From positions 1 through 64,000 of the forward strand of contig JAHPZA010000003.1 in NCBI GenBank assembly GCA_019058445.1: a DNA stretch of 64,000 bases, in the 5' to 3' direction. A program made the translations under genes and the position numbers. Below are positions 1-64,000 of the stretch, piece by piece. Below the pieces are notes generated by a model, which saw only the letters and a list, made by a program, of their open reading frames with translations, ran no database searches and had not been told where the DNA came from. The first letter of the stretch is position 1. The number at the start of each line of letters is the position of its first letter. The DNA is from Promethearchaeota archaeon (GTDB lineage: Archaea; Asgardarchaeota; Lokiarchaeia; Sigyniarchaeales; SOKP01).

Positions 1-1162
1 CAGCACCGCCATTTATAAGAATGGATCCCGACGGATTAACAGTATCGAGTCCAATTGTGTCGGAATAAATCTGGGAGATTCGTTCAGAATTGTCTTTAAC
101 TTGAAAATAGACGGTTTTAGATGAGCCATCTCCACTAGGAAGCGTCCATACTTTTGTATCACTGGCCGATTCCCAGCTAGACCACGAAATTGGATCATTA
201 CTGTAGCGTACTTTTTTCACGCCTGACATCCCATCGCCATAAGTTAGCGATAGGGTAACACTCGTAGTATTAGTCCATACAGCACCGCCATTTATAAGAA
301 TGGATCCCGACGGATTAACAGTATCGAGTCCAATTGTATCGGAATAAATCAGGGAAACTCGTTCAGAATTATCTTTAACCTGATAATAGACGGTTTTAGA
401 TGAGGAATCCCCACTAGGAAGCGTCCATACTTTCGTATCACTGGCCGATTCCCAGCTAGACCACGAAATTGGATCATTACTGTAGCGCACTTCTTTCACG
501 CCCGACATTCCATCATAAGAAGTAAGCGTTAAGGTGATAGTCGTAGTATTAGTCCATACAGCACCGCCATTGATAAGAATGGATCCCGACGGATTAACTG
601 TATCGAGTCCAATTGTGTCGGAATAAATCTGGGAGATTCGTTCAGAATTGTCTTTAACTTGAAAATAGACGGTTTTAGATGAGCCATCTCCACTAGGAAG
701 CGTCCATACTTTTGTATCACTGGCCGATTCCCAGCTAGACCACGAAATTGGATCATTACTGTAGCGTACTTTTTTCACGCCTGACATCCCATCGCCATAA
801 GTTAGCGATAGGGTAACACTCGTAGTATTAGTCCATACAGCACCGCCATTTATAAGAATGGATCCCGACGGATTAACAGTATCGAGTCCAATCGTATCAG
901 AATACACTTGTGAAACTAAATCTGCATTATCTTTAACCTGATAATAGACAGTTTTAGATGAACCGTCCCCATTGGGAAGCGTCCAAGCTCGTGTAGGAGT
1001 GGGAGATTCCCACGAAGTCCATGTAATAGAATCATTACTGTAGCGTACTTCTTTCACTCCTGACATTCCATCGCTATAGGTTAGCGTCAGGGTAACGCTC
1101 GTGATATTTGTCCATAACGCGCCATCATTGATAACAATGGAACCGGAGGGATTAACTGTATC
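1..1162. repeat. Intragenic tandem repeat, 279-bp (93-aa) unit, at least 4 copies
   Basis: CAGCACCGCCATT recurs at 1, 280, 559 and 838, with a diverged copy near 1117. Unit: GSILINGGAVWTNTTSVTLSLTYGDGMSGVKKVRYSNDPISWSSWESASDTKVWTLPSGDGSSKTVYFQVKDNSERISQIYSDTIGLDTVNPS. Confidence 0.97.
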
Positions 1163-3466
1163 TTTTATAATTTGTTTCCAAGAGGAAATAAGATTACCCG
1201 CAGTGTCATTTGCATAAAATGTTATATTAATTAATCCATCTTCAAAAAACTCCCAAGCCTCTTGGTTAATTGAATTATTTGTAGTAAAAAAATGTTCAGT
1301 CGAGGTGTTGTTTAAAATGTACCACATTTTATCTAAATTAATATCCGAGACTTCAACAATAAAGTTTGGAGCGGTTAAATTAAAGTAAATTCCCTCTAAT
1401 GGTGATAGAATTTTAAGAATAGGGTCATAAAGATCAATTCTTAAAATCACTTCCTTAATTCCTAAAAAACCTTTAGAATCATTTATAAAAAATTGAACTA
1501 ATGCAGTTCCATTGTTTAAATTATCCCATAAACCTTGATCAAATTGGTCGATTATTTCTTCGTCAATATTACCTAACAATGAATAAGATGAGGAAATTTG
1601 ACCTGCCAGTTTATACCAGAAAGTATCCCCTTTTCCTTCATCCACTTTCACTCTAAATTCAGGGGCTTTCTTTCCAAAAATAGAATAATTGGATGGATAT
1701 AATACATCTAATTTTGGAGGATCCCACCATATAGGGTAATTATCTTGGTTTCCCGCAGGACCAGCAATATATATATAAGGTGAATCTCCAATATTATCAT
1801 CATCGGTGTCAGCACCAGTGTAGTTATCCCAATAATTTCCCACAGTAGAATTATCCCAGTTATTGAAATAGGAACCACTATCATCAAGAGCATGTAGGTT
1901 ATTTTCTATAAAATGATTGTTATGAATTATATTGTTTCTACTATTAGCACCATTTATATATATGCCGTATTGGCTATTATTTTTAATAATGTTTCCAGTA
2001 ATATTGTTGTAATCACTATTGTGCAAGTGTAATCCAATTTGATTATTACCAGACACATTATTATTAATTATTAAACCTCTATTGGTATTGAATAATAAAA
2101 TACCCGTGCTAGAGCTCCCCTTTTCTGGATAATAATATGAAATATTTCTGATTATAAAATAGACATTTCTGGAATTATTTATCAAAATACCAATTTCGGA
2201 GTTACTATTATTAATTAATACATTTTCTATGATATATGGGTTATCTATCGTTCCCGCTCCAATACACCAATCGTAAGTTAGATTTGTTGTCTCCCAATTC
2301 TTACTAGAATTATTCTCATCAATATCAATGGGGGCAATAACTTTGGGATCTTTGTATTTTTCTTCTGGTTCAAGACTTATGATAGGTGAATTAGATACTA
2401 ATAATCTAACTTTAAAATTATCAAAAAAAGACGTGGAATCCTCAGTCCAAGTCATAAATCCAATCTGTCCTGAATTTAGGTGATCAACATCAGTAGCATT
2501 ATTTTTTAGCACTCCATCTAAATATACTAAATATCGAGCCCCTAAGACGTCAATTCTTAAATCATACCACTGATTATTATTTAAAACATCTTCATCTGAA
2601 GTTGTGTTTCCAAAGCTTGAGGCACTACCACCTGTCCATTTTCCAAACCCAACTTCATAATCCCAAAATCCTGGTCCAGTAGTATAAAAATTATCGTAAT
2701 CTAAATATCGAAACATAACACCCAGACCCATATCTGTTCCCTCGCTACTTTTCACTTGAACTTCAATGGATGCATTTTCTATTGTATTGGAATTTAATAA
2801 TGTTCTTCGATCAATAGCACTTTCATTTTCCTTATATTCATTATTTACCACTGTCCAATTTGTACCCTTTTTTTCTATCCATCCATCCGCAGGTCCATTT
2901 TCTTGTGTGAAATCGTCATAAAAATCATAAATGTTGGATTTATTAATGGGAGGATTATTCGCATCTTCACTAGAATAGTAAATATAGTAATTATCATCAT
3001 TACTTCCGGGCTCTATTGACTTTTGAGATTTAAACAATATTTGGGTATTGCTTATGTTGAAATTAGTCTCGTTTATACGATCAAGTTGTGTCCATTTTCC
3101 GTTAGATGTATTAAACCACACTATCCGGAGATCATGTCCATCAGCTCTTAGTTTTCCAGACGAATTTAAGCTTTTTGTATCAATAGATATATTAAAAGTA
3201 TATCCCTTAGGAAGCGGAGAATTATCTTTATTTGTTATATTTATAGGCATTCTATAGAGATATGATGAATTCCACCAATTATTTATTGGTACTGAAGAGC
3301 TATATATTATTTGATTTAAATCATCTATTTCTTCATCAGAATTGGTATCATCTTTTTCAATTCTAATATGATTATTTTTAAAAAAAGTAATTGAAATTAT
3401 ATTAAAAAGAATGAATACGGTAATCAATAAAATATATCTTTTTCTTAAGTATATTCGATTTACCAA
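1..3466 (-). CDS. Large secreted/cell-surface multidomain protein (DUF2341-like, ConA/LamG-like, NosD-type beta-helix, Ig-like and 93-aa tandem repeats); 3' end lies outside the window
   Basis: Translated by hand in segments. TTG at 3466 gives (M)VNRIYLRKRYILLITVFILFNIISITFF (signal/TM), then WWNSSYLYRMPINIT...DLRIVW (DUF2341-like), WCIGAGTIDNPYIIEN and GNYWDNYTGADTDDDNIGDSPY (NosD-type). The repeats at 1-1162 are in the same frame. It is missing from the ORF track, consistent with no stop inside the window. Confidence 0.85.
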   Translation of the reverse strand, partial: MVNRIYLRKRYILLITVFILFNIISITFFKNNHIRIEKDDTNSDEEIDDLNQIIYSSSVPINNWWNSSYLYRMPINITNKDNSPLPKGYTFNISIDTKSLNSSGKLRADGHDLRIVWFNTSNGKWTQLDRINETNFNISNTQILFKSQKSIEPGSNDDNYYIYYSSEDANNPPINKSNIYDFYDDFTQENGPADGWIEKKGTNWTVVNNEYKENESAIDRRTLLNSNTIENASIEVQVKSSEGTDMGLGVMFRYLDYDNFYTTGPGFWDYEVGFGKWTGGSASSFGNTTSDEDVLNNNQWYDLRIDVLGARYLVYLDGVLKNNATDVDHLNSGQIGFMTWTEDSTSFFDNFKVRLLVSNSPIISLEPEEKYKDPKVIAPIDIDENNSSKNWETTNLTYDWCIGAGTIDNPYIIENVLINNSNSEIGILINNSRNVYFIIRNISYYYPEKGSSSTGILLFNTNRGLIINNNVSGNNQIGLHLHNSDYNNITGNIIKNNSQYGIYINGANSRNNIIHNNHFIENNLHALDDSGSYFNNWDNSTVGNYWDNYTGADTDDDNIGDSPYIYIAGPAGNQDNYPIWWDPPKLDVLYPSNYSIFGKKAPEFRVKVDEGKGDTFWYKLAGQISSSYSLLGNIDEEIIDQFDQGLWDNLNNGTALVQFFINDSKGFLGIKEVILRIDLYDPILKILSPLEGIYFNLTAPNFIVEVSDINLDKMWYILNNTSTEHFFTTNNSINQEAWEFFEDGLINITFYANDTAGNLISSWKQIIKDTVNPSGSIVINDGALWTNITSVTLTLTYSDGMSGVKEVRYSNDSITWTSWESPTPTRAWTLPNGDGSSKTVYYQVKDNADLVSQVYSDTIGLDTVNPSGSILINGGAVWTNTTSVTLSLTYGDGMSGVKKVRYSNDPISWSSWESASDTKVWTLPSGDGSSKTVYFQVKDNSERISQIYSDTIGLDTVNPSGSILINGGAVWTNTTTITLTLTSYDGMSGVKEVRYSNDPISWSSWESASDTKVWTLPSGDSSSKTVYYQVKDNSERVSLIYSDTIGLDTVNPSGSILINGGAVWTNTTSVTLSLTYGDGMSGVKKVRYSNDPISWSSWESASDTKVWTLPSGDGSSKTVYFQVKDNSERISQIYSDTIGLDTVNPSGSILINGGA

Positions 3467-3591
3467 ACTTACCTACTCTTATCTTTAATTAATTAATCAT
3501 TCAATTTTTTGTCAAATTATAAAGAAATTTTTCAAAACCTAATTTGAATTGAATATAATAGATTATGCTATTATTTATCAAGGATTTCTGT

Positions 3592-3610
3592 GCAGGTGCG
3601 AAGCAGGTGC
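3592..3610. promoter_or_regulatory. Tandem GCAGGTGC direct repeat (11-bp period), candidate transcription-factor site
   Basis: GCAGGTGC at 3592-3599 and 3603-3610, a GC-rich island in an AT-rich intergenic region upstream of the surface-protein gene. Confidence 0.35.
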
Positions 3611-3922
3611 ATTTGGAAATCTTTATTTTCCTATAACTAAAGGGAAAAATAATTGGAATATTTTATTAAAAAAATGATCATATATAAATTATTTCTAAAT
3701 TTTACAATTAAGTATAACACCTTACTCAATAGGTATATCCTTAGATAATGGTCAAAGTTGAACAGATAACATATAAGAGAAAGGTGGTAATAAAAAAAGT
3801 TCCATTTGAAAGAGATATGCAAAAATTTTTAATTTAGACTAACGTTATTTTATTAGTTAATTTTTGGAGAATGGCTTTAAAAAGCGATATTTTAAGTAAA
3901 AAAAAGAGTAAAAAAAGAACAT

Positions 3923-4039
3923 ATGAAGTTTAAATGCGACAAATGCGGCCACGAATTCGAGTCAGATGATTTTCCAGATGAAGAACAACCTTGTCCAGGT
4001 TGTGGCGATACTGATTGCACTTTTAGTATCATAGAATAA
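3923..4039 (+). CDS. Small rubredoxin-like/zinc-ribbon protein (38 aa)
   Basis: MKFKCDKCGHEFESDDFPDEEQPCPGCGDTDCTFSIIE*: two CxxCG knuckles. Below the ORF track length cut-off. Confidence 0.8.
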   Translation: MKFKCDKCGHEFESDDFPDEEQPCPGCGDTDCTFSIIE

Positions 4040-4078
4040 ATAAAATTTCCTGCTTTCTTTATCTCATTTTCATATTTT

Positions 4079-5356
4079 CTATTTTACTTCACTTAAATCA
4101 ATGCCTTTCGTTTCCTTAAGATATAGGTAAGTAAGCGGTAAAAGCAATAAATGCGGCAGGCTGATCACGATGAATGTAAACGCTAATCCATAGAAATAAA
4201 TAAGGGCACTGCTAATGAATAAACCACTTGTCGTCGCTATTGCTGTGATTAAAGATCTTAACCCACTTCCCGTCCCTCTAGCCTCAGTAGGGACAATCTC
4301 TACGGTCATAAGTCTCGCTACAATCCTTATACCTTGTAGAGTAATATATGCAAGTCCTGCTCCAACGCCTACAATAATAATAAGGAAAACTCCGGAAAAA
4401 TTAACCCCATACACTACAATAATTATCGAAATTGGAGATAATACCCCATATATATAAAGTAATGGTTTTCTTCCCCATTTATCGGCAGCAATTCCGGTAA
4501 TCACATATCCCAGAATAACTGAGATTGCAACAAAATAAATCATAGTATTTATTAGAGAGTCAGACATTCCACTGTTTGCCCAAAAAGCTTCGATTAGTCT
4601 AAAGAACACGTAATTCAGTCCAGCAATAAAGCTTATAATCAAGATCACAATAAGCTCCTTACGTCGAGCGGATTTGAATAGAACTTTCATATTTTCACTG
4701 AATTTTGGCATTTTCTCTCCTAAAGCTCTTTTATCCCTCATTTCTTCAAATTTCTGCGTCTCTTTAAATGTAAGTAAAATAAGAATGCTTAATGGAATCC
4801 CGATAAATATCGCTGGATAAGTCATTCCTCTCCAATTTGCGGCAGTTTCAGTTACATATATCGAACGAACGATGGGAAGCAATATTGCGCCTCCAATACC
4901 GCCCATAAGAACAAATGCATTCCACTGGCCGCGCTTTTCAGGAGGGCATTCTTCACTAATATAGATAGTCCATATATCGGAGCTAAAAAATATATACATC
5001 ATAAACAGGTATATCGTGTATTGTATTAAATTAGTCGCAGTTGCTAAAAGCAAGGAGGAAATGCCCATTCCGAATACAGTAACGGCCAAAAGTATTTTTC
5101 TCCCTTTACGATCCGCTAAATATTGATTTAACAATACAAAATAGGTTCCTATTGAAGCGATGGCTATACAAAATGCAAAAATTGAGGCAGCCACGTTTTC
5201 AGGACGGTCGGATAGAAATTCTGCAATTACTTTTGAAACGATGACTGTCGGATAAAGGGTACTGTAAGTGTCCAAAATTTCTACAAACATCAAAACTATT
5301 ATCATATAAAATAGCGCAAATTTGGATCGTTCCAATTTAGTGTTTTCTTGTGTCAT
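4079..5356 (-). CDS. MFS transporter
   Basis: About 12 TM segments; motif A LADRKGRK and AADKWGRKP; PTEARGTG. Confidence 0.9.
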   Translation of the reverse strand: MTQENTKLERSKFALFYMIIVLMFVEILDTYSTLYPTVIVSKVIAEFLSDRPENVAASIFAFCIAIASIGTYFVLLNQYLADRKGRKILLAVTVFGMGISSLLLATATNLIQYTIYLFMMYIFFSSDIWTIYISEECPPEKRGQWNAFVLMGGIGGAILLPIVRSIYVTETAANWRGMTYPAIFIGIPLSILILLTFKETQKFEEMRDKRALGEKMPKFSENMKVLFKSARRKELIVILIISFIAGLNYVFFRLIEAFWANSGMSDSLINTMIYFVAISVILGYVITGIAADKWGRKPLLYIYGVLSPISIIIVVYGVNFSGVFLIIIVGVGAGLAYITLQGIRIVARLMTVEIVPTEARGTGSGLRSLITAIATTSGLFISSALIYFYGLAFTFIVISLPHLLLLPLTYLYLKETKGIDLSEVK

Positions 5357-5465
5357 AAAAGTATATTTGAATTTTTGAATATATAAGCTTTTTCACAAGT
5401 TCTAATGAATATACTTAGAAATTAAAGATAAAGGAAAAAAAATAAAAATTTTTAATTTTTTTTTA

Positions 5466-6191
5466 TTATGTGAATCGCTTCTTCACAGCATCGGGTAAAA
5501 TCCATCCGAAATAAAAGAATATAGCGCTTAACATCAATAATATCCGAACTACAACAACAATCACTGGCGAAAATAGAAAGAAAGAGTCTAAAACAGCACA
5601 AGCAGCATAAATTAGAAAAGCCACAATTAAAAACTTCCCTTTTAATTGCAGTTCAGGATCATCCGATTTCCGCGAAGAGTTTGCAAATATAAGGAATGTA
5701 ATTAAAGCTGTAATCAAAAAGAAAAGTAAAGTAAATCGGACAAATGGTCTATATACTGCAGAAAAAGTTCTTTCGAAATATCCAATCATATTGACTCGAT
5801 CGGTAAAAAGAAAATAGAAAAACAGAATCTCACAAACTAAGCTAATTATAGTATAAATTCCTACGAGAGCTTTTTTCTTTTCTTGGTACATAAAATCTGT
5901 GAATGTGATTAGCCAGAGAACAGTAATAATTGGGATAAAGACATATCCAATGATAAATCTTATTTCCTCAGCTAAAATAATATTAGCAAATAGCAATACA
6001 AAGGCCAGCGCACCATGCATCCAAGGGGTTGAAATTCCTATCCACGTAATTCCCACATAAATGTAATAACGCTTTTCAAATTCAAAATACTTCGAAAGAA
6101 TTTTCAAGCCAACGATGAAAGAGATAATTACAAAAATTAAATTAAAAGTTCCAGTCAGAATTTCGACTAAAGTTAACTCTATTGTAAACAC
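5466..6191 (-). CDS. Multi-pass (about 7 TM) membrane protein; paralogue of 57735-58457
   Basis: Hydrophobic helices; shares GLKIxSKY, KSxDPxxxxKGKF and GWxxPD with 57735-58457. The true start may be ATA at 6182. Confidence 0.8.
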   Translation of the reverse strand: MFTIELTLVEILTGTFNLIFVIISFIVGLKILSKYFEFEKRYYIYVGITWIGISTPWMHGALAFVLLFANIILAEEIRFIIGYVFIPIITVLWLITFTDFMYQEKKKALVGIYTIISLVCEILFFYFLFTDRVNMIGYFERTFSAVYRPFVRFTLLFFLITALITFLIFANSSRKSDDPELQLKGKFLIVAFLIYAACAVLDSFFLFSPVIVVVVRILLMLSAIFFYFGWILPDAVKKRFT

Positions 6192-6370
6192 CTCAACAAA
6201 TAGTTATTAAACTTGATTATGAAATATTTAACTTAAATTTATTTAAAACTTTATAAATAGCCATTTCGAGTTTGCTGAATAAATTTAAATTCCGATGCGT
6301 TTAAGAAAATAATATATTTTTTCTACAATTTCATTACGTAATTTAAAATAATCCATCTTAAATTAGAAAA

Positions 6371-6577
6371 ATGGAATGTAATCAAGCAGAAAGGAAAAAA
6401 ATTTGTGCGTGCACGTATAGTAGCTGTAGTAGATTGGGAAAATGTTGTGAATGTATTGAATATCACTTAGCAAATCGCGAATTACCTGGCTGTGTATTTG
6501 CAAAAATTTCAAAAGAAGCCGAAATGTCCTATGATAGAAGCTTTAAGCATTTTGCTTCGTTAATTATGGGGAAGTAA
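6371..6577 (+). CDS. Small Cys-rich protein (DUF6485-like)
   Basis: CACTYSSCSRLGKCCECIEYH...LPGC pattern. Confidence 0.75.
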   Translation: MECNQAERKKICACTYSSCSRLGKCCECIEYHLANRELPGCVFAKISKEAEMSYDRSFKHFASLIMGK

Positions 6578-6592
6578 TTCAATTTTAAGTTT

Positions 6593-7417
6593 TTAAACCT
6601 TATTTTTTTCAATATGATTTTTAATAAAATTCCACATAATATTATTTATTTTATCGGGATCTTCAATATTAAAAAGATGTCCAAGATTATCCAAAATTTC
6701 GAGTTCTGCATTTGGAATTTTATCAGATATTAACTTTGAATTACTAACTGATTGCAATCTATCTTTTTTACTGGCAATTATTAATGTGGGTTGTTTGATT
6801 TTATTGAGAGAGTCTCTTATATCATGTTCCAACACAGCATTTCCCTGATTAATAAAATCTTGACCTCGAGTTGGATTTTCCATCCAATAATCTTTAAGCT
6901 GCTTAAATAAAACAATATTTTTTTTTAATTTTTTTCTAAAAGATCTTGAATATAACGCAGGGAGCATTTTTAAGAAAGCTTTATAAACTCTTTCTTCATT
7001 ATAATCCGAATTATTTGATTTGATTTGATTAAACAAAAAACTTGGGTCAATATGCGCGGCTGTTGCCATTAAAATTAATGTTTTAACTTTATAAGGATAT
7101 TTTAAAGTAAATTGCAGTGCTATCATTCCCCCCAAACTATGACCACATAAATGAATTTTTTCTTGGATATCTAGATAATCTAATAAATTTTTTAGATCTA
7201 ATATAAACATGTCCATTGTATATGGATAATTGGGTCTTGAGCTTTTTCCTACTCCCCTATTATCTATTGCAATCATTTTCATTTTATCTTTAAAAAAAGG
7301 AATTTGTAAGAACCAACCAGTTAATTTTTCTCCAATTCCGGGAATTAATACTAATACCTCACCATTACCTTCCACAATATAATTTATATTTACGTCGTTA
7401 TAAGTAAAAATAGGCAT
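6593..7417 (-). CDS. Alpha/beta hydrolase
   Basis: DNRGVGKS, nucleophile elbow GHSLGG, C-terminal Asp and GH. Confidence 0.9.
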   Translation of the reverse strand: MPIFTYNDVNINYIVEGNGEVLVLIPGIGEKLTGWFLQIPFFKDKMKMIAIDNRGVGKSSRPNYPYTMDMFILDLKNLLDYLDIQEKIHLCGHSLGGMIALQFTLKYPYKVKTLILMATAAHIDPSFLFNQIKSNNSDYNEERVYKAFLKMLPALYSRSFRKKLKKNIVLFKQLKDYWMENPTRGQDFINQGNAVLEHDIRDSLNKIKQPTLIIASKKDRLQSVSNSKLISDKIPNAELEILDNLGHLFNIEDPDKINNIMWNFIKNHIEKNKV

Positions 7418-7487
7418 ATATAATTAAAATTTTAATATGCTTTATCTTTTTTTTCTAATTTCTTTGACTATCAAAAGAAAAATAAGA

Positions 7488-7810
7488 GACACCTGAAAGC
7501 TATACCCGCCTTTCTGTACTGTTTTCGTCACCGAATAACAGGTTGGGCATCAAACTAAGCGTCCTACCTAAAGCTCGCTCCAAGAGCTCATCGTTTTCAT
7601 TTGGACTTGCACCAGGGTTTTAGCTCGTTCCAACCAATCCCTTTCACAATTTCTTTGGCTTAACAAATCATAAATATTTGTAAGAGGGCAGTGTCGTTTC
7701 AGTTGCTAAAATACGGTTTTCACCGTAGTAGTTGTCTACTCCCTGCTTGGAATGTGAGGCGAGGTTCCTCAGCGGATCGAGTCCACCGTCAGCCCAAGCT
7801 TTCATTTGTC
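7488..7810 (-). ncRNA. rnpB: Archaeal RNase P RNA
   Basis: Minus strand: P1 UGAAAGCU/AGCUUUCA; P2 UUGGGC/GCCCAA; short P3 hairpin; CR-I GAGGAACCUCGCC (7770-7758) pairs with CR-V ACAGAAAGGCGGGUAUA (7517-7501) around a bulged U (P4); CR-II GCAACUGAAAC; GUGCAAG; GUCC/GGAC P15. Confidence 0.93.
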
Positions 7811-7871
7811 ATTAGAAATAAGGTTACATGATTTTAAAAATATTTCTATTCAATGAAAACCTCAACCGATA

Positions 7872-8273
7872 ATGGAAAAGATTAATATTACAGCCAAATC
7901 TAAGGGAAAAGTTGTAATTGGAACAGTTCAAGGAGATCTGCATGACATCGGGAAAAGTATTGTTAGAATCATCTTGATTGCATCAGGATTTTCTGTTGAA
8001 GATTTAGGGGTGGATTTTTCACCAGAAAAATTCCTTGATGTAGTTGAACAGTCAGATGAAGGCATTTTGGGATTATCAGATCTTCTTATCATAGCAATAG
8101 ATTCTGTGAAAGACGTGATAAACTTATTTAGAGAAAAAAATCTAAGACATAAAGCAAAAATTGTCGTTGGAGGAAGCGCATTTAGAGAGGAAATCGCAAA
8201 TAGATTAGATATATATGCCTAAGACAAAAATTCTCAAGAAGCGGTGAATAACTGTCAAAAGTTCTTAGGATAA
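7872..8273 (+). pseudogene. Decayed cobalamin-binding (corrinoid methyltransferase) protein
   Basis: DLHDIGK (DxHxxG) and VGG are present, but the N-terminal cap domain is missing. GLSDLLII replaces the usual GLSALLTT. TAA at 8220-8222 interrupts the usual C-terminus (DIYA*DKNSQEAVNNCQKFLG*). Confidence 0.7.
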
Positions 8274-8372
8274 ATCTTAAAAACTCAAGATAGAAGCTAA
8301 AAATAAAGAAAAAGGTTGAAAAAAAAGAAAAATTTTTTTTGGTTTTTGTTTAATTCTTATTTTGTGTTTCAA

Positions 8373-10463
8373 TTAAAGAAATACTGAAAGCAGTCCTGCT
8401 CCATGATTAAATGCTAATAGGAATCCCATAAAGATTGTAGCTGTCAAGGACATTACAACTAATAGTGTATTAATACTTGGTCCTGCAGTGTCTTTGAATG
8501 GGTCTCCAACTGTGTCACCAGTAATAGAAGCTTTATGTGCGTCAGTGCCCTTGCCTCCAAGGTTTCCATCTTCAATGAATTTCTTTGCATTATCCCAACT
8601 GCCTCCGCTATTGCTCATAAATATTGCAAAAACAAAACCAGATAAGATTGCTCCTGCAAGAAAAGCTCCTAATGCAGCTACACCAAACAACGCTCCAACA
8701 GCTAAGGGGATTATTATTGAAATAATGCTTGGGAAAACTAATTCTCGTAAGGCACCTCTCGTAGCAATAGCAATACATTTATTGAAATCTGCTGCTTCTT
8801 CTCCAGTCAATATTTTTGGATTCTCTTCAAATTGCCTTCTAATTTCTCTAACCATCTTGCCAGCATTTCTTTGAACAGATTGGACTAAAAGGGCTGAAAA
8901 TAGCGCAGGTGCAATGACACCGATAAATGCTCCTATTAAAACTTCTATTGAAATTAAGTCAATAAATTCAGTCCCAGCCTCTTCAGCAAAGGAAAACATT
9001 AAAGCTACTACTGTAAGATTTGCAGCACCAATTGCAAATCCTTTGGTTATGGCTTTAGCAGTATTTCCCGCAGAATCTAAACGATCTGCTGTCCGAATAA
9101 CTTCATCTCCCAAATCTCCTTGTTCAGCTATACCTCGCGCATTATCCACTATAGGACCATAAGCATCGTTAGCTACGATAGTCCCAACAATAGCTAACAT
9201 ACCTACAGCAGCCATCCCTACTCCAAAAACTCCATCAAGTATATAAGCAATAGTCATTGCTATAACTAAACCGATTGCGGGAGGAACAACACTGATAAGA
9301 CCATAAGAAAATCCTGAAAGAATGACTACAGCATGTCCTTCTTCAGCTGCCTCAGCAATACTTCTGGTTGGTTTTTTATCATCTCGAGTATAGTAATCGC
9401 TTGTAAATCCGATAATGATTCCGCTCAAAAGGCCTATAACAGTAGCTAAATACACCCTCCACAACCTTATGGCAAAACGAGGATAATCTAACGTCATCAT
9501 ATAAATTATTACAAATCCTAATCCCGCAAATAGTAAGGTTGCGAGGTACGTTCCTGAATTTAATGCTTTACCTGGTTCTTCTGAGCCAAACCATTTAATA
9601 ATGAAAATTCCGGCCAGTGACGCAAATAATCCGATCCCACAAAGAATTATAGGTAGTATTATAAATATAGGTAATGACTCACCGACTATTAGAGCAGTAG
9701 CAAGAATCATTGAAGCAACAATAGAGGCTACATATGAGTCAAATAAATCACTACCCATACCGGCAATATCTCCTACATTATCCCCTACATTATCGGCAAT
9801 CGTTGCAGGATTTCGTGGATCGTCTTCGGGAAGGTCATATTCGGCCTTTCCGACTAAGTCTGCTCCAACATCGGCAGTTTTTGTATATATACCTCCACCA
9901 CATTTCATAAATAGAGCTACGCTACTCGCTCCAAAACTAAATCCTAAAACTACGAATGGTGAAAGGAAAATCATATATACTAACGAAACACCTATTAAAG
10001 CAACGCCCACAACTGCGAGTCCCATTACACAACCTCCGAGAAATGCTACATTAAAGCCTTCCTTCGTTCCAATAGTACATCCTTGTGCGGATCTTGTATT
10101 TGCTTTAACACCAACTTGCATTCCTAAATATCCAGCCCACATTGATGCAATTGAACCGATTATATAAACGAGACTTTGTTCCCAGTTTAAGAAAACAAAC
10201 ATTCGCTCGCTATTTTCAAGTGGTGAGGGGAGGAATAATAAAGCAGCTGCAATTACAAAAACAAATATAAACAACACTTTATATTGAACCTTAATAAAAG
10301 TTCTTGCACCTGAATCAATATATCCTGAAACCTCTTGCATCCTCTCATTACCAGGATCTGCTTTCATTACTAGATTTCTGAAGTAGATCGCCGCAATTAT
10401 ACTAACAACACCAGCAATTAAAGCAATATATATATAAATTGGTACATCCATATTTTCCATCAA
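8373..10463 (-). CDS. hppA: Membrane-bound pyrophosphatase, predicted K+-independent H+-translocating
   Basis: GGGIYTKTADVGADLVGK, EDDPRN, DNVGDNVGD, GDTVGDPFKDTAGP; GNTAKA has Lys at the K+-dependence site. Confidence 0.95.
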   Translation of the reverse strand: MMENMDVPIYIYIALIAGVVSIIAAIYFRNLVMKADPGNERMQEVSGYIDSGARTFIKVQYKVLFIFVFVIAAALLFLPSPLENSERMFVFLNWEQSLVYIIGSIASMWAGYLGMQVGVKANTRSAQGCTIGTKEGFNVAFLGGCVMGLAVVGVALIGVSLVYMIFLSPFVVLGFSFGASSVALFMKCGGGIYTKTADVGADLVGKAEYDLPEDDPRNPATIADNVGDNVGDIAGMGSDLFDSYVASIVASMILATALIVGESLPIFIILPIILCGIGLFASLAGIFIIKWFGSEEPGKALNSGTYLATLLFAGLGFVIIYMMTLDYPRFAIRLWRVYLATVIGLLSGIIIGFTSDYYTRDDKKPTRSIAEAAEEGHAVVILSGFSYGLISVVPPAIGLVIAMTIAYILDGVFGVGMAAVGMLAIVGTIVANDAYGPIVDNARGIAEQGDLGDEVIRTADRLDSAGNTAKAITKGFAIGAANLTVVALMFSFAEEAGTEFIDLISIEVLIGAFIGVIAPALFSALLVQSVQRNAGKMVREIRRQFEENPKILTGEEAADFNKCIAIATRGALRELVFPSIISIIIPLAVGALFGVAALGAFLAGAILSGFVFAIFMSNSGGSWDNAKKFIEDGNLGGKGTDAHKASITGDTVGDPFKDTAGPSINTLLVVMSLTATIFMGFLLAFNHGAGLLSVFL

Positions 10464-10689
10464 TTCTTTTAATTTTTTGTATAAATTTTTTTACTAAATG
10501 AATAATATTTAAACTATTAGCTTAAGACTTTAAAATATTATCAATTTTTTGATGATGTCATTATTAATGAAGAGTACTCAATTTACTGAAAGGATAATTA
10601 AATTCAATTGATTTTGTTGCATCTAACTGACAAATAATTTACAAAAATGTATTACGTCCCCCTTTTTTTAAAATATCTTTGAGGAAATT

Positions 10690-12270
10690 TTAAAATATCC
10701 AATATAAAGCTCTAAAAAGAGGTCCATATAAATCTATTATAATATATAAGATAAATATGCAATCCCAGAAAAAGGAATATGGAAATATATTCCAAACTAT
10801 AACTTCAGACCAATTAGAAACGTCCTCGTTTATCGCGTCAATTAAAGCAGTTAGTCCATTTTCACCGAAAGAAAATATAAAATAAGATAAATCCCATATT
10901 TCCAATCGAAATGATTTCTCAGGATATCCGAGGACAAGTCGTGCATCGCGAATAGCACAATCTAAACTTTTCCAACAGTGATGATCCTCATCTCTCCACG
11001 CATTTAAAATAATAATATCCCCTTTATTTAAAAACTTGCAGTGATCTAGAATAACATTTTGTCCTAAAGTATTACGTCGATAAACCATATAAGCCATATC
11101 TGCTTTTTCATAAGATAACAATCCAGAGAAAAAGGATAAATCATTATCACCATCTTTAAAATCAAATCCTTGAGATATATCAGTAGTAATTCGAATTTTC
11201 AAATCATACTCATCGCGTATGTAATTATTGAATCTTTTGAACTTCATTTGTATCTCATTATATTCATTTAAATTATCGATTTTTTTAGCATCTAAACCGT
11301 AAAACGGGAATTTGAAATCTGGCAGTACTTCCATATCATATACTAAGGTTGTTATTAAATCCCCTGTTAAATTATGGCATTTTAGAAATTCAAGTACTTC
11401 TTCAATATCATTTTTAAGATGTTCAAAAGTCCACACATTTGTATAGCTTAATTTTATAGGATTTACAGAGACGTGAACTTCAATTCCATGTTCCTTGCAC
11501 CTTAGAAGATTTTTTATAAGCTTGCTATCAAGTTTTTCTACGTTTAAACCATAAACAAAATAGACATTATTTTTTCCTAAAATTTCTAATGTGTGATCAT
11601 GGATATATTCTGGCTCATCAACATTGCCATCATTAAGAGATTGTCCGTAAGTCCATATCCCTATATCTCTATTAGGAGAAGTATTTTTTTGTAGACAATT
11701 ATTAAAGATTTTGAAGTTTTGAACGTATACAGGGTAAGGAATTACCATTAAAGAGATTGAAATCAATAACCAATAGACAAAAACTCGTTTAAATGTTTTA
11801 TTTTTAATTCGCGCATATTTTTCTTTAAAAGACCATTTTTTACTCGAAGTTAACTTAGAATTTTTATTTATAAATGGTCTATAAATAATAATAACAATAA
11901 AATACAATAAACTACCAATACATATCGAAAGTCCAGAAAATATAAAGATAAGATTTCCATTTAAAATATGATTTATTAGGCTGATAAAGAAATTAAGAAT
12001 TATAACCGAGGAACCAATTAAAAAAACTTTTAGAAATCTAATTGGACCTCTCATTGAATCAAAAAGCACATATCTTAAAATTAAACAAATGGAAAACCCT
12101 AAAATGATTATACTAGTTGGAGATAGATAACTTAAGTGGAATAGAAAATAAAGTATGGGTGCGATAAGGAGAAAAATGATGGTATAAAATCTTAGAGCTA
12201 ACAATAGATTCCATTTTCCATCTATCTTTTCTCTGACAGTAAGCTTTGAGTTTTTTATTTTTTGATACAA
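10690..12270 (-). CDS. Membrane-anchored hypothetical protein (about 5 N-terminal TMs, soluble domain, C-terminal TM)
   Basis: 526-aa ORF with hydrophobic ends; the central part has alternating beta/alpha character including LVYDME. Function unclear. Confidence 0.65.
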   Translation of the reverse strand: MYQKIKNSKLTVREKIDGKWNLLLALRFYTIIFLLIAPILYFLFHLSYLSPTSIIILGFSICLILRYVLFDSMRGPIRFLKVFLIGSSVIILNFFISLINHILNGNLIFIFSGLSICIGSLLYFIVIIIYRPFINKNSKLTSSKKWSFKEKYARIKNKTFKRVFVYWLLISISLMVIPYPVYVQNFKIFNNCLQKNTSPNRDIGIWTYGQSLNDGNVDEPEYIHDHTLEILGKNNVYFVYGLNVEKLDSKLIKNLLRCKEHGIEVHVSVNPIKLSYTNVWTFEHLKNDIEEVLEFLKCHNLTGDLITTLVYDMEVLPDFKFPFYGLDAKKIDNLNEYNEIQMKFKRFNNYIRDEYDLKIRITTDISQGFDFKDGDNDLSFFSGLLSYEKADMAYMVYRRNTLGQNVILDHCKFLNKGDIIILNAWRDEDHHCWKSLDCAIRDARLVLGYPEKSFRLEIWDLSYFIFSFGENGLTALIDAINEDVSNWSEVIVWNIFPYSFFWDCIFILYIIIDLYGPLFRALYWIF

Positions 12271-12430
12271 GGTGATATTGAATCGTGGTTAATTCTATAA
12301 ATTAGTTATTATTAGAATAAAAAAATAATCAAGTTAAAAAAGAATAATAATAAATTGGCTCGAAAAACAGCCTGCTATTAGAAAAAGTAATAAAAAAAAG
12401 AGAGTTAATATTTTTTTTATAAACACCGGT

Positions 12431-12862
12431 TTAATGGCTTACTATCATTTTTTTTTTATCATATTCATCTGGACTGCCCCCAGATTCAACAAATTCTACG
12501 AAAATCTTCAAGCTCTTTAAAAGCAGTTCACCAGCTTTTACAAGCATTTTTTCTTGCTTCTCATCCTCAAAATCCGCCCAAAGAGTCACATTACTGGCAG
12601 CACCTTTTTTACTGATAATGTAACCCATTGCACTAAATGGACCTCCATCGACTGACAACGAGATTTTTTCATTTTGTACCGTCTCAGTGCGAGTCGTTAT
12701 TATATCACCTACAGTAGATTTTATAGCATTCTTACCTGGTTCTATTTCCTTGATTTCATTAGCTGTAAGATTCCATTTGACACCAAGGGATGTATCGTCT
12801 ATAATCTCAAATACCCTTTCTACTGAAGCTTCAATATCAATATTTCTTTCAACATGTACCAT
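12431..12862 (-). CDS. SRPBCC (START-like) family protein
   Basis: VERNIDIEASVERVF...KWN; paralogue of 13052 and 18337. Confidence 0.85.
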   Translation of the reverse strand: MVHVERNIDIEASVERVFEIIDDTSLGVKWNLTANEIKEIEPGKNAIKSTVGDIITTRTETVQNEKISLSVDGGPFSAMGYIISKKGAASNVTLWADFEDEKQEKMLVKAGELLLKSLKIFVEFVESGGSPDEYDKKKMIVSH

Positions 12863-13051
12863 AAAATAACCTCCATTAGAATTTCACAAAATAGTTATAC
12901 AACTTTCATTTATATACGTTTGTGTCCAACAGTTTAGACAAATTAGTAAAAATAATATAAACTATTAAAAAAACTAAACACATTCCCTAACAAATCAGTC
13001 TAATATATATAAAAAAAAAGATTGAGTTAAATATTGGGAAAAGTGATAAAT

Positions 13052-13492
13052 TTACGGAGCAATTATTATCTGCTTTTTATCAAATTCTTCTGGATCCCCA
13101 CCTTCTTCGAGATATTCAGCAAAATTTTTAAGACATTCCAGAAGAATTTCAGCTGCTTTTACAAGTATTTTTTCATTTTTTTCATCATCAAATTCTCCCC
13201 AGAGTACAACTTCTGTGTTATCTCCCTTAGGACTTAGTAAATATCCCATAGCGGAAAATATACCACCTTCAATTTTTAATGATAATTTTTCATTTTTAAT
13301 TATTTCCGTTCGAGATAATATAAAATCACCTACAGTAGATTTTACATCGAATTTGCCTTCTGAAGTCTCAGACATTTCATTTACTGCCAAATTCCATCTT
13401 CCTGAATCACCAATATTATCTAAAATATCAAATACTCTTTTCGCAGGAGTATTAATTTCAATTTTTCTTTCTGCTCTTGGAATAAAAATCAC
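13052..13492 (-). CDS. SRPBCC family protein
   Basis: ERKIEINTPAKRVF...RWN...KSTVGD. Probable start is ATT at 13483, because the annotated GTG lies within the GAGGTGA RBS. Confidence 0.85.
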   Translation of the reverse strand: MIFIPRAERKIEINTPAKRVFDILDNIGDSGRWNLAVNEMSETSEGKFDVKSTVGDFILSRTEIIKNEKLSLKIEGGIFSAMGYLLSPKGDNTEVVLWGEFDDEKNEKILVKAAEILLECLKNFAEYLEEGGDPEEFDKKQIIIAP

Positions 13493-13661
13493 CTCTGTTT
13501 GAAATTCATAAATTAGTATTCATCTTAGATTTATATACATTTGTGTGAAAAATCTAAAAATTGGGATGAAGATGTTTTCATAAATTAGGTTAATATGTTT
13601 AAATATTTAGGAATTCAATATTCAATTATTCAAAATAATTACAAAAAAGTATTGTTTAATT

Positions 13662-14987
13662 ATGAATGGAAGCAATGAAAGGACAAAATTTACTATGATA
13701 GTAATCATTATAGCTGCTTTAATCGCTTGGATGCATGATGGTTATTCACTAGTGTTAATCTCAATTCTTGCAAATGATTTAAAGGAGTATTTTGGAGTTG
13801 GAGATGCGGCTATTGGATTAGTAATTTCTTTACAATTTGTGTGTACCGTTCCAGGAGCCATATTATTTGGAGAAATTGGAGACCGTTTTGGACGAAAAAA
13901 AGCTCTTATTATCTCAATTGCTTGGGATGCAACGTTTTCAGCGCTGACTGCGTTTGTTCCGCCAGATGGATTTATACTGTTTTTACTGTTAAGACTTTTA
14001 TCTGGATTAGGAGTTAGCTGGGGCATCTCTTTCTCTCTTATTTCCGAAAATTTTACACCTCAGAAACGAGGTGCTGCCGGAGGTCTAGTAAGTGCTTCAT
14101 TTGTTATTGGGTATATTTCAGCTATTATAGTAGTACTAATAATTTCACCATTAGGATGGCAATATTGCTTTCTTACTGCGTTATTCCCATTACCTCTCCT
14201 AATCCTCTTTTGGTTTGCTTTACCGGAATCAGAGATTTGGTCTGAATATGATGAAATAGCTAAAACCCAAGAAACTAAACAAAAAATAAGAGTTAAGGAA
14301 ATTTTTAGCGGGAAGTGGCTTAAAATAACATTTCTCTTGACTATACTCTTCTGGTTAACCGAGCTTGCCTATCATATGGCAGTAGATTTTGCTCCTGTAT
14401 TTTTAGAATATATTTTTGCTTATCAAGGTGCTGCAAATCCGGGGAACAGTGCATTACTTGTTATGCTAGTTCTAATGGTGGTTGGTGGATCGGTTCTATT
14501 CATTTTTGGCGCTTTAAGTGATTTTATCGGAAGAAAAAAGGCCTTTTATATTGATTCTGTAATAGGGTTGTTTGGTAGTATCTTTTTTGGAGTATTTCTC
14601 TATTTGATCTATAACCACATAATGATTTTAATAGCATGCGTATTGCTAGCTTCGAGTTTTGGGATGATCGGAATATTTGGCGTATGGAGTTCAGAGCTAT
14701 ATGATACTGAATTAAGAGCCTCTGCAAATGGAATCATTTTTTCTATAGCACGTGGATTAAGTTTTGGAGGATTTTTTGTCGGATTAATTTCCGATAGTTT
14801 AAATCCATACAATACGACTGCAGAAAGACTTGCTCATCCTCTAATTTCTGCTCGTGCTTTAGGAGTAGGGATGATGATTAGTTTCTTAGCATTCATAGCC
14901 ATATTAATGATACTTTCATTTGTGCCTGAACCAGTGGATAAAGAAATTACCGCTATGGCAAAACATCAGAAATTTCTGAAGCCTTAA
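13662..14987 (+). CDS. MFS transporter
   Basis: GEIGDRFGRKK, SDFIGRKK, SELYDTELRA. Confidence 0.9.
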   Translation: MNGSNERTKFTMIVIIIAALIAWMHDGYSLVLISILANDLKEYFGVGDAAIGLVISLQFVCTVPGAILFGEIGDRFGRKKALIISIAWDATFSALTAFVPPDGFILFLLLRLLSGLGVSWGISFSLISENFTPQKRGAAGGLVSASFVIGYISAIIVVLIISPLGWQYCFLTALFPLPLLILFWFALPESEIWSEYDEIAKTQETKQKIRVKEIFSGKWLKITFLLTILFWLTELAYHMAVDFAPVFLEYIFAYQGAANPGNSALLVMLVLMVVGGSVLFIFGALSDFIGRKKAFYIDSVIGLFGSIFFGVFLYLIYNHIMILIACVLLASSFGMIGIFGVWSSELYDTELRASANGIIFSIARGLSFGGFFVGLISDSLNPYNTTAERLAHPLISARALGVGMMISFLAFIAILMILSFVPEPVDKEITAMAKHQKFLKP

Positions 14988-15066
14988 ATACTTTTAATCT
15001 CAATTTTTTTTTTTAATTATCATCTTTATGAGATATAAAAAAAAGTAAATTCAACTTACGCTGAAT

Positions 15067-16620
15067 TTATGTACCAGCTTGCCTTTCAGGAAACCTACTT
15101 TGAATTTTAAGATCCTCATGAAGTAAATCTTCAATTAATTTATATTTTAAGTCCTTAGTATTTTCATCAAACCATAGATTATTAAGCTCGTCAGGATCAT
15201 TTTTCCGATCGAAAAGATCACCATAACCCTTAACTCCTTCATAAATTGTTAATTTATAAGTTTTGGTAATATAGTGGAGCAGCCTAGCATAGAGAGGTCC
15301 TTTAGGGCCGACTTCTTCATCATGGACTATTAAACAGCAATCTCTTACTTGTTTATCGGGATTATCAGGTTCCTTTAAAACAGGTGTCATATCATATCCC
15401 TGCATATTTGGTGGTTGGTGCCTTTCTTTTAAACCTAAGAGTGTTAGAATTGTTTTTGATAAATCAATAGTACTCACTAATGCATCTGTGACTCCTGGTT
15501 TAGTTATTTCTGGCACTTTCCAAATCAAAGGAACTTGTAAAACTCCGTTAAAAGGAGCTGGCCCTTTTAAAAGCATTCCATGATCTCCCATGAAATCACC
15601 ATGGTCACTTGTGAAAATTATCATCGTATTCTCTGCTAGACCTAATTGTTCTAATGATGCTAAAATTTGTCCAATACTATGATCAATACAAGTTTCAGAA
15701 CCATAGTTTAAGGCAGTGAACTTACGAACTTCTTCTTCCGTTGATTCACGCAATAGAGCTCCCCTAAAAGGTGGTTGCTTTAAATGAGGTCCTAAGAATG
15801 GATGATCATATAGATTTTTAATATTATCAAAGCTTTTGGGAAGCTCTATATCATCCGGACTATACATATCTCGGTATTTTCCGGGAGGACACACAGGGTG
15901 ATGAGGATCTGGAAATGAGCAATGTAAGAAAAAAGGTTTTTCACCATATTCTCCCTTAGAATATCGTTCTAAAAACGCAATTGTGCGTTCCTCAACATAT
16001 TTTGTATTATAATGTTCTTCTGGAATAAAACTATCACAAAATAAAGCAAAGAATGTATCTACGTGGAAAATCTCTCTCACTCTTTTTGCAAGATCTGGAG
16101 CTCTTTCATCAAGCCAGTCATCAAGATAATGCCCTAAACAAAGATTACCATGTCCTGCTATCATCTCTACTTCTCGAAACCCATAGTATGGAATAGGAAA
16201 ATTCTCTTTTACTGGATTATCACCAGCTTTATCTGCTAGCCAAGCTTCAAAAGATTCTGATGATTTTGGTAATAGTTTATAAGGTGGCAGCCAAAAATTA
16301 AAATGAGGTTTTCCCACATTAATGGTATGGTATCCTCTTTTATACAGGGCTTCGGTTATGGTTGCTAAATCAGTAGGTAAATTAATTCCATTACTTCTAA
16401 CACCATGTACGTTTGGATATAGTCCCGTAAGAAACGTTGATCTATTAGGCATGCACATCGGATTAGTACAAAACGCATTTGTAAATCTCACTCCTTCACT
16501 TGCTAGTTTATCGAGATTGGGTGTCTTTACAATTGGATTTCCATAACATCCCAGATGGTCGGCACGAAATTGATCCGTAATGATAAATAATACATTCATT
16601 TTTTTTTTCATAATTATCAA
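15067..16620 (-). CDS. Cys-type sulfatase
   Basis: ITDQFR, CMPNR (CxPxR), LTGLYP, GKPH, DPHHP, SDHGD. Confidence 0.95.
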   Translation of the reverse strand: MIIMKKKMNVLFIITDQFRADHLGCYGNPIVKTPNLDKLASEGVRFTNAFCTNPMCMPNRSTFLTGLYPNVHGVRSNGINLPTDLATITEALYKRGYHTINVGKPHFNFWLPPYKLLPKSSESFEAWLADKAGDNPVKENFPIPYYGFREVEMIAGHGNLCLGHYLDDWLDERAPDLAKRVREIFHVDTFFALFCDSFIPEEHYNTKYVEERTIAFLERYSKGEYGEKPFFLHCSFPDPHHPVCPPGKYRDMYSPDDIELPKSFDNIKNLYDHPFLGPHLKQPPFRGALLRESTEEEVRKFTALNYGSETCIDHSIGQILASLEQLGLAENTMIIFTSDHGDFMGDHGMLLKGPAPFNGVLQVPLIWKVPEITKPGVTDALVSTIDLSKTILTLLGLKERHQPPNMQGYDMTPVLKEPDNPDKQVRDCCLIVHDEEVGPKGPLYARLLHYITKTYKLTIYEGVKGYGDLFDRKNDPDELNNLWFDENTKDLKYKLIEDLLHEDLKIQSRFPERQAGT

Positions 16621-16777
16621 TCTGTAATAATAGGATTTTATTCTTTAATTCATTTATACTTTAGAATTATGATTATTCTTAATTAGGAAAACTTAGAGTA
16701 TAAGATAAATTTTATTTTGTTACCAGTTTGACTCAGCTGTAAGAAATAGAAAAAAAAAGGAAAAAAAAGTATGGTAT

Positions 16778-18154
16778 TTATTTTCTTTGCAATTCTTCTC
16801 TCATTTTTGCTAACTTTTCTCCGTGCAAATCATAAGATCTGAGAAATAATATCGCGATTACAAGAGCTATACTTGGAAATAAGAATAGAAGGAGTTTTAA
16901 GCCAATGATGACATCTACTCCGGGATTTGGATCATAACCCGCCCAGCCAGTACCGGTAAATACCAAGGCAATCGTAGACATCACTAAAATTATAGAAAAT
17001 CGATGAATAAATGCGTTGGTTCCGTAAAAACTTGCAGACCTCTTAACTCCATGTTCTAAATAATCTTCATCAACCACATCGCCCATCAAAATATCAAAAA
17101 AGAATATCGTTCCTGCCATCCCAAATCCTACGATTGCGGTAGCTATCATGCCTAGCATGAGATCTCCTTCTCCAAATAACATAAACGGAACTAATGTAAG
17201 GCTCCATATTCCTAATGATAATATAAACGCATTTCTCATTCCTAATTTCTGACCGATTTTTCTATGAATAGGCATAGTGAGAGCTGCAACTATAAATGTT
17301 AACATCAAAGAAAGCCCGATAAAAAGAGATCCCCTTCCAGCTCCCAATACAAAAATAGCATATAGAGGAAAGATTGTGGTTAACATACTCAAAACATACC
17401 ATGTCATGGTATTACAGATAACGAGTTTTACAAAGGTCTTATTCTTCAACGATAATTTTAAAGACATTAAAAAGGTAGGACGATTTTCGAATTGCTCAGG
17501 GAGTTCTTCTGGTTCTTTTATGCCATATGCGATAAATAGAGCTCCGGTAATTACCGTAATTATAGCAAAAATTATTCCTGCAGTGACATACATTGTTGGA
17601 ATTCTTGCGATTTCTTCAGCTGTGCTAGTCTTCAGAGGTACCAAAGGTGTGATTATTATAGTAGGAAGTACCATAGCAAGTAATATTGCTAATACTGTTA
17701 AGCCCCTTAGAATCAGATTCGCTGAGGCTCTTTCTTGTTCATTCGGCCATTGTTCTGGAAACAATCCTTTAATATTTACATCTACAAGAGTATAGACTAA
17801 TTCAAATAGCATTATAATCATGATGAAATAAAACAATTTATAATCCAATGGTACTGTAAATAAGAATATCATCATTAGCGCTAACGGAACGAGTCCAATA
17901 GTTATGAAAAACTTTCTTTTTCCTAATTTACCATATTTTTTACGATCTGAGAGTGCTCCAAGCATAGGATCGTTAAAGGCATTCCAGAGCCCCCAAATAA
18001 TAAAAACAATCCACATTTGAAAAATAGGAATCCCAACAACAGCAAAATAATACGTAAATACCAAAAATGAAAAAACTTGGTATGTCATTTGGTCTGGGAA
18101 TCCGTTTAAGGCAAAAAACAGCTTAGTTTTAAGAGTTCCTCTTTCTTCACTCAT
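16778..18154 (-). CDS. MFS transporter, GPH/MelB family
   Basis: WNAFNDPMLGALSD, GDVVDED; about 12 TMs. Confidence 0.9.
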   Translation of the reverse strand: MSEERGTLKTKLFFALNGFPDQMTYQVFSFLVFTYYFAVVGIPIFQMWIVFIIWGLWNAFNDPMLGALSDRKKYGKLGKRKFFITIGLVPLALMMIFLFTVPLDYKLFYFIMIIMLFELVYTLVDVNIKGLFPEQWPNEQERASANLILRGLTVLAILLAMVLPTIIITPLVPLKTSTAEEIARIPTMYVTAGIIFAIITVITGALFIAYGIKEPEELPEQFENRPTFLMSLKLSLKNKTFVKLVICNTMTWYVLSMLTTIFPLYAIFVLGAGRGSLFIGLSLMLTFIVAALTMPIHRKIGQKLGMRNAFILSLGIWSLTLVPFMLFGEGDLMLGMIATAIVGFGMAGTIFFFDILMGDVVDEDYLEHGVKRSASFYGTNAFIHRFSIILVMSTIALVFTGTGWAGYDPNPGVDVIIGLKLLLFLFPSIALVIAILFLRSYDLHGEKLAKMREELQRK

Positions 18155-18336
18155 ATTTTTTTACCAGATTGATATAAAATTATGTTTTTAATAGGTAGTT
18201 TTTGGTTTAATTATATTTATAATTATTGAAATAAGAATAAATAAGACGAAATCCAAGATTTTATGCTACTAATTAACTGTTATTGTTGATTTTAAAAAAA
18301 ATGAAAGGATTTAAATTTAGGGTTCTATTTAAGTTG

Positions 18337-18744
18337 CTATTTTTTGTAATCTTCTGGATTTCCTCCTGTTTCTAAAAACTCAGTGTATTTTTTTAAACAT
18401 CCTAAAAACACTTCACCGGCCTTGCCCAACATTTTTTCCATAGAGGCATCATCAAATTCTCCCCATAATGTTGCCTCTGTTCCGTTGCCTTTTGGTTTAA
18501 AAATATAGCCCATTTTTTTCATAGGACCATCTTGTTCGTCAGTAAATTTTTCATAAGGGACGGCTTCAACCCGAACAGATGTTATATCCCCCACTGTTGA
18601 TTTCACAAACCATTTATCCGGTTCAATTTCCGTCATTTCTTTTACTACGATATTCCATTTTGGAAAGCCAGGTCGGTCTTCAATAATTTCATATACTTTT
18701 TTAGGGGGAGCATCTATTTCTATTTTTCTTTCAACTCGTGGCAA
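18337..18744 (-). CDS. SRPBCC family protein
   Basis: VERKIEIDAPPKKVY...KWN...KSTVGD...LWGEFDD. Confidence 0.85.
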   Translation of the reverse strand: MPRVERKIEIDAPPKKVYEIIEDRPGFPKWNIVVKEMTEIEPDKWFVKSTVGDITSVRVEAVPYEKFTDEQDGPMKKMGYIFKPKGNGTEATLWGEFDDASMEKMLGKAGEVFLGCLKKYTEFLETGGNPEDYKK

Positions 18745-18946
18745 ATAATCAACTCCATTCGATTTCTAAGTCTAAATAAAACCTATGTAGATTCATTATA
18801 AAAATCTTACTGACAAAAAAGTATGAAGAACAGGATAAGACTCTAAAAAACAGAAGAAAAAATCTTGAAAAAATAGTTCAAACTCCAAAAACAACTTTAT
18901 ATTACCGTAATATATATTAGCTTAACATTAAGATATGAATAAAAAA

Positions 18947-18968
18947 TCGTGAAATTGGAGTTTCACGA
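18947..18968. promoter_or_regulatory. Inverted repeat TCGTGAAA-N6-TTTCACGA, candidate operator
   Basis: Perfect 8-bp arms in the divergent intergenic region between the SRPBCC gene and coiled-coil gene 1. Confidence 0.45.
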
Positions 18969-19137
18969 AGTTAGTGAATGAAAATAAAATTTTGTGTACT
19001 AAATAGTGAGATAAATTGATAGAGATAGTTTAAATTTTGAATAAAATATCTTTTGTTGAAAAACATTTATAAAAAAAAAAATCAATATATCTAATAGTTC
19101 AATGGGTTTTATGTCGAAACTAGTGAGGTGAAAAGTT

Positions 19138-19677
19138 GTGAGTATAGATTGGGCAAAATGTGAAGAGAAACCGCGTAAAAAATATAAAGTTTTAGGAAGA
19201 TTATTGCTGGATTTACGCGCAAAAATAAATCAGTTAGAAAAGGAATACTCTGAACAAAAAAAAGAAATAAAAGATGTTGAAGACAACACATCCAGTACCA
19301 ATAAAAAATTAGAGGATTCGATTAGAAATTTAACCATTTCAGAATCGGACTTGAAAATTAAATTATCCAAGGCCAATATGACTATTTCTGATATTGAGGA
19401 TAATTTAAAAACACTTAAAGAGAGAAATACTGAATTAGAAAGCACCGTACTAAACAGAAATAAGGTTATTGAAAAACTCGAAGATGATTTTGAAAAAAGA
19501 ATTTCTGAAATAGAAACCTTGAAAAAAGAAATTGAAAGACTTAAAGACGAAGTAGAAAAATCTGTTGCTGCCCCTGAACTTATTAAGAAAGTTAAAGAGG
19601 TTATGCTGCATAAAGGTTTTCTTTCCGATAAGGAATTCTATCAACTAATGAATACGATTGAGAGTCAAATGGGATAA
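19138..19677 (+). CDS. Head-rod-tail coiled-coil protein, copy 1 (179 aa)
   Basis: IDW..KP...VLG..LLDLRAKI head, heptad-rich E/K/L rod, MLHKGFLSDKEF tail; GAGGTGA RBS before GTG. Confidence 0.85.
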   Translation: MSIDWAKCEEKPRKKYKVLGRLLLDLRAKINQLEKEYSEQKKEIKDVEDNTSSTNKKLEDSIRNLTISESDLKIKLSKANMTISDIEDNLKTLKERNTELESTVLNRNKVIEKLEDDFEKRISEIETLKKEIERLKDEVEKSVAAPELIKKVKEVMLHKGFLSDKEFYQLMNTIESQMG

Positions 19678-19874
19678 ACAAACTTCTGAGTATTGGAGAG
19701 ATATCATCTATATTGTATTTTTTCAGATCAATTTGGGGAGTAAATCCATACGTGATAATGGGTTAAAGTTCAAATATTAAACTATCTTGTGAAAGACTTA
19801 TAGTTAAAAACTCTAACTTTATTAAATTTTCAAATATAATACAAATTAATAATATAAATTCATAATTTAGGACT

Positions 19875-22202
19875 ATGACAGAGAAACTACTTAGCGATCT
19901 TGTTCGGGATATCCCTTATCTCTCATTAAAAGTACCTATTTCTTATACAAAAGCACTTAAAGAGTCCCCCGGCAAACCTATGATAATAAGACAAGCAGAG
20001 GGATTAAAATATAGTTTAGAAGCCCTACCTATTCTCATAAGACCCGATGAACTCATTGTGGGCACCTTTGATGAGAAGATCCCAGTAGCTATTCCTAGGC
20101 TGGAAGCGAGCGGATTCAGAATTATGAAAGAACTGGAGCTACTTCCTAAAAGACCTGTAAATCCTATTAAAGTGAGCAGTGAAGATATTAGAGTATTAAG
20201 AGAGGAAATCGCGCCGTTCTATGATAATTTCAAGATTGATACTTATGCGCGGGAAATAGCTCCCAAAAATGTGTTCGAAACAAATTTTAGCGGTTGTGCC
20301 TATATTGCAACAGAAATAGGTGGTATTGCCCATGCTGTTATGGATTATCCGAGACTCATTTCTATGGGACTAAGAAAATATATCGAATTATCAAATGAAC
20401 AAATTGAAAGTTACGAAAAAGTTTTAGGCTCGGAACCTCATGCGGATGAGAAAATCGCATTTTATAAGTCAATAATAATAATTTCAAAAGCTCTTATTAA
20501 TTATGCGAATAAATTTGCTGTTAAGGCTGAGGAGATGGCTAATAAAGAAACCAATCCTAATAGAAAGGCAGAATTAAAAAAAATTGCTGAGACTTGCAGA
20601 AATGTCCCCGAAAATTCACCTAAAAATATGCAGGAAGCCGTTCAATTCTTATGGTTCATCCATATGGCCCTGCATATAGAGAATTTTGAACATGGAATTT
20701 CATTTGGCAGAATCGATCAGTATTTACTTCCTTATTATAAGGACAATGATGATGAGGTATTACATCTCTTTATAAATCTTCTCTTAAAGACAAACGAGAT
20801 AATTGCCTTATATGATTCAATCGCAACTACGTATTTCGGGGGAATGGCAACCACACAAAATATCCTTATTGGCGGTTTTGATAAGGAGGGAAACGATGCT
20901 AGCAATCCTCTCACATTTTTAATGCTAAAAGCAATAGATCACGCCTCAGTACCAAGCCCAAATTTAGTTGTAAGGATTCACAGCGATACACCTTCTGAAC
21001 TATATCAAGCAATTGCCAGGATTTTAGCTAAGGGCAAAAATGTTATAGGTCTTTACAATGATGACTTAGTAGTTAATGCCTTAATGAATTATGGAATCCC
21101 CTTAGAAGAGGCCCGCGATTATGGCATAGTAGGATGCGTAGGATTATCCACATCTGGCACTTCTTTTGATAATACCGGAGCAGTTTTTCTTAATACAGTA
21201 AAGGCATTAGAATTAGCATTAGGTACAGATAAATCACTAGTTAGTAATTACATTAAAATGGATATTGATCCACTTACATTTTGCTCTATTGATGATGTTA
21301 TAAATGCTTTTAAGATTAAGCTTAACACACTTATGGAAATGGCTGCGATTGCAGCGAATGCATACCAACAGGCTCACAGAAAATTAAAACCGACTCCATT
21401 AATGTCGTTAGGCATAAAAGGATGTTTTGAAAAAGGGATTGATGTGAATAAGGGTCCGGCAAGATATAATTTTTCAGGGATTCATGTAACAGGTTATTCT
21501 GATGCTGTTGATTCTCTTGCTGCGATAGATTTTGCTGTGTTTAAAGAAAAGCAGGTAAGTATGGAAGAATTAATAGATGCTTTAAAAAATAATTTTCGAG
21601 GAAAGAAAGAACTCCATAATTATCTGTTATATAAATGCCCTAAATATGGTAATGATGATCCTCAAGCAGATGTATACGCCACAAAATTAGGCAAACTTCT
21701 TGTTCAATCTGTTGAGGGTTTACGGTCAGCAAGAGGGGGTGACTATAGAGTAGGGATTCATGCAATGACCACCCATGTTGGATTTGGAATCTTTACAGGA
21801 GCACTTCCTTCAGGAAGGAAAAAGGGAAAGCCTTTAAATAGGGATATTGCCCCAGGATTTACTGGTGAAAAAGGCATAACCGCAGCAATTAAAAGCATAT
21901 CCAAACTCGATCACTCATTGCTCGGAAATGGATTAGCATGTACCTTAAATATTAATCCCGAGATTGCAAAAATTGAAGACGGGAAAGTGCTAGAGTCGCT
22001 TATTCGCGCTTATGTTAAACTTGGAGGTTCTCACTTACAATTTAACTCCATATCTTTAAAAATGCTTGAAGATGCTCAGAAATTCCCAGAGAAACACAAG
22101 GATCTCATGGTTCGTGTATCTGGCTACAGTGCCCGATTTGTAGATTTACCTAAAGCTGTACAAGATGATATTATGGATAGATATTGTTACAACTACGTTT
22201 AA
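19875..22202 (+). CDS. Glycyl radical enzyme (PFL2/GD-like superfamily), substrate unknown
   Basis: RVSGYS glycyl loop (G750), single-Cys loop GCVG (C421), SFGRIDQYL, PKYGNDD. Confidence 0.93.
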   Translation: MTEKLLSDLVRDIPYLSLKVPISYTKALKESPGKPMIIRQAEGLKYSLEALPILIRPDELIVGTFDEKIPVAIPRLEASGFRIMKELELLPKRPVNPIKVSSEDIRVLREEIAPFYDNFKIDTYAREIAPKNVFETNFSGCAYIATEIGGIAHAVMDYPRLISMGLRKYIELSNEQIESYEKVLGSEPHADEKIAFYKSIIIISKALINYANKFAVKAEEMANKETNPNRKAELKKIAETCRNVPENSPKNMQEAVQFLWFIHMALHIENFEHGISFGRIDQYLLPYYKDNDDEVLHLFINLLLKTNEIIALYDSIATTYFGGMATTQNILIGGFDKEGNDASNPLTFLMLKAIDHASVPSPNLVVRIHSDTPSELYQAIARILAKGKNVIGLYNDDLVVNALMNYGIPLEEARDYGIVGCVGLSTSGTSFDNTGAVFLNTVKALELALGTDKSLVSNYIKMDIDPLTFCSIDDVINAFKIKLNTLMEMAAIAANAYQQAHRKLKPTPLMSLGIKGCFEKGIDVNKGPARYNFSGIHVTGYSDAVDSLAAIDFAVFKEKQVSMEELIDALKNNFRGKKELHNYLLYKCPKYGNDDPQADVYATKLGKLLVQSVEGLRSARGGDYRVGIHAMTTHVGFGIFTGALPSGRKKGKPLNRDIAPGFTGEKGITAAIKSISKLDHSLLGNGLACTLNINPEIAKIEDGKVLESLIRAYVKLGGSHLQFNSISLKMLEDAQKFPEKHKDLMVRVSGYSARFVDLPKAVQDDIMDRYCYNYV

Positions 22203-22240
22203 ATATTACTTTAAATACTTTATCTACTCTTAATTAAAAA

Positions 22241-23170
22241 ATGGTTACTTATAATAGTGGTCTCGTTTTTCACATCCAACGTTTTGTTTTACATGATGGA
22301 CCAGGAATAAGAACTACTGTTTTTTTGAAAGGATGTCCTCTCAGATGTAAGTGGTGTCACAATCCAGAAGGAATAGAATCTCATTCAGAATTAATATATA
22401 GAGAATCTCGATGCATATCATGTGGAAAGTGCATTGATATTTGCCCTGAAAACGCAATTAGCCTAGATGAGAATGGGATTATAATAGACAGATTACGATG
22501 TAATATATGTTTTAAATGTATAAATGTATGTTATTCAAATGCATTAGAAATATGTGGTGAAAAAATGACTGCTCATGAAGTTTTAGAAGAGGTGTTATCA
22601 GATGTTGAATTTTACAAACAATCAGGGGGCGGTCTGACTATCTCAGGTGGGGAGCCTTTAATGCAGTTTGAATTTCTTAAGGAATTACTTAAAGAGGCCA
22701 AAAATTCAAATCTACACGTGTGTTTAGACACGACTGGTTATATTGAATCAGAAAAGTTGAGAGATATAATTCATAATGTAGATATTATGCTCTATGATAT
22801 CAAATCGTTAGATGAAGAGCGTCATAAAAAACTCACTGGAGTATCTAATAAATTAATAATAGAAAATTTAAAATTATGTATTCAAGAAAATCAAGAGACC
22901 ATCGTAAGAATCCCAGTGATTAATGGGTATAATTTTACCGATTTAGAAAATGAATTAAGAGATCAAATAAAATGGTTGGTGGAAGTAGGCATTAAGAAAT
23001 TTGAATTAATTCCTTATCATAGATTTGGAGAACAAAAATATGGAATGGTTGGAAAAAACTATGACATAAAGATTAACCCTTATGATGAAGAGAAAATATC
23101 CGATTTGGCTAAGAATCTGAGAGAAAACTATAAAATTGAAGTGAAAGTAAGTACTCCCATAATTACTTGA
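22241..23170 (+). CDS. Glycyl-radical enzyme activating enzyme (radical SAM with ferredoxin insert)
   Basis: HDGPGIRT, GCPLRCKWCHNPE, two CxxCxxCxxxC motifs, SGGEP. Confidence 0.95.
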   Translation: MVTYNSGLVFHIQRFVLHDGPGIRTTVFLKGCPLRCKWCHNPEGIESHSELIYRESRCISCGKCIDICPENAISLDENGIIIDRLRCNICFKCINVCYSNALEICGEKMTAHEVLEEVLSDVEFYKQSGGGLTISGGEPLMQFEFLKELLKEAKNSNLHVCLDTTGYIESEKLRDIIHNVDIMLYDIKSLDEERHKKLTGVSNKLIIENLKLCIQENQETIVRIPVINGYNFTDLENELRDQIKWLVEVGIKKFELIPYHRFGEQKYGMVGKNYDIKINPYDEEKISDLAKNLRENYKIEVKVSTPIIT

Positions 23171-23172
23171 AT

Positions 23173-24396
23173 TCAAATTATAGTAGCAAAATCATAAAAA
23201 AGATTGGTCCATTCTCCCCTTTCAATACCGAACTCTTTTCCATGTCTTACGATAATTAACTTTTTATGGGGGCATATATAAATTAGTTGCCCGTGATTAC
23301 CTCTAGCACAAAAATCATATTTATTATCCTCTCTGGTAAATCCCCACCAAAAATATTTGTGATATAATTTTCCAGATTTAAACAATTGAGCATAAATCTC
23401 ATCAAATTTATAAAAATTTTCATAATTCAATGAGGTATCTATTGTTGTCGATTCTTTAACCCATTTTTCTGTGATTATTTTCCTGTCTCCCCATTTTCCA
23501 TTGTTTAAAAAAAGTCTCCCAAATTTCGCAAAGTCGATTGCTCTGGCATTAATACCACTTTCCATCTTTTCAAAATTGCTTTTCTTACTATCTATGCTCC
23601 AAGATCCTTCAAATTCCATTCCAAGTGGTTTCCAAATTTTTTCCTGTAAATATTGGGCCACTGAAGCTCCAGTTGCTCTTTCAAGGATGATTCCAATCAA
23701 TAAGGGATGATAATTATTGTATAAGAAATATTGCATAGGTTTATGAACAATTTTAGTATGCTTCAAAGCTAATTTTCTTAGATCCGGGTAATAGTAAGTC
23801 TTTGCATTATCTCCATTGATAAACCAAAGTTCTCTGTATTTTATTCCAGATGACATCATAAGTAAATGTTTGATTGTAATCAGCTCAAATTTTTTATCTT
23901 TCTCCTTTAATTCAGGTAGATAATTTGTTATAGGTTCACCCACAGATTTAATCAATCCCTCATCAATAGCAATCCCCACTAAAGCAGACGTAAAGGATTT
24001 TGCGCATGAAAAAGAAGTTTCAATGCTATCCCGAGTATGACCATTGAAATATTTCTCATAAAGAATTGTGTCATTTTGAATAATTATAAACGCAGTTGTA
24101 CCTGTTGTTATTAAAAATTCATCTAAATCTCCAATATTTCTGATATTACTCAAAATTGAGTTTATTAGCTGTTCATTTACATCCTTTTTGAAATAAAACG
24201 TCGGGAGGCTATTTTCCATTTTGTGAAATAGAAATTTTTCATGATCTGTTATCTGAGCTCCCCCTCCTCCTAATCCCCAAAATAATATCCTTACTACATA
24301 CTTAGGAGTATAAATCAGGCTTAATATTATAATGAATAATAAAAGAATCAATAAGATAAGCGTTATTATAATAAAAACAATCACTTGTGCATTCAT
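23173..24396 (-). CDS. Beta-lactamase-family serine hydrolase with N-terminal membrane anchor
   Basis: SCAKS (SxxK), YNN, LLMMSSG, DFAKFG. Confidence 0.88.
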   Translation of the reverse strand: MNAQVIVFIIITLILLILLLFIIILSLIYTPKYVVRILFWGLGGGGAQITDHEKFLFHKMENSLPTFYFKKDVNEQLINSILSNIRNIGDLDEFLITTGTTAFIIIQNDTILYEKYFNGHTRDSIETSFSCAKSFTSALVGIAIDEGLIKSVGEPITNYLPELKEKDKKFELITIKHLLMMSSGIKYRELWFINGDNAKTYYYPDLRKLALKHTKIVHKPMQYFLYNNYHPLLIGIILERATGASVAQYLQEKIWKPLGMEFEGSWSIDSKKSNFEKMESGINARAIDFAKFGRLFLNNGKWGDRKIITEKWVKESTTIDTSLNYENFYKFDEIYAQLFKSGKLYHKYFWWGFTREDNKYDFCARGNHGQLIYICPHKKLIIVRHGKEFGIERGEWTNLFYDFATII

Positions 24397-24438
24397 TTTT
24401 TAGATAGTTTTTACTTAATTAAATTTTATGATAGATTA

Positions 24439-25845
24439 TTAAAATTGTTTCAATAAGAGTTCTAGAATTTTCATAATATTATCTGGATTCACTCCCCAGA
24501 CGCTCATAGCTGCTTTATCATTAAAATTAAAAGTTGCAATTACAATGCCTTTACCTTTTTCATTGATTGACTCCAACGTTGGAACATTGCCAATAATAGG
24601 AGCCCATTCTTCTCTTTGTTCATACTCGATTATATATACATAGCAATTATGACCAGTAATCATCACTTTATCTTTTTTCCCATGTATTTTTATTTGTTTT
24701 CTTAATCGTTGTATAAAAGCGAGACCTCTTATAAAAGTATCTTCAAATAGAGATTGAATTTGATCTTCTTTGGTTGGTCCCTTTGTGAAAGGGAAGTATC
24801 GGATTCCAGCTAATCTAAACAGAGCTCTTTCAGTACCTGGAGCAGCTAATCCAAGTTCATCAAAAATATCAGCTGAATTGGTGTGTTCTGGAATGATTTT
24901 CCAGTCTTGATTTAATAAAGTTTCGATTGTGTTTATAATGATTTCTTCTTTAGTCATATGTTTACCTAACGCGTTCAAATTATTAGTCCCATAGATGTTA
25001 ATCTGTTTTTCAATATATATATGCGTAAGTAATACGGCATATGTTGAGGCAACTGTTTGATCATTTATCCTGAGGGAAAGACCGAATCCAGTATTAATAT
25101 TGCTAATAAATACAACATCGTCGACAACTATAATATTAGTTTGAATCTCACGTGGATCAAATGCGATTCTTAGCCTTTCAGGAAGTTCAAGTTTTAAGTT
25201 ATTATTAATATTTTTACCAGAGACAATAAGGGCAAAGCGGTCCCTTCTATCTTCATCCTTTAATACAATATTTTTTTTTTCCCATGAATGGATTATTCTA
25301 GTAATTTCTGGGATAATAATATCTTTTAACTCAATAAAGAGATCATAATCCGTATTAAGCATTATTCTAAGTTTTGCTTTTCTTACGTGGCTGATTATCT
25401 GCTGGTATAACTCTAGGGTGGTTGGAATTATAAATGTATTTGATACTCGACCTCCATACAATTGTTTCGCTGAAAGATTAGGTAGAACTTCTTTTTCGAT
25501 ATAATTTGTTAAATCCTCAAGTTGAGAAAGTTGATTTTTATGACCCTCGATTATATTTGTTATGTTATTAATGGGATTTATTCCTCTATAGTTTGCAGGT
25601 CTTTCACTAGGAGCGGTTGTAATTTCAATCCATCCATCATTTTGTAACCTTTTAAGAATAGTATAAATATGTGTTCGTTTTAAATGCTTAAATTTACTGA
25701 CAATCTCTTTTCCAGTTAAATCTTTCTGAGATTTTAAAAATTCTAAATAGACCTTTAGATCTTCTCCTTCTAAGATTCCTAATTTTTCAAAATAGTTAGA
25801 TAGTCTTTCTTCCCATTCTAATGAATTTTTAATATCTTGCTCCAT
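24439..25845 (-). CDS. TrmB-family transcriptional regulator with C-terminal extension
   Basis: LG...KVYL...RTHIYTILKRLQNDGWIE...RPANY HTH, followed by a TrmB-type effector domain (AKLRIML...IIVVDD). Confidence 0.8.
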   Translation of the reverse strand: MEQDIKNSLEWEERLSNYFEKLGILEGEDLKVYLEFLKSQKDLTGKEIVSKFKHLKRTHIYTILKRLQNDGWIEITTAPSERPANYRGINPINNITNIIEGHKNQLSQLEDLTNYIEKEVLPNLSAKQLYGGRVSNTFIIPTTLELYQQIISHVRKAKLRIMLNTDYDLFIELKDIIIPEITRIIHSWEKKNIVLKDEDRRDRFALIVSGKNINNNLKLELPERLRIAFDPREIQTNIIVVDDVVFISNINTGFGLSLRINDQTVASTYAVLLTHIYIEKQINIYGTNNLNALGKHMTKEEIIINTIETLLNQDWKIIPEHTNSADIFDELGLAAPGTERALFRLAGIRYFPFTKGPTKEDQIQSLFEDTFIRGLAFIQRLRKQIKIHGKKDKVMITGHNCYVYIIEYEQREEWAPIIGNVPTLESINEKGKGIVIATFNFNDKAAMSVWGVNPDNIMKILELLLKQF

Positions 25846-25866
25846 ATTTTAAAAAAGAAAAAAGGA

Positions 25867-27102
25867 TTATTTTGTAGGTAATTGAATACTTGTGGGGAAA
25901 ATACATGCTTTAAGTGAATTTCCCATTTTTTCCTCTAATTTTTTAATTAGGTCATTAAAATTTTTTTCAAAATTGACGTATTTAGGATAGAAATGAAGCA
26001 TATCTGCTCGACTAATATTTGGTGAGTAAAGAAATATTGACCTCTTTCCAAGCGTGGTCCATATTATATTATCCTCAGGACAATTGTATAAGCATGCTCC
26101 TGTTTCTCCGCTAAGTGAATGATACCCTCGTCCCTCTGTTGATGCACTAAGAATCGCAACGGCACCTCTGAACGATACGAGCTTGGGACTCAAAAGATAA
26201 GTATTCAACGCTTTAGAGCTTTGAGATAATTCCGTGTCCTCTGGATATGAATTAAAAAAAACTACATCAAATCTGGTTTTCTGGGGGATTTTTACCTCAT
26301 AGAGTTTTCTTAGCAATTTAATAGCTTCTCGATGGGCGTCTACAAAATGTCCTGCAAAGAGCCCAGCGGGATATCCATCAACTCTAGGAATAATATTAAT
26401 ACTAAAGTCTAATCCAACACGGGAGCATACATCTTCAATATCCCTTCTTAATTCTGTAATATATCCCAATCCTACCCCTGCACCTCTTACGCTCGCAGAA
26501 TGATTTGCCTCTAATGTCTGAATTCCACATACTCCTGGTAACACAATCTTTGCACCCCCACCAAAACCAGCTAAAGGATGAGGTATGACCCCTCCTATGG
26601 TTATTTTCAGATCAGCCTCATAATATGTTTTATTTACATATATTGGGGTTCCCAAATTTGATTCTCCTACATATTCTAAGTTTAAAAAAGGATGATGATT
26701 TTTTACATTAATACGCTCCAATACAGAAAGACCAACTTTTTTAATAAAATCAACGCGGGTCATTGGTCTATGAGCTCCAAGAGCAACGATTAATGTAATG
26801 TTGCTATCACTAATTCCTGCTTGATTCAATTCATCTAAAACAACTGGTATTATGTTTTCTGTTTTGGTGTGACGCGAAATATCATCAACAACAATCACCG
26901 CATTTTTCTTATTTTTAGCTAATTCAGCAATAGTAGGGGTTCCAAATGGTTTGTTTAATAAATTTTTAATTTCATTTTTATCTTTAATTTCAGGAACCCC
27001 TTTCACATCAAATACTTTCACTTCCCATGAATCAGAAAATTCAAGTGTTAATTCTTTTGGCTCATACCATGAAGCCCATGGTATGGTAAAGGTTTGAACC
27101 AT
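25867..27102 (-). CDS. LarA-family (nickel-pincer) 2-hydroxyacid racemase/epimerase
   Basis: VDDISR, ALGAHR, NHHP, PHPLAGFGGGAKIVLPGV. Confidence 0.88.
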   Translation of the reverse strand: MVQTFTIPWASWYEPKELTLEFSDSWEVKVFDVKGVPEIKDKNEIKNLLNKPFGTPTIAELAKNKKNAVIVVDDISRHTKTENIIPVVLDELNQAGISDSNITLIVALGAHRPMTRVDFIKKVGLSVLERINVKNHHPFLNLEYVGESNLGTPIYVNKTYYEADLKITIGGVIPHPLAGFGGGAKIVLPGVCGIQTLEANHSASVRGAGVGLGYITELRRDIEDVCSRVGLDFSINIIPRVDGYPAGLFAGHFVDAHREAIKLLRKLYEVKIPQKTRFDVVFFNSYPEDTELSQSSKALNTYLLSPKLVSFRGAVAILSASTEGRGYHSLSGETGACLYNCPEDNIIWTTLGKRSIFLYSPNISRADMLHFYPKYVNFEKNFNDLIKKLEEKMGNSLKACIFPTSIQLPTK

Positions 27103-27176
27103 TCTTTTTCACTCTTGTTCCTTTGTTTTGTATTAGTTTTTAATATGGTTTTATTAATTTTATTTTAACTTATTTT

Positions 27177-28283
27177 TCAATTAAAGCATTGAATACAAAA
27201 TTGAATCGCAGGGAGAATTTTATACGCAATTCCCAACATATGAGGGGCTAATTTAGCTCTATAATCTTTATAAATTTCAAATTCGTGTTCGATTCCTAAA
27301 TTCTCTAATGTTTCATGTAGTTTTTTAGTCTCGTTAGCAAACCCATATTCATCTTTTCGGTGGCAGTTGAGCAGCAGTCTGACATTTTTAAATGATTCCG
27401 GATTTTTTTTAATTATACTGTCGATGTCATATTTTTGCCAATTTCTTGAAGCTTTTTCATCTAAATGGATAATATTACCTTCATCATCTCTTTTGATTGA
27501 GGGTATAATTGGATTATCTTTAGAAGTAATTAAATCAAAGGTGTCGGTTATGTCTACCAATGCTGTCTTTCCAAGCTCAACTGCTTCTTCTTTTCCATAT
27601 AAAACTTCATTGATGGGGGTCACCATTTTATGATTAAGTAAGTTAACAGTCATATTGGCAGGGCTTAAAGCAGCACATGCAGTAAATTTATCGGGATAAT
27701 TAAGAGATAAATATAGAGCCCCATAGCCTCCCATAGATGGCCCCACTAATGCTCGATTGTCTTTATTTGAGATAGTACGATAATTAGTATCGATATATTC
27801 AATAACATCTTTTATGATTAAATCAGAAAAATTGCCGGTAAAGGGAGAATTAATATAAAAACTACCTTTAGTTTTGACAGCCCCGCTAATTTCTTTAAGA
27901 CCGAGATAATGTGGTAAATATAGGCTCGCATCCGGTTGTACTAATATGAACGGCATCCACTCTGCTTTGGTAATCAACTCGTCAAATTTCACATAGGAAG
28001 GTATATTATCTAAATCAAGCATTTTTAAAACATCCGGAGGGATCAAGTCAAGTGGTAAATTTTTATTATCGTTCCAGCGAGGAGTTATAGATAAGTTATC
28101 AACATTCCCCGTATATCCATGAATAAAATATATCACAGGATATCTCTTTTCAGATTCAAAATAATCTGGTGGAAGATATATTGCCAGCTTGCGTTCTATA
28201 GGACTATTAATAGAATTATTTAGTAATGAATTTGCCTTAAAACTTATGATTTGATACCTTTTATTAGATCTAACGTCATTCAT
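27177..28283 (-). CDS. Putative esterase (alpha/beta hydrolase, Fes/feruloyl-esterase-like)
   Basis: IYLPPDY...YPVIYFIHG, YIDTNYRT, GPSMGGYGA. Confidence 0.85.
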   Translation of the reverse strand: MNDVRSNKRYQIISFKANSLLNNSINSPIERKLAIYLPPDYFESEKRYPVIYFIHGYTGNVDNLSITPRWNDNKNLPLDLIPPDVLKMLDLDNIPSYVKFDELITKAEWMPFILVQPDASLYLPHYLGLKEISGAVKTKGSFYINSPFTGNFSDLIIKDVIEYIDTNYRTISNKDNRALVGPSMGGYGALYLSLNYPDKFTACAALSPANMTVNLLNHKMVTPINEVLYGKEEAVELGKTALVDITDTFDLITSKDNPIIPSIKRDDEGNIIHLDEKASRNWQKYDIDSIIKKNPESFKNVRLLLNCHRKDEYGFANETKKLHETLENLGIEHEFEIYKDYRAKLAPHMLGIAYKILPAIQFCIQCFN

Positions 28284-28335
28284 AATAGTCTACTCCACTT
28301 TAATTTTTTTTATTTCTAAGAATTAATTGATCTCT

Positions 28336-29523
28336 TTATACAATACCTGGAAAAGGAAAGGCTAAATATCTCCAAATAGCAATATCATGAAAACCTAACT
28401 GTTCTGCTAATGTTAATTCGCCATTACAAGTAGCTTTTAACTTCAACCACATTTCATCTGCGATTTCTTGAATTGATTTTTGCTCTGTTATGATCTTAGA
28501 GGCATCCATATCTATATGACACCGTAACCAATCACATGTTTGCGGATTCCCACAACTCTTAATAACCGGCACAATTGGATTCCCTACAGGAGATCCTCTA
28601 CCTGTTGTCATAATAACCACTTGAGCCCCAGCAGCAGCCATTCCTGTCATAGATTCTATATCGTTTCCAGGTTCAAGCATTAACCAGAGTCCCTTTCCTT
28701 TAGGTGTCTGTGAATATTTTAATACTCCTTGTATTGGTGCTTTACCCGCTTTGGCAATTGTACCAAGTGATTTCTCTTCTATTGTTGTTAATCCCCCCTT
28801 AATATTTCCCGGAGAAGGTTGGATCCCTCGAAAATCTATACCTGCTTTCATGGTTGTCTCCAAAAATTTTTGTAAAGGAGTATCTATTTGAGTTTTGACT
28901 TTCTCACTTACCGCTCTATCTTTTAATAAATGTTCAGTACCAATCCATTCTGTAAATTCTGGAAGTATCGAAGTTCCTCCCAATTCTATTACTTTATCAG
29001 AAATAACACCTACGACCGGATTTGCAGTTATTCCCGATATTGAATCTGAGCCCCCACACTCCAGTCCTAATACTAAATGAGAAAAATCGAAAGGTTCTTT
29101 CTTAACTTCTTTTGCTTCACTTGCCATTTTGCTCCCCACTTTAATCCCTTCTTCGATAAGAGCAATACCTCCACCATTAAAATCTTGCACATTAAAAAAT
29201 TCTACGGGTTTCTTTGCCCTTCTAATATTTTTTGCTAAATCTTCGCTTTTCAAGTTTTCACATCCTAACCCTACAACAATAGTACCAAAGATATTAGGAT
29301 TTTTTCCAAGTCCAGCTAGAGTTCGTTGGACATTCAAAAAATCAGGTCCAAATTGTCCACAGCCCAAGGGATGGGTAATAGCAACCGCATTATCTACTTT
29401 TTTTGCTATTTCTTCAGCTACATGATTAACACACGACACAGAAGAAAGGATAGCAATTTTATTACGAATCCCTACTTTTCCTTTAGGTCTTTCATATCCC
29501 ATAAATTCTTCACTCATTTGCAA
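28336..29523 (-). CDS. UxaA/GarD/SuyB-family dehydratase or lyase, large subunit
   Basis: GIRN, HPLGCGQ, LGCE, GLECGGSD, PSPGNIKGGLTTIEEKSLG, TTGRG. Confidence 0.92.
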   Translation of the reverse strand: MQMSEEFMGYERPKGKVGIRNKIAILSSVSCVNHVAEEIAKKVDNAVAITHPLGCGQFGPDFLNVQRTLAGLGKNPNIFGTIVVGLGCENLKSEDLAKNIRRAKKPVEFFNVQDFNGGGIALIEEGIKVGSKMASEAKEVKKEPFDFSHLVLGLECGGSDSISGITANPVVGVISDKVIELGGTSILPEFTEWIGTEHLLKDRAVSEKVKTQIDTPLQKFLETTMKAGIDFRGIQPSPGNIKGGLTTIEEKSLGTIAKAGKAPIQGVLKYSQTPKGKGLWLMLEPGNDIESMTGMAAAGAQVVIMTTGRGSPVGNPIVPVIKSCGNPQTCDWLRCHIDMDASKIITEQKSIQEIADEMWLKLKATCNGELTLAEQLGFHDIAIWRYLAFPFPGIV

Positions 29524-29794
29524 CCCTCTCCAAATAATGGCTTTTAATATTATGTGTATGAATCCAATCCCCCTTTTTTATATTTTCTGTAACAATGCCA
29601 ATAATTTGACCGTATTTTTTGATCAAATCGCCTACTGCAATATCTCTTAGGGCAAATTTATGCCCAAATGGAATGTTTTGGTTGATTTTTATAACCTCAC
29701 CTTCTTTAATTTCTATTTCTTTATCTTTAGGAATATCCTCTAAACTTGTGGCACAATTATCTTCAGGATCCATTACAATATAGCTTTTTTTCAT
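29510..29794 (-). CDS. UxaA/SuyA SAF-domain small subunit
   Basis: DNCAT, IPFGHKFAL, KYGQIIG, WIHTHN; overlaps the start of the large subunit. Confidence 0.92.
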   Translation of the reverse strand: MKKSYIVMDPEDNCATSLEDIPKDKEIEIKEGEVIKINQNIPFGHKFALRDIAVGDLIKKYGQIIGIVTENIKKGDWIHTHNIKSHYLERVANE

Positions 29795-29834
29795 TTATAT
29801 TGCCTTTTTATTCTATTATTTTCTTTAAGATTGT

Positions 29835-29852
29835 TTGTCATAACTATGACAA
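29835..29852. promoter_or_regulatory. Palindromic operator TTGTCATA-AC-TATGACAA between divergent operons
   Basis: Perfect 8-bp inverted repeat directly before a TATAAATA element. Confidence 0.65.
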
Positions 29853-29917
29853 CATATAAATATGATTTAGACATATATATATTTAATTGAAAATCATGCT
29901 ATAAAAACGAAATTAAA

Positions 29918-31708
29918 ATGGAACAAATTCTCAGAGTCAATTTAAGCAATGGTCAGATTTTAACTGAAAATGCTTCAGATGAAGATTTAGAGAATTATAT
30001 TGGGGGTATGGGGATTGCAACTGCTATATTTACTAGAGAAGTATCTCCAACAGTAGGACCTTATGATCAAGATAACCTTTTAATATTTTCTGTAGGACCC
30101 TTTTGTGGTACTGCCGTTCCATTTTGTAGTAGGCATTTCATCATGGCTAAATCTCCCTTGACTAATATTCTTGGTGAATCGTCTTCTGGAGGATTTTGGG
30201 GCCGAGAGCTCAAATATGCAGGTTTTAGTCATATCATAATAAAAGGAATTTGTGAAAATCCGATATATTTATGGATTAAGGATGGAAAAGCAGGATTAAA
30301 AGATGCTTCGGACTTATGGGGTAAAGGTGTATTTGAAACTCAAGATATTTTGAAAGCGAAGTTTGGAGATAATAGAATTAAAGTCGCATTAATCGGACCT
30401 GCTGGCGAGAATCTTGTAAAATACGCTTCTATTATGAATGATAAAGATCGAGCAGCAGGTAGATGTGGTTTAGGTGCTGTAATGGGAAGCAAAAAGTTAA
30501 AAGCAATTGTTGTACAAGGATCAAACCGACCAGAAATTCGAGATAAGGGAGCCTTAAATAATGCAGTGAAAAAATTAAGAGAACTAGAAAAGGATAATCC
30601 TGTTTTAGATATCCATAAACAATACGGAACAACCTTAGGAATTGATAATATGCCCCATATTGGAGATGTACCTATCAAAAATTTTACTATGAGTCGCTGG
30701 CCCGGAACTAAAAAAATTGGTGGATATGCACTTATGGAAAGAGAGGTTAGAACACATGCATGTTTCAACTGTCCTGTAGGATGTGCAAAAGAAATCAAAT
30801 ATCAAGGGAAATGGGTTCGATGGCCTGAATATGAAACATTAGCTATGATGGGATCAAATCTAATGGTTGATAATTTAGATGAAATAATAAAATGGAATGT
30901 AAAAATAAATGATCTTGGTATGGACACAATCTCTCTAGGTTCTACAATTGCGATGTTCTTTGAAGCAATTGAACGAAATCTAATAGATTTTGACAAATTA
31001 AAGCTAAATCTTAAACACACAAAATTATGGGGGGAGACAGAGACCATTAATAAATTAATCAATATAATTGCTTATAGAGAAGGGATTGGAAATGATCTTG
31101 CTGAGGGAGTCAAATATTTTTGTGAAAAATATCATCTTCCTGATGAACTTGCCACCCATGGAAAAGGCCTAGAGGTACCCGCCCATGAGCCAAGAGCAAA
31201 TAATATGACTGCCTTGGACTATGTAACTTCCCCTCGAGGCGCTTATCATTGCTATATGCCAATGGACATCTCTTCAGGCATGTATATTAAGGAGGAAATT
31301 GGAATAATCGATATTATTGATAGATTTTCGAAAGAAAGAAGAATCGCAGAATTAGTTAAAATTGTTCAGGATTCAAGTGAAGCTTATTCTGCAAATGGCG
31401 GTTGTATTTTTGGTTTTAAATGGATACCACAAATAACTCCATGGATAGAATGCTTAAATGCTATAACTGGTAGAAATTATTCTGTTGAATCTTGGACTAA
31501 AGCAGGTGAAAGTATTTTTAATTTGAAGCGAGAATATAATATGAAGTGTGGGCTAACGAAAGAAGATGATAAAATTGGATCTAAATTCTTCACACCTATA
31601 TCAAAAGGAGCAACACGTAAAAATATCCCTCCGATTCAAGAATTACTCCCAATTTATTATAAACTTAGAGGTTGGGACTCTAATGGACGTCCTAATATGA
31701 AAGAATAA
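29918..31708 (+). CDS. Tungsten-type aldehyde:ferredoxin oxidoreductase (AOR family)
   Basis: AKSPLT, IGPAGENLV, GRCGLGAVMGSKKLKAIVV, CFNCPVGC, PEYET, GMDTIS. Confidence 0.93.
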   Translation: MEQILRVNLSNGQILTENASDEDLENYIGGMGIATAIFTREVSPTVGPYDQDNLLIFSVGPFCGTAVPFCSRHFIMAKSPLTNILGESSSGGFWGRELKYAGFSHIIIKGICENPIYLWIKDGKAGLKDASDLWGKGVFETQDILKAKFGDNRIKVALIGPAGENLVKYASIMNDKDRAAGRCGLGAVMGSKKLKAIVVQGSNRPEIRDKGALNNAVKKLRELEKDNPVLDIHKQYGTTLGIDNMPHIGDVPIKNFTMSRWPGTKKIGGYALMEREVRTHACFNCPVGCAKEIKYQGKWVRWPEYETLAMMGSNLMVDNLDEIIKWNVKINDLGMDTISLGSTIAMFFEAIERNLIDFDKLKLNLKHTKLWGETETINKLINIIAYREGIGNDLAEGVKYFCEKYHLPDELATHGKGLEVPAHEPRANNMTALDYVTSPRGAYHCYMPMDISSGMYIKEEIGIIDIIDRFSKERRIAELVKIVQDSSEAYSANGGCIFGFKWIPQITPWIECLNAITGRNYSVESWTKAGESIFNLKREYNMKCGLTKEDDKIGSKFFTPISKGATRKNIPPIQELLPIYYKLRGWDSNGRPNMKE

Positions 31709-31754
31709 TGAATTATATTTTACAATTAAAAATAATAAAAAAGATTAGTAAAAA

Positions 31755-32696
31755 ATGTTGGAAAAAATAGAAGGGATGATACCTCCGGTTATTACTCCCT
31801 TAAAAGAAGATGAGTCAATTGATGAAAACGGTTTAAGAATTGTTGTTGATTTTCTCGTTGATCATGGAGTATATGGGTTATTTGCCCTTGGCTCTGCTAG
31901 CGAGTTTGCCTATATGGATTTGCCAGAGCGCCTTCAAATCGTCAAAATTATACGAGACCAATTAAAATCGAGACTACCGTTGTTAATGGGGGTTGCTGAT
32001 ACCTCTTTAAAAAATTCACTTAAACTCATACAAGAAGGATTGGATATTGGGGTTGACGGATTTGTAGCTACGGTTCCACAATATTTCTTATTGGATAATA
32101 GACAAATCAAGACATACTTTACATCTATTAATGAGCATTGTAATGGTAAGCCATTATTTGCCTATGATGTTAGCGAGGTAGTTCCGACGACAGCAAGTCT
32201 ATCACCTAAACTGATTGTTGAACTATTAGATAATAAAATAATTAATGGAATGAAATATTCTGGAGTACTTTGGGAAGATTATGCAAAAATTGTTCTCGAA
32301 GGAGTAAGTGACAGGGAATCTATAAAATTTTTTGCAGGTTCTGAGATTGTCAGTCGTAAAATTTATGAAGCGGGGTTTAAATTTGATGGCGGGATATACT
32401 CTGCCTTGAATTTATTTCCTCGTTTATATGTCAACACGTTTAAAGCAATCACATCAAAAGATGAGGCTCTAATCTCAAAATGCTTACCCCTCTTTCTTAG
32501 TGCAGGTGGGCTTATGGGAGCGATGGGAAGTGCGGGAACTCAAAGTGTAATGAAAGAAACATTAAAGGCAATTGGTCTCCCCATCTCCGCTAAAGTACGA
32601 TCACCGTTGCCACCATTAAAAAAACATGTTCATAAAAAAATCAACAATGTAATTGAAATGTTATCTAAGGAGGGTTATGTAGATAAATATCAATAA
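31755..32696 (+). CDS. DHDPS/NAL-family aldolase (2-keto-3-deoxy-aldonate aldolase-like)
   Basis: PPVITP, GSASEF, PQYF, Schiff-base lysine in GMKYSG. Confidence 0.85.
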   Translation: MLEKIEGMIPPVITPLKEDESIDENGLRIVVDFLVDHGVYGLFALGSASEFAYMDLPERLQIVKIIRDQLKSRLPLLMGVADTSLKNSLKLIQEGLDIGVDGFVATVPQYFLLDNRQIKTYFTSINEHCNGKPLFAYDVSEVVPTTASLSPKLIVELLDNKIINGMKYSGVLWEDYAKIVLEGVSDRESIKFFAGSEIVSRKIYEAGFKFDGGIYSALNLFPRLYVNTFKAITSKDEALISKCLPLFLSAGGLMGAMGSAGTQSVMKETLKAIGLPISAKVRSPLPPLKKHVHKKINNVIEMLSKEGYVDKYQ

Positions 32697-32730
32697 CACA
32701 TCAATATTGTACATATAATTTTAAAATTCT

Positions 32731-34416
32731 ATGAGGTTAAAACTTATGAATGAACATGAAAGAGATATGAAAGAAAGAAGTAAAAGTATATTTGAGCCTA
32801 TTAAAGACACCCCTAATTATTATGGACCTTATGGCGTATGGAGAGGGGTGGGATTAGAAATTAAAGAGATTGATAAAAAACCGCTTATTGGGATAGCAAA
32901 TACTTGGAATGAGTTTCATCCAGGGCATAAACATTTAAGGATATTAGCAGAGGGAGTAAAATGGGGTATTTTAGAATCAGGTGGAATTCCATTTGAATTT
33001 AACACTATTGCTCCCTGTGATGGAATTGCTCAAGGAAATGAAGGTATGAGGTATATTCTTCTTCAAAGGGAGATAATAGCAGATTCAATCGAGGCCATGA
33101 TGGAAGCGCAACGCTTGGATGCATTAGTCACGCTTTCTTCATGTGATAAAATAAACCCTGCTGTGTTAATGGCAGCAGCACGATTAAATATTCCTACTAT
33201 TTGCGTTCCAGGAGGACCTGGACATATGGAAATAGAATTTAAAGCAGGCTTTCAAGGACTGGACCACCATTTCTACGATGCAAGAGAAGACGTGTTTAGT
33301 TGTCATACTTGTGTTACTCATGGCGCATGTGCGTTTATGGGAACCGCTAATTCTGTTCAATGTCTTACTGAAGCATTGGGAATGACTCTCCCTAACGCTG
33401 CAACAGCTCCAGGTGTAAGCCAAATGAAATATATTATAGCCAAGCAATCAGGTCGCCAGATCATTCAACTTCTCAAGGATGGAATCACACCATCGCAAAT
33501 AATGACCCGAGAAGCATTTGAGAATGCAATTATGGTAGATATGGCAATTGGGGGATCGACTAATGTAGTGTTGCATTTACTAGCTATTGCACATGAGATG
33601 GGTATTGAATTGGAATTAGATTTATTTAATAAATTTAGTAAAATGATCCCAACCATTGTAGGAGTTCAACCAAACGGTGTTCATTCCGTATCGGAATTAT
33701 ATGGAGCAGGTGGAATACCCGCTGTAATGAAAAGGATTGAAGAATTTTTGCATCTGGACTGTTTGACTGTATCAGGAAAAACCTGGAAACGTCTACTTAA
33801 AAGAGTGAAGTTTAGAGAACAAGAAATTATTCGACCTCTCTCAAATCCATATTTTCCTGAAGGTGGGACCGTTATTTTAAAGGGTAACTTGGCTCCCGAA
33901 GGTGCAGTGATCAAAGAATCAGCTATAAAAGATAAGGATATGTTAACGTTTACTGGCAATGCCCGAGCTTTTAATTCGCAGTATGAGGCAATGCAAGCTC
34001 TCGCGGCGAATAAAATTAAAAGTGGAGAGATAGTAATAATAAGATATGAAGGACCTAAAGGGGCCCCTGGAATGCCTGAGAATCACAGTTTTACTGAATT
34101 ACTTTACGCTCGTCGAGATATTACTAAGGTAGCTATGTTGACTGACGGAAGATTTTCAGGAGCGTCAATGGGACCTTGTATAGGGCATGTATGTCCAGAA
34201 GCATATGTAGGAGGACCAATAGCTATTGTAGAAGATGGTGATCGCATCACAATAGATATTCCTAACCGGAGACTTGATATTGATCTTACAGAAGCTGAAA
34301 TCAAGGAACGATTAGCAAATTGGAAACCTATTGAGCATGAAGTAAAAAGCAAGGTCTTATCAAGATACAAAAAGTTGGTAACATCGGCAGCCAAGGGGGC
34401 TGTCTTGAAATATTAG
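32731..34416 (+). CDS. IlvD/Edd-family dehydratase (probable sugar-acid dehydratase)
   Basis: PCDG, SCDK, GACAFMGTAN, GGSTN, RYEGPKG, TDGRFSG, GHVCPEA. Confidence 0.93.
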   Translation: MRLKLMNEHERDMKERSKSIFEPIKDTPNYYGPYGVWRGVGLEIKEIDKKPLIGIANTWNEFHPGHKHLRILAEGVKWGILESGGIPFEFNTIAPCDGIAQGNEGMRYILLQREIIADSIEAMMEAQRLDALVTLSSCDKINPAVLMAAARLNIPTICVPGGPGHMEIEFKAGFQGLDHHFYDAREDVFSCHTCVTHGACAFMGTANSVQCLTEALGMTLPNAATAPGVSQMKYIIAKQSGRQIIQLLKDGITPSQIMTREAFENAIMVDMAIGGSTNVVLHLLAIAHEMGIELELDLFNKFSKMIPTIVGVQPNGVHSVSELYGAGGIPAVMKRIEEFLHLDCLTVSGKTWKRLLKRVKFREQEIIRPLSNPYFPEGGTVILKGNLAPEGAVIKESAIKDKDMLTFTGNARAFNSQYEAMQALAANKIKSGEIVIIRYEGPKGAPGMPENHSFTELLYARRDITKVAMLTDGRFSGASMGPCIGHVCPEAYVGGPIAIVEDGDRITIDIPNRRLDIDLTEAEIKERLANWKPIEHEVKSKVLSRYKKLVTSAAKGAVLKY

Positions 34417-34489
34417 TTATGGTAACCACTTAATTTCATAAAAAATACAAACAAAAAAAATATACAAACAAAATGGAGATGTAAATTTA

Positions 34490-35899
34490 ATGAGCAAAGA
34501 ACAAATAGAACACGGAAGTTCTTTAGAAAATAAACAACCTAATACGATTATTACTTCATACGGAATAGGATATTTATTAATGGAAATTTGGAATGTAATC
34601 TTTGGAGCATACGTGTTCTTTTTCTATGAAACAGAAGTAGGTTTATATGTCTGGTTATTAGTACTAGGATATGTTATTTATGCGCTATGGAATTCGTTTA
34701 ATGATCCTCTTATAGGGTATATTTTTGATAGACCGAATTTTCTCTGGAAAAAATGGGGTAAACGGTTTCCAATAATATTAGGTGCGGCAATTCCTTGGTT
34801 TGTATCGATGTTTATGATACTAACCCCTCCCAATGTTGATCCAATAGAAGGAGCAATGTTTATCTTCGCATGGATGATTTTTGCCACTTGTTTATTCGAT
34901 ACATTTTATAGTATGTTTCAAAACAACCATTATTCCCTTTTTCCAGATAAATTCCGCTTAGACAGCGACAGGAGGAAAGCAGGAGGAATTGGATTAATAC
35001 TTGGAGTTGTTGGAACCACGATTGGCGGTTTAATTCCACCTATGTTTATAAGTTATGGAAATAAATCTTCTTATTCAATAATGGCTTTATTTATGGTCTT
35101 AATCGCGTCATTCTTTCTGATATTGATGATTCCAGGTATACGGGAAACTCAAGACATGAAAGATCGATATGTTACCACGGATATACATAAAGAAACAGAA
35201 GGCTTTTTCAAAACTATGAAAAAAGCAGTAAAACAGAGGAATTTCATGACATTAGTTTTCATTACATTTATTGGAGATGTAGCTTTTGCGTGTATAACCG
35301 CTTCAATACATTACTTAGTAAAATATAATTTACAAGAAGAGGCTTCATTTTCCATTATACTTTTTGCCGCATTTTTGCTTGGAGCCATTCTATCAATCCC
35401 GATATTCTTAAAGCTTATTCAGAAAATGAATGATAATAGAAAGATGCATATTATTGGAATTATCTTATTGATCGTGTTTCTCTTGAATCTAGGATTTTAT
35501 TGGAATCTATATTCATTGATAATTGGGGTTGTTCTATTAGGGGTGGGTCAGGCTGCCTTTAAAGTAGCTCGCTTTCCTTGTTTAGCAGATACCCTTGATG
35601 AGGCAACTGTGAAAACTGGAGTCCATCAGGAATCGGTTTATATGGGGGTTCAAACCTTTTTTATGCGCTTTTCTCTCATTGCGCAAGCAATAATCTTTGC
35701 TGTAGTACATGTGTTAACTGGATTTGATCCCAATAAAGGTAATCAATCTGAATTAGCTCTTATTGGGATTAGACTTCAATCTGCAATTGTTCCCGCGTTC
35801 GTCGTTTTGTTTGGACTCTTAATATTCCTAAAATATTACGATCTAACACCAGACAAAACTGCCATTAATAAACAAAAACTAAAAGAACTTAGATTGTAA
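34490..35899 (+). CDS. MFS transporter, GPH/MelB family
   Basis: WNSFNDPLIGYIFDR, ADTLDE; about 12 TMs. Confidence 0.9.
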   Translation: MSKEQIEHGSSLENKQPNTIITSYGIGYLLMEIWNVIFGAYVFFFYETEVGLYVWLLVLGYVIYALWNSFNDPLIGYIFDRPNFLWKKWGKRFPIILGAAIPWFVSMFMILTPPNVDPIEGAMFIFAWMIFATCLFDTFYSMFQNNHYSLFPDKFRLDSDRRKAGGIGLILGVVGTTIGGLIPPMFISYGNKSSYSIMALFMVLIASFFLILMIPGIRETQDMKDRYVTTDIHKETEGFFKTMKKAVKQRNFMTLVFITFIGDVAFACITASIHYLVKYNLQEEASFSIILFAAFLLGAILSIPIFLKLIQKMNDNRKMHIIGIILLIVFLLNLGFYWNLYSLIIGVVLLGVGQAAFKVARFPCLADTLDEATVKTGVHQESVYMGVQTFFMRFSLIAQAIIFAVVHVLTGFDPNKGNQSELALIGIRLQSAIVPAFVVLFGLLIFLKYYDLTPDKTAINKQKLKELRL

Positions 35900-36025
35900 T
35901 TGCTTATCTTCGTTTATTCAATTTATTTTTTTTCCTAATTTCTACTCCAAAGGTATCAAAATGTAATGATAAAATTAATTTATTTGTAACAATTTACCTA
36001 ATAAAATAATTTAGGGAATGTTATT

Positions 36026-37063
36026 ATGAGCATAGGTTTTAATTCACTAAATAATCTCGCAAAAATTAGAAAAGATGCCAAGAGGAAACGAATTTCGAGC
36101 TATGACCCAACTGGAGCGAATGCTGACTTTAATTTTGTAAAATCCAAACAAAAACATATCATTTTTGACGTTAAAGGGGCAGGTATAATCAAGCACATTT
36201 GGATGACATTAGCATGCTCAGATCCTCTTTATTTGCGGAAAGCAATAATTCGAATGTGGTGGGATGCTGAGATGGAACCTTCCGTTGAATGTCCGATTGG
36301 AGATTTCTTTGGAGTAGGCCATGCAAAAGCAGTCAATTATTGGAGCTTACCACTTTCTATGGGTCCACAGGATGGAAAAGGGTTCAATTGCTTTTTTCCA
36401 ATGCCCTTTTCTAAGGGAGCTAAAATCGAAGTTGAAAATGAGACTGACGTAGAAATAGTGTGGTATTATTATTTTGATTATGAGGAATATAAAGAGTTAG
36501 ACGATAATTTCGGCAGATTTCATGTCACATGGCATAGAGAAAATCCATGTAAAGGCAGTAATAGAGAACCTTTCTATAGAAAAAATCCAACACATGAAAA
36601 TGATTTTCTATTATTCGAAGCAGAAGGAGAAGGGCATTATATAGGCTGTCATGTAGATATTCATAATCTAAAAGTGACTCACAAACACAATTGGCCAGGA
36701 GAAGGAGATGACTATATTGAGATAGATGACGGAGAGACAATATTATATGGAACTGGAACCGAGGATTATTTTTGCACTTCTTGGTGTCCTTCTCAGTATT
36801 ATTGCTCACCGTATTTTGGAATTCCTATACCAGGAGGTAAAAATTGGAGTGGCAAAATAACATATTACAGATACCATATAGAAGACCCTATTATGTTTCA
36901 CAAAAATATTAAAGTTAAAATTGAGCATGGTCATGCTAACCAGCGTTCAGATGATTGGTCAACAACTGCGTACTGGTATCAAAATGAGCCTCATAAAAAA
37001 TTTAGACCTCTCTTACCTATGGAAGAAAGATTACCTCGAGATGAGCCTAAAGAAATAGAATAA
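36026..37063 (+). CDS. DUF2961 / glycoside hydrolase family 172 protein
   Basis: RISSYD, HIWMT, PSVECPIGDFFG, MPF, GEGDD, GTGTEDYF, YRYHIEDPI, AYWYQ. Confidence 0.9.
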   Translation: MSIGFNSLNNLAKIRKDAKRKRISSYDPTGANADFNFVKSKQKHIIFDVKGAGIIKHIWMTLACSDPLYLRKAIIRMWWDAEMEPSVECPIGDFFGVGHAKAVNYWSLPLSMGPQDGKGFNCFFPMPFSKGAKIEVENETDVEIVWYYYFDYEEYKELDDNFGRFHVTWHRENPCKGSNREPFYRKNPTHENDFLLFEAEGEGHYIGCHVDIHNLKVTHKHNWPGEGDDYIEIDDGETILYGTGTEDYFCTSWCPSQYYCSPYFGIPIPGGKNWSGKITYYRYHIEDPIMFHKNIKVKIEHGHANQRSDDWSTTAYWYQNEPHKKFRPLLPMEERLPRDEPKEIE

Positions 37064-37192
37064 ATATTTTTTTTTCACTTTTTTTTATTTTTTCAGATTC
37101 CTACATTTATTTCATTTTTTTAATCAATAACTTTCATTTTCATTCAATTATGATTAATTTTCATTCAAAAATCGGAATATTTAAATATGATT

Positions 37193-37214
37193 GATCATAC
37201 TATTCAGTATGATC
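37193..37214. promoter_or_regulatory. Inverted repeat GATCATAC-N6-GTATGATC, probable operator of the AbrB-like gene
   Basis: Perfect 8-bp arms just downstream of TTTAAATA, followed by ATCCGAAT direct repeats. Confidence 0.55.
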
Positions 37215-37270
37215 CGAATAATCCGAATGATCGGATCCCTTAATATTTTAAAAAACCAAGGTTTTGAGAG

Positions 37271-37531
37271 ATGAACAAACATAAGAAAAATAGATACTTT
37301 TTTGGATCTGTTAAAGTAGGAACAAGAGGTCAAATTGTGATTCCACAAGAGGCAAGAGAGGTATTTAATATTAAATCAGGGGATCAAATCCTGATATTTG
37401 GGGATATCAATAAAGGATTAGGTCTTATAAAAGCGTCAAAATTAAATCAGTTTGCGACGAGGTTTTTCAAATCTTTTGAATTGGAAGAAGAAAATAATCA
37501 AAATAAAAATGGAGGTAATAACAATGAGTAA
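37271..37531 (+). CDS. AbrB/MazE/SpoVT-family DNA-binding protein
   Basis: GSVKVGTRGQIVIPQEAREVFNIKSGD. Confidence 0.9.
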   Translation: MNKHKKNRYFFGSVKVGTRGQIVIPQEAREVFNIKSGDQILIFGDINKGLGLIKASKLNQFATRFFKSFELEEENNQNKNGGNNNE

Positions 37532-38075
37532 TTTCGAGAAAAAAAAGAAGAAAAAACATCAATCAAATATTGATTTTAAATTCATGTCGTTTTTCTTTAA
37601 GGTACGTGACATGTTAAAATCACCGGTGATAAAAATTGAAAAAGCCAATATGAAACCAGGTGATAAAGTGCTTGATTATGGATGTGGTCCAGGCAGCTTT
37701 ACACTCGCTGCTGCGGAGGTTGTTGGTCCTTCTGGTAAAGTATATGCTGCCGATATCAATTCTCTCGCTGTAAAAAAAGTCAGAAAAGCATCATCAAAAA
37801 AAGGTTTTAAAAATATAGAAACCATTCAAACTGACTGCAAAACAGGATTAGGAAATAATTCTGTAAATATGGTAATGTGTTTCGATACATTTCATGATGT
37901 AGATGATAAGGAAAGTCTATTACGTGAATTTCATAGAGTATTAAAACCGAATTCTAGCCTTGCTTTTGATGATCATCATCTAAATGAAGATGAAATAATT
38001 TCAAAAGTTACAGAGAATGGTCTTTTTGCTTTAACAGAGAAAAAAGAGAAACTCTATCTTTTTGCAAAAAGATAA
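37524..38075 (+). CDS. Class I SAM-dependent methyltransferase
   Basis: VLDYGCGPG, YAADI, HRVLKP. Start moved to ATG 37524, which follows GGAGGT. Confidence 0.9.
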   Translation: MSNFEKKKKKKHQSNIDFKFMSFFFKVRDMLKSPVIKIEKANMKPGDKVLDYGCGPGSFTLAAAEVVGPSGKVYAADINSLAVKKVRKASSKKGFKNIETIQTDCKTGLGNNSVNMVMCFDTFHDVDDKESLLREFHRVLKPNSSLAFDDHHLNEDEIISKVTENGLFALTEKKEKLYLFAKR

Positions 38076-38166
38076 GAACAAAATCTTTTTTTTACTTTTT
38101 TAATTAGAATAAGAATCGTAAGTTCGCTCTAAAATTTTAAATATTTTTATATAGATTCTAGATTAG

Positions 38167-38913
38167 ATGACTGAAAAACAATACCTTATTTGTGATGAGG
38201 ATCTACCTATAGTTGTTCCTAAAAGGATGATGGTATTTGCAGGACATCCCGATGATGAACTGATCTCATGTGGAGGGACTATTCTAAAATACCAAAAACT
38301 TGGCTGTGATATACGAGTAGTGGTAGCTACAACGGGTCTCGGAGGGTATGCCATAAAAGAACATAAGGAAACAATTTTAGATCAAAGAGAAAATGAATTA
38401 AAGCGGGTATCTGAGGTGTTAAAATGTGAATTTATCGAACTGGGATATTCGGATTTAGAGATAACAAGAAAAAAAATCTCTAAAATAACTAATTTAATAC
38501 GCAATCATCAGCCACAGGTTATTCTTATACCCCATTATACCGATTTTCATAGAGTTCACCGAAATTTATCATTAATTTGCCGGGAAGCTATATATCATTG
38601 TACTACTGGAAAAGCCTATGGAGGTCATGAACGGAGCTGGAGTCCTTTAGGGGTATATTATTATGAATCCCCTTCATGTAAATTTCAATATATCGAAGGC
38701 TCTGTATTTGTAGTGGTGGATATTGAGAATTATTGGGAGACCAAGAAAGAGATATTTGAACATGTCTATATCTCCCAAAAAGAAGTGTTAGAACGTGTTA
38801 TTGATTGGGCAGAAGATACTGCCATATTAAGGGGCAATGAGATTAATTCAAAGTATGGAGAAGCTTTTATTCCCGAGACGACGTACACTCCTTTACGTAT
38901 TTTATTAGTTTAA
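38167..38913 (+). CDS. PIG-L family deacetylase
   Basis: AGHPDDE, CGGTI, RENE, DFHRVH, YGEAF. Confidence 0.9.
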   Translation: MTEKQYLICDEDLPIVVPKRMMVFAGHPDDELISCGGTILKYQKLGCDIRVVVATTGLGGYAIKEHKETILDQRENELKRVSEVLKCEFIELGYSDLEITRKKISKITNLIRNHQPQVILIPHYTDFHRVHRNLSLICREAIYHCTTGKAYGGHERSWSPLGVYYYESPSCKFQYIEGSVFVVVDIENYWETKKEIFEHVYISQKEVLERVIDWAEDTAILRGNEINSKYGEAFIPETTYTPLRILLV

Positions 38914-38948
38914 AAAATCTAATTATATAAAAAATAAATTTTATTAAA

Positions 38949-39974
38949 GTGGATTATATGAATCAAAATCAAAAATTTATTATTGGAGTTGATATCGGAG
39001 GAACGTGGATTCGCGTGGCTATCTGCACACAAGAATTATATGAAGAGAATATTAAAACAAAAGTAGTCAATACCCCAAAAGAACACAAGTTTTCCATTAG
39101 CAATTCGGTCGTCACCATGATATCTGAATTATTATCGGAGAATAATTTAAATAAGGATCAAATTTTAGGAATAGGATTAGCTTGTGCTGGTCCTTTAGAT
39201 ATGGTTACAGGAGAAGTTTTTAATAATGCAAATCTCGGTTTCAGAGAAATTCCTATAAAGCAACCCATCCAAGAAAAATTTCCCGACATTCCCATTTACT
39301 TGATTAACGATTGTAATGCTGCGGTATTAGGTGTCCACTATTTTGAAGCAAGTGAAGATGAGAAGGAAAATTTAGTGTATATTACCGTTTCAACAGGAAT
39401 CGGTGGGGGAGCAATCGTTAACGGTCATTTATTAATTGGTAAAGACGGAAACGCAGCCGAAGTGGGTCATGGTTTAGTAGAACCAAGGAGTAACCTTCAA
39501 TGTAACTGTGGAGCCTACGGGTGTTGGGAGGTATATAGCTCAGGAACAGGCGTAATGAGGAGAACTTTAGAAGCAATCAATGAGGGCAACTTAAACGCTG
39601 ATATCTTAATGAAGTTAGTAGAGAATGATACTTCAAAAATTACAGCAAAGGAAGTATTTCAAGCAGCCAGAGAAGGAGATGAGCTTTCTGAAAAAATTGT
39701 TGATCAATTTATTTTTTATATGAAAGTAGGTATTGGCTTAGTAAACAACTTTTATGATTGCACAGCAGTTTATTTTGGTGGAGCGATGATGAAAGATAAA
39801 GCCCAAATTTTGCCTCCTATAATTGAGCAATTTGAAAAAAATCCGATTATCTTTACAGTTAATCATCCCCCAAAGCTGAAGGCAACAATCTATCGAGAAG
39901 ATATTGGTCTTAGAGGGGCTTTAGCCTTAATAAAATACAAAACAGAAAATAGTCCTATATTGGACATGTTATGA
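38949..39974 (+). CDS. ROK-family sugar kinase
   Basis: GVDIGGT, NDCNAA, STGIGGG, EVGH, CNCGAYGCWE. Likely start is ATG 38958. Confidence 0.93.
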   Translation: MDYMNQNQKFIIGVDIGGTWIRVAICTQELYEENIKTKVVNTPKEHKFSISNSVVTMISELLSENNLNKDQILGIGLACAGPLDMVTGEVFNNANLGFREIPIKQPIQEKFPDIPIYLINDCNAAVLGVHYFEASEDEKENLVYITVSTGIGGGAIVNGHLLIGKDGNAAEVGHGLVEPRSNLQCNCGAYGCWEVYSSGTGVMRRTLEAINEGNLNADILMKLVENDTSKITAKEVFQAAREGDELSEKIVDQFIFYMKVGIGLVNNFYDCTAVYFGGAMMKDKAQILPPIIEQFEKNPIIFTVNHPPKLKATIYREDIGLRGALALIKYKTENSPILDML

Positions 39975-40118
39975 TTTCCTTGTTCAGTTAATTACTTACT
40001 TGAGAAATAAATAGAAAAGAATATAATCCAAAAACATTAATTACTAGATTATTTTAGTAAATCATATCAGAAAATTAAAAATAATTAAATGAAATCTATA
40101 TATCAATTTGTCTAAAAA

Positions 40119-41192
40119 ATGAACCTAAATTGGACGATAGAAGTTATTATTATTTTTATCTCAATTATTCCAATTTCAATTAGTTTTATTTTATTATTTT
40201 ACAAATATACCAAGACTCGTGATTTGGTCTACTTTATCATGATGATCGGATGGGCATGTTTCCTTATTGGCAACTTTATAGAGGCAATTGCTTGCTTATT
40301 TTTATGGAAAGATTTATTTCGGATTCGGATGTATATTTATATTTTGCAAGGATATTGTGTATTGATTTTATTGGATATCGTTGCGAGAGAAGCTATTGAA
40401 CCAATTAAGTTGACTTTCTTTTCGCTTTTCGCAGGGATGGCAATTATTTTTTCATTCGACCCAACTGCTGTAATCATATATCAATTTCCAAATGGGGAAA
40501 TATCTGTCGGTTCAAGTGGATATTTTCGAATTACAATCTTTTTTATAGCTATATTTCAAGGAATCTTGCTTTTCTACTTTTTCTTCAAAATATTTTGGAA
40601 AGCTCCCAAAAGCTTGAAATTGTTTTCTCTTCTTAATTTAATTGGAGCAATTATTGTAAGTATTATTCCAAGTATTTTTTATATTGCAGGCTTGACAATG
40701 GTGGTGCCTGGATGTGCTATGCTTTTATTTGGAGTTGGAACTTTCTTAATTTCTATAGCCTTTGTGTTGCAACCTAAGTTATCATACATTTTACCATTTA
40801 GAGTATACCATCTTATAGTCATTGAAAAGAAATCTGGACTTCCTTTATATAAACATAGCTGGAGACAAGGAGATGACTTAATAAAAATAAATCCACAAGT
40901 TTTTTCGAGCCTGTTCCATGGCATAGAATTATTTGTTGAGGATACTGTTCATCGAGGAGTCATCCAAGAAATTAATGTCGAAAAGGCAATCCTAATTATG
41001 GGGCATTACAAATCAACATCTTGTGTTCTAATTACCTCTAAAACATCTTTAGTTCTTCGTAGGGCGTTGAATAGCTTTTGTTTAAAATTCTGGCATAAAT
41101 TTTCAGATATAATTAATGATCCTTCAAAGCTCAGTCAATTTGAGTCCACTAAAGTATTAGTTGAAGAATGTTTTGCATTTATTCCCGATTAA
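40119..41192 (+). CDS. Multi-TM membrane protein with C-terminal longin-like domain
   Basis: About 7 hydrophobic helices, then LIVIEKKSGLPLYKH...FSSLFHGI...IQEI...VLITSK...LRRALNSFCLKF (longin-like pattern). Confidence 0.7.
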   Translation: MNLNWTIEVIIIFISIIPISISFILLFYKYTKTRDLVYFIMMIGWACFLIGNFIEAIACLFLWKDLFRIRMYIYILQGYCVLILLDIVAREAIEPIKLTFFSLFAGMAIIFSFDPTAVIIYQFPNGEISVGSSGYFRITIFFIAIFQGILLFYFFFKIFWKAPKSLKLFSLLNLIGAIIVSIIPSIFYIAGLTMVVPGCAMLLFGVGTFLISIAFVLQPKLSYILPFRVYHLIVIEKKSGLPLYKHSWRQGDDLIKINPQVFSSLFHGIELFVEDTVHRGVIQEINVEKAILIMGHYKSTSCVLITSKTSLVLRRALNSFCLKFWHKFSDIINDPSKLSQFESTKVLVEECFAFIPD

Positions 41193-41250
41193 CCTTCAAT
41201 TACAGAATAAAGTTTTCATACTTTTTTAGAAGATAAGGTTTAATTTTTCT

Positions 41251-42678
41251 TCACAAGTTTGAAATTAAAGATTTTATGCGCTCTGATGTTGAAATTAATT
41301 TTTTTTTGGCAAAACTTTCATTACTCGCCTCACTAATAACTCGAATTATTGGTTCTGTATTCGATGGATGAATTAAAGCAAACCAATCTTTTCCCTGGCC
41401 AAACCTCAAATCTTGGTCAATTTGATTTACAGTTTCGCCATTTGAGATTAAATCAGTTTTCAATTGGCTTATTAGTTTATCTAAATTTTTACCCTTTGTT
41501 TTGATATATTCTCTAAAAGCATAATATTTTGGAAGTTTCGAAACTAAACTCGAAATCTTTTTATTCGTTTCTACTAAAATTTCAACAATTTTAGAGGCAG
41601 CAAATATTCCGTCTCTTGTATTGTTAAATTGTGGGATCATTACCCCACCACAGGATCCTTCCCCTCCAAAAACTATGGATGAGGAATGTTCTTTTTTTAG
41701 TAAATTTTCCATTTTTTCAGCAAGGAATCGTTCACCGACAGGTGTTCGAATAACCTGTATGTTATATTTTTCTGCGAGCGCTTCAAATGCTAATGAGGAA
41801 GCAAGATTTGTTACAAAAACAACTTTTTTATTAGTTTGACTATATTGCTTAAATATAAAATCGCTTATTATAGCTAATCCTATATCTTCTGGATAACAAG
41901 TACCATCATCGCCAATAATTGCAATCCGATCAGCATCGCAATCATGTGCAAAACCAATGTTATATCCTTCATCTACAACCAAATTGATTAAATCTTTTAG
42001 ATTTTTCTCGATGGGTTCAATTTCTCGTGGAAATTTATTATTTTTAAAATCATTATTAATTAATTTTATGTTGCAACCAATTTCTTTTAAGATTCGTGGA
42101 GTTGCATTCTTTCCAGCTCCAGCTCCTGTGTCAAGAGCAACTTTTAAACTGTTTTTGCTCTTTATTCTTTCAAAATTAAGCATAGTTTTGAGGCCTTGAA
42201 TGTACTCATCAATAGCAGTTAGTTTTTCAGTAATCTGTGGTTGAGAAGGTTCCTTTTGAAAATAATGATCAATTATGTTTTTCTGAAGAATTTTAGAAAT
42301 TTCATTAACCTCAGAATTATTTAAAAATGTTTTTTTAGAAAGTAATTTTATTCCATTCCATTCAGGAGGATTATGTGAACCTGAGACGATAATTCCGCCG
42401 AGAGCATGAAGCTTATTTTTCATATATATAATAATAGGTGTAGGACAAATTCCCAGATTAATTATGTTACAATTAGCATAAGTCAATCCATCAATTATTG
42501 CTGTTTCAAGGCTCTGACCGCTTGGTCTAGTGTCTCTTCCAAGTACAATTGTTTTGTCATCACTCTTAAGCCATAATCCATATGCTAAAGCAATCCTCTT
42601 TACTATTTCAGCATTCAAATTTTTTCCTACAATTCCGCGGATTCCACTGATCGTAAATATTAATTCTTTTTCTCCCAT
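41251..42678 (-). CDS. Alpha-D-phosphohexomutase (PMM/PGM/GlmM family)
   Basis: GIRG, GRDTR, SGSHNP, DCDADR, GGEGS, PSNTEP. Confidence 0.93.
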   Translation of the reverse strand: MGEKELIFTISGIRGIVGKNLNAEIVKRIALAYGLWLKSDDKTIVLGRDTRPSGQSLETAIIDGLTYANCNIINLGICPTPIIIYMKNKLHALGGIIVSGSHNPPEWNGIKLLSKKTFLNNSEVNEISKILQKNIIDHYFQKEPSQPQITEKLTAIDEYIQGLKTMLNFERIKSKNSLKVALDTGAGAGKNATPRILKEIGCNIKLINNDFKNNKFPREIEPIEKNLKDLINLVVDEGYNIGFAHDCDADRIAIIGDDGTCYPEDIGLAIISDFIFKQYSQTNKKVVFVTNLASSLAFEALAEKYNIQVIRTPVGERFLAEKMENLLKKEHSSSIVFGGEGSCGGVMIPQFNNTRDGIFAASKIVEILVETNKKISSLVSKLPKYYAFREYIKTKGKNLDKLISQLKTDLISNGETVNQIDQDLRFGQGKDWFALIHPSNTEPIIRVISEASNESFAKKKLISTSERIKSLISNL

Positions 42679-42789
42679 ATTATTTTTAATTTAAACTCAC
42701 TCTGATATAAAAAGTAAATTTTGGCTGTTAAAAACTTTTAATTAAAATTTTGGTTATAAAAGGAACAATATTTTATTGAAATATCTCCA

Positions 42790-44322
42790 CTAAACACCTT
42801 TATCAGGAATACAAGTTTTAATAAATAAAGGAGTTGGGGGAGAATTATCAATACTGAAAACTTCAAGTTTAACGAGATAAAATGATATGCTTTCAAGAGA
42901 ATTGTCGTTCAACCAATTGATTATTCTTGTATGTTCATTTTTAGGATTCTCACAAATCCAGATTACTTTTTTCGCATTATAATAAGCCACAGATTTGAGA
43001 ATTTTTATTAGATTTGCTTGATCCGATTCACCATATTGCGTTTCAATTATAACCTTATTCTCATATTTATCTTGTGCTAAAATATCTATAGCTAAACCTT
43101 CAGAAACTGCATCTTTTTCGATTGGTATAAGTGAAATATCTAAAGTTTTATTTATTTGCTCCATGTTTTTTTCAAGCCAAGGATTAAAATCTTTCTTAAT
43201 ATCGGGCCAGATTTTATTAACCGGAATTACAGTATAATCCCCTAAATCCGGTTCCTTTAAAATGATCTTATCCTCTTTTTTGGTTTCGGTTGCGATGGTT
43301 TTATACTCCTCAATTTTCGAGATTTCGTCTGCTTCTAAAAACCTCTTTAGTAATTGAAGGGCGATCATCCTAAAAGCGTCGTTTATATTCTCACCGGTTA
43401 AAGCGGATGTTTCTATATAAGAGATTCCTAAATCTTCTGCTAATTTTTCTCCTTCTTCAGTTGATACAGCTCTTGTATCTCGCAAATCTGTTTTATTGGC
43501 ACATAATATTAAGATAATATTAGGTTTAGTCCCTTTCTTAATTTCATCATACCATTTTTTAATATTGTTAAAGGTATCTCTTCTTGTTATATCATAAACT
43601 AACAACCCGGCTTCGGCATTTACTAAATAGGAACTACGAATTCGTTCAAATTGAGGTTGGCCAGCTAAATCCCATATAGTAAATCGAACATTCGATTTCA
43701 GGCCCTCAAATTTACACTCTTTTTTTGTTATTGAAGTCCCTATAGTTGCCTTATAATCTGTCCGAAAGATTCCCTCTACAAATCTTTGAACCATACTTGT
43801 TTTACCTACAGCGCCATCTCCTCCAAGAATTAATTTATATACATAGTTAGACCCGGCAGCCCTGATTTTCTGCAGTGTGCTTTCTTTGCGTTGAATAGTT
43901 TGGCTTTTTTTGTCTGTATAAATTTTTGGGATGACAGGGGAAACTGGACGACCATCAAAAATCCGAGCAACTTTTTCTGCGGCTATGTATGCATATGGAA
44001 ATACTGGTTCTGACATTGCTAGCCCATCTAAAATGGTAACAAGAATATGATTTGGACCTGCTTCGCAAAAAATAAATCGATATCTCGCTGTATCAAAAGT
44101 TCCTAATCCAAAAGAGGTAATAGTAGAATCCTCTACTATTCGTTTTAAAATTAATCCCATTAATCCTCTAACAAAATCTTCAATGGCTTTTACTGCTGGA
44201 TTTAATAAGAAATTAATTATGGAACCATCTCTATTTAATACAAAGACGGCAACTAGATCCTTACCAACTTCTTGTCTATACCATTTTAATAAAGCTTCAA
44301 GTCGTTCCTTATCATATGACAT
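42790..44322 (-). CDS. Roadblock-like + Rab-like small GTPase + PD-(D/E)xK-like domain fusion
   Basis: N-terminal AVFVLNRDG roadblock-like domain; G1 GDGAVGKT, G2 YKATIG, G3 WDLAGQ, G4 NKTD, G5 ETSA; C-terminal DFNPWL...IDILA...IIETQ...WLN. Confidence 0.85.
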   Translation of the reverse strand: MSYDKERLEALLKWYRQEVGKDLVAVFVLNRDGSIINFLLNPAVKAIEDFVRGLMGLILKRIVEDSTITSFGLGTFDTARYRFIFCEAGPNHILVTILDGLAMSEPVFPYAYIAAEKVARIFDGRPVSPVIPKIYTDKKSQTIQRKESTLQKIRAAGSNYVYKLILGGDGAVGKTSMVQRFVEGIFRTDYKATIGTSITKKECKFEGLKSNVRFTIWDLAGQPQFERIRSSYLVNAEAGLLVYDITRRDTFNNIKKWYDEIKKGTKPNIILILCANKTDLRDTRAVSTEEGEKLAEDLGISYIETSALTGENINDAFRMIALQLLKRFLEADEISKIEEYKTIATETKKEDKIILKEPDLGDYTVIPVNKIWPDIKKDFNPWLEKNMEQINKTLDISLIPIEKDAVSEGLAIDILAQDKYENKVIIETQYGESDQANLIKILKSVAYYNAKKVIWICENPKNEHTRIINWLNDNSLESISFYLVKLEVFSIDNSPPTPLFIKTCIPDKGV

Positions 44323-44527
44323 ATTTATCTTCTTGTGAACCCTTATTTTTCTTAGTAGTAAAAAAATATCTAAAATGCTAACTTACATCAATAGTTGAAA
44401 TATGCTTATTTCAATATTTCTAAAAACAAAGAAAGAGCATATCCTTTTAAAAATATAAAAACTTATAATCAATGCATATAATCTTAATGAAATACAAAGT
44501 TGAGATTTAGTAAAATGAGGTTCAATA

Positions 44528-45310
44528 ATGGATATTATTGATTTGGATGAAAAATATAAAGAAACATTCATGGTATGTTTAGAAGATTGGTCTGATGAGA
44601 TGAAAGAGGCGGGAAACCATAAACACAAATGGTATAATGAAATGAAAAATAAAGGTCTGGGAGTGAAATTAGCAGTTGAAAATGAGAAAGTAGTTGGAAT
44701 GATTCAATATTTACCTATTGAATATTCATTCGCTGAAGGACAAAACCTCTTTGTAATCTTATGCATTTGGGTACACGGATATAAAGAAGGCGTAGGCAAT
44801 TTTCAAAAAAGGGGTATTGGAAAAGCATTGCTCCAAGCTGCTGAAAATGATGTCAAATCCAAAGGTGCTAATGGAATGGTGGCATGGGGCTTATCATTAC
44901 CTTTCTGGATGAGGGCAAAATGGTTCAAAAAGCATGGATACCTTAAAGTAGATAAGCAAAAAATGCAAGTTCTTTTATGGAAACCTTTCACTAATGATGC
45001 TATGCCTCCAAAATGGATTAAACAAAAGAAAGTTCCTGAATTAGTACCAGGAAAAGTAAAAGTAACAGCTTTTATTAATGGATGGTGCCCTGCTCAAAAT
45101 ATTGTATTCGAAAGGGCAAAAAAAGCAACAAAAGAGTTTGGAGATAATGTGATATTTGAGGAAATCCATACCAATAACCGTGAACATTATTTAGAGTGGG
45201 GTATTACTGATGCATTATTTATAGACAATAAAGAAATGAGAACAGGACCTCCTCCATCTTACGAAAAAATAAAAAACCGTATATCTAAGAGAGTTAAAAG
45301 ATTATCATAA
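44528..45310 (+). CDS. GNAT acetyltransferase (YoaP-like) with thioredoxin-like C-terminus
   Basis: GMIQY, CIWV, FQKRGIGKALL, FKKHGY, GWCP. Confidence 0.85.
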   Translation: MDIIDLDEKYKETFMVCLEDWSDEMKEAGNHKHKWYNEMKNKGLGVKLAVENEKVVGMIQYLPIEYSFAEGQNLFVILCIWVHGYKEGVGNFQKRGIGKALLQAAENDVKSKGANGMVAWGLSLPFWMRAKWFKKHGYLKVDKQKMQVLLWKPFTNDAMPPKWIKQKKVPELVPGKVKVTAFINGWCPAQNIVFERAKKATKEFGDNVIFEEIHTNNREHYLEWGITDALFIDNKEMRTGPPPSYEKIKNRISKRVKRLS

Positions 45311-45446
45311 ATCAAGTAAAAATTTATACTAATATATACCTCAAAATCTAATATAAATTGGGTATTAAAAATCATTTAGAATTTTTGAATAAACTTTATT
45401 AGAATACAAGGACAATAAACAATTATTAGTCAATAGGTGGTAAACA

Positions 45447-46229
45447 ATAATCGATTGGTCTAAAGCCCAGTCAAACCCTAAATCAAAGCAAAAGGTATTA
45501 GGAAGAGATCTGTTGGATTTACGGGCTAAAATAAATGATTTAGAAAAGAATCTCGCTCAAAAAAGAAAAGAGATAAAGGACTTAAATGATAGAATAAGAT
45601 CTGCTGCAACTGACGTAGAACTTGGCTTAAGTAAGGTAGAAGAGAGGAAAAGAAAATTTGAAATTCGAGATAAAGCATTAAATGAGAAAATTACTTTTTT
45701 AGAAAAGACAATATTAAACAGGAATAAAGAAATAGAGATTCTTAAAGTGGATATAGAACAGAGAAATCGTCAAATTAGTAATCTTAAAAAATTAGAAGAT
45801 CAAATCGTAGAAAAAGACAAGGATATCAATCATTTAAAACAAATCATTGAACAAATGAATAGACAAAAAGATATTGATAAAAAAGATTTTACTCAACAAC
45901 TTTTAAACAAGGATTTAGAAGTTGAAAAGAGTAATGAAATCTTAAAACAAATCAAAAAACAACTGGAAACTAACGAAAACTTAATCCATCGAAAAGATGT
46001 AGAAATCGAGAAGCTTGAAATTGAATTTGAGAATAAAGCTAAACAAATAAACGAGATTACTCAAAAATTTAGGGATCTCGAATCGAAAATATCTGATGAG
46101 ATTCAATTATCTTCCAAACTCATCAAAAAAATTGAGAAGTTAATGCATCTTAAAGGATTTGTGAGCGACAAAGAACTTGAGGATCTAAAAGAAAAAATAG
46201 AAAAAAACCAATTCTCTATCAATTATTAA
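45447..46229 (+). CDS. Head-rod-tail coiled-coil protein, copy 2 (260 aa; ATA start inferred)
   Basis: In-frame upstream extension IIDWSKAQSNPKSKQKVLGRDL restores the conserved head. In-frame TAA at 45441; AGGTGG RBS at 45435-45440. Tail LMHLKGFVSDKEL. Confidence 0.85.
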   Translation: MIDWSKAQSNPKSKQKVLGRDLLDLRAKINDLEKNLAQKRKEIKDLNDRIRSAATDVELGLSKVEERKRKFEIRDKALNEKITFLEKTILNRNKEIEILKVDIEQRNRQISNLKKLEDQIVEKDKDINHLKQIIEQMNRQKDIDKKDFTQQLLNKDLEVEKSNEILKQIKKQLETNENLIHRKDVEIEKLEIEFENKAKQINEITQKFRDLESKISDEIQLSSKLIKKIEKLMHLKGFVSDKELEDLKEKIEKNQFSINY

Positions 46230-46473
46230 TCTATTGGGCACTGCTAAACTAAAATTATTGTATGCTTTTTCAGAGGAGAAAGAGGCGCAAGACTTCATTT
46301 TTTTGTGTGTAAAAATGTTAAGAAAGCGTAGTTAGAAGTAAAATTTTTATACGAACGTAAAAATTTCTAGTATATTAGAACAGATATATTTATAAAATTA
46401 ATGTGATAACCTAATAACAAGGGTTTATATTTATATTAATTTTTAGAGGAATACCTTAAGGAGATTATAGAGT

Positions 46474-47349
46474 ATGAGAATAGATTGGGAATTAGCAACT
46501 GTAAAGCCTAATAGAAGGCAAAAAATTGAAGGGAAATATCTTTTAGATCTAAGAACTAAAATACATGATTTAGAACATGAATTATCTCAAAGTAATAAAG
46601 AAATAGAACAAGCCAAAGAAAAGTTAACAATTACCGAACAAAGTTTTAACCAACTTACAGAAAAATTCATAGCTTCTGAGAAAAATATGGATGAGATTAT
46701 ATCAGATCTTAAAAAGAAATTGCGAATGGCTGAGACGAAATTTACGGAAAAAAATGACCGAGTTGATGTATCCTTGGACAGAATTACAGAGCTGGAACAA
46801 AAAATCTTAAATAAAGATAATGAATTAATGAGAGTAAAATTTAATTTAGAAAAGACAAATAAAGAAATCGAGAAATTGAGAAATCATTTCAGTCAAAATT
46901 CTACGGGGAAAGAAAGTCAAATTGAAGAACTGAGGTCTGATTTAGAAACAACCCGAAGAGAAGTTAATTTATTAAAACAGGAACTGGAGCAGTCTGTGTC
47001 GACAAAAAGTCTTGATGTAAACCGTTTTAAAACTGAATTAGAACAAAGGAACAACCAAATTGAACAACAAAACAAACAAATTGAAATCAATAAAAAGGAT
47101 TTAGATCACACAATTTTAACTAAGGATAGTATAATAGCTAAACTTGAAAAAGATCTTGAAGATAAAATTAATCAAATTGAAGACTTAAATAACAACATAA
47201 ATGAACTGTATAGTCAAATATCGAATGTTAAAGATACTGGATTAACCATCACAAATGTACCTAATGAAAGCAGTGTTTTGAAGAGAATTAAAGAATTAAT
47301 GGACCTGAAAGGTTTTGTCACTGATAAAGAGCTTGAACAGCTTATGTAA
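46474..47349 (+). CDS. Head-rod-tail coiled-coil protein, copy 3 (291 aa)
   Basis: IDWELATVKPNRRQKIEGKYLLDLRTKIHDLE head; LMDLKGFVTDKEL tail. Confidence 0.88.
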   Translation: MRIDWELATVKPNRRQKIEGKYLLDLRTKIHDLEHELSQSNKEIEQAKEKLTITEQSFNQLTEKFIASEKNMDEIISDLKKKLRMAETKFTEKNDRVDVSLDRITELEQKILNKDNELMRVKFNLEKTNKEIEKLRNHFSQNSTGKESQIEELRSDLETTRREVNLLKQELEQSVSTKSLDVNRFKTELEQRNNQIEQQNKQIEINKKDLDHTILTKDSIIAKLEKDLEDKINQIEDLNNNINELYSQISNVKDTGLTITNVPNESSVLKRIKELMDLKGFVTDKELEQLM

Positions 47350-47554
47350 GTTCCACTTAACCTTTTTTTCTAAATTCAGAAACTTTAAACATTTAAACTA
47401 GTTCTATACACAAATCAAACTTTGTTTTTATGAAATGGAAAGTTTCTTAAAATGTTAGGAAATTTAGAGAAATATTTATAAAATTAGTAATAGATATACT
47501 CATTATCAACAAATATGGATTTTTAAAAGTCTGAGAATTCTTAAGTGATATATT

Positions 47555-48262
47555 TTGAGTATTGATTGGTCGAAATTAGAGTCCAAACCTGAAATGAAAA
47601 TAAAGGTTGATGGGCAAATTTTATTAGATCTTAAAGCCAAAATTCACGATTTAGAACTGGAATTGATCCAACATAAAGAAGATCTAGAAACAACAAAAGA
47701 AATATTAAGCGAAAAAGAAACCTTAATAAAAAGTTTAACCGATAAATTATCATCTACGGAAAATGAGCTGAATGACTCTGAGAAAAAAATTCAGAGTGAT
47801 GCGGAAGAAATAAACTCATTAACAAACCAAAATGCTGAATTGACGGATCAGTTGGTAAAAATTAAAGAAGAATTATCTGATAAAATGAAGGAATTAGAAA
47901 CTCTAAAGAATGAAGTTGTAAGAGATGTTACTCAGAGAGACAATGAAGTAGAAAATCTAAAAAACATTACTATCCAAAAAAATAGAGAGATAGAAAGATT
48001 CAAAATCGATTTGGAGCAAAAAAATAAAGAGATTGAAGATTTAAGAGAGATTATCACACAAAAGGAGAAAGAAATTTCTAATCTTAATGGAGAATTAGAG
48101 ACAAAATTAAAGCTAATCGATGAGTTCAAAAATAAGATTAAATTGTTGGAAGTAACTATTTCAGAGGGGCAATCATCTCAATATATTGTTGATGAAATCA
48201 AAAGTATTATGCAGCAAAAAGGCTTTTTGTCTGACCGAGAATTTGAAAACCTAATTAAATAA
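47555..48262 (+). CDS. Head-rod-tail coiled-coil protein, copy 4 (235 aa)
   Basis: IDWSKLESKPEMKIKVDGQILLDLKAKIHDLE head; IMQQKGFLSDREF tail. Confidence 0.88.
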   Translation: MSIDWSKLESKPEMKIKVDGQILLDLKAKIHDLELELIQHKEDLETTKEILSEKETLIKSLTDKLSSTENELNDSEKKIQSDAEEINSLTNQNAELTDQLVKIKEELSDKMKELETLKNEVVRDVTQRDNEVENLKNITIQKNREIERFKIDLEQKNKEIEDLREIITQKEKEISNLNGELETKLKLIDEFKNKIKLLEVTISEGQSSQYIVDEIKSIMQQKGFLSDREFENLIK

Positions 48263-48420
48263 GTTGAATGGAACAGTTTACATTATAAAAAATTAATACT
48301 ATGAAATTTTATCATCAAAATTCCAAATTTTCACAAAAGCAATTAAAAATAAATAGTAATTAGAATTAAAACTAATTTGATAAAAATCAAAAAACTCTAT
48401 ACTCAAGCAAATTCGATTAA

Positions 48421-49026
48421 TTAGAGAATTTTATCATAGTGAAAATTATAATGAGTCAAGACTGTTCTAACCAATTCTTTAAAGCTAAGTTCGATATTAT
48501 AATTTGTTTTTGAAGACGTTTTTATAAAGCTACTTTCATTGTGTCTTTTGAGAAATCGGTCAATAACTAAATCATCTATAAGGGTGCCGGCATCTGGAGT
48601 ATTTGTTAAATCACTTTTGGTACCAATAACAAATCTAGGGGTATTTTGATGGTTGTATTGAACAAGCTTATCATACCACCAATCCAACATAAGTAATGTC
48701 TGAATATTTACTAAACTAAAGACTAAGAAAATACCATTTGCACCACTAAGATAATAAAGAAAGAATTTTCTAAATTGTTCTTGACCACCAAAATCCCACA
48801 ATGAGAGTCTAATAAATTTTTCCTCTCCATCAATTAATATAGCCAAATCGTGTGTATAAAAATCAACTCCAATCGTCAATTGGGTGCTAGCTTCAAACGT
48901 ATTATAACATAACCTTCTACAAATGCAGGTTTTACCCACTCCCCCCTGACCTAAGATGCATATTTTTATGATATAATGGGGTTTAATCTCATTAGCATTG
49001 CTAATTATTGGCATAAATGAATACAA
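48421..49026 (-). CDS. Rab/Roc-like small GTPase
   Basis: GQGGVGKT, TIGVDF, WDFGGQ, GTKSD, TSSK. Confidence 0.92.
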   Translation of the reverse strand: MYSFMPIISNANEIKPHYIIKICILGQGGVGKTCICRRLCYNTFEASTQLTIGVDFYTHDLAILIDGEEKFIRLSLWDFGGQEQFRKFFLYYLSGANGIFLVFSLVNIQTLLMLDWWYDKLVQYNHQNTPRFVIGTKSDLTNTPDAGTLIDDLVIDRFLKRHNESSFIKTSSKTNYNIELSFKELVRTVLTHYNFHYDKIL

Positions 49027-49243
49027 TACCTCAAAGTGACTTTATTATCTTTAGTCCTATATATAGGGCTTTAAATTCTATTCTTATCTTCAAGAAATTT
49101 TTGCTTAAAACATGACTTTTTGAACTATACATCTAATAAAAAAATTTATTAATAAGTTTAATTTTTTAAAAAAAGATTAAAGAATTTATAAAATAATTAA
49201 GAGAAGGATCAGACGTTTTTTGGATTTTTACTATTTATTATCG

Positions 49244-49963
49244 TTAAATTCCGCATTTTTTCAAAACTTCTGGAAGATTTTGAAGTGTCCCATTATCGCT
49301 AATAATCCCTCCGTAATTTTCAACAATTTCTTTTGTAATTGGTGTATCTTTTATCTTTAGTGTATAATTCCTTGCATTGTTAAGGGACTTTAAATTACAA
49401 ACTTTGGTTCTATTAAGTCCAAGCATCTCCAAATTTTTCGGTCCATTTATCTTAGGCACTTCGATAAGTGGGCAGTCATGAAGGTGGAGTTCTAATAAAT
49501 TTTCTAATGTTTCTAATCCAATCACTTTTGTAAGGTGATTACCTGAAAGAATTAAGGTTTTTAAATTTACAAGATTTTCAAGTCCCTTAATTTCATCAAT
49601 TTCATTATAGCATAGATTTAGATATTCTAAATTTGTAAGATTTTCAAGCCCTTTAATACTAAGGATTTTATTTGAATGCAAGTCTATAGATTTAAGATTT
49701 TTAAGCTTATCAAGGCCTTCAATTTGAACTATATAATTATGGGAAAGATCTAAGTTCTCGAGATTTATAAGGGATTCTAAGCCTTTAATATCAAAAATCT
49801 CATTTTGGGACAGTTCTAAACTTTTCAAATCCTTTAAGTTCTCAAGGCCTTCTATTTCTGTAATTTCTTCAATAGATTTTAGCCATAAATCTAGTACACC
49901 ATTTTCTACCGAAAATTTTCTTCCCCCATATACTACATAATCTTTAATATTATTCAATTCCAT
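49244..49963 (-). CDS. Leucine-rich repeat protein (SDS22-like)
   Basis: 22-aa repeats of the form LxxLxxLxLxxNxIxxIxGL. Confidence 0.92.
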   Translation of the reverse strand: MELNNIKDYVVYGGRKFSVENGVLDLWLKSIEEITEIEGLENLKDLKSLELSQNEIFDIKGLESLINLENLDLSHNYIVQIEGLDKLKNLKSIDLHSNKILSIKGLENLTNLEYLNLCYNEIDEIKGLENLVNLKTLILSGNHLTKVIGLETLENLLELHLHDCPLIEVPKINGPKNLEMLGLNRTKVCNLKSLNNARNYTLKIKDTPITKEIVENYGGIISDNGTLQNLPEVLKKCGI

Positions 49964-50177
49964 TTGCTAACTATTGAATTATATTTTCTGATATTTAAAA
50001 CTGTTTATTTTATCCAATTTATTTTAAGTTTTTATTGATTTAGTAAAAAGCGATTGAAATTTCAAATTTTCTTGGACATAAAGATTTATATCAATAGAAA
50101 AAAAATAGAATAATTATATCATTTTTTACAAAAATAAATGAAATTTTATTTAAAATTACAAACTTAAAGGAAAAATA

Positions 50178-52334
50178 ATGGTAAAAATAAAATCTATAGC
50201 ATTAGACACAGGTGGAACGATGACAGATAGTTTTATCATCGACGAGATGGGCACTTTTACTGTAGGAAAAGCACAAACTACGCCATACAACGAATCTGAA
50301 GGAATACTCAATTCGATAGCGGATTCTCTACAATATCGAGGGATTACTCTATCCGAATCAGGTGAATCTGTAGAAGCTCTGGTTTATTCGGGTACTGCTA
50401 TGTTAAATCGGCTTTTAGAACGAGAAGGGAACAGCAATATCGGCGTCATTGTAAATGCTGGATTTGAGGATCTCCTGAGATTAGGAAGAGCTCTTCAATG
50501 TTGGATTTGGCTGGATTATGGGGGTCGCTTGCATGCGAGAGAACACGAACATCCTGAACCGCTTATACCAAGGAAGCAAATTAAGGGTGTCAGAGGCAGA
50601 ATTAACTTCTGGGGAGAAGAACTAATACCACTATATAATGAAGATGTAAAAAAAGCGGTACGCGAACTGCTTGATAAGGGAGTAGAAAGTATTTGTGTCT
50701 GTTTGCTCTGTTCATACATGAATGCTAGTCATGAAATGCAAGTTGAAAGAATTGCCAAAGAAGTAATGAAGGAAATGGGCAAAGAAATTCCAATTATTTT
50801 GTCAAGCGAGCATAATCCAGTAAGAGGTGAAACACCACGTTTGAATGCTCTCATTATAGAACAATATGCTGCTGAACCTTCGAGGAAGCAATTAATTGAA
50901 ATTGCGGAACGAATGAAAGAAAAAGGAGTGCCGGCACCTCTTAGAATTTTAACAACATATGGAGGGACTATTTCTCCTTATCACAAAACCCTTATCCCTA
51001 CCATGGTTTCAGGTCCGATCGGTGGAATGATAGGTACCCAATTTATTGCTGAAAAATATGGCATAAAAAACTTAGTATCTTCAGATGTAGGGGGCACTAG
51101 TTTCGACGTTGGGCTCGTAATGGAGCGTTATGTTCCAGCAAAATGGGAAAGTTCTCTTGGAAAATTTATATTAAATATCCCTATGATTGCTTTAGATTCA
51201 ATAGGCGCTGGTACTGGAATGTATGTAAGATATAATGAAATCTCTGATAGATTAGAATTTGGTCCTGAAAGTGCTGGATACAAAATTGGAGTATGTAATG
51301 AGCAATCTGGAGTAGAGACGGTAACCATGACTGATTGCAGTATTATTTTAGGCTACCTTAATCCGGATTATTTTCTTGGAGGGAAGATAAAACTAAATAA
51401 AAATCGAGCTTTTAAATATATCGAAGAACAAATTGCTGATCCTTTGAAGGCAGATCCTTATAGCACTGCTAGAGGTGCTCTTGACCTCATAGAAATTAAT
51501 ATGAAGAACCACCTCAATGGAATGATTCAAGGTCTTGGATTCAGACCAGAAAATTATACTTTAATTTCTTTTGGAGGAGGAGGTCCCCTTCATGTTGCTG
51601 GATACGCCCAAGATTTAAAATTTCAAGACATTTTAATACCGGAATGGGCGCCCGCTTTCTCTGCTTTCGGTTGTGCATGTGCAGATCACTCATATCGGCA
51701 TGAAAAATCTGTTGATTTAGTTATGCCTCCTGATGGCGGAATGGATGGATTTGTAGCATCCATGATGAGCTCCACATGGACTGATTTAAAAATCGAAATT
51801 TCTAAAGAGTTTGAGAAAGAGGGAAGAGATGTTAGTGAGATGGAATTCAGACCTTCCCTGCGAATGCAGTATTTCGGAATGTTTGACGACTTGGAAGTAG
51901 AATCACCCGCAGAACAATTAATTAGTCAATATTCTACGGAAAAAGATCGCTATATTTCTGAAGATTTGACAGAAATCACCAGAAGATATAATAAACTATT
52001 TGAGGAAATATTCCGCAGAGGAACAACTAGCCCGGAACTCGGATATCATATAACCAAAGCAATAGGGACAGGTATTGTACCTGTACCAAAACCTAAATTA
52101 CCAGAACAACAGCTTACTAGTGAAAAGCCTGATGATGAAGCTACCAAGGGAAATAGAGATATTTTCTGGGGAAAAGGCTGGCATGAAGCCTCACTCTGGG
52201 AAATGAGTTTACTAAAGGCAGGGAATATCATTGATGGCCCAGCAGTGATTGAAGCTCCAGCAACTACTTTAGTGGTTCCACCAGGATATCGTGTTAAACT
52301 TGATAAGCATAGAATTTTCCATATGGAGGTGTAA
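50178..52334 (+). CDS. acxA: Acetone carboxylase beta subunit (hydantoinase A family)
   Basis: DTGGTMTD, SGTAMLNRLL, SGPIGG, DVGGTSFD, SIGAG, GPESAG; first gene of a three-gene operon. Confidence 0.85.
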   Translation: MVKIKSIALDTGGTMTDSFIIDEMGTFTVGKAQTTPYNESEGILNSIADSLQYRGITLSESGESVEALVYSGTAMLNRLLEREGNSNIGVIVNAGFEDLLRLGRALQCWIWLDYGGRLHAREHEHPEPLIPRKQIKGVRGRINFWGEELIPLYNEDVKKAVRELLDKGVESICVCLLCSYMNASHEMQVERIAKEVMKEMGKEIPIILSSEHNPVRGETPRLNALIIEQYAAEPSRKQLIEIAERMKEKGVPAPLRILTTYGGTISPYHKTLIPTMVSGPIGGMIGTQFIAEKYGIKNLVSSDVGGTSFDVGLVMERYVPAKWESSLGKFILNIPMIALDSIGAGTGMYVRYNEISDRLEFGPESAGYKIGVCNEQSGVETVTMTDCSIILGYLNPDYFLGGKIKLNKNRAFKYIEEQIADPLKADPYSTARGALDLIEINMKNHLNGMIQGLGFRPENYTLISFGGGGPLHVAGYAQDLKFQDILIPEWAPAFSAFGCACADHSYRHEKSVDLVMPPDGGMDGFVASMMSSTWTDLKIEISKEFEKEGRDVSEMEFRPSLRMQYFGMFDDLEVESPAEQLISQYSTEKDRYISEDLTEITRRYNKLFEEIFRRGTTSPELGYHITKAIGTGIVPVPKPKLPEQQLTSEKPDDEATKGNRDIFWGKGWHEASLWEMSLLKAGNIIDGPAVIEAPATTLVVPPGYRVKLDKHRIFHMEV

Positions 52335-52337
52335 TAA

Positions 52338-54557
52338 ATGACGAAAAAACCAATAGGATGGAATGGTAAGTCTTTAATTGAAATGTTGGAAGAAAGTGAG
52401 AAACTTTTTGAAGAAACAAAGTATTATTATGGATTAGACAGACTTAGCTTAAAGGAACAAGATCCATTTAATTATGAACGTTGTTACGCCAGTTTAAGGG
52501 GTGCGATCGTATCGGCCAGAGAGACCGCATTACATGTTGCAGCCTCGCCAATAGTTAAAGAAATCGGGGAACTCTGTTTTGGATTATACACCCCAGAGGG
52601 AGACTCTATAGTCGTTTCAACCGGAATATTAGTCCATATTCACACCATGAGCGAAGGAGTTAAATTTATGATACGGGAAAACTATGAAGAGGATGTCGGA
52701 ATTAATCCTGGTGATATTTTTTTAAACAATGATCCTGAATGTGGGAATGTCCATACTACAGATGTGCAAACCCTAATCCCCTTATTCTGGGAAGATGAGC
52801 TTATAGGTTGGGCTGGTGGGGTTACCCATCAAATTGATACTGGTGGTATAACCCCGGGTCATGACTTGATTTCGGCCGTTCAACGATTTGACGATGGTGT
52901 CTATTATACTTGTCGCAAAATCGGTTCAAATGATAAGATCTGGAAAGACCACTTAATAAATGCTAGAAGATCCGTAAGAACTCCAATGTATTGGGAGTTA
53001 GACGAAAAATGTAGACTTGCAGGAAATTTGATGATTAGAGACGCGGTTCATGACTTTATTAAACGTGAAGGAATTGATTACTACAAAAAGTTTGTAAGGG
53101 AAGCAATAGAAGAAGGCAGAAGAATTCTCATTGAACGTGTAAAAGAACGCTTGATTCCTGGAAGGTATAGAGCCGCATCTTTTATGGATGTAGCTATGAA
53201 AAATGAGGCGTGGCAACCTATCGCTAAAATTGATAAAATTTCCAACCAACCGTTAGAAATAATTGTTAAAGAGAATGGCGGATTTTCACTTTCTTTTGAG
53301 GGGGCAAGTGGTCCCGGACCGAATTGTATGAATTGTGCGAAAGGTGCAATGGAAGGAGGACAATGGGTTCTTCTGACCCAAATTTTGATTTATGGCGATA
53401 AAGTTAATGATGGAGCATATTTTGCTGTAGAAAAAGAATATCCTCCTGGAACATGGGCCAATCCCGGTGATCCCTATCTTTCATACCAAGCGCCATGGGG
53501 GAACTTGATTCCAGCTTACACGGGAATGATGAAATGCATCTCTTATGGTTTATTTTCCCGGGGATATAGGGAAGAGGTTGTCCCAGGTTACGGATTTACT
53601 GGAGATGCGATTCAAGGTGGAGGGATCTATTCTTCTGGACCCCTTGAAGGTCAAAGGTGGTCTTTATCTACATTTGAGATAAGTGGTCAGGGTCTAGGAG
53701 CAAGTGCCGTAAAAGATGGCCTTGATCACGGATATGCGATGTGGAACCCAGAATCTGACCTTGGAGATGTAGAAACATGGGAATTATTTCAAGGAGGGAT
53801 ACCCTATTTAGCTAGGAAGATGAAACCAAACAATGCAGGGCACGGTAAATATCGCGGAGGCGCCAATTATGCTGGAATTGCAATGATTGCTTATTCCAGA
53901 GGTGTAGAATTTTTTGGAGCTCGAGATGGTTTATGTTTTCATGGAACTGGTGGTATGCACGGAGGTTATCCCAACCCAACAGGATATCGTCTTTATGCTA
54001 AAAATACAAATATGCAAGAACTTATTCAAAATCGAAAAGAATATCCTCTCGGTGACCCCGATCCTAGCAATGGTGAATTTGAGCGATTATTGACAGGAGA
54101 TATAACTAGAAAACCCAATTGCTCAACCTTCCCGATAACTTTAGACGATTATGATGTGGTCCATTATGCACTATCTGGAGGTCCTGGATATGGTGATCCA
54201 TTAGAGAGAAAATTAGAAAGCATTAGAAAAGATCTTAATGATGAAATCTATACGAAAGACTTTGTTTATAATATCTATGGTACAGTCGCCACTTATGATA
54301 AGAATAAAGAAGAATGGACTATAGATGAGAAAGCATCCGAAGAACGTCGAGAATCAATTAAGAGGGAAAGAATGGAAAAATCGATGACTTTTGAAGAGTT
54401 CTGGGAATATGAAAGGAAGAAAATAACTGAAGATAAGCTCTATGAGGCCGTTAAACGCATGTATTCGGAAAGCATTAAATTTTCTACCAAATATTGGGCG
54501 AAAGAGTTCCGGGAATTTTGGAAGCTTCCCGAAGATTTCGAGATGGAGGTGAAGTAA
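52338..54557 (+). CDS. acxB: Acetone carboxylase alpha subunit (hydantoinase B family)
   Basis: GWNGKSL N-terminus, ASPIVKEIGELCF, GNVHTTD, WAGGVTH, WNPESD, GGPGYGDPLER. Confidence 0.85.
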   Translation: MTKKPIGWNGKSLIEMLEESEKLFEETKYYYGLDRLSLKEQDPFNYERCYASLRGAIVSARETALHVAASPIVKEIGELCFGLYTPEGDSIVVSTGILVHIHTMSEGVKFMIRENYEEDVGINPGDIFLNNDPECGNVHTTDVQTLIPLFWEDELIGWAGGVTHQIDTGGITPGHDLISAVQRFDDGVYYTCRKIGSNDKIWKDHLINARRSVRTPMYWELDEKCRLAGNLMIRDAVHDFIKREGIDYYKKFVREAIEEGRRILIERVKERLIPGRYRAASFMDVAMKNEAWQPIAKIDKISNQPLEIIVKENGGFSLSFEGASGPGPNCMNCAKGAMEGGQWVLLTQILIYGDKVNDGAYFAVEKEYPPGTWANPGDPYLSYQAPWGNLIPAYTGMMKCISYGLFSRGYREEVVPGYGFTGDAIQGGGIYSSGPLEGQRWSLSTFEISGQGLGASAVKDGLDHGYAMWNPESDLGDVETWELFQGGIPYLARKMKPNNAGHGKYRGGANYAGIAMIAYSRGVEFFGARDGLCFHGTGGMHGGYPNPTGYRLYAKNTNMQELIQNRKEYPLGDPDPSNGEFERLLTGDITRKPNCSTFPITLDDYDVVHYALSGGPGYGDPLERKLESIRKDLNDEIYTKDFVYNIYGTVATYDKNKEEWTIDEKASEERRESIKRERMEKSMTFEEFWEYERKKITEDKLYEAVKRMYSESIKFSTKYWAKEFREFWKLPEDFEMEVK

Positions 54558-55055
54558 ATGGTTCAACATGATAAAAAAACATTAGAAAGAATGATAGACG
54601 GGGATTTACCTTGGGATGAGTTAAAGCCAATCATTAGTGGAAGAAAGGATCCTAACAGGTTTGATATTATTCTGGAAATTTTGCAGGAACGGGTTTCATG
54701 GAATGAAAAAATACTTCTGCCTCTTCATGAACATTTATATGTGGTATCAAAAGAAGGTCAAAGAATTGTTAAATGCGATTGCGGATATGAGTTTGGAGAT
54801 TATCGAGAAAACTGGAAACATAAATGTCGAGTTAGGGTAAGAGATACTGAAGAATCTATTGGAGAATTGTATCCGAAATATATGGGGAGCGATCCCGACT
54901 GGGAAGAACTTAGAGAATATATTTGTCCGGGATGTCTTTCGTTGTTAGATGTTGAGGCAGTTCCACCGGGATATCCCACCATTTTTAATTTTCTGCCTGA
55001 TATTGATGCATTCTATGAGAAATGGTTAGGAAGGAAAGCACCTGATAAAAAATAA
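54558..55055 (+). CDS. acxC: Acetone carboxylase gamma subunit
   Basis: KILLPLHEHLYVV, CDCG, NWK, CPGC, PGYP, FLPDID. Confidence 0.9.
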   Translation: MVQHDKKTLERMIDGDLPWDELKPIISGRKDPNRFDIILEILQERVSWNEKILLPLHEHLYVVSKEGQRIVKCDCGYEFGDYRENWKHKCRVRVRDTEESIGELYPKYMGSDPDWEELREYICPGCLSLLDVEAVPPGYPTIFNFLPDIDAFYEKWLGRKAPDKK

Positions 55056-55173
55056 CGTGAATAGAGTTTTCTTTTATTATCTTTTTTTTTTATTTAGTAT
55101 TTTAATTAAAATTACTTAATTGGTTTTAGATTGATGAATTTTAAAAAATTCGTTAATATTAACTATTTTATTA

Positions 55174-56433
55174 TTATTTGACCACCCACAATTCTCTAGG
55201 AAAATCTTTTGTTAAAATCTCATTACCTCCTTTTTTTACTAAGATAATATCCTCTGGCATCCCACCGCAATTCTTCATTCTGAAATCCCATGCACCGACT
55301 TCAACACAAAAACACATATTTTCTTTAACAATTGTAGGTTCACCTTCTATAATCCATGGAGGTTCATGGTTCGAAAAACCCATTCCATGTCCTACAAAAT
55401 TAATGATATGTTCTTGTTTGGGATCCTTAGCTTTTAACACATCCAAAGAAGTCTGATATGCTTCTCCAACTGTAGTACCTGGTTTAAGGGCATCGATGGT
55501 CGACTGTTCAGCTTCATAGGCTAAATCATTCAGTTTAAGCAACTTTTTTGATGGTTCTCCTACATAAAAATTACGCTGAAAATCCATTTGATATCCTTTA
55601 TAGGATGGTCCACAGTCACTTAGCCCCATATCTCCTTCCTTGATAATTCTATCCATTGCTCCCGAAATCCATCTAAAAACACCACCTTCTTCATTAGAAT
55701 TGCTACTCCATAATAACCAAGTTGATTGATTTGGAGTCTCAAGTAAATCTAAATCAGCACAAGCCTTCCAAAACGCTCTATGAACATCAAGTTCATTTAC
55801 TCCAGGCATAATTTCCTCAAAGGCTCTCATTGTAGCCTTACATGCGCGTTTACATCCTTCTCTTATAATTTCAATCTCATAATCAGTTTTTACACTTCTT
55901 TGCTCCCATAGAACTGGGTCCGCGGCAACGATTTGAGCGTCTGGAAATCTTTTTGGCAGAAGATCGTATTCCTCGAATGATAGATACGTATCTATATCTG
56001 GGCCTTTTTCAATACCCAGAGTTCCCTTGTATAATTCAAGCTCTATGAGAGTATTAGTTAACAAATCCCAGAAATCATCGGCAGGTCTCTGATCCATTAT
56101 AACCTCACCTAAAACCTTCCCTAAACTTGTCTCAATCCAAAATCTCTTGTCTTTAATGTGAGTAGTAAGATCTGTTTGCCAAAAGAATGCGCCATGAGCA
56201 ACTAAGACAGGTTCGAGATCCCTAGAGATAATCATACATGATCGCCAGACCCAGTTATGCATTTGAGCAACGTCAGTCCAGCCTCCGTAATATCTCCAAT
56301 TAATAGGCGAAAATAATATCATCGCATCCATATTATGCTTTTCCAAAAGCTCTCGAGCTGTGTTTGTCCTCTTTTTATATTCAGAATAGGGAATAGTCTC
56401 CCATTTTTTCTTAGGTTCAGACATTAAAATCAC
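55174..56433 (-). CDS. M24 (Xaa-Pro peptidase family) metallohydrolase
   Basis: Creatinase-like N domain; RSVKT, D..GY..D, GHGMG..HE, VEVG, ED. Likely start is ATG 56424. Confidence 0.88.
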   Translation of the reverse strand: MILMSEPKKKWETIPYSEYKKRTNTARELLEKHNMDAMILFSPINWRYYGGWTDVAQMHNWVWRSCMIISRDLEPVLVAHGAFFWQTDLTTHIKDKRFWIETSLGKVLGEVIMDQRPADDFWDLLTNTLIELELYKGTLGIEKGPDIDTYLSFEEYDLLPKRFPDAQIVAADPVLWEQRSVKTDYEIEIIREGCKRACKATMRAFEEIMPGVNELDVHRAFWKACADLDLLETPNQSTWLLWSSNSNEEGGVFRWISGAMDRIIKEGDMGLSDCGPSYKGYQMDFQRNFYVGEPSKKLLKLNDLAYEAEQSTIDALKPGTTVGEAYQTSLDVLKAKDPKQEHIINFVGHGMGFSNHEPPWIIEGEPTIVKENMCFCVEVGAWDFRMKNCGGMPEDIILVKKGGNEILTKDFPRELWVVK

Positions 56434-56623
56434 TTATTTAGATTATATATCTCAAATTAATTTAATTTGGTTTTCTAATTCTTATTATTTTATATTCCTA
56501 TATAAAATTTTTAATTTTAGTAAACCAAAACTAAATTAAAATCTAAATTGCAAAAAGATGTGAAAACCACAATTAATTTTTCATCGGAAAGTTAGTTAAT
56601 TTTAATGAGAACCGATAAAATAA

Positions 56624-57532
56624 TTATTTGCCTTTTTCTGCTTTTTCTTTTTTTTTTTTCTTCTTTCGCAATTTATTCTTCTTTTGCTGCTCTATAATTA
56701 CATTACTAATAAACTGGGTTGTTGAATATGCAGATTCTGCTTCTCCAAGCATTACATCTTTTAAGTCTTCTTCAAGTTCTTCTGCTTCCTTTGCTGAAAA
56801 TGCCATTTCCGACATCACATAGTCTTTAGCGCTCGTTTTATGCCGTTTAGTCCGAAGCTCTGCGCGCTGTAAATAGTAGTGGCTTGTCATATGTAATACG
56901 ATGCCCTCGGCGTATTCAAATAAAATTACAATAGGTGCTTCTCCATATTTTTTCTCCATCTCTCTACTTCTCACTAGCACCTTCACTTTTTTCTTATCCA
57001 AAATCTGTATAGGATAAGAAGACCCTTCCAACCACCAAATAGGGTCAGATTCTCCTTCAAATAACCCCTCTAGAAATTTGTTATCTTTACTGACGACTTC
57101 TACTCGAACGCAATCATCTCCCGTAGGTCTCTGATTATATTTAACTAATTCTGGAAATATTTTCTCTAATACAAAAAAAAGTGCCCAGTCAGTGGTAAAT
57201 AAAAAACCTCCATTCTCTACATATGTCTTTATTTTCCTTAAACTCTGCGGTGATATATCACTTCCCGGGCAGTTTACAATTAGCATTTGGTCAGGATCCA
57301 ATTCAATTTGATCTAATTCATAAGCATTTATAAGAACATACGGAACATTAATTAAATCTAGTACTAATTCTATTTTATCATACGATCCAGCAATAATTAT
57401 AATAGAGCTATCTTTCACTTTCTTTAAGATATCTAGGTCTTTTGGGCGTTCTTTTTCCATTCTTTTTTGCATAATTTTAGAGGACGCTTGATAGGCCTTT
57501 TTCATTTTTTCATAGTCAGTCATTTTTAACAC
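56624..57532 (-). CDS. Hypothetical protein, possible class I glutamine amidotransferase-like fold, Lys-rich tail
   Basis: IVNCPG, YVENGGFLFTTDWA, HMTSHY. Confidence 0.65.
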   Translation of the reverse strand: MLKMTDYEKMKKAYQASSKIMQKRMEKERPKDLDILKKVKDSSIIIIAGSYDKIELVLDLINVPYVLINAYELDQIELDPDQMLIVNCPGSDISPQSLRKIKTYVENGGFLFTTDWALFFVLEKIFPELVKYNQRPTGDDCVRVEVVSKDNKFLEGLFEGESDPIWWLEGSSYPIQILDKKKVKVLVRSREMEKKYGEAPIVILFEYAEGIVLHMTSHYYLQRAELRTKRHKTSAKDYVMSEMAFSAKEAEELEEDLKDVMLGEAESAYSTTQFISNVIIEQQKKNKLRKKKKKKEKAEKGK

Positions 57533-57734
57533 TTTATCTTATATTTTTAGAATATAGAGAAAATTAGCTCTTATATATGAATCTAGTCCAATATTTAAAA
57601 AAAAAAGTTTTTTTAATTAATAGGATTATAATTTCTTTTTTATTTTTACTTTATTTTCCTTATCAATCTAATCTAAAAAAATTCAATACAATTTTAGATA
57701 TACGAGAATAAAATATAAATAAAAAAGAGAAAAA

Positions 57735-58457
57735 TTATTCTGAACTTTCTTTTTCTTTTATAAGAAATTTAGCTATCTTATCTGGCATAAGCCAACCAAT
57801 ATAACTACAAATATTTGCGAATAAATATAATAGTGTTATACCTGTAGCAGGTATAATAATGCTCACGAATGTAGTAAAAACAAAAACCGTCGCCGATAGA
57901 AATATAAATTTTCCTTTCCAACGAATTCTTGGATCACTAGATTTAAGACTGGTATCTAAAAAAAGTATTGCTGTACTTATATAAACTATAAGCGAAAAGA
58001 GCGAAAACATAACTATGTAAAGATAAAACTCAGCAAAAATTGTTCCCGTTTTACGGCCCAAACTTCCGGGATCAGTAAGTAAGAAATACAAAAAGATAAT
58101 TACATATATACTACAAATTATTCCAAATATCAGCATTATTTTTTTAAAAGATTTCGGATATATAAGAAGAGATATTGAATATACCCATAGTATCATTGAT
58201 AACGGTGTAAATAAATGAAATGCTAAAAGAAATGTTAGATTGGGCTCATAATTCAAAAAGATAACAGTTAGAAATGCAATAATAATTGCCCACCAGATGG
58301 CAGCAGTAAAAACCATACTTAATCCAACAGTCAATAATTCTTTGCGTTTGTATGCTATGTATTTGGAGGCAATTTTTAATCCTATAACGGTTGAAATGGT
58401 TACGTTTATTATTGTATATATCGTATATACAAATTCTGTTGAGCTAATTGTTGCCAT
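57735..58457 (-). CDS. Multi-pass membrane protein; paralogue of 5466-6191
   Basis: GLKIASKY, KSSDPRIRWKGKF, GWLMPD. Confidence 0.8.
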   Translation of the reverse strand: MATISSTEFVYTIYTIINVTISTVIGLKIASKYIAYKRKELLTVGLSMVFTAAIWWAIIIAFLTVIFLNYEPNLTFLLAFHLFTPLSMILWVYSISLLIYPKSFKKIMLIFGIICSIYVIIFLYFLLTDPGSLGRKTGTIFAEFYLYIVMFSLFSLIVYISTAILFLDTSLKSSDPRIRWKGKFIFLSATVFVFTTFVSIIIPATGITLLYLFANICSYIGWLMPDKIAKFLIKEKESSE

Positions 58458-58645
58458 TATTATTCACTTTTTAGACTTTTAGAAAATTGTAATTATAATG
58501 AAAATATAAAAATATATAAATTTATTAAATATTTTATAAAAACTTTTATTTGAATTTTTTATAAGGAACATCAATCTTGAGCTATATGTGGCTGATTATT
58601 ATAAATACTACTCAATACATATTTTAGAAAAAAATAGGTTAATAC

Positions 58646-59170
58646 TTATTTGGTTTGTTTAGGTTCATCAGGTTCTTGAGTAATATATTCGCGAGCAGAG
58701 GATTCTATTTTTTGGAACTTAGGAAATCTTTTTTTCCTTAAGATTTTTGGTAAGGTACAATAGAATATAAAAGGGTAAAAAAGGGATAGCGCTTCTTTAC
58801 CAAAGTCCGTTAGCTCATATTGTACTCTTATAGGGCTTTCAGTTTTTACTGTTCTTTTAACGATTTTCTTTTGTTCAAGAAATCTTAATCTATCTGTCAA
58901 GGTTCTTGAATTGATTCCAGGCAACACTTCGTTTAGAAGTTCATTGAAACTGCATTTCTTTAGCATCATTATAGAATAAAATATTTCAAGCGTCCATCGT
59001 CCTTGAATAATTTTAAAAGTTTCCCTATATAAGTTAGCTTTCTTCCTGATTTGTTCAGCATTGTATACATATGTTTTTTGATCTCGCTTAAATCCTTTTA
59101 ACACACTGGATTGAATCGAAGGGATTAGATTTATGAGTTCTTTGTAATTACTAAGAGAGTTTTTTGCCAT
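58646..59170 (-). CDS. HxlR-family winged-helix regulator
   Basis: GRWTLEI, FNEL, PGINSRTLTDRLRFLE, VQYELTDFG. Confidence 0.9.
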   Translation of the reverse strand: MAKNSLSNYKELINLIPSIQSSVLKGFKRDQKTYVYNAEQIRKKANLYRETFKIIQGRWTLEIFYSIMMLKKCSFNELLNEVLPGINSRTLTDRLRFLEQKKIVKRTVKTESPIRVQYELTDFGKEALSLFYPFIFYCTLPKILRKKRFPKFQKIESSAREYITQEPDEPKQTK

Positions 59171-59332
59171 TTTATCTGACCTCAGTTAGTGTAAAAAATT
59201 TCGCTTAATGAGATAATTCTTTCTTTTTACTTTAAATATTGAGAATTGTTTCTATTATTTAAAGGTAAATGTAAAAAATACATCTACTGAAATAAATACA
59301 TTAAAATTAAATTTAGGTTTTATTAAAAAGAA

Positions 59333-60541
59333 ATGTCAAATAATAACAAATCTTTAGTTTACTGGGCATCACCTTATGAAATTCCAGATGCTTTTTTGCA
59401 TGCTACGAAAAATATGGTCACTAATAATTTAATACAAACAAGAATTATTGCTGATAAGATTTTAGATCATATTAATGAAGGAGAAAAAGTGGGGGTTAAG
59501 GTTCACGTTGGTGAAGCCTATAACACTCGATATTTACGCGCTGACTATGTGCGTGAGGTTGTAGATGTTATTAAATCAAAAGGAGGGATCCCTACTCTTA
59601 TTGAGACTCAAGGACTTGGAATGACCCATAACATCGTTGACATCCCAAATATCTGCACGTTCAGTTTAAGATGTCGAAACACTATTGAACATCAAAAAAT
59701 CGCCAATCTTCACGGATATTCTGAATTAGTAATCGGAGCTCCTTTAAAATTTATTGATGAAGGGAGAGAAAATAATGGCAGAATTATTGAAATTGGTGGA
59801 ATTCAACTCAAAAAAGTATCTGTTGCTTCTAGAATTTATGATTATGACAAACTCGTAGTCATTTCACACTTTAAAGGTCATGGATTTGGAGGTTTTGGAG
59901 GTGCATTAAAAAATTTGGGAATCGGTTGCGTAACCGACAGAAATAAATTTCTCGCTCACTTTAATGGTCCTTTAAGCGTCTCAAAGAAATGTAATTTTTC
60001 CAAATGCAATAAGGAGTGTATTGATGTTTGCCCTGTAAATGCGATTGATATTGAAAATGGATCTGCAGTGATTGATCCAAATAAATGCATTGATTGTTTC
60101 GATTGTAGAAGTGTGTGTCCCGTAAGAAACGCTATTAAATTCCCGGGATTTAATGATTTCAGTACATTTAACGAAATTTTGATAGACAATGCTACAGGCG
60201 TGATCAAGTCCTTTGGTCCTGAAAATATTCGTTATTTTAATTTTGCGCTTGATATCCCCTCTATATGTGATTGCCTTGTAAACGCAGGTATGCCTATAAT
60301 TCCTGATCTCGGAATCTTTGGTTCAGCTGACCCTCTTTCGATAGATAAAGCTTGTATAGACGCTGAAACAAAAGCCCCCGGACTTCCAATTTTAAATGCT
60401 AAAGGAGAATGGTTACCTCCTGTAGAAGCTGGAATTGAAAAGTTCAAAGCAGTGAATCAAAGTATGGATCCATCTTGGCAAATTAATGCTGCGCTAAAAA
60501 ATAAACTAGGAAATATAAATTATAAGTTAATAAAAATATAA
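59333..60541 (+). CDS. DUF362 Fe-S protein with 4Fe-4S ferredoxin domain
   Basis: KVHVGE, SHFKGH, GGALKNLGIG, CIDVCP / CIDCFDCRSVCP, CDC, SADPLSID. Confidence 0.88.
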   Translation: MSNNNKSLVYWASPYEIPDAFLHATKNMVTNNLIQTRIIADKILDHINEGEKVGVKVHVGEAYNTRYLRADYVREVVDVIKSKGGIPTLIETQGLGMTHNIVDIPNICTFSLRCRNTIEHQKIANLHGYSELVIGAPLKFIDEGRENNGRIIEIGGIQLKKVSVASRIYDYDKLVVISHFKGHGFGGFGGALKNLGIGCVTDRNKFLAHFNGPLSVSKKCNFSKCNKECIDVCPVNAIDIENGSAVIDPNKCIDCFDCRSVCPVRNAIKFPGFNDFSTFNEILIDNATGVIKSFGPENIRYFNFALDIPSICDCLVNAGMPIIPDLGIFGSADPLSIDKACIDAETKAPGLPILNAKGEWLPPVEAGIEKFKAVNQSMDPSWQINAALKNKLGNINYKLIKI

Positions 60542-60550
60542 TTAGAATCC

Positions 60551-61129
60551 TCATAAAAGCTTATCATATGCTAATTGATGATCCTCTAATATCTTTTCAG
60601 TTATTTTTTTAAAACTCTGGAGAATATTTACATTGTTTTTAGCAGATGTTCTTATAAAATCTTTCTCATTATGTCGATTCATGAATTGTTTAATGACCAA
60701 GTCATCCACTCTACTATGTTTATCCAGTTTTTTAACAAGATCTTCTTTTGTGCCAAGTATTATTTTCGGACAGTTTATTACTTTCTCATCAGTTAGTCTT
60801 TCATACCACCAGTCTAAGCTCAAAAGACTCTGCATATTAGTGAGATCAAAAGTCATAAATATCCCATTTGCGCCATTAATGTAGTATGTAAATAACCGTT
60901 TAAATTGCTCTTGTCCTCCGAAATCCCAAACTGACAACCTTATAAAGGATTTTTTCTTTTCAATCAATACGGGTAATTCATATGTATAGAAATCAATTCC
61001 AATCGTTAGTTTAGTGTTCGCATCAAAAGTGTCATAGCATAATCTTCTTGCGATGCATGTCTTCCCGACTGCACCAGCACCTAATAAACATATCTTGAAA
61101 ATATATGCAGGTTGTGGTTTTTCTGGCAT
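60551..61129 (-). CDS. Rab/Roc-like small GTPase; paralogue of 48421-49026
   Basis: GAGAVGKT, TIGIDF, WDFGGQ, GTKED, TSAK. Confidence 0.92.
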   Translation of the reverse strand: MPEKPQPAYIFKICLLGAGAVGKTCIARRLCYDTFDANTKLTIGIDFYTYELPVLIEKKKSFIRLSVWDFGGQEQFKRLFTYYINGANGIFMTFDLTNMQSLLSLDWWYERLTDEKVINCPKIILGTKEDLVKKLDKHSRVDDLVIKQFMNRHNEKDFIRTSAKNNVNILQSFKKITEKILEDHQLAYDKLL

Positions 61130-61311
61130 TATTTTTACCGATTATAATAAATTAATTTGTTTTAGAAGAATAAAATCTTTAATTGGTCTTAATTAATTTA
61201 TTAAATTTCCAATTATATAGAATTAAAAAAATTCCCTTCTTTAAATTTAAGTTTTTTTATATTATTATAAATTTTAAAAAAGAAAAATTTTTTGAAATAT
61301 GCTAAATTCGT

Positions 61312-63309
61312 TTATTTTCCAAATTGTTCTCGAATTTTCGATCTTAAAACCTTTCCCACAGGCGAGATGGGAAATTCTTGGGTGAATACAACAGACCTTG
61401 GTTTTTTATAACTAGCAATTTTCCCCTCAACAAATTGTATGACCTCTTCTTGAGTCATTGCTTTGCCTTCCTTTAAAATGACGACAGCTCGTACTGTTTC
61501 ACCCCACTCTTCATCGGGAATTCCAATGACACAAACTTGATCTATCTTCGGGTGTTCAATTAGAACTTCTTCCACTTCAATAGGAAACACTTTTTCACCA
61601 CCAGTATTTATACACTCTTTCATTCGTTCCACAACGAAAAATTGTCCATTTTTTACGTAACCAAGATCGCCACTGTGGAGATACCCATCATCATCGATCG
61701 TTTGGGCGGTTTTATCGGGATCTTTATAATAACCTTTCATTACAGATGCACCTCGATAGCAAATTTCACCTATCTCACCATCTGGAACTGGATTATTATT
61801 CTCATCGACTACTTTCATTTCCAATCCCTCAAGAAGAGTGCCCACACATCTATCTTGCACATTATCGACATCTCCGTCCACTTTCATTGTAGTTACAGGA
61901 GCTGTTTCAGATTGGCCAAAAGCATCCACAATCACAGCATTGGGAAAATATTGTAAAATCTTTTTCTTATATTTTCCTTGCAGTACTGCTGCCCCAGATA
62001 AGCCGATAGAAAGGGATGATAAATCATACTCACTTCCTGATGTCTCTAAGGCATCTAAAACTCGCTTCCACATGGTAGGGACAAGAAATAGAGTTTTTAA
62101 CTTCTGTTGTTCAATCATTTCTAATAATTCTATAGGGTCAAATTTTTTACTGGTAAGAAAGACCACCGTGGAACCTCGAAACATCCAACTTATCAAAAAT
62201 ACGGCATATGACGCAAGATGAAAAAGGGGTGGAACCATTGTATTCTTTTCGATTTCTTCATGTTCAGGTCTGTTTCGCATTGCCTTTTTCAAAGCTTTAA
62301 CAACTTCCTTTTCTCCAGAAACTCTTATTTTCTTCTGCATCATTAATCTAATCATCTTGAACATTAATTTCACTTTTCCCCTTCGAGAATAGGACAGAGT
62401 GCTGATGTTTGCATATTCGCGTAGTCTACTTGCCAATTCCATATGTACTAATCCATGATACTTGCCTTCTGGGGGTTTCCCGAAAAAATGCTTCAATTTC
62501 CCTTCCCGTATTGTATATGTCATCTCTGCAAGAGAAGGTCCAATCTCACTTGGTGTTTCTATTACGATAACCTTATTCTCCCTCTCTGGATTCTCAAAAA
62601 ATACTTCGGGAATACCAGTTAATGATTCTGTATATTCTAAGAGCCGCCTTTGTAGCTCATTTTTTGCATAGACCGGTTCATCGAGTTCATCAACAGGAGG
62701 TAATAACCTCGAAAGAAAAGCTAATGCCATTTCTTCATTTGAAAGAATATTTTCATAGGTTAACATAACCCCCTTAGGACGTCCTGTAGTTCCGCCTGTA
62801 TATATAATTACAGCGATATCATGAATATCGATATCAACCTTAATCTCTTTATCTTTTGCTTCTTGAATAAATTTGGAATAATTTAACATACCAATGGGCG
62901 TATTCGGACCATCATGGATCAAATATTTGACATTTGGGATCCTATCATGGATTTTCTGAATCTCTAGAAGGGCATCATCATCAAATATAAATGCAATAGA
63001 GTCACTATTATTAAGTAAAAATTCCATTTCAGAAGCAACATACCGAAAGTTCATTGGTACTGGAATTGCTCCCAATTCTTGTATTCCTATATTCGTAATG
63101 ATAAATTGTGGAGAATTATAAAAAAGAAATGCAACCTTATCGCCTTTTTTAATTCCCAGATTTTTTAGAGCATTAGCCATTTTATTTATTAGCGAATTTA
63201 ATTCCTTCCAGGTGATTTGTTTGTCGCCATAAATAATTGCTAATCGATTTTTTGGATAATGCGTGGCTTTGATATATACTGCTTCTTTAAATTTTCCTAA
63301 ACGGACCAT
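61312..63309 (-). CDS. Long-chain acyl-CoA synthetase (AMP-binding) with internal insertion
   Basis: YTGGTTGRPKG, PLFH, FGQSE, SGDLG, GGEKVFPIEVE, GKVL. Confidence 0.92.
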   Translation of the reverse strand: MVRLGKFKEAVYIKATHYPKNRLAIIYGDKQITWKELNSLINKMANALKNLGIKKGDKVAFLFYNSPQFIITNIGIQELGAIPVPMNFRYVASEMEFLLNNSDSIAFIFDDDALLEIQKIHDRIPNVKYLIHDGPNTPIGMLNYSKFIQEAKDKEIKVDIDIHDIAVIIYTGGTTGRPKGVMLTYENILSNEEMALAFLSRLLPPVDELDEPVYAKNELQRRLLEYTESLTGIPEVFFENPERENKVIVIETPSEIGPSLAEMTYTIREGKLKHFFGKPPEGKYHGLVHMELASRLREYANISTLSYSRRGKVKLMFKMIRLMMQKKIRVSGEKEVVKALKKAMRNRPEHEEIEKNTMVPPLFHLASYAVFLISWMFRGSTVVFLTSKKFDPIELLEMIEQQKLKTLFLVPTMWKRVLDALETSGSEYDLSSLSIGLSGAAVLQGKYKKKILQYFPNAVIVDAFGQSETAPVTTMKVDGDVDNVQDRCVGTLLEGLEMKVVDENNNPVPDGEIGEICYRGASVMKGYYKDPDKTAQTIDDDGYLHSGDLGYVKNGQFFVVERMKECINTGGEKVFPIEVEEVLIEHPKIDQVCVIGIPDEEWGETVRAVVILKEGKAMTQEEVIQFVEGKIASYKKPRSVVFTQEFPISPVGKVLRSKIREQFGK

Positions 63310-63622
63310 ATTTAATTCCCTTGGATTTTAATTAACTTTTCATATTATTTCTTTTTTAATCAACATTTGAGAAAAAGTAATTTAAATGTTTTCTTATCAT
63401 TTTAAGCCGAAGTTAAATTTTCGCTCATCTAAAAAGCCAGTATAGTTCTTAAGGTGATATACGATAATTTACTTTTTTAAAAATTTTTACTGTCATTATG
63501 AAAAACTTGACAAAAAGATTAAATACTTTAGATTAAAAACATTAAACTATAAAATAAATCATTTCGAATATACTATCAAATTAAAATAAAAAAAACCAAT
63601 TGGGAATTTAGGAGATATTTAT

Positions 63623-64000
63623 ATGTGTCAATGGTGTATGAAACACGGCGCAGGTAAAAAATGGTATCTTAATTCAAAAAATTATTTTGCCGATCAGATT
63701 GCTCCCGAAAATGAAATGAGAGAATATTTAGAAGAACAATGGAAGAATATGGAAAATTTATTCATTCGAAAGATCAAGGGATTTAGTTCAGTTGGCTTAG
63801 GATATAAAATGAAGATGCCTATTATTGGACGGGTACTCCGGGCTGCTGCTGAAGGGATGATTCACAGTGAGAAACAACACAGAAATCCCGTAAGAGCTGA
63901 TGGTCATTTTGGGCAAGCAATTCCGTTAGAAGAAGCAAAATTAATTATGTCTGAATTGGCAGCAGAACCAATCATTGAAAATTATTGCTTATGCCGATAC
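63623..64000 (+). CDS. Probable Fe-S protein, 5' part only
   Basis: MCQWCMKHGAGKKWYLN...HFGQAIPLEEA...CLCR; GGAGA RBS; runs off the window. Confidence 0.7.
   Translation, partial: MCQWCMKHGAGKKWYLNSKNYFADQIAPENEMREYLEEQWKNMENLFIRKIKGFSSVGLGYKMKMPIIGRVLRAAAEGMIHSEKQHRNPVRADGHFGQAIPLEEAKLIMSELAAEPIIENYCLCRY

Follow-up and report, generated by a model that had tools for sequence, protein, structure and literature searches.

Three consecutive genes in the window, which denotes the entire 64,000-nucleotide stretch of DNA analysed here, and a fourth gene upstream of them encode proteins with a common N-terminal head of about 35 residues, a heptad-repeat rod and a short tail with the sequence KGF(L/V)(S/T)D (Table 1). 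This raises the question of whether the proteins are built to polymerise head to tail, as a first-pass annotation proposed by analogy with intermediate filaments, or whether they serve as tethers or spacers. The open reading frames of all four paralogues are in place, and alignment agrees with the annotation that they share both head and tail. A fifth paralogue with the same two ends resides on another contig (G000:C9:404799-405539). In the 4.6-Mb genome, a head profile and a tail profile each recover the identical five genes, with E-values from 1e-10 to 1e-27. Because both profiles pick out precisely the same genes, the pattern is not due to chance.

Table 1. Coordinates of the head-rod-tail genes, their modules and the adjoining spacers.
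Feature	Position	Strand	Description
Paralogue p179	19138..19677	+	179 aa, GTG start; head, ~120-residue rod, KGF tail
Paralogue p260	45447..46229	+	260 aa; gene 1 of tandem trio; non-canonical ATA/ATC start
Paralogue p291	46474..47349	+	291 aa, ATG start; gene 2 of tandem trio
Paralogue p235	47555..48262	+	235 aa, TTG start; gene 3 of tandem trio
Head module, p260	45447..45578	+	Motif (M/I)xIDWxKxExKPxKxxKVxGxxLLDLRxKIxxLE; from alignments
Head modules, other copies	19138-19272 (p179), 46474-46608 (p291), 47555-47689 (p235)	+	
KGF tail module, p235	48164..48259	+	SHOCT-like helix-turn-helix; from alignments
KGF tail modules, other copies	19576-19674 (p179), 46104-46226 (p260), 47257-47346 (p291)	+	
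AT-rich promoter spacer, 5' of p260	45311..45446	.	GC 0.20; TTTATA box at 45323
AT-rich spacer, p260/p291	46230-46473		TTTATA boxes at 46389 and 46424
AT-rich spacer, p291/p235	47350-47554		TTTATA box at 47475

Each member of the tandem trio follows an AT-rich intergenic region, as was originally noted, and each region carries at least one TTTATA box. The GC content of these spacers is 0.20-0.26, compared to 0.28-0.29 for the three array genes and 0.33 for the whole window. Thus arranged, each gene of the trio is probably transcribed separately. Inspection of the p260 reading frame revealed no ATG, GTG or TTG ahead of the head, and therefore the start is placed at ATA 45447 or ATC 45450. The sequence GGTGG is located at 45436-45440, 6 nucleotides 5' of this start.

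Conserved ends and predicted dimer structure

Among the paralogues, the invariant head positions (p179 numbering) are I3, D4, W5, P12, K17, G20, L23, L24, D25, L26, K29, I30, L33 and E34, and the invariant tail positions are M156, K159, G160, F161, D164, E166 and L170. The rods exhibit a sharp 3.5-residue hydrophobic periodicity (power 3.5-5.5 versus a median of 0.11), contain no proline and carry 37-43% charged residues. The four proteins of the window have 0-1 cysteine each. Neither a transmembrane segment (maximum KD19 0.48) nor a Walker A motif was found in them, which is consistent with the original description. The same description held that the rods vary freely, which is not the case. 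Rods of paralogues are 16-27% identical, but comparison with a congeneric genome (G174) shows 51-79% rod identity for 1:1 orthologues, with protein lengths kept (260/261, 291/288, 235/228 and 179/183 aa). Measured between the glycines of head and tail, members of the family span 94-260 residues, or approximately 14-39 nm. Rod length modulo 7 is unevenly distributed among the sequences compared, which are not independent of each other.

The AF2 model of p179 (pLDDT 86) has a helix at residues 5-10, a loop, a single helix at residues 20-141 and a tail hairpin formed by residues 145-159 and 164-178. The rod is one unbroken helix with no linkers, and the head directly adjoins the first heptads both in this model and in the alignments. 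Prediction of the homo-oligomer, which had been suggested as a check, yielded a parallel dimer with an ipSAE of 0.54, compared to 0.00 for the best control; among proteins with solved structures, 20 of 30 same-chain pairs attain this value, as does 1 of 23 single chains. Contacts agree between runs to at least 98%, and the partner pLDDT is at least 87. These contacts are i-to-i all along, with head on head (residues 3, 5, 8-9 and 11-21 touching the partner chain) and tail on tail. Although coiled coils readily reach high scores in models of this type, this result supports a parallel in-register homodimer that has its heads at one end and its tails at the other. An antiparallel dimer, which would bring the head beside the tail, was also considered and is not the arrangement modelled.

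Distribution of the head and its various tails

A head profile made from four sequences matches 158 of 160 Lokiarchaeia genomes and none of 240 genomes elsewhere in the phylum. A class-wide profile finds the head in every one of the 121 Lokiarchaeia genomes with a completeness of 85% or more, and in 3 of 147 genomes outside the class, where all matches are marginal (E about 0.007). There are 1-7 head-bearing copies per genome, and these are distributed among all seven families (f1-f7) of Lokiarchaeia. The W, P and G positions are near-invariant and a charged loop is kept throughout the class. When 1.84 billion representatives were searched with the head, 192 clusters matched, and in all but one of the matches listed the head starts at or before residue 25, mostly at residue 2-8. 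These findings substantiate the proposal that the genes belong to a lineage-specific Asgard family of polar head-rod-tail coiled coils whose motifs are kept outside this genome.

The KGF tail has a narrower distribution, being present in 121 of 134 genomes of f1, the family to which this genome belongs, and in none of 26 genomes of f2-f7. The tail is younger than the head. Wherever we looked at KGF-tailed genes, namely the five copies in this genome and those examined in relatives' loci, head and tail reside in one gene. In members without the KGF tail, at least seven unrelated kinds of tail follow this head. One is a C4 Zn ribbon that matches residues 284-332 of Loki 2DGel (PDB 7whg; E 3.7e-7) and corresponds to the 'Zn domain' of that protein (Akil et al. 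2022, PMC9433394). Another, found in some members, consists of a Zn ribbon and a gelsolin domain, and matches villin (8e-14) and Loki 2DGel (1e-8). There are at least four further conserved head-linked tails without an assigned fold, and no PDB relatives were found for two of the other tail types. The likely ancestral architecture, which occurs class-wide, is a coiled coil with a C4 Zn ribbon at its C-terminal end. It is also the architecture of the single head-bearing copy in Ca. Lokiarchaeum ossiferum (L124:8075-9295, 407 aa).

The genes around the KGF-tailed copies provide no functional clue, and none of them is conserved beyond family-level synteny. Their neighbours in this genus are Ras GTPases, a leucine-rich repeat (LRR) protein and PGM, and those in another genus are a DNA methylase, DUF72 and GT87. 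The Ras GTPases on either side of the trio are at 42790-44322 and 48421-49026. Adjacency to Ras GTPases was considered as a functional link and judged weak, because Ras matches number 78 in the genome, and only the trio, and only in this genus, has such neighbours. Next to the head-rod-Zn gene lies a pair of genes for a TM protein and a beta-helix protein.

Comparison with known protein families

There is no Pfam, NCBIfam or PDB family that matches the head. Pfam and NCBIfam scans with full proteins, heads and tails returned only sub-threshold coiled-coil noise, and against the PDB, head and KGF-tail sequence profiles matched only designed coiled coils. Similarly, an ESM Atlas feature search found only unnamed coiled-coil clusters (score 0.92 with the entire protein as query, below 0.9 when only the head was used), a word-indexed homologue search found a single fragment, and an exact-sequence look-up returned no names. 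Literature searches found no description of the IDW head or of a head-rod-tail family. A separate lead from the ESM Atlas feature search is the candidate entry DUF8221 of Pfam 38.1.

The loose resemblance between the tail and SHOCT motifs that was pointed out in the annotation is borne out at the profile-profile level. Comparison of the KGF tail with an Asgard SHOCT alignment by hhalign gives 86% probability (E 5e-6, 25 columns), whereas the head, used as a control, gives 0.3%. Like SHOCT (PF09851), the KGF tail is a short helix-turn-helix at the far C-terminus with a G-hydrophobic-(S/T)-x-(E/K)-E-(F/Y) core, and the alignment and the AF2 hairpin reveal in the tails the helix-turn-helix of about 28 residues with the G-x-(I/L)-(S/T)-x-x-E-(F/Y) core that characterises SHOCT. 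However, only the Lokiarchaeia family has the KGF core and, ahead of it, the I-K-x-x-M helix, and PF09851, whose gathering score is 27 bits, yields no match on KGF tails at E-values up to 10. In a six-frame scan of the genome, this model matches other genes but none of the head-rod-tail genes.

The sister members that carry the head share the C-terminal (CxxC)2 domain of the Loki Zn-domain proteins (2DGel, 7WHG), whereas the four genes of the window lack this domain and its Tyr-loop and have the SHOCT-like tail instead. Elsewhere in this genome, the Zn domain occurs as a stand-alone protein of 56 aa (G000:C6:958873-959067) and as the tail of a 2DGel orthologue (G000:C10:508979-509974). Some head-bearing members also end in a true gelsolin domain, as do Asgard gelsolins (ProGel, 1DGelX and 2DGel), and 1DGelX likewise pairs its gelsolin domain with a coiled coil (PMC7444086, PMC9433394). 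The domain order is nevertheless reversed, being in this case head, coiled coil, (Zn ribbon) and gelsolin, and no gelsolin-homology domain was found in the window's copies. Neither the IDW head nor the head-rod-tail family is described by Akil et al. 2022 (PMC9433394).

Intermediate filaments, crescentin and bacterial coiled-coil-rich proteins also have a heptad rod with non-helical or short ends. However, the modelled rod lacks the linker-segmented coils of intermediate filaments and crescentin, and the window proteins score 15-16 bits with PF00038 (cut-off 40) and 11-20 bits with PF19220 (cut-off 100). Kinship with SMC or Rad50 finds no support in a Walker A motif, and NCBIfam scores of 27-36 bits against cut-offs of at least 567 represent coiled-coil noise. 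Golgins and other coiled-coil tethers are long parallel dimeric rods with a short conserved N-terminal motif and a C-terminal targeting module. The overall design is similar in head-rod-tail proteins, by analogy only, with the parallel dimer being a model and any capture by the head hypothetical, but there is no sequence kinship and the rods here are far shorter. In addition, the window proteins have no hydrophobic segment and no Pfam match to GRIP or GRAB that could provide a golgin-type anchor.

Candidate functions

Few cultured organisms are as closely related to eukaryotes as Lokiarchaeia. Their cells owe a complex shape to an actin cytoskeleton, most accessory proteins of which, to our knowledge, are not known. 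The head-rod-tail family is real and undescribed, and it resembles modular spacers or adaptors more than a filament that polymerises by itself. The tether or spacer role that was originally put forward as one option fits the data. Perhaps the genes encode parallel in-register homodimeric coiled-coil rods, wherein the two N-terminal heads would form a small clasp at one end. This ancient invariant module could serve to attach the rod to a partner common to Lokiarchaeia. At the opposite, C-terminal end there would be an exchangeable module, namely the Zn domain (likely ancestral), the Zn ribbon plus gelsolin domain in some lineages, and the SHOCT-like helical hairpin in the family to which this genome belongs. 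The paired hairpins touch in the dimer model and may drive further self-association. Several paralogues of fixed, differing lengths are kept side by side, and the proteins would act as length-defined spacers or adaptors, plausibly near the actin cytoskeleton or the cell envelope. We give an even chance to this reading, in which polar dimeric rods of about 14-39 nm share a docking head and serve as spacers or adaptors with exchangeable tails. The adaptor role is deduced from architecture, as is a possible cytoskeletal link of the KGF-tailed copies; because the window copies have no Zn or gelsolin domain, their link to actin derives from sister members only.

Assembly of filaments, wherein each dimer would attach by its head to the KGF tail of its neighbour in the manner of intermediate filaments or tropomyosin, and perhaps with mixed paralogues, would agree with the polarity of the modelled dimer, the occurrence of several paralogues in tandem and the constant presence of head and KGF tail in the same gene. 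SHOCT-type motifs are also proposed oligomerisation modules. However, the head is class-wide and joined to at least seven unrelated tails, and therefore its conserved function cannot be the binding of the KGF tail, which is limited to one family. Since the head predates and outranges this tail, head-to-tail assembly is not supported, and the far sub-threshold scores of the intermediate-filament and crescentin models and the uninterrupted rod also make it quite improbable. Alternatively, the head could have no external partner and act purely within the molecule, as a clasp or trigger site for nucleating the parallel dimer and setting its register, leaving all function to the tail and the rod length. 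Nearly all head residues (3, 5, 8-9 and 11-21) touch the other chain in the dimer model, and the head is always next to the first heptads. Yet near-invariant W, P and G residues and a charged loop represent more constraint than registry normally needs, and other coiled-coil proteins of the same genome have a Zn-domain tail and manage without the IDW head, so that we regard this explanation as unlikely.

The probable ancestral architecture also brings to mind coiled-coil Zn-ribbon proteins of the COG1579, HP0958 or CdsZ type, which would imply that the family acts on RNA or DNA, or as chaperone-like regulators, and that the KGF-tailed copies are derived. There are weak CdsZ matches, but these reach 13-18 bits against a cut-off of 275, the Zn domain is that of an actin regulator, some members carry a gelsolin domain and the window copies have no Zn ribbon. 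This role is very unlikely. A further reading is that the head dimer is a receptor for another module expanded in Lokiarchaeia, most attractively the C-terminal Zn domain, such that head-rod proteins would fit together with Zn-tagged ones (2DGel, proline-rich and other coiled-coil proteins) in a lineage-specific plug-and-socket scaffold. If this long shot were true, head-rod-Zn members would self-link, KGF-tailed paralogues would be length-graded connectors, and the scaffold would set both the spacing and the arrangement of actin regulators, either in protrusions or in the cell body.

A modular coiled-coil adaptor is a familiar kind of protein, and the function proposed here is a candidate only. 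Being class-wide in Lokiarchaeia, unannotated and composed of polar rods that are able to carry a gelsolin domain or the Zn domain of 2DGel, the family is a concrete candidate for an adaptor system of the cytoskeleton or envelope that is specific to this lineage. Ca. L. ossiferum has one copy, and therefore the question is testable in an existing culture.

Head-rod proteins of the window and their start codons

There are four representatives of the head-rod family with a KGF tail in the window, and p260, p291 and p235 are in tandem (the trio). Conservation in their alignment is confined to both ends. The invariant positions (p179 numbering) are I3, D4, W5, P12, K17, G20, L23-L26, K29, I30, L33 and E34 in the N-terminal head, and M156, K159, G160, F161, D164, E166 and L170 in the tail. 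Head and tail profiles each recover the identical five genes in the 4.6-Mb genome, with no other significant match. The first-pass annotation had described four paralogues with a conserved head and tail, free of TM segments and Walker A motifs, and with an AT-rich intergenic region before each tandem copy. This description holds. Neither a TM segment nor a Walker A motif is found in the four proteins, and the trio's spacers (136-244 bp) have a GC content of 0.20-0.26 and a TTTATA box in each.

Hydrophobic residues recur in the rods with a sharp 3.5-residue period; proline is absent and about 40% of the residues are charged. The same annotation considered the rods freely variable, but each paralogue has its own: identity is 16-27% among paralogues and 51-79%, with lengths kept, among 1:1 orthologues in a congeneric genome. 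That genome carries the same trio in the same gene order.

There is no canonical start codon ahead of the head in p260, which requires an ATA or ATC start 6 nt past GGTGG. In this genome, the start codons of the five copies are GTG, ATA/ATC, ATG, TTG and ATT. Among 85 distinct family members, there are 26 in which neither ATG, GTG nor TTG occurs from the preceding in-frame stop up to the head, and the putative start codon of these is mostly located 6-10 nt past an AGGTGA-like Shine-Dalgarno motif. Most of the 26 have ATT and few have ATA; overall, ATT occupies the usual Met position in 21 of the 85. This pattern suggests that non-canonical initiation is frequent in the family, perhaps as a form of translational control.

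Coordinates of the features discussed (G000, genome under study; other G and L handles, other genomes and numbered loci; C, contig)
Feature	Location	Description
p179	window 19138-19677	179 aa, head-rod-KGF tail
p260	window 45447-46229	260 aa, head-rod-KGF tail
p291	window 46474-47349	291 aa, head-rod-KGF tail
p235	window 47555-48262	235 aa, head-rod-KGF tail
Fifth paralogue	G000:C9:404799-405539	head-rod-KGF tail, outside window, found by profile search
Members without canonical start	L005, L029-L031, L035, L037, L039, L043-L045, L088-L095; window 45436-45452	
KGF-tail matches in long frames	G214:C96:7859-7975; G202:C46:1433-1552	613-615 codons
Zn-domain genes with other N-termini	G000:C4:173276-174934; C6:1160894-1161823; C10:508979-509974; C6:892033-893103; C10:517312-517773	
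Stand-alone small Zn-domain gene	G000:C6:958873-959067 (L080)	
Membrane-protein pair	L123:9346-11036; L137:9251-10854; 12 other loci	beside head-rod-Zn gene
Ras/Roc GTPase	window 42790-44322	510 aa, multidomain
Ras GTPase	window 48421-49026	201 aa
LRR protein	window 49244-49963	
Two gelsolin-domain genes	G000:C9:410495-411789 (L122)	
Hydantoinase cluster	window 50178-55055	
RVSGYSA ORF	window 19875-22202	775 aa

Range of the head and exchange of its tails

The head begins at most 25 residues from the N-terminus in all but one listed match, mostly at residue 2-8. When the four heads are used as a profile, 158 of 160 Lokiarchaeia genomes have matches (1-7 copies each) but none of 240 genomes from the phylum's other classes does, which bears out the proposal of a lineage-specific family. 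A class-wide profile, built from 44 heads across Lokiarchaeia, finds the head in all 121 Lokiarchaeia genomes that are at least 85% complete, and outside the class in 3 of 147 genomes, marginally (E ~0.007). Just 192 clusters are matched among 1.84 billion representative proteins. No already characterised family corresponds to head or KGF tail: Pfam and NCBIfam scans of whole proteins, heads and tails give just sub-threshold coiled-coil noise, a PDB sequence profile search gives no match for either end, and a literature search found no account of the head or the head-rod family.

Within the family under study (f1), 121 of 134 genomes have the KGF tail, whereas Lokiarchaeia's other six families give no match (0 of 26 genomes). 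Because this tail is restricted to one family while the head is class-wide, the head is the older and wider-ranging module. The Pfam SHOCT model gives no match reaching KGF tails, and at its curated threshold they are not members. A profile-profile comparison of 27 KGF tails with 15 genuine Asgard SHOCT domains gives 86% probability (E 5e-6, 25 columns), compared with 0.3% for the head as control. The loose resemblance to SHOCT noted earlier is therefore real at this level, and the tail is best called SHOCT-like. Two KGF-tail matches lie in open frames far above the usual length, and these could be fused or read-through forms.

Other members carry the same head and coiled coil followed by different C-terminal modules. 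The commonest is a C4 zinc ribbon (CPxCG...EDKxKVLSYVGHxPxYAKKxxCKKCGYEF), which occurs across Lokiarchaeia; L. ossiferum-type genomes have one family member, and it ends in this ribbon. The ribbon's profile hits 2DGel, a Lokiarchaeota gelsolin, at residues 284-332 (PDB 7whg; E 3.7e-7), which make up the C-terminal ribbon called the 'Zn domain' by Akil et al. (PMC9433394). Thus, 2DGel and the head-rod-Zn members end in the same domain. A second group has a zinc ribbon and then a true gelsolin domain (villin, 8e-14; Loki 2DGel, 1e-8), another has a gelsolin domain without the ribbon, and no relative could be recognised for at least four more conserved tails. Gelsolin and coiled coil also occur together in the published 1DGelX, where their order is opposite to that in head-rod-gelsolin members (PMC7444086, PMC9433394). 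Judged from sequence, the tail is exchangeable, and two of its types would tie the family to actin regulation.

No head-rod-Zn gene is present among the assembled contigs of the genome under study (completeness 92.6%). Seven genes join the Zn domain to other N-termini; among them are the 2DGel orthologue, a tandem coiled-coil pair with a different common head (EFNxKIxKALMKxV), a proline-rich coiled-coil protein and a 357-aa protein without assigned type. Lokiarchaeia genomes have 1-12 Zn-domain copies. Many genomes of other Asgard classes have exactly one (E 2e-7 to 3e-22), in ORFs of 49-75 codons among the matches listed. Small proteins with little more than the Zn domain therefore appear to be widespread among Asgard classes, and by these profile matches the domain's range exceeds the 'Loki only' statement of PMC9433394.

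Predicted shape and possible roles

The AlphaFold2 monomer of p179 (pLDDT 86) has a helix at residues 5-10, a loop, a single continuous helix at 20-141 and then the tail, a helix-turn-helix hairpin. A two-copy fold scores 0.54 against 0.00 for the best control. Of proteins solved as one-chain pairs, 20 of 30 attain this mark, compared with 1 of 23 single-chain ones, although these calibration counts hold just roughly because the run used our own alignment. Contact agreement between runs is at least 98% and partner pLDDT at least 87. Contacts are i-to-i, with an a/d pattern over the entire rod; residues 3, 5, 8-9 and 11-21 of each head rest on the opposite chain, and tail touches tail. The model supports a homodimer and indicates a parallel polar rod instead of an antiparallel one in which head and tail would meet, with the caution that coiled coils may pass such models through likeness to solved ones. 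From head glycine to tail glycine, the family spans 94-260 residues, or roughly 14-39 nm.

We give about an even chance to the family being modular adaptor or spacer rods, because the head is invariant, rod length is fixed per paralogue lineage and the tail is exchangeable. Perhaps a polar dimeric rod uses its head to dock onto a target shared by all Lokiarchaeia, and would present differing C-terminal modules at a set distance. In f1, the SHOCT-like hairpin may have replaced or supplemented the Zn domain, after which the gene would have given rise to several paralogues, each with its own conserved length.

The head-to-tail filament put forward by the first-pass annotation is not borne out and is now quite improbable for the KGF subfamily. 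It leaves head conservation unexplained in genomes without the KGF tail. That the head is a mere dimerisation clasp is unlikely, if somewhat less so than the filament. A nucleic-acid or regulatory role is very unlikely. Alongside the adaptor reading, there is a slim chance that the head is a socket for the Zn domain, a pairing that would imply a Lokiarchaeia-specific scaffold network.

Gene neighbourhoods

The KGF-tailed genes look monocistronic. Their neighbours are Ras-family GTPases, an LRR protein, PGM and GNAT in the genus under study, and a DNA methylase, DUF72 and GT87 in another. The trio is flanked by the Ras/Roc GTPase on one side and the Ras GTPase and LRR protein on the other. Because there are 78 Ras-family matches in the genome and adjacency is restricted to one genus, we do not read these GTPases as partners.

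In 14 of 22 loci, from three families of the order, the head-rod-Zn gene has two tandem membrane-protein genes next to it. Each product is about 250-290 aa long and combines TM helices at the N-terminus with a hexapeptide (left-handed beta-helix) region, and the pair is co-directional with or divergent from the head-rod-Zn gene. This association is a lead towards a possible membrane connection.

About 5 kb downstream of the fifth paralogue are two genes with gelsolin domains. In between are a P-type ATPase and a luciferase-like gene that is either broken or mis-called; the chance of such proximity is about 3% by rough estimate. The window also holds a cluster of hydantoinase A, hydantoinase B and an acetone-carboxylase gamma-like gene. 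Beside p179 is an ORF with a C-terminal RVSGYSA motif, which we take to be a glycyl-radical enzyme signature.
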